Under the pieces are notes generated by a model. That model did no database searches, was not told the origin of the DNA, and saw only the letters and a list, made by a program, of their open reading frames with translations. 37,676 bases of DNA, taken from NCBI GenBank assembly GCA_964626665.1, contig CAZVGK010000031.1:1-37676 (forward strand), given 5' to 3'. The stretch is from an uncultured Gemmatimonadota bacterium (GTDB lineage Bacteria; SM23-81; DAOVCL01). Positions within the stretch are counted from its first letter, which is position 1. Each line of letters opens with the position of its first letter. The position numbers were made by a program, and so were the translations under genes. This document shows, piece by piece, positions 1 through 37,676 of the stretch.

Positions 1-89
1 AAACCTCTAAATCCCGAAAACTTTTTGCATGTTCCATTTCTTCTCACCGATAACCCGATCACCGATTACCTCGCACTTCACTTGGGTAA

Positions 90-499
90 ATAGTTACTGT
101 TACCAATAATGATCCAGAACTGGCTATTAGGGATTACTCCCAACGTTGGGAGATAGAAACTTTATTTGGTTGTTTGAAAAGCCGCGGCTTTCGTTTCGAG
201 TCCACACATATGACAAACCCCGAGCGTATTAGCAAACTACTTGCACTGTTGGCCATAGCTTTTTGCTGGTGCCACATCACCGGAGAATGGTTGCATTCCC
301 ATAAGCCAATCAAGCCCAAAAAGCATGGGCGAAAGGCAATAAGCATATTCCGGTACGGCTTAGATCAACTACGTGAAATTCTGCTGAACATCTCTCATAG
401 AATGCGAGACTTCAAAAAGATGGTACTATTACTCCTCAAACAATTGGCTTCTCCACTAATGCGCCCGATATGATGAACCAATTTTTGTCCTGTACAGAG
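90..499 (+). mobile_element. IS4-family insertion sequence remnant (3' part of DDE transposase plus right end)
   Basis: Open frame 90-473 (in-frame TAA at 87-89) reads ...DYSQRWEIETLFGCLKSRGF..., the IS4 Y-x2-R-x3-E-x6-K motif. The N-terminal part is absent. A terminal-IR-like sequence follows the stop. Confidence 0.85.
483..499 (-). repeat. Probable right terminal inverted repeat of the IS4 element (CTCTGTACAGGACAAAA)
   Basis: Lies 10 bp after the transposase stop, where an unrelated truncated gene begins. The left IR is not in the window. Confidence 0.6.
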
Positions 500-501
500 G
501 C

Positions 502-600
502 GGTTGCTATAGAATTGCATATCTAATCAAGAGCAAAGATCACATTGTTATATTGGGCGTATTTTATGGTGCACTTGATATTGACCGATATCTTTTATAA
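502..600 (+). pseudogene. C-terminal fragment of a RelE/ParE-family toxin
   Basis: Manual translation GCYRIAYLIKSKDHIVILGVFYGALDIDRYLL* matches the YRIxY...I.ILGVFHGA.D C-terminus of ParE-like toxins. The 5' part is cut off at the IS end. Confidence 0.7.
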
Positions 601-607
601 GAGGCTG

Positions 608-680
608 GCCTAACAACTGCTTCAAGACGGGCGTGAAAAGGCTAATGCTTTTTCACACCGCTCAAGCTGAAGCCTTACTT
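608..680 (+). other. Degenerate integron attC-like site
   Basis: R''-like GCCTAAC 7 bp after the toxin stop; GCTT(C)AAG(A)CGG / CCGCTCAAGC L-box-like pairing with extrahelical bases; inner hairpin GTGAAAAGGC/GCTTTTTCAC; R' position reads CTTACTT instead of GTTRRRY. Confidence 0.55.
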
Positions 681-858
681 CCCCAAAAGGAAAATTAGCC
701 CGGATTATGCGTTAGGAAACCACAAGATTTCACGAGATTATCACAAGATATTCAAAATAAAGAACTAACAAAAATTGAGGTTAAACCCCTCTTTCACCTG
801 AAAGGTGAAAGTCTATATTCTTGAAGGTTCTTATATAATCTGTGAAAATCTGCGTTCA

Positions 859-921
859 CCCCGTTAAATAATTTAGAAATAGACATCATCGCATCCCCAA
901 GCTTGCTTTTATTTAACGGGG
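859..921. mobile_element. 63-bp miniature inverted-repeat element (MITE-like)
   Basis: Perfect 13-bp terminal IRs CCCCGTTAAATAA / TTATTTAACGGGG flanked by a TTCA direct repeat (855-858, 922-925). Confidence 0.65.
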
Positions 922-1076
922 TTCATCTGTGGTTTATGCATATTTTGGGCTGGTAGGTTTGGCACAAAGGCCTTCTGTTCGAAGGAATTAGGAAGGGGAA
1001 GTCCATAGGATAATAAATTAACAGGGAGAGAATCTTTTCGTTTCTTGAATGGGTCCAGAAGGACATAATTTTTCTC

Positions 1077-1105
1077 TTGCTTTTTATCAGATTTTAGGGT
1101 ATATT
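1077..1105 (+). promoter_or_regulatory. Sigma70-type promoter candidate
   Basis: TTGCTT-N17-TATATT upstream of the 584-aa CDS. Confidence 0.5.
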
Positions 1106-1217
1106 ACAGTTAGCTTTCAAATATGAAGGGAAATAGCAGGAGGAAAAGGAACGATAGCTTTCCGTTCAGTGGCAGATAAGGGAGTAACTATTCGTTCCAC
1201 ATTTAAGGAGGTGTATT

Positions 1218-2972
1218 ATGAAACCTTTTAAGCGGTTGGGCTTTGACTTAAGTTATTTAGCGCTGCTCACAAAAAGGGGTGTCAAACCCCTGAGTCGGTG
1301 GGAGGAAGGGATCTCTCATAAAAAGGTGAGGGCACTGCAATATCTGGGGTTAAAAACCGGAGTGGTGGAGAGAAAGCTGTTAAACGGCAGCACCACCGAC
1401 GAGCTTATCTTTAGCAAATCCTCCAACTATCTGGACTTCTACACGAATCGGTTTGATAAAACATCCATCAAGAAGGATTACGAAACCAAAATTACGGAGG
1501 GTTTTTTATTCGGCTATCCCGGTTGTTGCGTGCGCAACTTTGCTGAAAACGGTTATACCGAGAATGAATATGCGGGCAACGGTCAGGAAATTCTCTTTCA
1601 CTGGGTATGCCCGGACTGCCGGATAACCCCCTCGCTTCTCCCCTATTATGAGAGGATTCATAATGAGTGCAGGGAGATATTTGCAGAACAAGCTATGGCC
1701 AGCAGGGGTTTATTGAAGAGTTTAGTTCCTGCTGCCGCATTATCCTTGCTTTTTTCATTTTCAGCGGCCAATGTTAAGGGTGATAACCCTCACTGGCTTC
1801 CCTTAGAAGCGGGCGACCCGGACAATGACTATCTCACCTACTCTGAAGAGGTTCTTCTGGGAACAGGCCTAAACTACTTTCCCCCGGACAGCTTAGCTGG
1901 ACCTGCCAAGGCTCTGGAATTCAAAGCGATCATTGATTCCCTGCCGATAGGTAGTTCTGATTCCACCTGTTATATAATCGAACATCCTACTTATGGAATG
2001 GAATACTGTCAGGTTTGCGGTGCACCAATAAATATGGGATTTATTGAGATTGTCAACCCGATGCGGGGTTTATCCATTCAAATACCCTATATGGGCCTTC
2101 ACTTTCTGGAAAATGGCAGTTTATCCTTTGATGGCACCATCAATTCAGGCCGAATTGATATAGAACTGCTGAAAGAGGTGCTGGCTCATTATGACACCGC
2201 TCATTTCCCCATAGTAACTTCCAATGACGGCGATAACGATGGTTTGAGGGATGATTACGAGGATGACTTTAACACCCAGTTAAATAATCCTGATAGTAAT
2301 GGAGATCAACTGGTTGACGGTGCTGAAGTGGCAGAGGAGCTACTTGAGGCAATTTCAGGGCTACCGGTTGTGGTGTGGCCTGATGAACCACCGGCCAACT
2401 CAATCTATATGGAATATTGGGAACAGGACGGGATGGAAGTTTGTGATATCTGCGGAATTCCTCTGAATATGGGTGATGTTCATATTGTAAATCCCTTAGA
2501 AAACACCGAAATTAGTTTTCCCATTATGGGGCTCCACTACTTAGCCCATGGAAGATTTGCCTATGGGGGAAGTCGTAATTCCGGGGAGATTGACGCCCTG
2601 CAACTGGCGCAGGTTCTGGGGACTCAAACCGTAGTTTCTATGTTAGAGGAACTCCCTGACAAAGAGAATCTTAGGTTAAAGAACTACCCAACCCCATTCA
2701 ACGCCAATACTGTAATCAGTTATAGTCTCCCAAAACCCGGCCTCATCACCCTGACGATTTACAACCTTCTTGGTCAAAGGGTTAAAACCCTGGTGGATGA
2801 ATTCAAACCATCCGGCAGTCATAAGGACCTCTGGGACGGCACCGATGATTGGGGACAGAGGGCAAGCTCTGGGGTATATACTTACCAGTTGCGAGCCGTA
2901 TCGGAAGATGGGCAGTCTCACTCTCAGGCAGGGAATTTTGTTGGGTCCGGGAAGATGGTATTGATAAGATAG
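1218..2972 (+). CDS. Multidomain protein: DUF483-like N-terminus, two CxxC/His repeats, FlgD/T9SS-like C-terminal domain
   Basis: RBS AAGGAGG. GFLFGYPGCCV motif; two GMExCxxCGxPxNMG...NP...MGLHxL repeats; DxDxD acidic loops; C-terminal NYPTPFN...IYNLLGQRVKTLV...WDG...SGVY.YQL. Confidence 0.85.
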   Translation: MKPFKRLGFDLSYLALLTKRGVKPLSRWEEGISHKKVRALQYLGLKTGVVERKLLNGSTTDELIFSKSSNYLDFYTNRFDKTSIKKDYETKITEGFLFGYPGCCVRNFAENGYTENEYAGNGQEILFHWVCPDCRITPSLLPYYERIHNECREIFAEQAMASRGLLKSLVPAAALSLLFSFSAANVKGDNPHWLPLEAGDPDNDYLTYSEEVLLGTGLNYFPPDSLAGPAKALEFKAIIDSLPIGSSDSTCYIIEHPTYGMEYCQVCGAPINMGFIEIVNPMRGLSIQIPYMGLHFLENGSLSFDGTINSGRIDIELLKEVLAHYDTAHFPIVTSNDGDNDGLRDDYEDDFNTQLNNPDSNGDQLVDGAEVAEELLEAISGLPVVVWPDEPPANSIYMEYWEQDGMEVCDICGIPLNMGDVHIVNPLENTEISFPIMGLHYLAHGRFAYGGSRNSGEIDALQLAQVLGTQTVVSMLEELPDKENLRLKNYPTPFNANTVISYSLPKPGLITLTIYNLLGQRVKTLVDEFKPSGSHKDLWDGTDDWGQRASSGVYTYQLRAVSEDGQSHSQAGNFVGSGKMVLIR

Positions 2973-3473
2973 GAACTATCCTGAACCAACTCAGTGGTAT
3001 CGTATGTCTCGAAGAAAGGGCAACTAACACTTATGTTAGGTGCCCTTTCTCTTAGGGAGGAAGGCAATTCCAAGTTTCAAGACTTTTCTAAGGGGGGAAG
3101 GGAGGCACTTCCCATATTTTTTGACAATCGGGTTTGGCAAATTGATGTTTGGGGAAGAGGTAACCCTATCGAAGGTGGATTGACACAGATCCTTAGGATT
3201 ACTCAGGTCACATTAGGGTTTGCACCATGGTATCTCAAGTCTTTTGCAAGGAGCGTGAAGACGAAACAATCTTTTGGCTTCAACCTTAATTCAGTGTCTT
3301 TTTGATTGCTTCGCTGCCCCTTCACTTCATTCGGGGCTACGGTTCACCGCAATGACTTAAGTACTTAGTGCTTCCATAGCAATTTCATATTCCGAGCATA
3401 TCTGACTGCTGATTCCTAACCGCCTTGAAATTGTACCCCATGAGGCTCCCAATTAAAAAACCCAATAATTCAC

Positions 3474-3501
3474 TTGACATACGGCGTAGAGAGAATATTT
3501 T
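3474..3501 (+). promoter_or_regulatory. Sigma70-type promoter candidate
   Basis: Perfect TTGACA (3474-3479), 16-bp spacer, TATTTT. Confidence 0.45.
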
Positions 3502-3505
3502 ATTA

Positions 3506-3729
3506 TCGGTGATTGTGGTATTAGGTCGTAAGCCTTGTATCCGAAAACAGCGCTAGTGGGGGAACATTTGAAAAAACTCAGGGAATCAACTGGTAAAGCT
3601 TTATCAATGAGGTGATCAACGAGCAAACGATGGTGATTTGCCCGCACCTCCGCGGTGGCAAGCCCATGAGAAACCCAATGGACAGACTGCAATTGCCACC
3701 AGCAAGCGGAGTTTTATAATCCACACCGA
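3506..3729 (+). ncRNA. Candidate structured RNA of unknown family
   Basis: Begins near the predicted TSS. Ends are complementary (TCGGT..GTGG.ATTA / TAATCCACACCGA). Internal helices GAGGTG/CACCTC, GGTGGCAA/TTGCCACC, CTCCGC/GCGGAG. No convincing ORF. Confidence 0.3.
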
Positions 3730-3829
3730 AGGTCCCTTTACGAAACTGTGTGAATAATAGTTAGGCATAGATAACCGAAGGAGGCTAACAATTAACATAT
3801 TCAGTTCAAATATTAATATCGCTAATAAA

Positions 3830-4072
3830 TTCAATCCCAATGAGATGAATAAAGAATTCAAGAAAAAATTAGAAACCAATAATTGCTCGGAAAGTAGGGT
3901 CAGCTATTGGGTTACAAAAGATGCACGGCTCATCCGAAAAACACTAACCCTACCATCAGAACGACAAAAGAAAGAGATTGAAGAAGCTGGACAGACTCCA
4001 ATTTTTAGCTATAATCAAACTGATTTTGTAAAAGATAGGGTTGCAATTGAAGTTCAGTTCGGAAAATACTCT
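3830..4072 (+). pseudogene. Internal fragment of a BstYI/BglII-family type II restriction endonuclease
   Basis: SYNQTDFVKDRVAIEVQFGKYS matches the BstYI catalytic region (D...E-x-Q) as I recall it. Both termini are missing and no methyltransferase is adjacent. Confidence 0.8.
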
Positions 4073-4153
4073 AAACAAGAGGCTTGGGGTCAAATTTTCA
4101 ATTAACAATATCTGAGGAACTGTTAAATCCTCTTGGCAAAAAAAGGAGTGCAA

Positions 4154-4924
4154 ATGCGCCAACCAATTATTGCTGGAAACTGGAAGATGAACAAAACCAA
4201 TCAGGAAGCCAAAGAGCTGGCCGAATCCATAATCCAAGGCATGGCTACTACCTCCCCTTTTCCAGAGGTAGTTCTCTGTCCTCCCTTTACCGCCTTAGAG
4301 ACCGTAAAGGGGGTAATCAGCGGCCATAGGATAATAGGGTTAGGGGCACAAAATGTCTTCTGGGAGAGCGCAGGGGCCTATACCGGGGAAATTTCACCTA
4401 ATATGCTCTTGACTGTTGGCTGCAGATATGTTATATTAGGGCATTCGGAGAGGAGAAAATACTTCTCCGAGAGCAATCAGATAGTTAACAGGAAAATCAA
4501 GGCGGCTGTTTCTGCTGGGCTTTTCCCCATTCTCTGTGTGGGGGAAACCTTAGAGGAGAGGGAAGAGGGGAGGACTGAGGTCCTTGTGGACCGGCAGCTA
4601 AAGGAAGCCCTCAAAGGGCTGAGCAGAGGGGAGATAGAAAACCTGGTAGTGGCCTACGAGCCCATCTGGGCTATAGGAACAGGGAAAACGGCCTCCCCGC
4701 AGCAGGCTGGTGAAGTTCATGGCTTCATCAGGGACCTTCTCTCCAACCTCTACGATAGGAAGCTAGCGGAGAAACTGCGGATCATCTATGGGGGGAGCGT
4801 TAAACCCGGAAACGCCAGGGATCTGTTTAGCCAATCCCAGATAGATGGCGGCCTGGTGGGAGGAGCAAGCCTGCAAGCTGATTCCTTCTGGCAAATTGTA
4901 AACTCATATCCGATAGGTGATTAA
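4154..4924 (+). CDS. tpiA: Triosephosphate isomerase
   Basis: AGNWKMN, GHSERR, AYEPIWAIGTG, YGGSV and DGGLVGGASL motifs. ATG 4154 follows RBS AAGGAG. Confidence 0.99.
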   Translation: MRQPIIAGNWKMNKTNQEAKELAESIIQGMATTSPFPEVVLCPPFTALETVKGVISGHRIIGLGAQNVFWESAGAYTGEISPNMLLTVGCRYVILGHSERRKYFSESNQIVNRKIKAAVSAGLFPILCVGETLEEREEGRTEVLVDRQLKEALKGLSRGEIENLVVAYEPIWAIGTGKTASPQQAGEVHGFIRDLLSNLYDRKLAEKLRIIYGGSVKPGNARDLFSQSQIDGGLVGGASLQADSFWQIVNSYPIGD

Positions 4925-4925
4925 A

Positions 4926-5300
4926 ATGTTTGCATTTTTGATCTTGATACATGTCCTTGTTTGTGTTGGCCTTATACTGGCCATCCTTCTCCAGTCGGGA
5001 AGCGGCGGTGGATTGGCAGGGGCATTTGGAGGAGGGGGGCTTTCCAGTGCTGTATTCGGAGGAAGGGGAGCAGCCCCGTTTTTGAGCAAGTTAAGCACTG
5101 TTCTGGCCGTTGTCTTTGCCCTCAGTTGCATCTCTCAGTCGATGATTCACCCGGCAAAGCATGCCATCAGCATAATTCAGGAACAGGCCAAACAAAGGGC
5201 CAAGCAACCGCCCCCTCCACAACAACCTCCCCCTACCTCGCAGGGAGAGGAAGGGCAATTTAAGCTACCCGCTCCCCCGGAGAGCTCAGGAACAAAGTAG
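4926..5300 (+). CDS. secG: Preprotein translocase subunit SecG
   Basis: Two TM helices, ILLQSG.GGGLAGAFGGG motif, conserved tpiA-secG-tRNA-Leu synteny. Alternative GTG start at 4917. Confidence 0.95.
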   Translation: MFAFLILIHVLVCVGLILAILLQSGSGGGLAGAFGGGGLSSAVFGGRGAAPFLSKLSTVLAVVFALSCISQSMIHPAKHAISIIQEQAKQRAKQPPPPQQPPPTSQGEEGQFKLPAPPESSGTK

Positions 5301-5305
5301 ATCTT

Positions 5306-5390
5306 GCCGAAGTGGTGGAACCTGGTAGACACGCTGCTTTGAGGGGGCAGTGCCCGATTGGGTGTGGGGGTTCAAATCCCCCCTTCGGCA
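5306..5390 (+). tRNA. tRNA-Leu (anticodon GAG), CCA not encoded
   Basis: Acceptor GCCGAAG/CTTCGGC+A; anticodon stem CTGCT/GGCAG with loop TTGAGGG; long variable arm; T-arm GGGGG-TTCAAAT-CCCCC. Confidence 0.97.
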
Positions 5391-5391
5391 T
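5339..5391 (+). repeat. attL core (3' part of the tRNA from the anticodon loop)
   Basis: Identical to 20799-20851. Confidence 0.97.
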
Positions 5392-6484
5392 CCTTGTTTT
5401 TCAATGGGTTATGGCGGTTCTGGTTTAGTGAAATCTTGCTCGATCTGGACTTGGTGTCCATAAAGTGTCCACCGAAATCCAGCATCGCCATTCCCATCCT
5501 CAGGTGATCAGGGGCCAGGTGGGCGTATCTCATCGTAGTCTTGATGTCCTTGTGGCCCATCAGCCTCTGCACCGTGGGGAGGTCCACCCCGGACATAACC
5601 AAATGGCTGGCAAAGGTATGCCGGAGAGCATGAGGGTAGAGATGGCCCAGACCGGCAGCCTTTGCTGCCTTCTCCAGTTTCTCTCTAATGAAATGATTCC
5701 CCAGCATTGACCCTCCCTGATTGCAAAAGACATACCCCTTTGCCGCCTTCATAGGCTCCAATATCCTCCGGACCTCCTCGTGCAAGGGCATTGTCCTTGA
5801 CTCATAATTCTTGGTGTGCCACTCCTCCCTGCTGCTCACTGTCAGGCTACCTCTTGCAAAGTCAATGTCCTCCCAACGGAGATTAAGAAGCTCCGACTTT
5901 CTCATCCCGGTATGGAGAGCCGTAACCACCAGAGGATAAATCTCCGGAGTGTGCTCCAGGCAGGCATCAATTAGCCTTGCCACCTCATCCTGATCAAGAA
6001 ACCTGGGAGAGTTCATCGCCACCCTGATCTTCTTCACTGGCTTGGCAGGGTTCTCCTTGAGGTATCCCCACTCAACAGCCATCCTGAGGAGATGCTTCAA
6101 GGTGTTTAACTCCCTGTTTAGAGTCTCCGGCTTCACCTTATCCAGCCTTTCAGCCTTATACCTTTCAATCTCCTTGGTGGAAATAGTGTGAAGAAAGCGA
6201 CTGCCAAAGAAAGGGATCAGGTGGACATTGATGGTTAGCAAATCCCTCCTATAGGAACTCTGGGCCTTGTTGACCTTGCAATACTTTGCATATTCCTGGG
6301 CAAACTCACGGAAGGGAACCTTCTTCGGTTCCTCAATCCCGATCTTGCCCTGGGCAATCTTGATCTGCTTATCCTTCAGGGCCAGCTTAGCAACCTGATA
6401 GGATGGCCCTATCTTCTTCCTCTTGCGGACACCTTGGACACGGTAGTCTATGAACCAGTTTTCACCCTTCTTATAGACTCCCAT
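5372..6484 (-). CDS. int: Tyrosine recombinase / phage integrase
   Basis: N-terminal arm-binding-like segment (WFIDYR..G.RKRK); catalytic TGMRKSEL, HALRHTFAS, LMGH, TTMRYAH; RBS AAGGAGG. Confidence 0.97.
   Translation of the reverse strand: MGVYKKGENWFIDYRVQGVRKRKKIGPSYQVAKLALKDKQIKIAQGKIGIEEPKKVPFREFAQEYAKYCKVNKAQSSYRRDLLTINVHLIPFFGSRFLHTISTKEIERYKAERLDKVKPETLNRELNTLKHLLRMAVEWGYLKENPAKPVKKIRVAMNSPRFLDQDEVARLIDACLEHTPEIYPLVVTALHTGMRKSELLNLRWEDIDFARGSLTVSSREEWHTKNYESRTMPLHEEVRRILEPMKAAKGYVFCNQGGSMLGNHFIREKLEKAAKAAGLGHLYPHALRHTFASHLVMSGVDLPTVQRLMGHKDIKTTMRYAHLAPDHLRMGMAMLDFGGHFMDTKSRSSKISLNQNRHNPLKNKDAEGGI
5452..5471 (+). repeat. Integrase arm-type site pair (TGGTGTCCATAAAGTGTCCA), left copy
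   Basis: Identical 20-mer at 20647-20666; contains two GTGTCCA units 11 bp apart. Confidence 0.75.
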
Positions 6485-6640
6485 GTCTCCTCCTTGGTTT
6501 TACAGGCAAAACTTCTTCTACCTTCCTTTTTCTCTAAACCGCTCAGCTTCGCTCAGGGAGGGGCCTTTCAACCCCTCCCCTATGCCCAGAGCATATTTCA
6601 ATGCTCAGGCAGCCATCATAATTGTATTAGGTTCAGGCTT

Positions 6641-6865
6641 CTAATACTGCCTTCCTTCAGGAAGTATCTTGATCAAGGTTTCCTTGACTCCATCAAGCTG
6701 CTCCTCTACCTCTTCCACCTGATTCTGGATATGCAACAAAGTCCATTGCATATCTTCCTCTGGTGTATTTTCCTTGCTACCCGCTGCTGTTATAGTCACT
6801 CCCAATTGGTGACAGATTCCGCTTAGACTGTCCTCCAGGGCCAAAATCTCATTTAGAGGATTCAT
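6641..6865 (-). CDS. Small helical hypothetical protein
   Basis: RBS AGGAGG; overlaps the upstream ORF; similar to 6849-7139. Confidence 0.7.
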   Translation of the reverse strand: MNPLNEILALEDSLSGICHQLGVTITAAGSKENTPEEDMQWTLLHIQNQVEEVEEQLDGVKETLIKILPEGRQY

Positions 6866-7139
6866 CGCTTGCCTCCTGGCTGAGATCCTTGAGCTTCTCT
6901 TCCACCTTCCACAGGATATCGTCCCGTATCTCTCTCAGCTTGTCCAGAACTCCAGAGAGAGCAAGAGAGATATCCACACCCCCAACCTGATAATCATTCA
7001 CCCACCATATGCCCTCTCCCCCTGATGCTGCAGCCACTGTCACCACCAATGTGCCGTCAATCTCCGATAGGCGGTTGTTTGCCTCTTTCATCGCCTTGAC
7101 TAACCCGGTGATCTTTTCCTTGGTGCTTGGGTTTGCCAT
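6849..7139 (-). CDS. Small helical hypothetical protein
   Basis: RBS AGGAGG; first gene after the promoter and structured leader. Confidence 0.75.
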   Translation of the reverse strand: MANPSTKEKITGLVKAMKEANNRLSEIDGTLVVTVAAASGGEGIWWVNDYQVGGVDISLALSGVLDKLREIRDDILWKVEEKLKDLSQEASDESSK

Positions 7140-7153
7140 AACACCCTCCTAAC

Positions 7154-7255
7154 AAAAAGGGCCACTTTCACTGAACCTGTCGAGGCAGGACTATGTCCTT
7201 AAACAGCTACTTGTGGCCCGTTTATAGGCAATAAAAAGCCCGCCTTCGACAGATT
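7154..7255 (-). ncRNA. Structured leader, C4/CI antisense-RNA-like architecture
   Basis: GGGCCAC/GTGGCCC helix followed by a U-run, inner AGGAC/GTCCT hairpin, and a 5' segment (7242-7255) complementary to internal segment 7174-7186. Confidence 0.5.
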
Positions 7256-7261
7256 AGATAT

Positions 7262-7290
7262 AATATACATCCTCAGATCGGATTTGTCAA
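7262..7290 (-). promoter_or_regulatory. Sigma70-type promoter
   Basis: TTGACA-N17-TATATT on the minus strand. Confidence 0.7.
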
Positions 7291-7858
7291 CAACTTTCTT
7301 TAACTTTTTTTAGGAGGGCACTTTGTAAAGGATTTTAGAAGAACACGATAATTTTGAGAGAAATAAGATATATGGAGAAAAGATTGGGCAACGCGTTGCC
7401 TCATCTTTAGATAAAAGCCGAGGATAAAAGCCCTGAGATAGCCGATTCCAGGGGGTAAACCTTCTAAGTCAACCAATCCCCCTAAACCTACCAGTTGGGG
7501 TCTTTAACCCCTGCAGTAACTCCGGGATTTCCTTCTAAACCCCCTATTAGAAGGCGATAAATTTGAGGCAGTGACCCCATAATTTCCTCTAAGTCAAACT
7601 GAGGTCTCTGCTCCACTGTTTCTTACTCTTCGACCATCGTCTCACCTATGTTTTCGCTCTCAGATTGCATTTTTAGCCCTTTTTCGCCTTATCCCTCGAC
7701 TGCGACAGAAGGGTCATTTTTAGGGTTTTAAAAGCCCCTTTTAAGTGATTTAAAGTCCCTCTCACACTCTCTGGCGCCTCCTTTTCAAAGAGGTCAAGTA
7801 TTATATCGGCTCTGAGGCCAAAAACAGAGGTAAAAGGTAGAGAGTCTTTTAACTCCTT

Positions 7859-7898
7859 AGTAGAATGAAGTAGAACGGAGTAGGATTAAGTAGGAACA
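7859..7898 (+). repeat. Four AGTAGRA units at exact 10-bp spacing (iteron-like)
   Basis: agtagaatga-agtagaacgg-agtaggatta-agtaggaaca within a ~900-bp non-coding region. Confidence 0.55.
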
Positions 7899-8035
7899 TC
7901 CTATAAGAAGTTATTTTGAAAGGTCGAGGGATAGGGCGTTGCTTTCAGACCTACAAAACCCTTGATAAACGGTCATTATTTGGATACCAAAACTGAAAGG
8001 CCCCTTATATCCACTCTTCCTCTGCACCTATACCA

Positions 8036-11000
8036 CTATCTCCTTAACGGATTGTAGTCAAATGTCAGTCTCCCTATCTCAAAGGGTTGTTTGCTTGTCT
8101 CCCGAACTCCAACTTCAATGATCTTTCCATTTGAACCCAGCCGTAGATTTTGTCGGGAATTAGCCTCGATACACTCATAAATCTCGGAGTTCTTCCCATC
8201 AATGTTAACCTCCATATCCACTTTGCCATCGCCACCATTATACCCCAGGTATAGAGCTATAAACTGAGATGAATGGTAGGGAGGTTTCCGAAAATCAAAC
8301 CTTTTCCTGACGGAAGTCTCTATAGGGCTACCATCGTCATCGGTTGCCCCTTCACCAAACTTGTATATCCTGTGATTATCCTTATCCGCAAAGAGTAATT
8401 CTCCGTTCTCATTGCCCCAGATTTCAAAATAGGAAGGATCGATCCCTCTGTATTCAGTCCAATCAAAAGAGGAGAGATCCACAACAAAAAGCCTACCATT
8501 AACATAAAGCCAGTATTCATTCTTTTTGGCATAATAAACCCCTAACGCCTTTTCCAGAATATCCCGGGACAGTTCCTTTAAATAACCGTCTAATGTGTCC
8601 CGATATCTTATGTTCCCCTCTTCATCTCGATACGCTTTTTTACCAGGATAGGCAAACGAGTTACCATCAAAGAGAAACATTCCCACAGTCGAAAGCCCCA
8701 TCACACTACCACCTACGGAAGCAAGGGTTTTCGAGGTTATCAACCCCATATTTCTTACATTCCCAATGAGATTATCCGATAGTTTCCAATACTCTACTGC
8801 TCCCGTCACTATCTCCCAACGTAGGTCATCTTTCTTCAAAATCACCAGGTTATTTTTCGCCTCTACTAATCCTATTATCGCATTGGAAGAACCAATGGGC
8901 CTCTTGTTTTCCTCTAATACCTTCTCCGGTATATCCTCCTCAGACCAATAGATTGTATTGGCTTCCCTCTCTCCTGCCAAAGATGTAGGCTGCTCGCTTG
9001 AAATATTCAAGCCAACTGCAAAATAGGTTTCCCGTAGGTATAGTTTTGCAATTTCGGCCGCTTCCAAAATTCGGTTATACCAAATGAATGTATCTACAAA
9101 ATACGGTCTGGGAGTAGAGGCTATATAAGATTCCGCCACCATAAGCAGTGCTTCATCCCAACGCTCTCCCAAATACCAGTGAAAATCAGAATTGTAAATA
9201 TAAGTGGAATAGGTGGAATCTGTAATATAGAATTCGCCAGGACTCCATTCCACCAACTTCCCATCTAAAGCTATATGCCATTTAGACTCTGCAGCATTAA
9301 CTTTTTCCCACGATATTCTAATTTGATGCCAATTCCCATCCCATAAATCCCCAATATTTTTAAAATTGAGTGACATTTCAGGAGTCAAAAAAACTATTTG
9401 AACATCTCCCGAAGTATTATGACGCAAATAAAGACCAAGACCTCTAACAACAGGAATAGGAACAGTTGGATATCCTTGCGTGCTATGCCTATATTCAAAT
9501 AAAGAATACAATTTATTGTCATCTTCACCAGGCAATGTATCCCCCAATTTAAACCAAAACGATACTGTTTGATCTTCCTGTGCTTCCGTATATCCCAATT
9601 GAGAAAAATCTATATAACCATTATCACCATCTTTTTGGGTGAGTTGAACATGTTTCCCCTCATCTTTGGTTTGGCTATTAATGCCGCCATAAAATCCGCC
9701 ATCTCCATCCACAAATTCAGCATCGTGTAAATAGCCGTATAAACCACTTTCTCGACTATTGCTGGCTCGATTATAGATTACGCTATACCCCCCGAACTTA
9801 TCCATATCAAAAAAGGCTACCATATCCGAATAAAGCAATTCCTTGCGGTATAAATCCCGCCAATCAGAGAGACTTGCCATATCCTTTTTGCCATAGAAGA
9901 CCATAATTGTCTCTGGAACCCCATCTGCCAATTGAGGAAACCTTATCTTAAAACTTACCGTCTGAGCTTCTGCGTTAAAATCAGTTTTAACAAACCCCAA
10001 TGGAGTTACTACTCCGGGGTCATTGAGCATAAACTTAAAATCTCTGCCCTCATTCGCCACAAAGTCATCATATTCGATATAATTGTCTGCCTTTGGGTTG
10101 TTCCACTGTAGAGTCGTCGGCACAATGGGATTGGTGAAAGTCTTCCCCTCATTCTGAGTTATGTGAAACATCTGGCTGTAAGCAAAACCAACCCCCGCCT
10201 CCTTCTGTGGCACTATCACATTGCCGTAATAGACCCGATTATTTACTTCTGTCAGACACCGAGCTACGGGCATCTTATCGGTATTCAGAGGCAAATCCGC
10301 CCCCGAACCATCGGCTACTGTTATATCATTGTGAACCTCATCGGCATTATTGGCGATCACCCACCTTTGCCACCCAGAAAAGACATCATCCGCAAACTGC
10401 TTGTATCGCCGATAGGTCCATCTTCCGCTTGTTCTCTCATTGAGGGATACGGGGATATCCAATCTAACTTTTCTAATGCCATAATTAAACATATACTGTC
10501 CATCTACCAATTCCGAAGCCCCCGAGGTATTACTTTCCTTATCGGGTTGGTCATCGAAATAATAGCTGACCTTATATTCGATTAAGCCAGGAGGGGTGAT
10601 AATAACCCCAGAACAGGGAGGACTCTCACATTCTTTCTCCTCCCATTCCACTACTGAACCAGAAGGAGCAATACGGGGTTTTGTCACCTCCAGAACGCCA
10701 TAATTGTCCTCGTCTTTAAAGAACATCGTTGCACTGACACCATCAGTAAGCAGAAGCCTATCACCAACGGCCAATCCCGTAATCTCCTGATTTATAACAG
10801 GGAAAAATGGAGTTATCTTGCCATTACTCCATTCCCCTGAAAGGTCTTTCTTATACCAGACGAGCTCATTTACCCCCGTTGTAAGGTCGTGTATGATAAT
10901 GTCATAAACCACGCCACTGTTCTTATAGAACCTGAAATAAGCCCTTACTCCTGCTGAATCCTCAAGCTCCTGTATGTGAAAAACAGGGATAAACCCCGGC

Positions 11001-11131
11001 CTTTTTATCCGATAACCAGGAGTCACATTTACACATAGGTTTATGCTTTCGATCACATCCTTAAATCTGGCAGTAGCATCAGGATGAGCCGACAAATTCA
11101 GAGTGCCATCTAAAGCAACTTCTTTTTCCAT
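8036..11131 (-). CDS. Putative podovirus tail nozzle / DNA-stabilization-like protein with inserted DUF2341 and LamG-like domains
   Basis: RBS AGGAGG, no signal peptide. N-terminal GYRIKRPG; propeller-like C-terminal part (TIYWSE, IIGLVE..NNLVILK, SVGGSVMGLS..GMFLFDG, YYAKKNEYWL, DWTEY); central GRDFKF...TIMVFYG and TVSFWFK...DGNWHQI...LDGK...YNRIL...EI..LY. The CDS is certain, the function is inferred. Confidence 0.7.
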   Translation of the reverse strand: MEKEVALDGTLNLSAHPDATARFKDVIESINLCVNVTPGYRIKRPGFIPVFHIQELEDSAGVRAYFRFYKNSGVVYDIIIHDLTTGVNELVWYKKDLSGEWSNGKITPFFPVINQEITGLAVGDRLLLTDGVSATMFFKDEDNYGVLEVTKPRIAPSGSVVEWEEKECESPPCSGVIITPPGLIEYKVSYYFDDQPDKESNTSGASELVDGQYMFNYGIRKVRLDIPVSLNERTSGRWTYRRYKQFADDVFSGWQRWVIANNADEVHNDITVADGSGADLPLNTDKMPVARCLTEVNNRVYYGNVIVPQKEAGVGFAYSQMFHITQNEGKTFTNPIVPTTLQWNNPKADNYIEYDDFVANEGRDFKFMLNDPGVVTPLGFVKTDFNAEAQTVSFKIRFPQLADGVPETIMVFYGKKDMASLSDWRDLYRKELLYSDMVAFFDMDKFGGYSVIYNRASNSRESGLYGYLHDAEFVDGDGGFYGGINSQTKDEGKHVQLTQKDGDNGYIDFSQLGYTEAQEDQTVSFWFKLGDTLPGEDDNKLYSLFEYRHSTQGYPTVPIPVVRGLGLYLRHNTSGDVQIVFLTPEMSLNFKNIGDLWDGNWHQIRISWEKVNAAESKWHIALDGKLVEWSPGEFYITDSTYSTYIYNSDFHWYLGERWDEALLMVAESYIASTPRPYFVDTFIWYNRILEAAEIAKLYLRETYFAVGLNISSEQPTSLAGEREANTIYWSEEDIPEKVLEENKRPIGSSNAIIGLVEAKNNLVILKKDDLRWEIVTGAVEYWKLSDNLIGNVRNMGLITSKTLASVGGSVMGLSTVGMFLFDGNSFAYPGKKAYRDEEGNIRYRDTLDGYLKELSRDILEKALGVYYAKKNEYWLYVNGRLFVVDLSSFDWTEYRGIDPSYFEIWGNENGELLFADKDNHRIYKFGEGATDDDGSPIETSVRKRFDFRKPPYHSSQFIALYLGYNGGDGKVDMEVNIDGKNSEIYECIEANSRQNLRLGSNGKIIEVGVRETSKQPFEIGRLTFDYNPLRR

Positions 11132-11133
11132 CT

Positions 11134-11331
11134 TTACCTCCTGTATTTTTTATTCAATTTTTCACCAGCCACTAAAAATTTTCCCGCATCTGAGTATAAA
11201 CACCCTACCCCGTTTCTGAGGGTTATAAACCAATATTCCAAGTAGATAGACGGGTGACTTGTCATAGTATAACCATCCCTAAAAGGGCCTACCCCCCAGA
11301 CAAGGGATGCCTTCACATTTGGTCTCGACAC
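11134..11331 (-). CDS. Small hypothetical protein or truncated remnant of an upstream phage gene
   Basis: Ends 2 bp before the 1031-aa start and contains its RBS; weak start signal. Confidence 0.35.
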   Translation of the reverse strand: MSRPNVKASLVWGVGPFRDGYTMTSHPSIYLEYWFITLRNGVGCLYSDAGKFLVAGEKLNKKYRR

Positions 11332-11453
11332 ATTCGCTCAAAGAACTCAGGGTAAACCGAGCTCACCCCCGTAAATCTTCCGCCTGTTCCTTTCTGTTAA
11401 GTGTTTAGGATAGAGCAAACCATCAGAGATGTTATATACCCCCATACCTATAC

Positions 11454-11714
11454 CTACAAAGACCCCCCATTGGACAACCCCGTCACCCTCTTTGTCTCCT
11501 CCTTCAGGGTCCTGGCTCCCTCTCTCAGGAGTTCTATCACCGGCTCTATAACCTCCGAGTTAAGGGCTATTCCCTTCTTGCTTGGTCTATACTCACCACT
11601 TTCCTCATCCTCATAATAAACCCGAACATCAATAAACCGATGGCCCTTATACTCCCTCTCCTCAACCCTGATTAACTCCTTAGCATTCTTCCGAATTTCC
11701 CCTAACTGTTTCAT
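11454..11714 (-). CDS. PC4/p15-family ssDNA-binding protein
   Basis: KNAKELIRV...EYKG..FIDVRVYY...YRPSKKGIAL signature. Confidence 0.88.
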   Translation of the reverse strand: MKQLGEIRKNAKELIRVEEREYKGHRFIDVRVYYEDEESGEYRPSKKGIALNSEVIEPVIELLREGARTLKEETKRVTGLSNGGSL

Positions 11715-11925
11715 CTCTTCTCATCTCCCTCAACTTTGAGCTTCTAAGCTCCCCTTTCAATGCCCTGGTTATAGCTTCTCCGATCCGCTCTGAGAAAGCT
11801 TCCAGTTAAGCCTATATGGGGTAATTATGGGTCATACAAGCCGATGGTGAGCCTTTTCCCTTGTAAATGGAGATGTGTCCTTCCACACTCTAAAAAGCTT
11901 GTCTGAAGGCTTATGTGGGGCATTT

Positions 11926-12144
11926 CTATTCAGAACCGACCTCCTCCGGCTTCTCTCCCTCCGGTGTCCTACCTTTGACCCTCCTAATGGTAATGGTGAT
12001 GGTTCCACCCTCTTTGACAACCGTTACTTGGCCCTTCTCCTCAAGTTCCTTTTGCATTTCATCGGTAATCCTACAGTCAAGTATCTTTTCGGTTTCCTCT
12101 TCATTCCCACCTTCTGCCTGCTGTTTTACTTCTTTTTTAGCCAT
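11926..12144 (-). CDS. Small acidic hypothetical protein
   Basis: ATG 12144 follows RBS AAAGGAGG; same orientation as neighbours. Confidence 0.6.
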   Translation of the reverse strand: MAKKEVKQQAEGGNEEETEKILDCRITDEMQKELEEKGQVTVVKEGGTITITIRRVKGRTPEGEKPEEVGSE

Positions 12145-12249
12145 TTTGGGCCTCCTTTCAGCAGTTTTGGACACCATTTGGACACCAACCACACACAGCT
12201 TGCCCTAACTCCCACTAAAAGCAAGCACTTACTAATGTTTGACACTGCA

Positions 12250-12438
12250 CTACCGATGCAATGGCTCAATCTCACTCTCCCCAAGCCACTGCTCAATCTG
12301 GCTTTGTTTGAACCTCACCAGGTTGCCCTCCGCAAGTTTGATATAGGGGATCCTCCGCTGCATAATCCAGGTATTCAGAGTTGAAAGCTTAATACCGAGC
12401 CACTCAACAAGTTCTTGCTTAGTTAATAACTTATCCAT
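12250..12438 (-). CDS. Excisionase/AlpA-like HTH protein
   Basis: LLTKQELVEWLGIKLSTLNTW...RIPYIKL...VRF...IEQWL, the HTH_17 pattern. Confidence 0.9.
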   Translation of the reverse strand: MDKLLTKQELVEWLGIKLSTLNTWIMQRRIPYIKLAEGNLVRFKQSQIEQWLGESEIEPLHR

Positions 12439-12482
12439 TTAGCCCGTAATTCTCTGACACTGTGTCTATTCCTTCCTCTTTT

Positions 12483-12974
12483 TTACTTTGAAGGCTTCGG
12501 TAAGTGTCCCTTGGGCCTTCTCCTCGATTGTTCCGCCAGTAGTTTTTTCTCATAAGCTACCAGTTCCTCATCACTCATATTCTCAACATCCGGCATTGCC
12601 CTCTGTATTATCAAAGGCTCGAAATCAACCTCATTCTTTCGCCGCTCTACAAGTTCGCCTATGATCTGATAATAGAGTCTGCGATCCTGTGAACCCGTTG
12701 GTTTCTGGGCTGCCTCCACCAAAGCCTGATCAATGGCTTCCCTGGCCCCTTTGAGTGTTCCCAGGCGTTCCTCAATGGCCTTTTTTACCTCTTCTTGAAA
12801 CATCTCCCCCTGTTTCCATCGCCAAACGGTACTAATATTTACCCCTATCTCCTTCGCACATTCCACCTCACCAACACCTCGGCCCAACATCAGAGCAGCC
12901 GCTTGCTGAGCAGGGGTTAACTCCCTCCCTTTTTGCTTGTTCTCCTTCGTATCTGTAACTTTCTTTGTGACCAT
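12483..12974 (-). CDS. Small-terminase-like HTH protein (phBC6A51-like)
   Basis: LTPAQQAAA..L...ECAKEIGVNISTVWRWK...F HTH, helical core, and C-terminal DVENMSDEEL typical of TerS proteins. Confidence 0.7.
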   Translation of the reverse strand: MVTKKVTDTKENKQKGRELTPAQQAAALMLGRGVGEVECAKEIGVNISTVWRWKQGEMFQEEVKKAIEERLGTLKGAREAIDQALVEAAQKPTGSQDRRLYYQIIGELVERRKNEVDFEPLIIQRAMPDVENMSDEELVAYEKKLLAEQSRRRPKGHLPKPSK

Positions 12975-13193
12975 TTAATTTACCTCCTCTTCTAACAATT
13001 GAGTGGGACCGGTCTCCTCCTCTGACCGTTCCCCTAATAGACCAAGTAATTCATAACGCCGTCTCCGAGCTTCTGTCCCCTTCGGGCCTTTTATCAAAGC
13101 CGATTTAACCAGAGCTTTGAGTTCTTCCTTAGAAGGAAGTTTGGATTTCCCCTTTTTGTTTGCATTCCTTTGCACGGTTCCTCCTGTCTTCAT
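12975..13193 (-). CDS. Hypothetical protein resembling the central region of the adjacent TerS-like protein
   Basis: RBS GAGG; abuts the next gene; shares ALV..A..K.P.G...RR..Y...G.L.ER. Confidence 0.6.
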   Translation of the reverse strand: MKTGGTVQRNANKKGKSKLPSKEELKALVKSALIKGPKGTEARRRRYELLGLLGERSEEETGPTQLLEEEVN

Positions 13194-13310
13194 AAATTAT
13201 TAGCTATAACCTCTGTTTAATTTGGGGGGGAGAGAAGTTGGTACCCCTAAGACAACTCTTTTATTTTTAAGCATTTAAGTCTATTTAATTTTAACTTCTC
13301 CTCTCCCTCT

Positions 13311-15323
13311 CTAACTTTTCTCCCCCTCAAAATATGTTTTTGAGAAGAACCGGATATTTTCCATTAGTTGGGAGATTTTTTCAGTGAGTCGCCACTTGAA
13401 GGTTCCGGTGCCCTCCCTCTCCACAATCTTCAACAGCCTGAAATCCTCCAATGCCATTTTACAGGTCTCAGTGGGGAACTCGGTCATCTCTCCTATCTCG
13501 CCAGTCGGGAGAAATTCGCTTCTAAGGTGATATAAGGTCTCCAAGAGCCGGACCCTTTTTGAAGGTAAGGTATCGCTGGCTATTCGCCGCAGCAGTTCAA
13601 ACTCATCGGCTTCTATCTGGGTTTTACCTCTGATCCCGGCAAGGGCAGAGCCAAGCTTGGTGAACTGTCCAACCAGTCGGGTTCCAATCTCAGGCACAGG
13701 GGCAAAATCTACCCTTTCGTTCCTCAGTCCAGAACGAGACACGGTTGAACGCAAGACAGCCAAGAGGCTTGCCAAGTCAATTATTAAATCCAGTGTCTCC
13801 TCCGGGATGGCAATGGTCTCTTCTTTGCTTAGTTTGCAGGTGAGAAGGAACCCTTGGATTGCTTCCTTTAGCTCCAACCTCATTTCTCTGGCTTTGCCCC
13901 TATTGGTGGCCGCCCGCCTCACCCTCTCCTTAGTATCGCTACTGGTGAGCCTGAGCCGAAGAAATCTCTCCCCAAGATCCTGCTCGACAGAATAATATCG
14001 GTCAATAGCCGGTGTGACGGCAGCTATAAGCCCAAATTTTGAGACATAGGATTTGCTCCAGACCCCTGAGCCGAACTCCCTGGAGGCCTCCCCATCATAG
14101 GCATCCCTGAGCTGGCTAAAGATTTCCCCTCGCACATAATGATGTAAGCCCAGGATGGCGGTAAAATCTTTGATCACAAGAACCTTTCCATTCAGTCGAG
14201 GGAGTAGAGAGGGATCGGATTTGTTTTTTGGCACCTTCAGCCCTGAAATCAATGTATTCTGTGTCAAGCTGGATGTGCTGTAGATCTCCTTGCATCCTTT
14301 CAAGGCCCTTAAAATCTCTGTCTTCATCCCTCCAGGCGGGGCTACGACAAATAGCCATACAGGATCACCCTCAAAGCGGTTCGCTATAACAGAGGCCAGG
14401 ACAACATCGAGGACAATATCCTCCCCAGCCTCAATGTATAGCCACTTATGGAAAGTATCCTTCACATCTTGGAGGGAAACTTCAGGCTGTGGCAATTCCA
14501 CCTCCGGGAACTGAGGGATCTGTTGGACAAGCTCCAGCAAGGCCTCCTTGTCTCCCCCCTGGTCCAGCCAGTCGCTTACATCCCCCTTTTCGGGGAGGCC
14601 TGGCAGGTCAAGCACTTTTACACTTTTTACCTTGTCCACTAAGGAATTGGCAACCTTCTGGCCGTGATCTTTACCCGGAGGATCGTTGTCAGGGAGAATA
14701 ACCACATCCCGGCCTTGAAAATAGGGATTGTATTCTTGTCTCCACTTGCCACTCCCTCCAGGGTTCGTGGTAGCAGTGAGTCCCAGTTTAATCAACCTGT
14801 CCGCATCCTTCTCACCCTCCACTACGAACACAGGATCAGAGCCTTTGATTAACTCCTGTAGGCGATAGAGAACTCTCTTTATTCCATTCAAGTTCCATAC
14901 CCATTCCTCCTTCCCGTCCGGCCTCCGTTGAGCAAACCCTTTCGGCTCATACCTGACAACCTGGAAGAGGAGATTGCCCTTCTCGTCAGTGTAATCATAG
15001 GTCTGGACAATTCTCTTGGAATTGCTGCAAGGTATGTTGAAGTCAGCAATGATTCCCTTTAGGATTGCAGAGAAATCCCTTTTTATATTAAGGTTATACT
15101 TCAGGGCATAGAAGGTGAAGATGTTTCCCTTAGCTCCACAAGCATGGCAATAAAATTGCCCAGTCTTATAGTTAAGGGATAGGGAAGGATTATGATCGTC
15201 GTGGAAAGGACAGAGGACAGGTCGTTTGTCTTCTTTCGGTAGGTTTGTTATATAGTGGCTAAAGAAGGGTCTAAAATTGCCATTAAAATAGTCTAAAATG
15301 ATCCTTTTCTCATCTATCTTCAT
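13311..15323 (-). CDS. Primase-helicase (CHC2 zinc finger + TOPRIM + AAA+/MCM-like ATPase)
   Basis: CPFHDD..PSL...FYCHACG; VVEGEKDAD and ILPDND; Walker A-like APPGGMKT, Walker B-like VLVIKD, LRDAYDG, GERFL. Confidence 0.92.
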   Translation of the reverse strand: MKIDEKRIILDYFNGNFRPFFSHYITNLPKEDKRPVLCPFHDDHNPSLSLNYKTGQFYCHACGAKGNIFTFYALKYNLNIKRDFSAILKGIIADFNIPCSNSKRIVQTYDYTDEKGNLLFQVVRYEPKGFAQRRPDGKEEWVWNLNGIKRVLYRLQELIKGSDPVFVVEGEKDADRLIKLGLTATTNPGGSGKWRQEYNPYFQGRDVVILPDNDPPGKDHGQKVANSLVDKVKSVKVLDLPGLPEKGDVSDWLDQGGDKEALLELVQQIPQFPEVELPQPEVSLQDVKDTFHKWLYIEAGEDIVLDVVLASVIANRFEGDPVWLFVVAPPGGMKTEILRALKGCKEIYSTSSLTQNTLISGLKVPKNKSDPSLLPRLNGKVLVIKDFTAILGLHHYVRGEIFSQLRDAYDGEASREFGSGVWSKSYVSKFGLIAAVTPAIDRYYSVEQDLGERFLRLRLTSSDTKERVRRAATNRGKAREMRLELKEAIQGFLLTCKLSKEETIAIPEETLDLIIDLASLLAVLRSTVSRSGLRNERVDFAPVPEIGTRLVGQFTKLGSALAGIRGKTQIEADEFELLRRIASDTLPSKRVRLLETLYHLRSEFLPTGEIGEMTEFPTETCKMALEDFRLLKIVEREGTGTFKWRLTEKISQLMENIRFFSKTYFEGEKS

Positions 15324-15341
15324 CTCGCTATCTTCCTTTTA

Positions 15342-15587
15342 TTAACCGTAGCTAAGGGCTTTCAAGCTCTTCATCGCATCAACAAAGCTCAAAGGTTCAA
15401 TCAATAGCTTTTTATTCACAAGATCAATCAGCAGTTGCTTTCGTTCTGGGCTATCCTCGAACTCGAACAGAGCCCGGCCATTGCCATTGGGCTGAACGCC
15501 CAACAGAGGAAAGCCCTTTATCTTCAGCAAGGCGGCAAACCACAGGTCATGGGTTGAATATTTATCTCTGTCATCTTTCATATTCAC
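15342..15587 (-). CDS. DUF5659-like small protein
   Basis: YSTHDLWFAALL...GFPLL...RALFEF pattern; directly upstream of the primase. Confidence 0.7.
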   Translation of the reverse strand: MNMKDDRDKYSTHDLWFAALLKIKGFPLLGVQPNGNGRALFEFEDSPERKQLLIDLVNKKLLIEPLSFVDAMKSLKALSYG

Positions 15588-15600
15588 ATCTCATCCTCTA

Positions 15601-15670
15601 AAACAAAAAATCCCACGGAAGTAATCCAACCTCCGTGGGATAATATAATGCATCAAAGATATAAACGCAA
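15601..15670 (-). promoter_or_regulatory. Promoter with overlapping inverted repeat / terminator-like hairpin
   Basis: TTGCGT-N17-TATATT (15670-15642); TCCCACGGA/TCCGTGGGA (15611-15640) followed by a T-run on the minus strand. Confidence 0.55.
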
Positions 15671-15793
15671 GAGCTTAAAACAAAAGCATTTATTACTGTT
15701 TTAGATATGCCAAAACATCATCATTCTGGGCTGTTTCAGTTTCCCTGAATTACAGTCCTGTGTACTCAAGCAATGACTGGATCATGAGGGTCC

Positions 15794-17152
15794 CTACTTT
15801 TTTACCCCCCATTTCTTCAAATCCTTCCTATAAGCCCTCATATATTCTCGGGAACGTTTCTGAAGTCTTGGTTTATTCTCCTGGTAGTGTTTGGCAGCGG
15901 AATGCTTCTTATTGCAGGGTTTACCTTCTATCGAACGCGAGCAGTATTCTCTTTCTTGTCCGGAGTTGGTGGTTGGAACTATCGGAAGGCCACATAGCTT
16001 ACACCGCTCTGCTATTCCCTTCTTTACCAACTCATCCACAAGGGCATCATAGCATTGGGCTGGGAATTTATTCAAAGCACTTTTGTTTTCCTCTTCATGA
16101 GTGAATTCCAGAGATTCTCTAATGCACAATATCATCTGCCTACAGTGATTCTCGATCGACCGAGTTTTATGCCTCTTAAGATCTGCAGGAAATCTGTTTA
16201 TATACCGTGTCAAGGCTTGATACAGGGTTGAACCCTCCCCTTTAAAAAGATCATTATAGTCTCTCAGTACAGATGCCTGCGCCCAGAAATTTCCCCGGGG
16301 GATTGTAGCTCTTCCTTCCACTAGGCAGAGCACGTCCCACACGTTTGCAAATATTTCTTCCAATTTCATATCTAAGAAATAAACTCGGCTGAAATTCTTG
16401 AGTTCCCGCGCCGACATCTTGTCTGTTATCTCCCCAGCTATCTCCCCTGCAATCTTTTCACTTGCCTCCATTCTCACTCTATGTTTCTCCGCTTTTTCCT
16501 CTTCTTCTTTTTCCTCTTCCTCTTCCTCTTCCCAATCATACCCTAATACTATGTCCTCCCCATGCTTCTTTATGAACCGAGTTATGAATTGTTTTACGCT
16601 TTGCCTTAAAGGCAAACTTCCCTCTCCTATTACCCCATACTCTAACCAAAGTCTTGGGGAGAAGAATTCAATCAATGCAGGCTGCCTCTTTATGGGGTTC
16701 CTCTCGAATTCTGGACCAGCCCTTCTTCCGATAGATTCCAGCCGCTCTTCATACCTTTTCCAAAACTCTGAACTCCGGTCCCTTTTCAATACCTTAGATT
16801 CCTGAATTTCAAAGTGTGCACAGAGTATTATCTTCTCAATAGACGGGGAGTAATATGACCGCATTCTATCCTCAATAACACCTAATTGGCTCCTAAGGTC
16901 GGAATCATCTAATTCCGCATAAGAGTTACACCCACATACGTAGGGTCCTATATCTATAGACCCAAGTGCCCCCCTATAGTACTTAGTTCTTTTCCTTCTT
17001 GCTAAGCCAATATAAAGATATATCCATTGCTTCCCGTCAAACTCCTCAAATTCGTTGCAAACACTCGCGCCTAACATAGTTGAGCCAAAAGGTATGCTGT
17101 AGCCGGCAATATACCAATCACTTGGATCCACTTGAAAATCAGTTTTACTCAT
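15794..17152 (-). CDS. Hypothetical protein with C-terminal 4-Cys zinc finger and basic tail
   Basis: 452-aa ORF with a poly-Glu linker and CKLCG...REYCS...C (CGNR-like). Confidence 0.8.
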   Translation of the reverse strand: MSKTDFQVDPSDWYIAGYSIPFGSTMLGASVCNEFEEFDGKQWIYLYIGLARRKRTKYYRGALGSIDIGPYVCGCNSYAELDDSDLRSQLGVIEDRMRSYYSPSIEKIILCAHFEIQESKVLKRDRSSEFWKRYEERLESIGRRAGPEFERNPIKRQPALIEFFSPRLWLEYGVIGEGSLPLRQSVKQFITRFIKKHGEDIVLGYDWEEEEEEEKEEEEKAEKHRVRMEASEKIAGEIAGEITDKMSARELKNFSRVYFLDMKLEEIFANVWDVLCLVEGRATIPRGNFWAQASVLRDYNDLFKGEGSTLYQALTRYINRFPADLKRHKTRSIENHCRQMILCIRESLEFTHEEENKSALNKFPAQCYDALVDELVKKGIAERCKLCGLPIVPTTNSGQEREYCSRSIEGKPCNKKHSAAKHYQENKPRLQKRSREYMRAYRKDLKKWGVKK

Positions 17153-17206
17153 CTCATTTCACTCCCTATAATGTCATTTACTTGTCTTTCTTTTCCCTAT
17201 CGTCCC

Positions 17207-18655
17207 TCACTTAATCACCACCATCCTCCTCGTCTCCACAAAACTCCCCGCTTGCAACCTGTAGAAATATATCCCTGAACCTACATCCTTCGCATTCCAG
17301 GTTACAGCTTTATATCCAGGAGCTTGGTTTTCATCTACTAAAGTGGCAATCTTCTCTCCCAGGATATTGTAAACCTCCAGCCTCACCTGACAATCCCTTG
17401 GCAAAGCATACTTGATCTCCGTAGTCGGATTAAAGGAATTAGGGTAGTTCTGGAATAAAAGAAAATCCTTTGGAAGATAATCATAAGTTTGCCCTTCAAT
17501 CCCAATGACTTCACCAAGGGAATTTGTTTTGATCAAATAGATACCGCCGCTACCAGTCTCCCCTGCAATGATAAACCCTTCATCAGAAGTTTGGGCAATA
17601 GACTCGCCCTGACCTCCATCCCAAAGGCCATAAGTTCTTGTCCAGAGGGTATCACCTAAAGAATCGGTCTTGATAAGGTAGATATCCCTATAATGAGAAC
17701 TGTAGGACTCTGTCCAACCCACAATGCCATATCCTCCATCCGAACACTTAGCAACAGAGCGGCCCTCGTCATCGTCACTACCCCCATAAGTCTTTGTCCA
17801 AATAGTATCGCCTAAAGAATCTGTTTTAATAAAGTAAAAATCTGCGTATCCTGCACCATAGGAAAAAGTATATCCACCAATGATAAATCCCCCATTAGAG
17901 GTCTGCGCAACTTCCATGCCAACATCATCATAGTTCCCCCCGTAGGTTTTTGTCCACAAGGTAAAACCCAGGGAATCGGTTTTGATGAGATAGACATTAC
18001 TCATGCCTGCACCGAAAGAGTATGTCTGTCCTGCAATAATGTATCCTCCATTAGTGGTTTGGGCAACTGAGCGACCTATATCTGTCTTCGTATCTCCATA
18101 ATTCCTCGTCCAAAGGGTATCACCTAAGGAGTTAGTCTTAACGAGGTAAACATTATCGAAAGAACCGGGTGTGGGCTGTATAGATCCCGTGAGTATATAT
18201 CCTCCATCAGAGGTTTTGGCAACCGACAAACCTGCACTCACACGGTTACCGCCATATGTCTTTATCCAGAATAAATTACCCAAGCTATCAATTTTGATTA
18301 AAAAGGGATTATAAGCTGCAGCACCCCAGGACTCTGACCAGCCAGTGACGACATAACCCCCATCGGGAGCTTGAACAACTGAACGACCATAATCATTTTC
18401 TCCACCACCATAGCTTCTTGTCCACAGAGTGTCCCCCAGCGAATCTGTCTTGACTAAATATACATCACAAACAGCCTTATCAGGAGACCTTGTTTCTCCT
18501 GCAATTGCGTATCCTTGATCAGAAGTTTGGATAACTGAAAAGCCTTGATTGCCACCATATCTGTGCTCAAAGGTGATTTGTGTCAAAGCCACTCCTCCAC
18601 CGAATAATGCTACAGCTACTATGCTTGCCACCAAACCTAATCTCATCTTTCTCAT
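17207..18655 (-). CDS. Secreted beta-propeller repeat protein with T9SS/FlgD-like C-terminal domain
   Basis: Signal peptide; about 7 repeats of YL.KTDSLGDTLWT..YGG...G.SV.Q..DGGY; QNYPNSFNPTT...GIYFYRL. Confidence 0.92.
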   Translation of the reverse strand: MRKMRLGLVASIVAVALFGGGVALTQITFEHRYGGNQGFSVIQTSDQGYAIAGETRSPDKAVCDVYLVKTDSLGDTLWTRSYGGGENDYGRSVVQAPDGGYVVTGWSESWGAAAYNPFLIKIDSLGNLFWIKTYGGNRVSAGLSVAKTSDGGYILTGSIQPTPGSFDNVYLVKTNSLGDTLWTRNYGDTKTDIGRSVAQTTNGGYIIAGQTYSFGAGMSNVYLIKTDSLGFTLWTKTYGGNYDDVGMEVAQTSNGGFIIGGYTFSYGAGYADFYFIKTDSLGDTIWTKTYGGSDDDEGRSVAKCSDGGYGIVGWTESYSSHYRDIYLIKTDSLGDTLWTRTYGLWDGGQGESIAQTSDEGFIIAGETGSGGIYLIKTNSLGEVIGIEGQTYDYLPKDFLLFQNYPNSFNPTTEIKYALPRDCQVRLEVYNILGEKIATLVDENQAPGYKAVTWNAKDVGSGIYFYRLQAGSFVETRRMVVIK

Positions 18656-18856
18656 CTTCTCCCCCCTTTTTTATGGTGACGATTATCCAGTCTTTTACCC
18701 TCACTTAAGCAAGATCATTCTTTGACTTTGTTTTTGTCCATAGTTTTGTCACACTTAACTTACTTTATCAACAACTACTTAGGACATCGACATTGGTATT
18801 TTTGTCCAAAGATTTGTCAGGAATTTGGCCTTTCAACCAAATTAGCAGATAAAGCA

Positions 18857-18940
18857 AATGGCGTCCAAACCTCCCGTTGCCCGGGTGGGGTAACAACAGA
18901 AGATTCGAACGCCATTCAAAAGCTTACTATTCCCCACCCG
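18857..18940 (-). ncRNA. Candidate structured RNA: 25-bp helix plus 9-bp loop pairing
   Basis: Helix 18857-18881/18892-18916 is uninterrupted only on the minus strand (7 G-U pairs). Loop 18882-18890 is the exact reverse complement of 18932-18940. TATAAT at 18959-18954. Confidence 0.6.
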
Positions 18941-18985
18941 TGATTTTTAAGCAATTATATAACTAACGTGGTGGTTTTACTGAAT

Positions 18986-20008
18986 TCAATCAAAATTGGG
19001 GATACTTAGCGAATCGGCATACTCATAACTTATGATCTTCCCGTATCCCGTTTGTTTGCATGCTTCTTCTTGGTGTGAATAATGATAAATTGTTGAGCCA
19101 GAATAATTCTTAAAATACTTACAAACGAATTTTATGCATCTCAATTCATAAGCAGTGAAAACGTTCATATCTGGCTCTATTCCAAGCCGTAATTCTTCTC
19201 CCAAATTGTTTGCATTCGGAATTTCAACAAAGTCCCGGATGATCAGCTCGTCATCAATCATCTTCTCCAGATATTTCTCCCAATTATCTGGCACCGGCCC
19301 TAGGTCAATGCGAACATATGGTGCACCCGTTATCGACCTTTTGTATTCTCGGAAATGAAGAAAATCCGAATAGAATAGCAACTTCAACAATTTCGTTTTA
19401 TAAACACGATAATTCTCTTTGATCACTAATAGCACTGTATTTTGAAACTTGTCGAAGTCAAAAGGGCGATTCCCAGTATTTAAGCTCATCTTGTAATTGC
19501 AGAACTTCTTCTCCCACAACTGTTGGTACTCTTGATCATCTTCAGTTCTGATGAGCTCTTTTAGTTTTTCTTCAAACTTCTCAACTTCAGATCCTGATAG
19601 ATTACCTCTATTTTCTTTGAAAAGCAGATACATGTTTTTCGGAGACTGGATGAACTTCAAGACACTGTTATGAGCTTCATCTTGCAATGCACCGGCTTCG
19701 TAGTTATGAATGGTAATTTCTCCCCATCCCAATAATCGACTTAACGCTCTTTGGCTCAGTCCATACTTTCGCCTAATGGAAGCAACATCATCGGGGAATA
19801 GATAATTATGCCTGGCTCGATAAGAATCATAAAGGGCCTTGAGGTTCTTTTCCTCCAGTTCAGTAGTCGCAAATTCCTCATTACAGACTTCGCATTTCAA
19901 TACTTCAGCTTGAATGGTAATTTCTTCTTTGCGAAGACTGTACTTCTCCGCTCTCTTTATTAAGGCTACCTCCCTAATGGCCTCACAATTGGGACAAAAT
20001 CTTTTCAA
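18986..20008 (-). CDS. Antitoxin: MqsA-type zinc finger + HTH + SocA/Panacea (DUF4065) domain
   Basis: CPNC...CEVC; IRRKYGLSQRALSRLLGWG; KTKLLKLLFYSDF.HF...SITG..Y...LGPVP...YSH. TTG start at 20008 after RBS AGGAGG. Confidence 0.9.
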   Translation of the reverse strand: MKRFCPNCEAIREVALIKRAEKYSLRKEEITIQAEVLKCEVCNEEFATTELEEKNLKALYDSYRARHNYLFPDDVASIRRKYGLSQRALSRLLGWGEITIHNYEAGALQDEAHNSVLKFIQSPKNMYLLFKENRGNLSGSEVEKFEEKLKELIRTEDDQEYQQLWEKKFCNYKMSLNTGNRPFDFDKFQNTVLLVIKENYRVYKTKLLKLLFYSDFLHFREYKRSITGAPYVRIDLGPVPDNWEKYLEKMIDDELIIRDFVEIPNANNLGEELRLGIEPDMNVFTAYELRCIKFVCKYFKNYSGSTIYHYSHQEEACKQTGYGKIISYEYADSLSIPNFD

Positions 20009-20016
20009 AAACCCTC

Positions 20017-20367
20017 CTACTGTTTGAATGGATACTTGATGTGATGTTTGGCTGGATGAAAGGAAAGGCACTTGGCATACTTTTGCTCTCCCAATTCAAC
20101 AATCTTGAGTTTGATGTAAATCTCTCGATAGTCCACCTCCATTCCAAAAATCCAGACATCGCCAGATTCTTCTTGATCATCTGGCAGAGGCCCGTCCGAA
20201 TAGTCACGATAATCAAGATTGAGAATGATTTGTTCTCTGATGGAAGGAGTTAATCCCAAATCTATTAGGGCTTCAATGTTAGGTCGACGTGGAACTACAT
20301 CCAGTCCGTGGGTGGCAATAGCTATCTTTAAATTGGCTAAGAACTTCTCAATTTCTGTTTTCGACAT
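20017..20367 (-). CDS. MqsR-like toxin (RelE-fold RNase)
   Basis: N..ALI.LG...DY..GP..D...VWIFG...EIYIKLK...CLSFH signature; directly upstream of the antitoxin. Confidence 0.88.
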   Translation of the reverse strand: MSKTEIEKFLANLKIAIATHGLDVVPRRPNIEALIDLGLTPSIREQIILNLDYRDYSDGPLPDDQEESGDVWIFGMEVDYREIYIKLKIVELGEQKYAKCLSFHPAKHHIKYPFKQ

Positions 20368-20409
20368 TTAGACATTGTCTAATATACATTATCATATGAT
20401 AAAAGTCAA
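20368..20409 (-). promoter_or_regulatory. TA promoter with two palindromic operator candidates
   Basis: TTGACT-N17-TATATT; palindromes TTATCATATGATAA (20389-20402) and TTAGACA-T-TGTCTAA (20368-20382). Confidence 0.75.
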
Positions 20410-20646
20410 GGATTTTTTTGTTATTTTATAATAACGCATATAACCATAAAATAATCCCCAAATTCCAAGCAGTTAGGTTATTTTGGCTAACGGAATCAAT
20501 GGGAATCGAACTTACACCAGGGTTAACACAGCCCTTTTTTGTCAAACCTCCAACTTCAATTTCCTTGGCCAGGGGGCCTCGGAGGTCAACCTACCCGGAG
20601 CCTCCGAAGCCCCTTGGTCTAAGCTGGTGAAACTGTCAATCTAATC

Positions 20647-20666
20647 TGGTGTCCATAAAGTGTCCA
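20647..20666 (+). repeat. Integrase arm-type site pair, right copy
   Basis: Identical to 5452-5471. An IHF-consensus AATCAACAAGTTA (20766-20778) lies between it and the core. Confidence 0.75.
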
Positions 20667-20798
20667 TAGAGGAACGAAATCCATCTAAAACTATCTAAGC
20701 AAATGTAAGAAAACTAACCCCTGTTGTCAAGGCCAAATTCAAGCTGGTCAACGAATTGCCCTGAAAATCAACAAGTTAGCCAAAACCTCCTGATGGCC

Positions 20799-20851
20799 TT
20801 GAGGGGGCAGTGCCCGATTGGGTGTGGGGGTTCAAATCCCCCCTTCGGCAT
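20799..20851 (+). repeat. attR core (displaced tRNA-Leu 3' fragment)
   Basis: 53-bp identity to 5339-5391. Confidence 0.97.
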
Positions 20852-20860
20852 ATAAACCGT

Positions 20861-20898
20861 TGTGCCGTCAGGACCAAAGTCCTGACGGCATATTTTTT
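20861..20898 (+). terminator. Intrinsic terminator (probably the original tRNA terminator)
   Basis: TGCCGTCAGGAC-CAAA-GTCCTGACGGCA followed by a T-run, directly after attR. Confidence 0.8.
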
Positions 20899-20965
20899 CT
20901 TCCAAGCTGTTTGCCTGCAAACCCCGCTCTCACCTATCTCCTGTGCCCCAGAGGATCTACATCGG

Positions 20966-22142
20966 CTATTTTAGCAAAATCATCTTTTTGCTCTCCACAA
21001 AGCTCCCCGCTTGCAGCCTGTAAAAGTAAATACCTGACGCCACCCCACTTGCATCCCACCTGACCGCCTTATATCCCGCCTCCTGTGTGCCCTCCACCAG
21101 AGTAGCCACCCTTTGCCCAAGAATGCTATAAACCTCCAACCTCACCTGGCAATCCTTTGGCAAGGCATATCTAATCTCCGTCACTGGGTTGAATGGATTA
21201 GGGTAGTTTTGGGATAGGGAAAAGCTCTCAGGCAGATCCACATCCCTGTTGCCATAAACGCCTACTTCCCAACCTGCTTCATTTGAACGAATGCTCTCAT
21301 TTCCGGCGAAGTCAAAGGCAGAAACCTGATAATAATAGGTACTGCCCCAGAGAACATCTGAATCGCTGTAGAATGTATCTATGGTTGTCCCTAGAAGGCT
21401 TGAGGTAGTATCTGGATCAGTCCTTCTATAAACGGCATAATAGCGGAAATCCTCATCGGGGATAGCATTCCAATCCAGATTTACGGACGTATCCCCTGAA
21501 GCGGCGGTTAGTCCTTTGGGTGTTGAGGGAGCAAGGTTATCCACCGAATAACCGCTGTCAATTTCGGAGGCAAAATAGAATCAATGGCTCAGGGGTCATA
21601 GCGGAGACGAAGAACACGCTCCAGCAAGTATCGTCAGAGGTCAAATCACATAGGGTAGGTGCAACGCAATTGTAAACCTCCTGCCCACAAGCAGGAACAG
21701 TCAGGATATAGTGCCAATCACCAGGAGGGAATGATTTCAGAGAAGGAACATCCTCCTCCTTAGTTTCCCTCCCACTCAGGGAAACCGACAGGCTGTCAAT
21801 TCTTCTCCATAGACAGTATTCGGTAATGGTAACAGTATCCTCAGGGGCATCATATTCGGAGGCATACCAGGAGACGGTGACTTGGCGTCCCTGGTCATTG
21901 GGAATATCCGTAATTGACTTGATATATGGTGGTCCATTTATTGGAGCAGTAAGGAACGGGGTATAAAGAACTTCCCCCTGGGTTGAATCATCGTAATAAT
22001 CATAAATCCTGGCATCAATCGAATCTGTATTCGTTGTTCCCCACCAATTGTTGGTGGCGTTGACGTCACCATTCATATGGACAAGGCAAATTTCGTATTC
22101 ACCTTTGTTCACAAGGTTGTTATAGGTTATTGTTGCGTGTGA
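20966..22142 (-). pseudogene. Frameshifted, 5'-truncated FN3 + C-terminal sorting-domain protein
   Basis: ORFs 21558-22112 and 20966-21544 join if one base near 21579 is removed (TPEPLI/YFASEIDSGYSVDNLAP). No signal peptide or RBS upstream. Confidence 0.75.
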
Positions 22143-22207
22143 AACAATAAGTTATTTATCCTGTCAATCCTGTCTAAAAAAGGGAATCATTAACTTGTCA
22201 AGTCAAC

Positions 22208-23050
22208 TTAATCGTTTTTTCTCCGAAAGGCAAGCAGATAATAGATGTCATATTCACCAAGGGCAAAGGGAAGAAAGCCTAAAAGCCCGATTAGAGGTAT
22301 CTCAAATAGCTTTATCCCCTGACCAAAGGGAACATCATAAACCCATTTTGAATGGGCCCAAAAGTTCCAGAACTCCCAGAAGAGACCACAAGTTAACCCA
22401 GCAGCAAAAAGCTGAAAGAATAACCCCAAACTTCCTTCCTCTGCCCTACCAATCATCGATGGCCTACCCAAACTCCGGTTTATAGGATCGAAAAACAATG
22501 GGAATCCCACCCAGATTGCTGTCACCAAGTATTTGGCGTATTGATAGCCGAGTACCAAAGGAAAAAGAAGGAGGAGGAAGCCAAGGCTTCCGAAAAGGAG
22601 GAGGTGCCCTTTCTGGACAGTGAACCTTCTTATGGGGATCTCAAACAACCTCAGGGAAGAATAAAGCTCAGTGGTCTCTAGGATGGCGGGAAGAATTGTG
22701 GCAAATGACCAGCAAAAGCCCAGCCATCTTACCCAGGAATTTGCCGGAAGATTTATGTAATGCCAATTCTTCAAATGTAAGTTGTAGGCCTCGAAGCATA
22801 ACCAGACAAGGAGAGAAAGGGGAAACATAAACAAAAACTCTCCCCTTCTGTTCCTGATGAGTGATTCCCCTCTCATCTTGAAGACCAGGCTGTCCACGGC
22901 TAAGATGTAGCCTGTCCAAACAATAGGGGTGAAAAAGGTGGGTATAGGTTCAACTTTCAAGAAGAGGAGTAACTCTGCTATTAGGATTATCCCCAACCCT
23001 ATCATCCCCTCAAGTCCTGATTTCCCCTTGTAGGTAGATGGCCCTTTCAT
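22208..23050 (-). CDS. Uncharacterized polytopic membrane protein
   Basis: About 8 hydrophobic segments; internal duplication W..FE..N...W.Y / FWEFWN...KWVY. Confidence 0.85.
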   Translation of the reverse strand: MKGPSTYKGKSGLEGMIGLGIILIAELLLFLKVEPIPTFFTPIVWTGYILAVDSLVFKMRGESLIRNRRGEFLFMFPLSLLVWLCFEAYNLHLKNWHYINLPANSWVRWLGFCWSFATILPAILETTELYSSLRLFEIPIRRFTVQKGHLLLFGSLGFLLLLFPLVLGYQYAKYLVTAIWVGFPLFFDPINRSLGRPSMIGRAEEGSLGLFFQLFAAGLTCGLFWEFWNFWAHSKWVYDVPFGQGIKLFEIPLIGLLGFLPFALGEYDIYYLLAFRRKND

Positions 23051-23272
23051 TTCTCACTTACGAATTTAGCTCCTTCATGGAAATGAGGAAAAGGCTCAGG
23101 CCAATAAGATATTGCCTACCGGACTCCTTGTCAAGTTCTCGTTTAGGTGGAGGAACCTTGGGGAAGGATTCCAGACTCCATTTGAAATAATCAGGTCCTC
23201 TGATCTGAGATAGGAATGGGTGGCAGAACAGGAGATTCTGCCACCTCAGTGGGAGACCCCGTGGAGAAGTAT

Positions 23273-23337
23273 TGTAGGAACAGGTCTTTATATCTATCCC
23301 AGAGGAGAACGGACAGACATAAATGTCTGTCCCTACA
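23273..23337. repeat. GTAG-type REP doublet
   Basis: TGTAGG...CCCTACA ends with internal palindromes; related copies at 24432-24488 and 37530-37589. Confidence 0.6.
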
Positions 23338-23482
23338 AAACAAATTGGGCTAAAGCCCAGGAGAATTTGCCCTGGCTAAAGCCGGGTAGAAGTGTGATCC
23401 CCTAGAGGGGGGTAAAGGAAAAAAGAACCGCCCTCCGGCATATCAAAGGGCGGCCCCATTTTTTTCATTCCAGTGAAGCTAT

Positions 23483-24301
23483 TTACCATGTGCCGTTTTC
23501 ACCCTCTGGATAGGGTTCCCACCATTGGCCGTGAACACCGTCTTCCGTCCAGGTTACCTTGAGTTCAGCACTCTCAATGGTGGGGTAATCTCCCTCATAG
23601 TTGAGATAGAACTCTCCGCTTCCATCCTGAGGACAAGCCACAAGCACCTTCCACTCCCCATCCACGGAATTCATCCAGCAGGTGAGCAGACCATTGGAGT
23701 CAGTAGACCAGTGAGCCTCCCAGGAGAGGGATTCTGATGTCATATCTCCTTCATAAACCCACCAATGGCCTGATTTGCTATCCGCAGACACCTCCCATTT
23801 CCAGCTCAACTCAACGGTGGTGGTATTGACTTCATATATTTTCACCCACCCCTCAGTGCCGTCGTTGTTACAATGACCCTCGGCGGCCTTCCAGTCGTCA
23901 ACCGTCTCCTCTCCCAGAATGCCGGTTACTTTCCATTCCCAGTCGTATCCATCGGAGGTCTTGGTCACTGTAACCGTAAAGGTAGCCTGACCATCGGTAT
24001 AGGTCCACCTCCAATGCCCATCAGAGTAAGTCCCTGCCCCTGCCATACCGGAATATGCCTGGGCCATAGCAGAAAAACTGGTTATAATCCCGTTCATAGT
24101 AGAGATCCAGTTTTTCGCTTCCTGCGCTTGAATTGTATCTGTGGGAGCCTGAGTTGGGCTGCAGAGATTTAGAGAAATCGTCTTCATTTGAGGTGGCGGA
24201 TTAGGTTCCGGCTCTGTGCTCTTCTTCTTGCTGCAACTAAGAGAGAAAGCAAGCAGGGTCATCACGCTAATGGGAATGAGCCATCTCTTCATCTTTCTCA
24301 C
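23483..24301 (-). CDS. Lipoprotein, Trp-rich and beta-strand-rich
   Basis: Signal peptide with lipobox SLSC; RBS AAGGAGG. Confidence 0.88.
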   Translation of the reverse strand: MRKMKRWLIPISVMTLLAFSLSCSKKKSTEPEPNPPPQMKTISLNLCSPTQAPTDTIQAQEAKNWISTMNGIITSFSAMAQAYSGMAGAGTYSDGHWRWTYTDGQATFTVTVTKTSDGYDWEWKVTGILGEETVDDWKAAEGHCNNDGTEGWVKIYEVNTTTVELSWKWEVSADSKSGHWWVYEGDMTSESLSWEAHWSTDSNGLLTCWMNSVDGEWKVLVACPQDGSGEFYLNYEGDYPTIESAELKVTWTEDGVHGQWWEPYPEGENGTW

Positions 24302-24431
24302 CTCCTTTCATCAGTTTTTAAGTTGGGTCAATTTAAACCAATTAAAATTATTGTCAAGTGAAAACTTTGTGATGACTCGGTTTTTCCTTTGTCTCGAATC
24401 CACTCTAACAGAGAAGGACGAAGTCAAATCT

Positions 24432-24488
24432 TGTAGGGGTCGGATTCATCCGACCCGATTTGCGGGTTCGATAAATCGAACCCCTACA
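24432..24488. repeat. GTAG-type REP doublet
   Basis: TGTAGGGGTCGGATTCATCCGACCC...GGGTTCGATAAATCGAACCCCTACA. Confidence 0.7.
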
Positions 24489-24579
24489 ATTAGCCCCCAT
24501 TTTCCCAAACCGAGAAGACATCCAAATAAATCGGGATGTCACGGTCAGATCAGGGGATCTTTCCGCTCAGTTAAGAATC

Positions 24580-24651
24580 CTTTTGTGCCATTAGGGCTTT
24601 GCCCTGACGGATAAGTAAGCCTTTTGTGGATGATAACATCCACAATGAGCA
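24580..24651 (+). repeat. 72-bp direct repeat, copy A
   Basis: 61/72 ungapped identity to 33285-33356 by manual alignment. Confidence 0.85.
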
Positions 24652-24706
24652 TGAGCACCTGACGGCTCGGCGGAAATCCCTCCCGCCAGTAGAGGCAGAA
24701 TCTTGA

Positions 24707-26323
24707 CTAAAACCGATACCTATACCCCAGGCTGGCCACCCTCTCCCCCTGGGACCCTCCCTGCTTGGTCAGCCTGAAATTGAAGTTAAGGCTTGAGGCC
24801 CGCGAGAAGGCATAGCCAGATCGCAATGTCAGGCTCTGCGACTTGTCCCCCCTCTGCTGGTTTGAGCTGAAGTTGAGGGAGTTGGAGAGCTTTCCCCGGT
24901 AAGCGCGGTGGTTGATCCCCAAGCCATAGAGATAGGTCTTGGTAGTAGAGGATGTAATGGAGGTATCTGCGTAGCTTTTGCCCTTGTTCTGGATATAACC
25001 GAAATTGGGGGAAAGACTCAACCCCTTTCCCAGATTGTGGGTGAGCATAAGCCGTAGATTCTGAGAATCGAAATCGGTGTGGGGGTTCACCTGGTTCCTA
25101 TCCCGGGAGGTCTGGTAAGAATAGGAGAGAACAACCGCCTGGGGATTTCCCGCTAAGCTATAGTTATACCCCGCATTCAAATTATATCCCGTCACTGAGT
25201 TATCGACCTTGCAGGTATCATCTGAGGCATCATTCTTCATCCCCGTGAAGATGTAGCCAGGCGTGAGGGAGAGGCTGGCTGCAGGTCTCCAGGAGAGGTT
25301 AAAGGAGAAGCTGTTCTGCCTGGTGGTGTAATCCTTTTGCCCGGTGAGGTTGTCCCGGAAGGTGGAGAAACTTCCGCTGAAGGCGACCTTGTTCTGCCAC
25401 AGGCCAAACCGGGAGGAGAGATCTATCTTCTGCCGATCATTGGCCAAGGAGGAGAGGCCTAAGGAGGTATAGCCAGGGCCGATGTAGGCATATCCCCCTT
25501 TCAGGTTTGTCCCACCCAACTTCAGGCCCAACTTGATATTGTAGGCATAGTCCACGCTGGTGGAGTGCCGGGGCTTAAAGAGCTTGCTCACCCCCGAGGG
25601 GATCTTCTCCGAGGTGAACTCCGAGCTATGCATATCTCTGGTGTAGGCGCTGGCCGCAAACTCCCCGCTTAAGGAGACCTTCCCCAACTTAGCCCCCAAA
25701 GAGACCCCTCCCACTATATTCTCCTGAGGTGGCTCCACCCCCGCACTGTCCAATGACTTGGGGTCATCCCTTACCTTGAGCAGGTTCAGATCAAGGAGAA
25801 AACCTCCCTCCTTCCCCACTCCCAGTTTCACCCCAGATAGATTCCGCGCATAGGTGGGGCTATCCCCCTTTGTCGCCCGCCGGTTTTGGCCGCTCACCAG
25901 GGAAAGTCGGAAACCACCTGGTCGCAGGTCTATCCCCCCTCCCCGCACAAACTCACCGTTGAGGGTGTATGCGGAGAACTCCGGATAGTTGTCCCCGATA
26001 TGCAGGGTAACCGGGCCAAACCGGGGACTGAGGGAGAGGTGGTTGAAGGGCTGTCTCACCCTGGTCTCCTCGGTGGAGAGCATAAACTCGAAGGGAAAGG
26101 ACATCCCCCAAAAGGAGACGGTAGGGCGGAGGTAGAGCCGAGCGGTAAAGTCGGGATGATCGGTTTTCCCTTCTTTCCTCTGGTAGCTCTCCAGATAGGT
26201 CCCCACCTCCCCGGTCAGCTTAAAGGAGGAGGAGGACCCAACCCTGGGCAAAAAGAGAAGGAGAAGGCCGAGAAGGAGCGATAACCGATAACCGATAACC
26301 GATAACCGATTCTGTTCTCTCAT
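24707..26323 (-). CDS. Outer-membrane beta-barrel protein
   Basis: Signal peptide, amphipathic beta strands throughout, C-terminal LGYRYRF beta-signal; start overlaps the upstream stop (TAATG). Confidence 0.85.
   Translation of the reverse strand: MREQNRLSVIGYRLSLLLGLLLLFLPRVGSSSSFKLTGEVGTYLESYQRKEGKTDHPDFTARLYLRPTVSFWGMSFPFEFMLSTEETRVRQPFNHLSLSPRFGPVTLHIGDNYPEFSAYTLNGEFVRGGGIDLRPGGFRLSLVSGQNRRATKGDSPTYARNLSGVKLGVGKEGGFLLDLNLLKVRDDPKSLDSAGVEPPQENIVGGVSLGAKLGKVSLSGEFAASAYTRDMHSSEFTSEKIPSGVSKLFKPRHSTSVDYAYNIKLGLKLGGTNLKGGYAYIGPGYTSLGLSSLANDRQKIDLSSRFGLWQNKVAFSGSFSTFRDNLTGQKDYTTRQNSFSFNLSWRPAASLSLTPGYIFTGMKNDASDDTCKVDNSVTGYNLNAGYNYSLAGNPQAVVLSYSYQTSRDRNQVNPHTDFDSQNLRLMLTHNLGKGLSLSPNFGYIQNKGKSYADTSITSSTTKTYLYGLGINHRAYRGKLSNSLNFSSNQQRGDKSQSLTLRSGYAFSRASSLNFNFRLTKQGGSQGERVASLGYRYRF
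26279..26310. repeat. Heptamer tandem repeat (CGATAAC)x4.5 in the signal-peptide coding region
   Basis: Read directly from the sequence. Confidence 0.9.
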
Positions 26324-28365
26324 TACTTCTTCTCCTTTTTAAGCTGTCCCTTGAAGACCTTGGAGAAGGAGGATTTGTTCCCTGAGCTATCGTAGGCCCG
26401 CAGCTTGTAGTAGTATTTCACCCCGGGGGTTACCTTCTTATCCACGAATCTTGCCTCCCCCTTAATCAAGGGGCTTACCTGCAGGAAGTTGCCCTTCTTC
26501 CTGATGGACCGGAAGATGACATATCCCCACAACGACTCATCCTTTCCCCTCTCCCAGCTTATCACTAAGCTGGTATCCTGGGGGCTGGGGGTTATCCTCA
26601 CCCTTTGCGGAACCTGAGGAGGGGTCTTGTCATAGGGCCTGCCGGCAATGGGCCGGGAACGGGGGGAGATGTTCTTGGCCCGATCAACCGCCTCCAAGGT
26701 ATAACGGTAGAGGACCCGTGATTTAACCTTACGGTCGGCAAAGCTGGTGGCCTCAGGGGAAAGGGGGTTGGAGGTCAGCCTCCCCCAGCTTGTGTCACCG
26801 TCACTTTGGCGGTAGAGGTTGTAGCCGGCGACATCCCTCTCCGGGTTGGGATACCACCTCAGGGTGATGCTTCCATCGGAGGAGGTTACCCCCTTGAATA
26901 TGGGGGCCGTGGGCGGGGTGACATCGGGAAGCCTTACCTCGACCACCTGGGAGGGTTGGCTCTCGTTGTAGTTGTTGTCTAAGGCCTTGATGCGATAATA
27001 GAAGGGGTTGGAAGCCTCCTTGGTCAGCTTGTCCACATAGGTAGTGTCGTAGACCGGGCGGTCGGTAAGCCTCAGATATTGCTTGGCATCCCGCTTCAGC
27101 GACCTAAAGACCACATAGCCGTTGAGGTCTTCCTCCTTGTTTGGTTTCCAGCTCAGGATGACCTCCCCAGGTCGGGAGGTTGCTTTCAGGCCTACGGGAG
27201 GCACTGGAGGGACATCATCGATCACATTGGCTAGGGCCACATAGGACTTGCCGCTCTCATTGCCCGCCGAATCAAATGCCGTGACATAATACCAGAGGGA
27301 GATCCCCAAGGGCAGACCACTCTCCTGGTAGGTAGTCGCCCCCTTGGGCAGAGGCTTTTTGTTTATCTTGTGGAAGCTTCCTCTATAATCCCTTCCCCGA
27401 TAGACATTGTATCCTGCCACATCCGGCTCGGGTGACCCCTGCCAGCTAAGGGCGACCGTATCCTTGTCCACCTTTGTTCTTAAGCCCAGAGGGGCCAATG
27501 GGGGGGTGAGGTCAACCGGGGTGGCACTCAGCCTCTCCGATTCTGCGCTCTGTCGGCCAAAGGCATCGATCCCCTTGAGATAATACCAGTAGGTGTGGCC
27601 ATTTTTCACCTTGGAGTCGGCAAAGACGAACTCCGGCACTACCTCCATTCCCGTGGTGTCCGTGGTGGTGAGGATAATAATCGGTGCGGTGTTTATCCGC
27701 TCGTATTTCCCATCCTTCCTATCGCTGCGGTAGAGGTCATAGGCGGAGAAGCGGGGTTCCTTGAACCAGCGGAAGGAGACCACCCCATCTCCGGCCTGGG
27801 CAAAGAAGCCCAAGGGAGCGGTGATGGGAAGATAGTCTTTTAAACCTATCGGCCTTGGGATGGTGGCCAACCTCCTCTCCTTATCTTTGGCATCAATCTC
27901 AGTAAGCCGGTAGCGATAGCTTTTCCCCTTCTCAACCGTTTTATCCTCCCACCTCAGCCCTAAGACATCGGCCACCTGGGGGCTGATGTCCGCATAGAGC
28001 AGGAGAAATGATCTGCGGTTCTCCTCCTCAAGCTTGCGTCTCCTCTTGCTCTTGTATTCCAGGGGCGAGGGGGAGATGAGGTTGATTACCCTCTTGAAAA
28101 GCTCATCACCCAACCTCTCCTTGAGAACCTTCTCATCGGTTATCTTCACCAGAGGAGTGGGATTGAGCTTGGTCCAGGTTTTGGCCCCCGCCTCCTGGCG
28201 GTAGAGGTTGAAACCACCTGGGGGGAAACCCTTCTCCGGGATAACCCACCTCAGAATGATGGACTGTCTATCCGCCCCGGCCAGGAGGGGAAACCCCTTA
28301 GCCCACAAGACCGAGGGGACCATAAAAAGTAAGAAAAACGGTATTGTAAAGGTTGCCTTCCTCAT
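26323..28365 (-). CDS. Secreted multi-fibronectin type III protein
   Basis: Signal peptide; about 6 repeats of D.TPP..P...L.W...GY..YR...D...Y.Y...A.D..GN.S. Confidence 0.92.
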   Translation of the reverse strand: MRKATFTIPFFLLFMVPSVLWAKGFPLLAGADRQSIILRWVIPEKGFPPGGFNLYRQEAGAKTWTKLNPTPLVKITDEKVLKERLGDELFKRVINLISPSPLEYKSKRRRKLEEENRRSFLLLYADISPQVADVLGLRWEDKTVEKGKSYRYRLTEIDAKDKERRLATIPRPIGLKDYLPITAPLGFFAQAGDGVVSFRWFKEPRFSAYDLYRSDRKDGKYERINTAPIIILTTTDTTGMEVVPEFVFADSKVKNGHTYWYYLKGIDAFGRQSAESERLSATPVDLTPPLAPLGLRTKVDKDTVALSWQGSPEPDVAGYNVYRGRDYRGSFHKINKKPLPKGATTYQESGLPLGISLWYYVTAFDSAGNESGKSYVALANVIDDVPPVPPVGLKATSRPGEVILSWKPNKEEDLNGYVVFRSLKRDAKQYLRLTDRPVYDTTYVDKLTKEASNPFYYRIKALDNNYNESQPSQVVEVRLPDVTPPTAPIFKGVTSSDGSITLRWYPNPERDVAGYNLYRQSDGDTSWGRLTSNPLSPEATSFADRKVKSRVLYRYTLEAVDRAKNISPRSRPIAGRPYDKTPPQVPQRVRITPSPQDTSLVISWERGKDESLWGYVIFRSIRKKGNFLQVSPLIKGEARFVDKKVTPGVKYYYKLRAYDSSGNKSSFSKVFKGQLKKEKK

Positions 28366-28384
28366 CTTTCCCTCCTTACGGTTT

Positions 28385-31300
28385 CTACCAACGGTTAAGC
28401 TTATCCTCCGGTATGGTTATGTTGAACCTACCATAACGCTGGCTAATTGGCTCCGGCTGCCCGAGGGAATTTGGATCAATCGGACGGTAATGGAGAATGA
28501 CCTGAAAGTTGCTGGGAACCGGCCATCCCTGCTGATCCAAGGCATTCCACAGGCTCTGCTTCTCCTCATCGGAGAGGGTGTTATCAGTAACACCCCAATG
28601 CTGAAGTGTCCAACTGGGGAACTGCGCCCGAATATAGTCGAGATCGGGCACAAATTGAACAAGATAACCACAGTAGTGCCTGATGGCATGCATAGGGCCG
28701 ATGCCATAGATCTCATTGCTTTCGTGATGAACTCCCGTTAGATAAACATTTGCCGTGATGTGCACGGGGGCTGGAAAAATAACGCTACCGTAACCCCAGT
28801 TGTTACCCGTCCAAAATTTCCAAAAGGTAAATACGTTACGGTTAACTGTAATCTCCACATTCCCAAGGTACATAGGTTCAAAAACAATCTTTTCTATATC
28901 TCTCCAGTTTATCGGCTCTACCGTGTGGAAATAACAAACCTGAAAGAACTGATAAGGAGGAATCTGGGTCACGCCTAAGCCCAAATGTGGGTTCTTATCC
29001 GATGCCTCCATCATATCATGGAAATTCTCATAGGCGGAGGTCTTGAAGGCCAACTTGTAAACCTCCTCCCCGGTCCCTATCTTGGTCACTCTCAATTTAT
29101 ATTCCGTGTTGGGAAGCCAGTGTGATCCTCCAGCTTGCCGGCAAAAGGCTTCAGCGTGGATCCTTTGGTGGTTGTTTTTCCATCGAGCAGCGCCCATACC
29201 GCCCCAGTCTATTACTTCCTGCCATTCCCCGTTAACCTTTTTGTAAATACCCGGCTTGTAGCCCGATGGCATTCTGGCAAAGAAGTTGACATCCACATCC
29301 GAGTTGGTATAAACCCACTTCTGCCCGGAACGAGGATAGGACGATTCCACATACTGATTCCACCTCGTAGCCTCATCCCCTGTGTAAAAAGTTGACCAGA
29401 ATTCGGTTTGGCCAACGTCATTCCAGTATCCACTGTGGCCCCACCTTTTCTGCATCCAGGCATGGATCCGCATCTTATATTGGGAATGCGGCATCAACAG
29501 ATCTCGAGGGTGAAAATAGCACTGTGTGCTATCCTCTGTGAGGCCCTGATCGCGGAAGGCAACTGCCACTCCATTCCCCGGCTGCGGGTAGTAATATAAC
29601 TCGATATAAGTAAAGACGACCCTATACTCCATATCTCCCTGACCAAGTATTTTCCACGCCTTGAAGGGAAATCTCCCTGTAAGCTTGATCCCTAATGGCA
29701 CATCCTCGGTCCCGTCAGCCGGATAGTTGGAGACTATGGCCGGTGGGAGCTCCACCTCACCTCCTCCGCCTACAGAACCCTCCTCCGACTCCCACGAGAA
29801 GGACATACTAAAGCTGCCGGAGACCAGGCCCCCGAGCACACTATAGTGGGCCGAGACACTTCCCCAGATGCGAGTGGGGTTAGGGGCCCTCACCCCCAAG
29901 TTGGCCGCCACACCGGCATTAATAATGTCAAAATCCGATCCGAAGACATGCACCCCGGCTCGCACATCAAGCCAGGCGGCCACCTCCCCATAGATAAAGA
30001 ATGGATTATACCCCACAGCCACATCGGCGCTAAACCCGGCATCCAGATACCCATAGAAGATCCACCAACTGCCTCCCGCGTGCAGCGCATATTTAAAGCC
30101 CAAGGCTATCCCGTGGTTGTCTATGTCAAAGTATCCGTGACAGGTGAAGATATAGAGAGCCTTAACGCTGATCGGGGAGTCCTTCGTGCCGATGTGGAAA
30201 TACCACTCGTCAGCCGAGAACTTCATATCTGCATAGGCAAAACCACCTCCCGAGGCTGGGATCCTCACTATCCCGCCATACCTTATCTTTACACCCAAGG
30301 AAGCGGTGAAGACGAAGGGATCGGTCTGCACATCGATATCCGTTACGATCCTGAACTGGTCTGACCTGGCCGTCCTGCTGGTGAACAACCAACTCTCCCC
30401 GTGGAAATGTATCTCCTTTAATCCCCAAGTCGAGGTGAAGCTGATCTCAAACATCAAATCCGCATTCCAGGTATAGCCCTGATCGCTGGATGTCCCCAGG
30501 ACAGCCATAGCCTTGAAACCAAACCCCATTGATCGGTCGGGGATGTACTCGCTGTCTCCGGCGTATTGCCCGGCGCTGGTGGTGTCTACTCGGCGACAGT
30601 GGTAATAGACCCCTCCCCCCAGGCCATAGAGGCTAACCGGCAGTGCACCCAGGGGAAGCCCGGCATTCAGGTTCCCCTTAGCCCCCACATACCAGTAGTT
30701 ATAACGATTATTCTGAGGACCAGCCGTCCCTATCTTTAGGGCAGCCCAAACATCAAACTGATCCTTCACGGAGAGCTCCGTCTCAGCGGCAAAACCAGTC
30801 CCATAAGTAGGGTGATTGTCATAGAATTTTATCTCGGCGTAGAATTTCAAAGGATTCCGATCATAGTCTATGCTCAACCCCGCTACGGTCGTTCCGTCAT
30901 ATACCCACTCACCACCCTGCTTTTTGGAGAGAATCTTAAATGTTCCTTCTGCATCGGCCGTGGAAAGTGGGTCGGGGAGAACGAGAGCAGCCTTCATGCC
31001 AAACCACCTTTCATCCTCCCCTAAGCCGAATCCAATCCCAGAAATGCCAATTTCGAAGAAGTAAAAGTCCGCGTTGGGCATTTCACTCAGGTCTATCCAG
31101 GCTCCCCCTCCGGAGAGCTTTAGCTGGCCCTCTGAGGTTATTCCCAGACCTTCGAAGTAGATTGCTTCAGTCGTAATATCCGTCAAATCAATATGAAACT
31201 GCCCATCTATAGTCACCATTCCCACCCCTCCAGAGTAGGAGAAGTGGCCTCTGGTAATGATGAGGTGCATTCCCCAATCCTCTAACTGAATGGGGTCTCC

Positions 31301-33217
31301 AGGGATAAGGGTGAGATCATCCAACCCTGTGGCGGTGATGGTTATGGAGAAGCCATAGTCCGATTCCAGGAAAGGGACGGTGAGCTTCCCCTTTATTTTC
31401 CCCCTCTCCACTGTATTGTTCACCAGGGTGAGGTAAACCGAATCTATCTTGGCGCCAAAACCTCCATATTTTACATTCGGTGGCACCGCGGGAGGAAGAA
31501 CGTCCCCCTGCATTCCCCCGCTTCCAATACCAAACCCTCTGACGTTGATGGGAACAGCCGGTAGCTCAGGCAAATCGGGATCGATGCTTTCAAATATATC
31601 TGGGAGGACAAGCTTGGCTGAGCCGACATATACCCCCATAAAGTTAGGTTGCATATCGTCAGGTGATTGGGTGTTTGAGAGGTCAAGGATCAACTCCTTC
31701 ACTTCAACGGCCAGATCCGTCTCCCCTATCTTGAGCGCAGGCATCGTCACCTCCTCAGGCAAGGTCAGGTAGAAATCCCTACCAAGGAGATCAACATCGT
31801 CAATAATAAATGAGACAGTTTGATTGTCTATGTTCTTAACCATAGATGGAAGGGTGACCTCAAGATCTATGAGGCTTGATATGCTGTGGCCCAAGGTTAC
31901 ACTTGAGCCTGATTTGAAGACCAAGCCAAAACCCATAGGGTCAACCAGGTCAAAGGGTATGTCAGCTTCCAGTTCAAAGGTCCCGGAGAGGCCATCCGGG
32001 GTAATCTTGATGTTGTTCAGCTCAAAACTAAGTTGGTTGCCCCCTGAAGTTGTTATGGGAAGATTAAATCTCAGGCTCCCATTACAATTTGCCGAGTCGG
32101 GCAGAAAGGTGATGCTATCCAGATAGAGATGGGCAAAGTCGGCCTCTGCCTCCAAAGGGGGGATAGCAGTGAAGGTGACGGAGCCTGAGGTAACTTCCAT
32201 ATTTTCGTTGAGTTGCAGTCCACTGAAACTGACCTCTATCTGTTGATTGCTAAGGAAGGGTATATCTACGGTTCCTGATCCAGAAAAGTTATCTGGGGAG
32301 GGATCGGTCACCTCGGTAATTGCGACGGTGAAATCGCCAATTTGGATCTCCTCCGGTGGTTGAGGGCCCCCAGGTTGGTATCCCGGCGGCCAATAGGTAA
32401 AGGTCCAGATCTGGCTTCTTCCTTGGTTTGAGCTCACCGGATAGCCGTATTGGTCCTTGGCCTGTATCTGCCAGACATAGCTCTTCCCCTCTTCTAAAGC
32501 AGGGGCACTTAGGGGATAGATGAGGAATGTCCGAGACTGCACGCTAACCTGATAAACCGGATAGTTAGACCTGATGGCCGCACTGGGTCGCTGGCCGGGG
32601 AGAAGCTCACATATCTTTAGATGGTAGGTGAGCTGGTAATCCGGGGGGACGATCACTGGCGTCCACTGGAAGTTAGGGTAGGGAGAGCTCAGGGAGTCAC
32701 CATCTGCGGGCAGGATAAGGGAAGGGGGATTGGGGTAAATGATGGAGAAATCTCGGCACTCCGGCCCCACCGTTTTATTTCCGACAATTACCCCCACACA
32801 GATGGTATAGGTACCCTCTGGTAACCTCCCTGTCCTAATGATGTTCGACTCTATCCTCGTATCATACTTCACATCTCCCCAGTCAATCAGCTCCGGGGAA
32901 TAGATGGAGGTGAACCCTGGCCGAAGGGCAATGGGCTGGCTTCTTCCTGTTAAGATCGACTGATGTCTTCCAAAACGGTATGTAATCTTTCTGGTTATAG
33001 TCAGGGTCAGGGTAACATCAACGGATTGTGTGGATGGGTTGTTGAGGATGAGCTCAGCATATTTAGGATTCCACTCCCAGTCACTCACATAGGGAGAGGG
33101 ATAGGGATCAACTTTAAACTGCTGGATCTCCACCTGAGCTAAGGCGGCCCCGGTGAAACCCAAAAGTAGCACCCCCATAAGTGCGAATATCGTTAACCTT
33201 TGTCGAGTAGACATCAT
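28385..33217 (-). CDS. 1610-aa secreted protein with TANFOR-like N-terminus, FN3/Ig-like domains and long beta-rich core
   Basis: Signal peptide (AALA-Q); PYPSPYVSDW...LPEGTYTICV; PPSLILP..G...FQWTP...LEEGKSYVWQIQA; Gly/aromatic beta-strand core; Big_5-like IVSNYPADG..DVP. Confidence 0.85.
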   Translation of the reverse strand: MMSTRQRLTIFALMGVLLLGFTGAALAQVEIQQFKVDPYPSPYVSDWEWNPKYAELILNNPSTQSVDVTLTLTITRKITYRFGRHQSILTGRSQPIALRPGFTSIYSPELIDWGDVKYDTRIESNIIRTGRLPEGTYTICVGVIVGNKTVGPECRDFSIIYPNPPSLILPADGDSLSSPYPNFQWTPVIVPPDYQLTYHLKICELLPGQRPSAAIRSNYPVYQVSVQSRTFLIYPLSAPALEEGKSYVWQIQAKDQYGYPVSSNQGRSQIWTFTYWPPGYQPGGPQPPEEIQIGDFTVAITEVTDPSPDNFSGSGTVDIPFLSNQQIEVSFSGLQLNENMEVTSGSVTFTAIPPLEAEADFAHLYLDSITFLPDSANCNGSLRFNLPITTSGGNQLSFELNNIKITPDGLSGTFELEADIPFDLVDPMGFGLVFKSGSSVTLGHSISSLIDLEVTLPSMVKNIDNQTVSFIIDDVDLLGRDFYLTLPEEVTMPALKIGETDLAVEVKELILDLSNTQSPDDMQPNFMGVYVGSAKLVLPDIFESIDPDLPELPAVPINVRGFGIGSGGMQGDVLPPAVPPNVKYGGFGAKIDSVYLTLVNNTVERGKIKGKLTVPFLESDYGFSITITATGLDDLTLIPGDPIQLEDWGMHLIITRGHFSYSGGVGMVTIDGQFHIDLTDITTEAIYFEGLGITSEGQLKLSGGGAWIDLSEMPNADFYFFEIGISGIGFGLGEDERWFGMKAALVLPDPLSTADAEGTFKILSKKQGGEWVYDGTTVAGLSIDYDRNPLKFYAEIKFYDNHPTYGTGFAAETELSVKDQFDVWAALKIGTAGPQNNRYNYWYVGAKGNLNAGLPLGALPVSLYGLGGGVYYHCRRVDTTSAGQYAGDSEYIPDRSMGFGFKAMAVLGTSSDQGYTWNADLMFEISFTSTWGLKEIHFHGESWLFTSRTARSDQFRIVTDIDVQTDPFVFTASLGVKIRYGGIVRIPASGGGFAYADMKFSADEWYFHIGTKDSPISVKALYIFTCHGYFDIDNHGIALGFKYALHAGGSWWIFYGYLDAGFSADVAVGYNPFFIYGEVAAWLDVRAGVHVFGSDFDIINAGVAANLGVRAPNPTRIWGSVSAHYSVLGGLVSGSFSMSFSWESEEGSVGGGGEVELPPAIVSNYPADGTEDVPLGIKLTGRFPFKAWKILGQGDMEYRVVFTYIELYYYPQPGNGVAVAFRDQGLTEDSTQCYFHPRDLLMPHSQYKMRIHAWMQKRWGHSGYWNDVGQTEFWSTFYTGDEATRWNQYVESSYPRSGQKWVYTNSDVDVNFFARMPSGYKPGIYKKVNGEWQEVIDWGGMGAARWKNNHQRIHAEAFCRQAGGSHWLPNTEYKLRVTKIGTGEEVYKLAFKTSAYENFHDMMEASDKNPHLGLGVTQIPPYQFFQVCYFHTVEPINWRDIEKIVFEPMYLGNVEITVNRNVFTFWKFWTGNNWGYGSVIFPAPVHITANVYLTGVHHESNEIYGIGPMHAIRHYCGYLVQFVPDLDYIRAQFPSWTLQHWGVTDNTLSDEEKQSLWNALDQQGWPVPSNFQVILHYRPIDPNSLGQPEPISQRYGRFNITIPEDKLNRW

Positions 33218-33284
33218 ACCTCCTTGATTTTCTTTTGAGGTGGCAGAAGCCCTCTTCTGCCACTTTTCCTGTCCTGTCAGGTCT

Positions 33285-33356
33285 CTTTTGTGCCGTCAGG
33301 GCTCTGCCCTGACGGAAAAAGAATTTTTTTCTGGATGATAACATCCACAAAGAGCA
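33285..33356 (+). repeat. 72-bp direct repeat, copy B
   Basis: Matches 24580-24651. Confidence 0.85.
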
Positions 33357-33773
33357 AAAGCATAATTTTCGCCCTCTCCTTAGTCCTCCCCCATGAAGGG
33401 GGAGGAGACCTCTTGGATACCCCGCGCTGTGGGCAGAGGCCTTCACTGGAGGTAACACTGGAGATTCAAATTGTCAAAAACCATTAACGGGCTAAAGCCC
33501 TATCAACCCCGGCTAAAGCCGGGTAGAAAAAAACCTGTAGCGTTGAGTAGCTTTTTTACTGTCTGTGAAATCATTGTAATCCGTGGCCCTTGTTTGGTAG
33601 CAACCACAAAGCCCCTAAGATCGCAAAGGAAATAAAAAAGCAAAAGAGAGATGAAATAAAACGATTGATTAATAATCTTTAAACTTTGCGTCCTTTGCGA
33701 CTTTGCGGTGAATTATTTGGTTGCGGCTTTGTCGCGCTATGTGTCTCCGGGGTAGACTGTCCTACCCTCAGGT

Positions 33774-33989
33774 TTATCCCATCAATGATCTGATCTCCTC
33801 TAAGGATAATCCCTTATCCTTGAGCCTAAGTATCTCCCTTAGCTTTGAGAGGTTTTCCTCGGTGAAGATGCGATAGCCCGCATCCGAAGAGTGGGCCACA
33901 TCCAAGAGCCCCAACCTGACATAATAGTCAACTTTGCTCGGCCTTACCCCCACCTCATCTGCCAGTTCTCGTAGCGTATATAACTTCAA
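33774..33989 (-). CDS. Short MerR-family HTH protein
   Basis: YTLRELA..VGV....YY...GLL....GYRIF...L..I..LK..GLSLEEI; TTG 33989 after GGAGGA. Confidence 0.88.
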   Translation of the reverse strand: MKLYTLRELADEVGVRPSKVDYYVRLGLLDVAHSSDAGYRIFTEENLSKLREILRLKDKGLSLEEIRSLMG

Positions 33990-34124
33990 TAATCCTCCAA
34001 TGAAAGGTCTCTGAATCTTCCTAATCGTTCTCTTGCCGTCAGGTGAGGGCACCTGACGGCTCGGTAGGATCTTGACAATCTGCGTTTATCTGCGTCCCAA
34101 AATGGGATTTTCTATACTATTCAC

Positions 34125-35036
34125 CTACTTGATGCTCATCTTCTGCAACCCCTGCGGGAGTGCGAACTGGGAGTCCTTGATGGAGGTGGACTTAACCTCT
34201 GTAACCACCATATGGATAGTAAAGATAGGCTTGTTTCCGGTCTTCATCGCCTCCATCATACCCTTCATCTGAGCGGGCATTTCCTCCTCCTCCCCTTCCT
34301 CCTCACCCTCTTCCTCGACAAAATTCCCCTTCATCTTCATAGAGGCATCCATAAGGATGGGGAACCCCCCTATTTCATTCATCTTCTTGGTGAACTCCTC
34401 CATCTGGTCCTTCTGTGTTCCAGAGAAGAACTTATCTATGAAGCTCGTGGAGGAACCTCCCGTCTTCTCTGAAAGCTTCTTTTGAAAGTTGTTTAACTCC
34501 TTTAATCTCTTCTCCCCCTTGGTTATCCAGAGATCACCGGACATCGAATATGAGATCTTCTCCCCCGTCTCATCATCTATCGCCTCCCCCTCCATAGTCA
34601 TTATCACCTTCTGGCACTTGAACCCATTTATCAGCTTGCTCTCTTTCGTCTGCTTCACCGCAAACTTGGGTAGGTTGACCTTAGCCTGGCCTTTAGCTTT
34701 TTCCTCAGCAGGTTGAGGAGCGAACATCTCCTTTAATGGCGTCTCCTTATAGGTTTTCGTATCCGGGGAGATGGTCCAGACAACATCCTTGTCCAGCCTG
34801 ATAATGGTAATCCCACCCGTTCCCGGCACCCTCATCGTTTTACCCGGTGGGGAAATCATCTCCGTCCTTTGCTTATCCCCTTTGACAAAGGTAGTTGTCT
34901 GGAACTCCATTTGCATCATCCCCCCCATCATCTCCATCTTCATCCTCTGCTTGTAGACCACATCAGCCCACAAGGAGCTTACCATCATCAGACAACCAGC
35001 TATGGCCAGTGTCAAAGATAACTTCTTGCCTCTCAT
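34125..35036 (-). CDS. Secreted DUF4412-like protein
   Basis: Signal peptide; IIRLDK..VW......KTY and K.INGFKC motifs; RBS AAGGAGG. Confidence 0.8.
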   Translation of the reverse strand: MRGKKLSLTLAIAGCLMMVSSLWADVVYKQRMKMEMMGGMMQMEFQTTTFVKGDKQRTEMISPPGKTMRVPGTGGITIIRLDKDVVWTISPDTKTYKETPLKEMFAPQPAEEKAKGQAKVNLPKFAVKQTKESKLINGFKCQKVIMTMEGEAIDDETGEKISYSMSGDLWITKGEKRLKELNNFQKKLSEKTGGSSTSFIDKFFSGTQKDQMEEFTKKMNEIGGFPILMDASMKMKGNFVEEEGEEEGEEEEMPAQMKGMMEAMKTGNKPIFTIHMVVTEVKSTSIKDSQFALPQGLQKMSIK

Positions 35037-35094
35037 TGGAATCCTCCTTTGGTTTAAATGTTGCCCCTAAAATATAGCAGTAGGTTCTAATAGC

Positions 35095-35133
35095 CACATG
35101 AACTTAGCATGCGAAGCGAGCTAAGTTCATGTG
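35095..35133. repeat. 14-bp perfect inverted repeat (hairpin)
   Basis: CACATGAACTTAGC / GCTAAGTTCATGTG between the LOG and DUF4412-like genes. Confidence 0.75.
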
Positions 35134-35175
35134 AAGAAGAATCCCTCCTTCTGGTTTTATTGCCTTTAATGTGCA

Positions 35176-35889
35176 TCATTCTTCATAATTCCAGGTCCTA
35201 ATAGCCTCTACTACCTCCTCTGGCTCATCGACCATCCTGATAATATCGAAATCGCTCAGGGAGATCTTTCCCTCCTTCACCATCTTTCCCTTCATCCAGG
35301 CGACCAGACCAGACCAGTAATCCTTATCTACCACCACGATAGGGAAAGGTTTTATCTTATGGGTCTGAATCAGGGTCACCGATTCAAACAGTTCATCCAT
35401 AGTGCCAAATCCGCCGGGCATAATGACAAAGGCCCGAGCATACTTAACAAACATAACCTTTCTCACAAAGAAGTATCGGAAAGTTACTAAAGTGGTAATA
35501 TACTCATTGGGGGCCTGCTCCAGTGGGAGCTCAATATTCAATCCGATAGATTCTCCCCCACCCTCCATTGCCCCTTTATTGGCAGCCTCCATTACCCCAG
35601 GGCCACCTCCGGTTATCATACAGTATCCCTCCCTGACCAGAAGTTGGGCGATCTTCTCCGCCTTCTGATAGTCCCTATCCCCCGGCCTTACCCTGGATGA
35701 GCCAAACATAGTGACTGCAAGAGGGAAATGGGCCATAGCCTCAAATCCCTCCACAAACTCAGCCATAATCCTGAAAACTCTCCAGGTATCCTTGATGGTA
35801 AAGTCATCAATGAGATATTGACGCCCCTTGTTTATCCTTGATTTAGAAACAGCCTTTCTCTCTGAATAATTTGATTTCTTTCTCTTCAT
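35176..35889 (-). CDS. LOG-family nucleotide phosphoribohydrolase (TIGR00730-like)
   Basis: TGGGPGVMEAANKGA, FFVRKVMF, PGGFGTMDE; ATG 35889 after AAGGAG. Confidence 0.95.
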   Translation of the reverse strand: MKRKKSNYSERKAVSKSRINKGRQYLIDDFTIKDTWRVFRIMAEFVEGFEAMAHFPLAVTMFGSSRVRPGDRDYQKAEKIAQLLVREGYCMITGGGPGVMEAANKGAMEGGGESIGLNIELPLEQAPNEYITTLVTFRYFFVRKVMFVKYARAFVIMPGGFGTMDELFESVTLIQTHKIKPFPIVVVDKDYWSGLVAWMKGKMVKEGKISLSDFDIIRMVDEPEEVVEAIRTWNYEE

Positions 35890-35987
35890 ATCGTCTCCTT
35901 CCACTAAATGTCACAGTTTACCACGGAGTCTCACGGAATTACACGGAAGGCTTTTGTCCACGAATTCCCCCCTTCCGGGGGCTTCAA

Positions 35988-37334
35988 TCAGCCTCTGAGA
36001 AATAGATACCTAAGCAGGAAAAGAAAGGCAAAGAGGTGGATTATCCAGTTGACCTTCCTCCCCTGTCCGGTCAAAATCTTCAAGAAGGAATAGGAGATGA
36101 GGCCAAAGGCTATGCCCTCTGTGATGCTGAAGGTCAAGGGCATTACAATCAGGGACAAAAATGCCGGAAGGGCCTCGGTAGGATCATCCCACTCAATCTT
36201 CCTTACCTGTTTGAGCATCATACTACCCACAACTATCAGAGCCGGCGCTATCACCGGATATAGCTTAGCTCCGGAAGCTAGCCCATATCCTCCGCCGACC
36301 ATCTTGGCCAGGGGATAGAAGAAAAGGGCCATAAGCATCAAGGCACCGGTTACCATATTAGAAAGTCCAGTTCTCCCACCCTCGGCGACTCCTGCCGCGC
36401 TCTCTATATAGCTGGTTACAGTTGAAGTTCCCAAGAGAGCCCCGGACACTGTCCCCACAGCATCAGATAAGAGAGCCTGCCTGGCCCGGGGGAGTTTGCC
36501 TTCCTTGATGAAACCGGCCTGCCCACTTACCCCTATTAGTGTTCCAATGGTGTCGAAGAGATCCAGGAAGAAGAAGACGAAGATGATGGTAATGAAACCA
36601 CTTAGGTTAGCAAATACCCCTTCTAAGTCCAATTTCAGAAAAACGGGCGAAAGAGAGGGGGGAAAGCTAAGCAATCCTTGGTATTTAACCAAACCAAAGA
36701 GGAGCCCAACCAGGGCAGTAGCTATAATTCCTATGAGAATTGCCCCCCTTACCCGCAGGCTAATAAGGGTAAAGATCACGGCCAGGCCAAAGAGGGAGAG
36801 GAGCACGGGGGGACTCCCCAGTTCCCCCAGGCCAATGATGGTGCCTGGTTTAGCCACAACTATCCCCGCCCATTCCATCCCTATCACGGCAATAAGAAGA
36901 CCTATCCCCACTGCAATTCCATTTTTAAGCCCATCGGGAACAGCATTGACTATCTTCTCCCTTAGCCCCCAGAAGGAGAGAAGGATAAAAATGGAACCGG
37001 ATAGGAAGATGGCACCCAGGCCTAATTGCCAGGAATAACCTAATCCACCGGCAGCCGCGGCACCACAGACGGTAAAGGCGAAGTAGAAGTTATGACCCAT
37101 CGCCGGGGCCAGAGCTATAGGGTAGTTGGCCAGGATGCCCATAAGAAAGGTGGCCAAAGCCGATGCCAAACAGGTGGCTACCATCACGGCCCCAAAGTCC
37201 ATCCCCGTAGTAGAGAGCACCGCTGGCTGGACAAAGATTATGTAGGAAAGGGTCATAAAGGTGGTGACCCCAGCGATTACCTCCGTCCTTATATTGGTTT
37301 GCGCCTGAGCTAATTTAAAGATCCTCTCCCACAT
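35988..37334 (-). CDS. NCS2/AzgA-family purine permease
   Basis: EVIAGVTTFMT.SYI, ALAPAMG.N, DLFDTIGTL, TSYIESAAGV..GGRTGL, TFSI..G; RBS AGGAGG. Confidence 0.96.
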   Translation of the reverse strand: MWERIFKLAQAQTNIRTEVIAGVTTFMTLSYIIFVQPAVLSTTGMDFGAVMVATCLASALATFLMGILANYPIALAPAMGHNFYFAFTVCGAAAAGGLGYSWQLGLGAIFLSGSIFILLSFWGLREKIVNAVPDGLKNGIAVGIGLLIAVIGMEWAGIVVAKPGTIIGLGELGSPPVLLSLFGLAVIFTLISLRVRGAILIGIIATALVGLLFGLVKYQGLLSFPPSLSPVFLKLDLEGVFANLSGFITIIFVFFFLDLFDTIGTLIGVSGQAGFIKEGKLPRARQALLSDAVGTVSGALLGTSTVTSYIESAAGVAEGGRTGLSNMVTGALMLMALFFYPLAKMVGGGYGLASGAKLYPVIAPALIVVGSMMLKQVRKIEWDDPTEALPAFLSLIVMPLTFSITEGIAFGLISYSFLKILTGQGRKVNWIIHLFAFLFLLRYLFLRG

Positions 37335-37529
37335 CTTTACCTCCTAAACTTTACGCCTTCGGCGGGACTTTTCTGACAGGATGAACAGGATTCACAGGAT
37401 TTTCATCCTAATCTCTCTAAGAAAACACCGAAAACACCGAAAAATTATAATGCATTTAGCCTGAATTATTCATAAACTGATAGCGGATTGAGGTAATCTC
37501 TTGGGATCAGCGGGATTCTGTATTCTCAT

Positions 37530-37589
37530 GTAGGGATAGACCTTTAGGTCTGTCCGCTCCCTCGGACAAGTCCAAAGACTTGTCCCTAC
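37530..37589. repeat. GTAG-type REP doublet
   Basis: GTAGGGATAGACC..AGGTCTGTCC...GGACAAGTC...GACTTGTCCCTAC. Confidence 0.7.
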
Positions 37590-37676
37590 GATTAAAAGCT
37601 CCTCACGATGCTAGGTATTACTACATTAGTATCGGCTATTACCAGAATGAAGGGAATTAAGTGATACCTAGTTGAG

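Follow-up and report, generated by a model that had tools for sequence, protein, structure and literature searches.

A strand-specific RNA hairpin whose loop covaries with an upstream 9-mer: a candidate transcription attenuator in a narrow bacterial lineage

The tI/sib retroregulator of phage lambda is a terminator hairpin near the att site, downstream of int, and its longer form is a substrate of RNase III. Terminators can also be one half of a switch: two reports describe transcriptional riboswitches and attenuators, among them the ZTP riboswitch, as terminator/antiterminator pairs that are resolved by co-transcriptional strand displacement (PMC10085676; bioRxiv 10.1101/521930). A third arrangement is that of the CI RNA of satellite phage P4, which causes transcription to end early by binding matching sites in the transcript that carries it (PMC4825925); its relatives are the C4 RNA of P1 and P7 and the IsrK RNA of Gifsy-1.

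We compared these systems with an element on the minus strand of a 37,676-nt stretch of DNA from an uncultured bacterium, here called the window. The element is a long hairpin preceded by a 9-mer that is complementary to its loop. It resembles the riboswitch and attenuator platforms in having mutually exclusive helices that share one strand, in the predicted displacement of the earlier helix by the 3' arm of the terminator, in its U-rich tail and in its position in a 5' leader. Unlike those platforms, it contains no aptamer or sensor that we could recognise, it stands before functionally unrelated genes, its putative antiterminator uses the loop of the terminator and only the upper half of the 5' arm, its stem has 25 bp with seven G-U pairs, and it has no relationship to them in sequence or in Rfam. 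With P4 CI, C4 and IsrK it shares the form of a leader RNA with an exposed sequence complementary to a site just upstream and, on the reading that we favour, a tie to premature termination; it differs in that all copies have the upstream site but no conserved downstream target, and in having no Rfam match. Like lambda tI/sib, the window copy is a long hairpin near the attR of an island, but the element lies upstream of cargo genes and also occurs away from att sites.

We refer to the genome of the window as G000 and to a sister species of the same phylum as G002; C numbers denote contigs and L numbers the loci compared, with L009 standing for G002 contig C94 and L033 for the copy on G002 contig C49. 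Read along the minus strand, a conserved AAAAUCA (18941-18947, from alignments of the copies) stands directly before the 9-mer CGGGUGGGG (18932-18940, placed by exact match), the 5' strand of the putative antiterminator and complementary to the loop. A 15-nt linker (18917-18931) follows; in the alternative fold, part of it is base-paired to the upper 5' arm, as judged by minimum free energy (MFE) folds of truncated transcripts and by pair counts. Next come the 5' arm of the hairpin (18892-18916; sequence, fold and covariation counts), the upper half of which is common to the putative antiterminator, a 10-nt loop (18882-18891) made up of an A and CCCCACCCG, the 3' strand of the 9-mer helix, and the 3' arm (18857-18881; sequence and fold), which includes a GGGAGG stretch. 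The last nine loop bases (18890-18882) match the 9-mer base for base as its complement. Between the arms run 25 uninterrupted pairs, of which seven are G-U, and a U-rich tail recognised from alignments and tail sums (18846-18856) lies directly 3' of the hairpin. The layout given by the first-pass annotation, with its 9-mer, 15-nt linker, 25-bp helix containing seven G-U pairs and complementary loop, is thus present in the sequence in every part. The TATAAT that it had set at the head of the element (18959-18954, minus strand) does not hold up as a promoter: it has no -35 partner, does not appear in the output of our promoter scan and is not conserved across the other copies.

The hairpin is a real, strand-specific fold and not a chance one. 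In our own stem scan its stem formed a run of 27 pairs, the longest uninterrupted stem of the window; the longest contiguous stem elsewhere on the plus strand had 14 pairs, and the longest stems in 30 dinucleotide-preserving shuffles of the window, both strands included, had 12-18. Folded as RNA, the minus strand reached -46.8 kcal/mol (z = -3.49) and the plus strand -24.9 kcal/mol (z = -0.39), so the claimed strand specificity stood, the plus strand having no comparable fold; with DNA folding parameters the minus strand gave z = -1.98. Under a covariance model of the element, the minus strand of the window copy scored 109.5 bits and the plus strand 22.7 bits. We also considered a coding reading of the hairpin and rejected it, because the copies include a 1-nt deletion (L014), a 1-nt insertion (L016) and an in-frame stop in the C94 copy of G002, which falls in the only ATG-started frame of the hairpin.

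Searches returned 18 distinct copies, two in G000, two in G002 and the rest in one metagenome-assembled genome (MAG; L010) and in metagenome contigs. The second G000 copy, on contig C4, is 82% identical to that of the window; the intact copies of G002 lie on C94 and, in diverged form, on C49. An exact-pattern (20-mer) scan of genome contigs yielded the MAG, G002 again and one chance match, in the Hyphomicrobiales locus L012, where the remainder of the element is absent. A gapped pattern that fixed only the two halves of the lower stem yielded 16 metagenome contigs, three of them identical to the two copies of G000; the 9-mer and the loop were part of no pattern. The C49 copy of G002, the most diverged of all, was found only by a covariance model (R1), built from 17 of the 18 distinct sequences, and its structure is kept. 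The element occurred only in G000 and G002 both in a covariance-model search of 141 genomes and in a DNA search of 61 genomes; the model did not find it in the other five genomes of the phylum, and no similar DNA was met in viral contigs (pattern search), phage records or plasmid records. All copies come from one narrow lineage and are close relatives, not independent cases, and the sequence of the element is 78-80% conserved among them in alignments.

That the annotation had recognised no family was borne out by Rfam, which, with the gathering threshold applied, matched nothing in the window and nothing in 13 loci; with E values up to 10 allowed on 18400-21000, the hairpin still drew no match. 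ARAGORN reported no tRNA-like gene at the element, the only one in the window being a tRNA-Leu gene at 5305-5393; a tRNA, tmRNA or T-box identity was rejected on these grounds, as neither program recognises the element. Nor did we meet the known REP or IS end that had been named as a possible refuting match: with two intact copies each in G000 and G002 and no phage or plasmid match, the element is not a repeat of the REP or MITE type or an IS end. A literature search on riboswitches, noncoding RNAs and attenuators in Zixibacteria returned no paper naming that group, and this is the sole literature basis for calling the element novel. The element is new as a family; in kind it is a leader of the well-known terminator/antiterminator sort. 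Three of its features are unusual: the putative antiterminator closes on the loop of the terminator itself, the 9-mer can change its address freely, and the stem of 25 bp is rich in G-U pairs.

Comparison of the 18 sequences supported the claimed selection on a single-stranded fold, with two-sided changes in both helices. The helix between 9-mer and loop is 91% paired, and five of its nine pairs have changed on both sides. The long helix is 97% paired, a count that one narrow lineage limits and that owes part of its lower-stem conservation to construction, because the search pattern required the lower stem; one of its 25 pairs has changed on both sides and 11 on one side only, from G-U to G-C or A-U with pairing kept. 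Adding the C49 copy of G002 raised the number of one-sided variable pairs in the long helix from eight to 11. Taken together, the two helices are paired in 95.7% of cells, as against 39-56% when the 3' partners were slid by one to three columns, and the observed covariation score was reached in none of 500 column shuffles. The 9-mer and loop are the fastest-changing part of the element and always change in a compensating manner: the address variants CGGGUGGGG, CUGGUGGGA, CUGGCGGAA and CUGGCAGCA each occur with a matching loop. The two copies of G000 carry different addresses, and the C94 and C49 copies of G002 share the same core address. This pattern of changes indicates that both helices are under selection.

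The first-pass annotation had called the RNA pseudoknotted or switching, and the second of these terms is the better one. In an alternative helix of about 16 bp, the loop and the upper half of the 5' arm are paired with the 9-mer and the linker. This helix and the long hairpin have a strand in common and cannot form together; since the 9-mer helix reaches into the upper 5' arm, the long hairpin is excluded while it lasts. A true pseudoknot would need nine loop pairs atop an intact 25-bp stem, which by a geometric argument, not a computed one, is impossible with a 10-nt loop and a connection of 0-1 nt. On the alignment the 16-bp helix is 93.7% paired versus 35-63% when slid, counts that are biased upward because the helix was derived from these same sequences; its pairs between linker and upper arm show one-sided changes only. 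When transcripts were truncated just after the loop, this helix was the MFE structure for 17 of the 18 copies. The exception, L016, has a shortened alternative helix that has lost the outer three pairs of the 9-mer.

We then followed folding as the transcript grows. In stepwise folds of nine loci the alternative helix was the MFE structure once the loop was out (9/9) and persisted with the upper 3' arm out in seven (not in L009 or L025); the full hairpin took over only with the whole 3' arm out (9/9). The full hairpin is the equilibrium fold in every copy, with energies for the 25-bp hairpin from -24.6 to -36.7 kcal/mol, and because it always wins at equilibrium a switch would have to be purely kinetic, resting on these folding predictions. 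The U-rich tail is conserved in the alignments, whereas past its end the loci have no sequence in common. Tail sums ranged from 2.9 to 3.9 with the count begun at the A that follows CGCC, and from 3.9 to 5.5 with the count begun one base later (18/18 copies); they were computed with our own weights, of the kind used in terminator-finding programs. The hairpin is missed by a simple terminator scan, probably because that scan allows loops of at most 8.

The surroundings of the copies are those of a leader. Sigma-70-like promoters, found with our own pattern, lie 140-250 nt upstream of the element in eight of 15 loci, and about 75 nt upstream in the C49 copy of G002 (L033); between promoter and element there is a variable structured leader, with a conserved hairpin, hairpin A, in many copies. 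On the other side the next start codon follows closely in the C94 copy (+19) and the C49 copy (about +20) of G002, in L024 (+37) and in L025 (about +47), and a Shine-Dalgarno-like run precedes it in the first three. As these start codons lie within about 50 nt of the tail, with no obvious room for another promoter, their genes seem to need read-through. Across the loci the downstream genes are not related to one another; they comprise T9SS-sorted proteins, a protein of the MBL fold, a Fic-like gene or its remnant, a DNA methylase and several unknowns; no common function among them points to a ligand, and we recognised no aptamer or other sensor.

The C49 copy of G002 is flanked by genes for a threonine dehydratase and an MBL-fold protein. 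A T9SS-sorted protein of about 410 aa with this fold recurs downstream in L014, L024, L025 and L033, either directly or after one or two inserted genes, and its gene may be the ancestral regulated gene. In four other loci (L013, L020, L021 and L022) a purine-rich run some 20-30 nt past the hairpin leads into an ATG with a stop codon right behind it. This start-stop mini-ORF is conserved among the four directly 3' of the U-rich tail.

With moderate confidence we read the element as the expression platform of a 5' leader, a kinetic terminator/antiterminator attenuator that would terminate, permit read-through and thereby regulate. During transcription the 9-mer and linker would pair with the loop and the upper 5' arm as an antiterminator of about 16 bp, all parts of which would leave the polymerase before the 3' arm exists. 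The 3' arm, once made, would have to displace this helix to complete the 25-bp hairpin, and the completed hairpin with the U-rich tail would be an intrinsic terminator. Whether displacement succeeds before the polymerase exits the U tract would set how much transcription reaches the downstream gene or genes, and weakening or occupying the 9-mer side would be expected to raise termination. A stable hairpin lies directly before a U-rich tract in all 18 copies, the alternative helix that shares a strand with it forms first by prediction, and the element has a promoter-like site upstream in eight of 15 loci and in L033, and a start codon at most about 50 nt downstream in four copies. Of the three roles proposed at first pass, a leader for the cargo gene fits best. 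The stem is unusually long for an intrinsic terminator, which counts against this reading.

A rival explanation is a plain element without switching, that is, a strong terminator or a hairpin that stabilises mRNA or is processed by RNase III, with the 9-mer as a folding aid or tertiary contact. A 25-bp RNA duplex is of the size cut by RNase III, the hairpin is the equilibrium fold throughout, and in L015 the next gene is convergent, so that at this locus termination is the only sensible role. A plain terminator, however, needs neither a covarying partner upstream for its loop nor a linker conserved to pair with the upper arm; a strong one would silence the several genes that start right after the tail; and the 10-nt loop cannot, by the geometric argument above, hold nine pairs atop an intact stem. 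We consider this explanation unlikely.

The window copy lies in an island. An exact 53-bp direct repeat (5339-5391 and 20799-20851) is the 3' part of the tRNA-Leu(GAG) gene found by ARAGORN at 5305-5393, and the 15.5 kb between the repeats (island 5339-20851) is an integrated island. A tyrosine integrase gene (5372-6484, minus strand; gene family search) overlaps the end of the tRNA; farther in lie a small-terminase-like gene (12483-12974) and a primase/helicase gene (13311-15323), and the island also holds large unknown genes and a gene for a T9SS-sorted protein. Nearly all genes are on the minus strand, and the set resembles that of a phage satellite. A 20-bp repeat (5452-5471 and 20647-20666) containing ATGGACAC was also seen and is perhaps a site bound by the arm of the integrase.

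At the inner edge of the distal repeat is the sigma-70-like ancestral leader promoter (TTGACA-17 nt-TACATT, 20702-20730, minus strand; 10 of 12 matches in the promoter scan), which is 1.8 kb from the switch with a toxin-antitoxin (TA) module between them. The promoter region recurs in G002 and at two island ends of G000, on C61 (about 927-1061) and C14 (about 13700-13819). Neither of these two has a switch, and the C61 copy adjoins a tRNA-like 3' fragment; they suggest that G000 contains more islands of this family. Hairpin A of the window (20573-20613, minus strand) was recognised from sequence common to its relatives and as a conserved stem by RNAalifold. Its sequence is common to G002, C4, L010, L014, L022 and L025-L027, and in intact relatives it stands shortly upstream of the switch; in G002 it is directly joined to AAAAUCA and the 9-mer.

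In the window, about 1.6 kb separates hairpin A from the switch (18948-20559, minus strand, boundaries uncertain by about 4 nt), as defined by comparison with G002, from which the TA module is absent. The module has its own promoter (20409-20381, minus strand; promoter scan), followed by a 116-aa ORF (20367-20017, minus strand) and a 361-aa antitoxin of the MqsA family with a Panacea domain (20071-18986, minus strand; family searches), whose stop codon lies 46 nt before the element. The 116-aa ORF belongs to no known family, and an MqsR label for it is unsupported, with no match in Pfam, NCBIfam, PHROGs or PDB. At the corresponding position the C4 copy carries two other genes, which encode a 109-aa protein and a clan-AA aspartic protease; because the window and C4 copies have in common a small deletion before the 9-mer and a downstream Fic-type leader, they are close paralogues. 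Comparison with the relatives indicates that the TA genes are a local insertion inside an older leader and not the partner of the element, and that the window switch is cut off from its own promoter and hairpin A and now sits at the 3' end of the TA operon, before the T9SS-cargo gene.

The satellite-like setting recalls P4 and suggests a self-immunity RNA of the CI type. The terminated hairpin would then be a small RNA whose C-rich loop pairs in trans with the nascent 9-mer, blocking the antiterminator and forcing termination in a negative autoregulation, and the variable address would keep co-resident copies independent. The window copy and the C94 copy of G002, both inside an integrase-bearing island, head a string of genes on its att-proximal side, with a primase at the far end, as in P4; a tRNA-Leu island with an integrase and a small-terminase-like gene has the P4 layout; and the rapid but always compensated change of 9-mer and loop, with different addresses in the two G000 copies, likewise speaks for it. 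Against this, a scan from -400 to +600 revealed no second site complementary to the loop at a conserved place downstream, Rfam gave no match with C4 and isrK included, most copies lie outside recognisable islands (C49 of G002 for example), and the C94 and C49 copies of G002 share their core address. On balance we think an immunity RNA of this type unlikely.

We hold a related proposal to be equally doubtful, namely an address-coded, self-limiting attenuator. Here the loop of the terminated RNA would act in trans on 9-mers of the same locus, so that each copy would count its own output with no protein, processing signal or second target; compensated change of the address would make copies orthogonal, and the module might also be a landing or exchange point for accessory cassettes, such as the TA genes upstream and the cargo downstream.

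Should the attenuator switch as predicted, it would be a compact regulatory module of about 110 nt without a recognisable sensor domain, which a barely studied lineage places before very different accessory genes. Its re-addressable 9-nt pair would be a natural part for studying the kinetic control of termination, and a possible source for synthetic biology of a set of orthogonal attenuators built on one scaffold.

The element could also act as DNA, as a folded single-strand recombination site of the attC kind, a single-strand origin or the boundary of a gene-exchange cassette. Its conserved core has sharp limits, with genes that vary from copy to copy on either side, and tyrosine-recombinase genes or their fragments lie near some copies. 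On C94 of G002 the intact copy and two decayed ones, of which one at L009 9222 retains the 3' arm only and the other at L009 13894-13974 has lost the centre of the hairpin, lie on one strand within 8 kb, and a piece of 11 nt resembling the 3' arm stands at the left end of the TA module. Each decayed copy, however, looks as if an inner segment of the element had been lost between two short direct repeats. The seven G-U pairs are also far better tolerated in RNA (z -3.49 versus -1.98 for DNA), there is one intact copy per locus without arrays, and the copies stand behind promoters in the orientation of the genes; taken together, this makes a DNA-level element quite improbable. An integron attC site in particular was rejected: no core boxes were seen by eye against the attC consensus, there are no arrays, and the sequence itself is conserved.

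The 11-nt stretch at the left end of the TA module (about 20551-20541, minus strand), nearly identical to part of the 3' arm, may be all that is left of an earlier copy of the switch that has decayed; if so, the TA genes once lay between two tandem copies.

That the RNA is a partner of the neighbouring TA system, as RNA antitoxin or toxin target, is highly improbable and largely refuted by its distribution: the window copy follows the antitoxin closely and the C4 copy also comes after a two-gene module, but 16 of the 18 distinct copies have no module upstream, the two modules are mutually unrelated, and G002 has the RNA, yet a search of the six other genomes of the phylum, of which G002 is one, turned up no antitoxin homologue. 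The linkage to the TA locus proposed at first pass failed on the same counts. No relative of the antitoxin was found in viral contigs either. Type III TA systems have tandem repeats; a type III RNA was rejected, the element being a single unit without such repeats that adjoins any two-gene module in only two of 18 copies. The annotation of the window is corrected accordingly: the RNA is not part of the TA system, and the TA genes sit inside an older leader, in a satellite-like island.

Beyond the tail, two 21-bp direct repeats, TGACAAAnCTnTGGACAAAAA, lie at 18819-18799 and 18751-18731 (minus strand). The C4 locus has them too, and there the Fic-like gene begins with a start codon that the second repeat overlaps. 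In the window an ORF remnant (18741-18715) keeps eight codons of the Fic-like gene and a stop, with the T9SS-sorted gene next in line. The repeats have the look of an operator, and the remnant that of a cargo gene which has been replaced.
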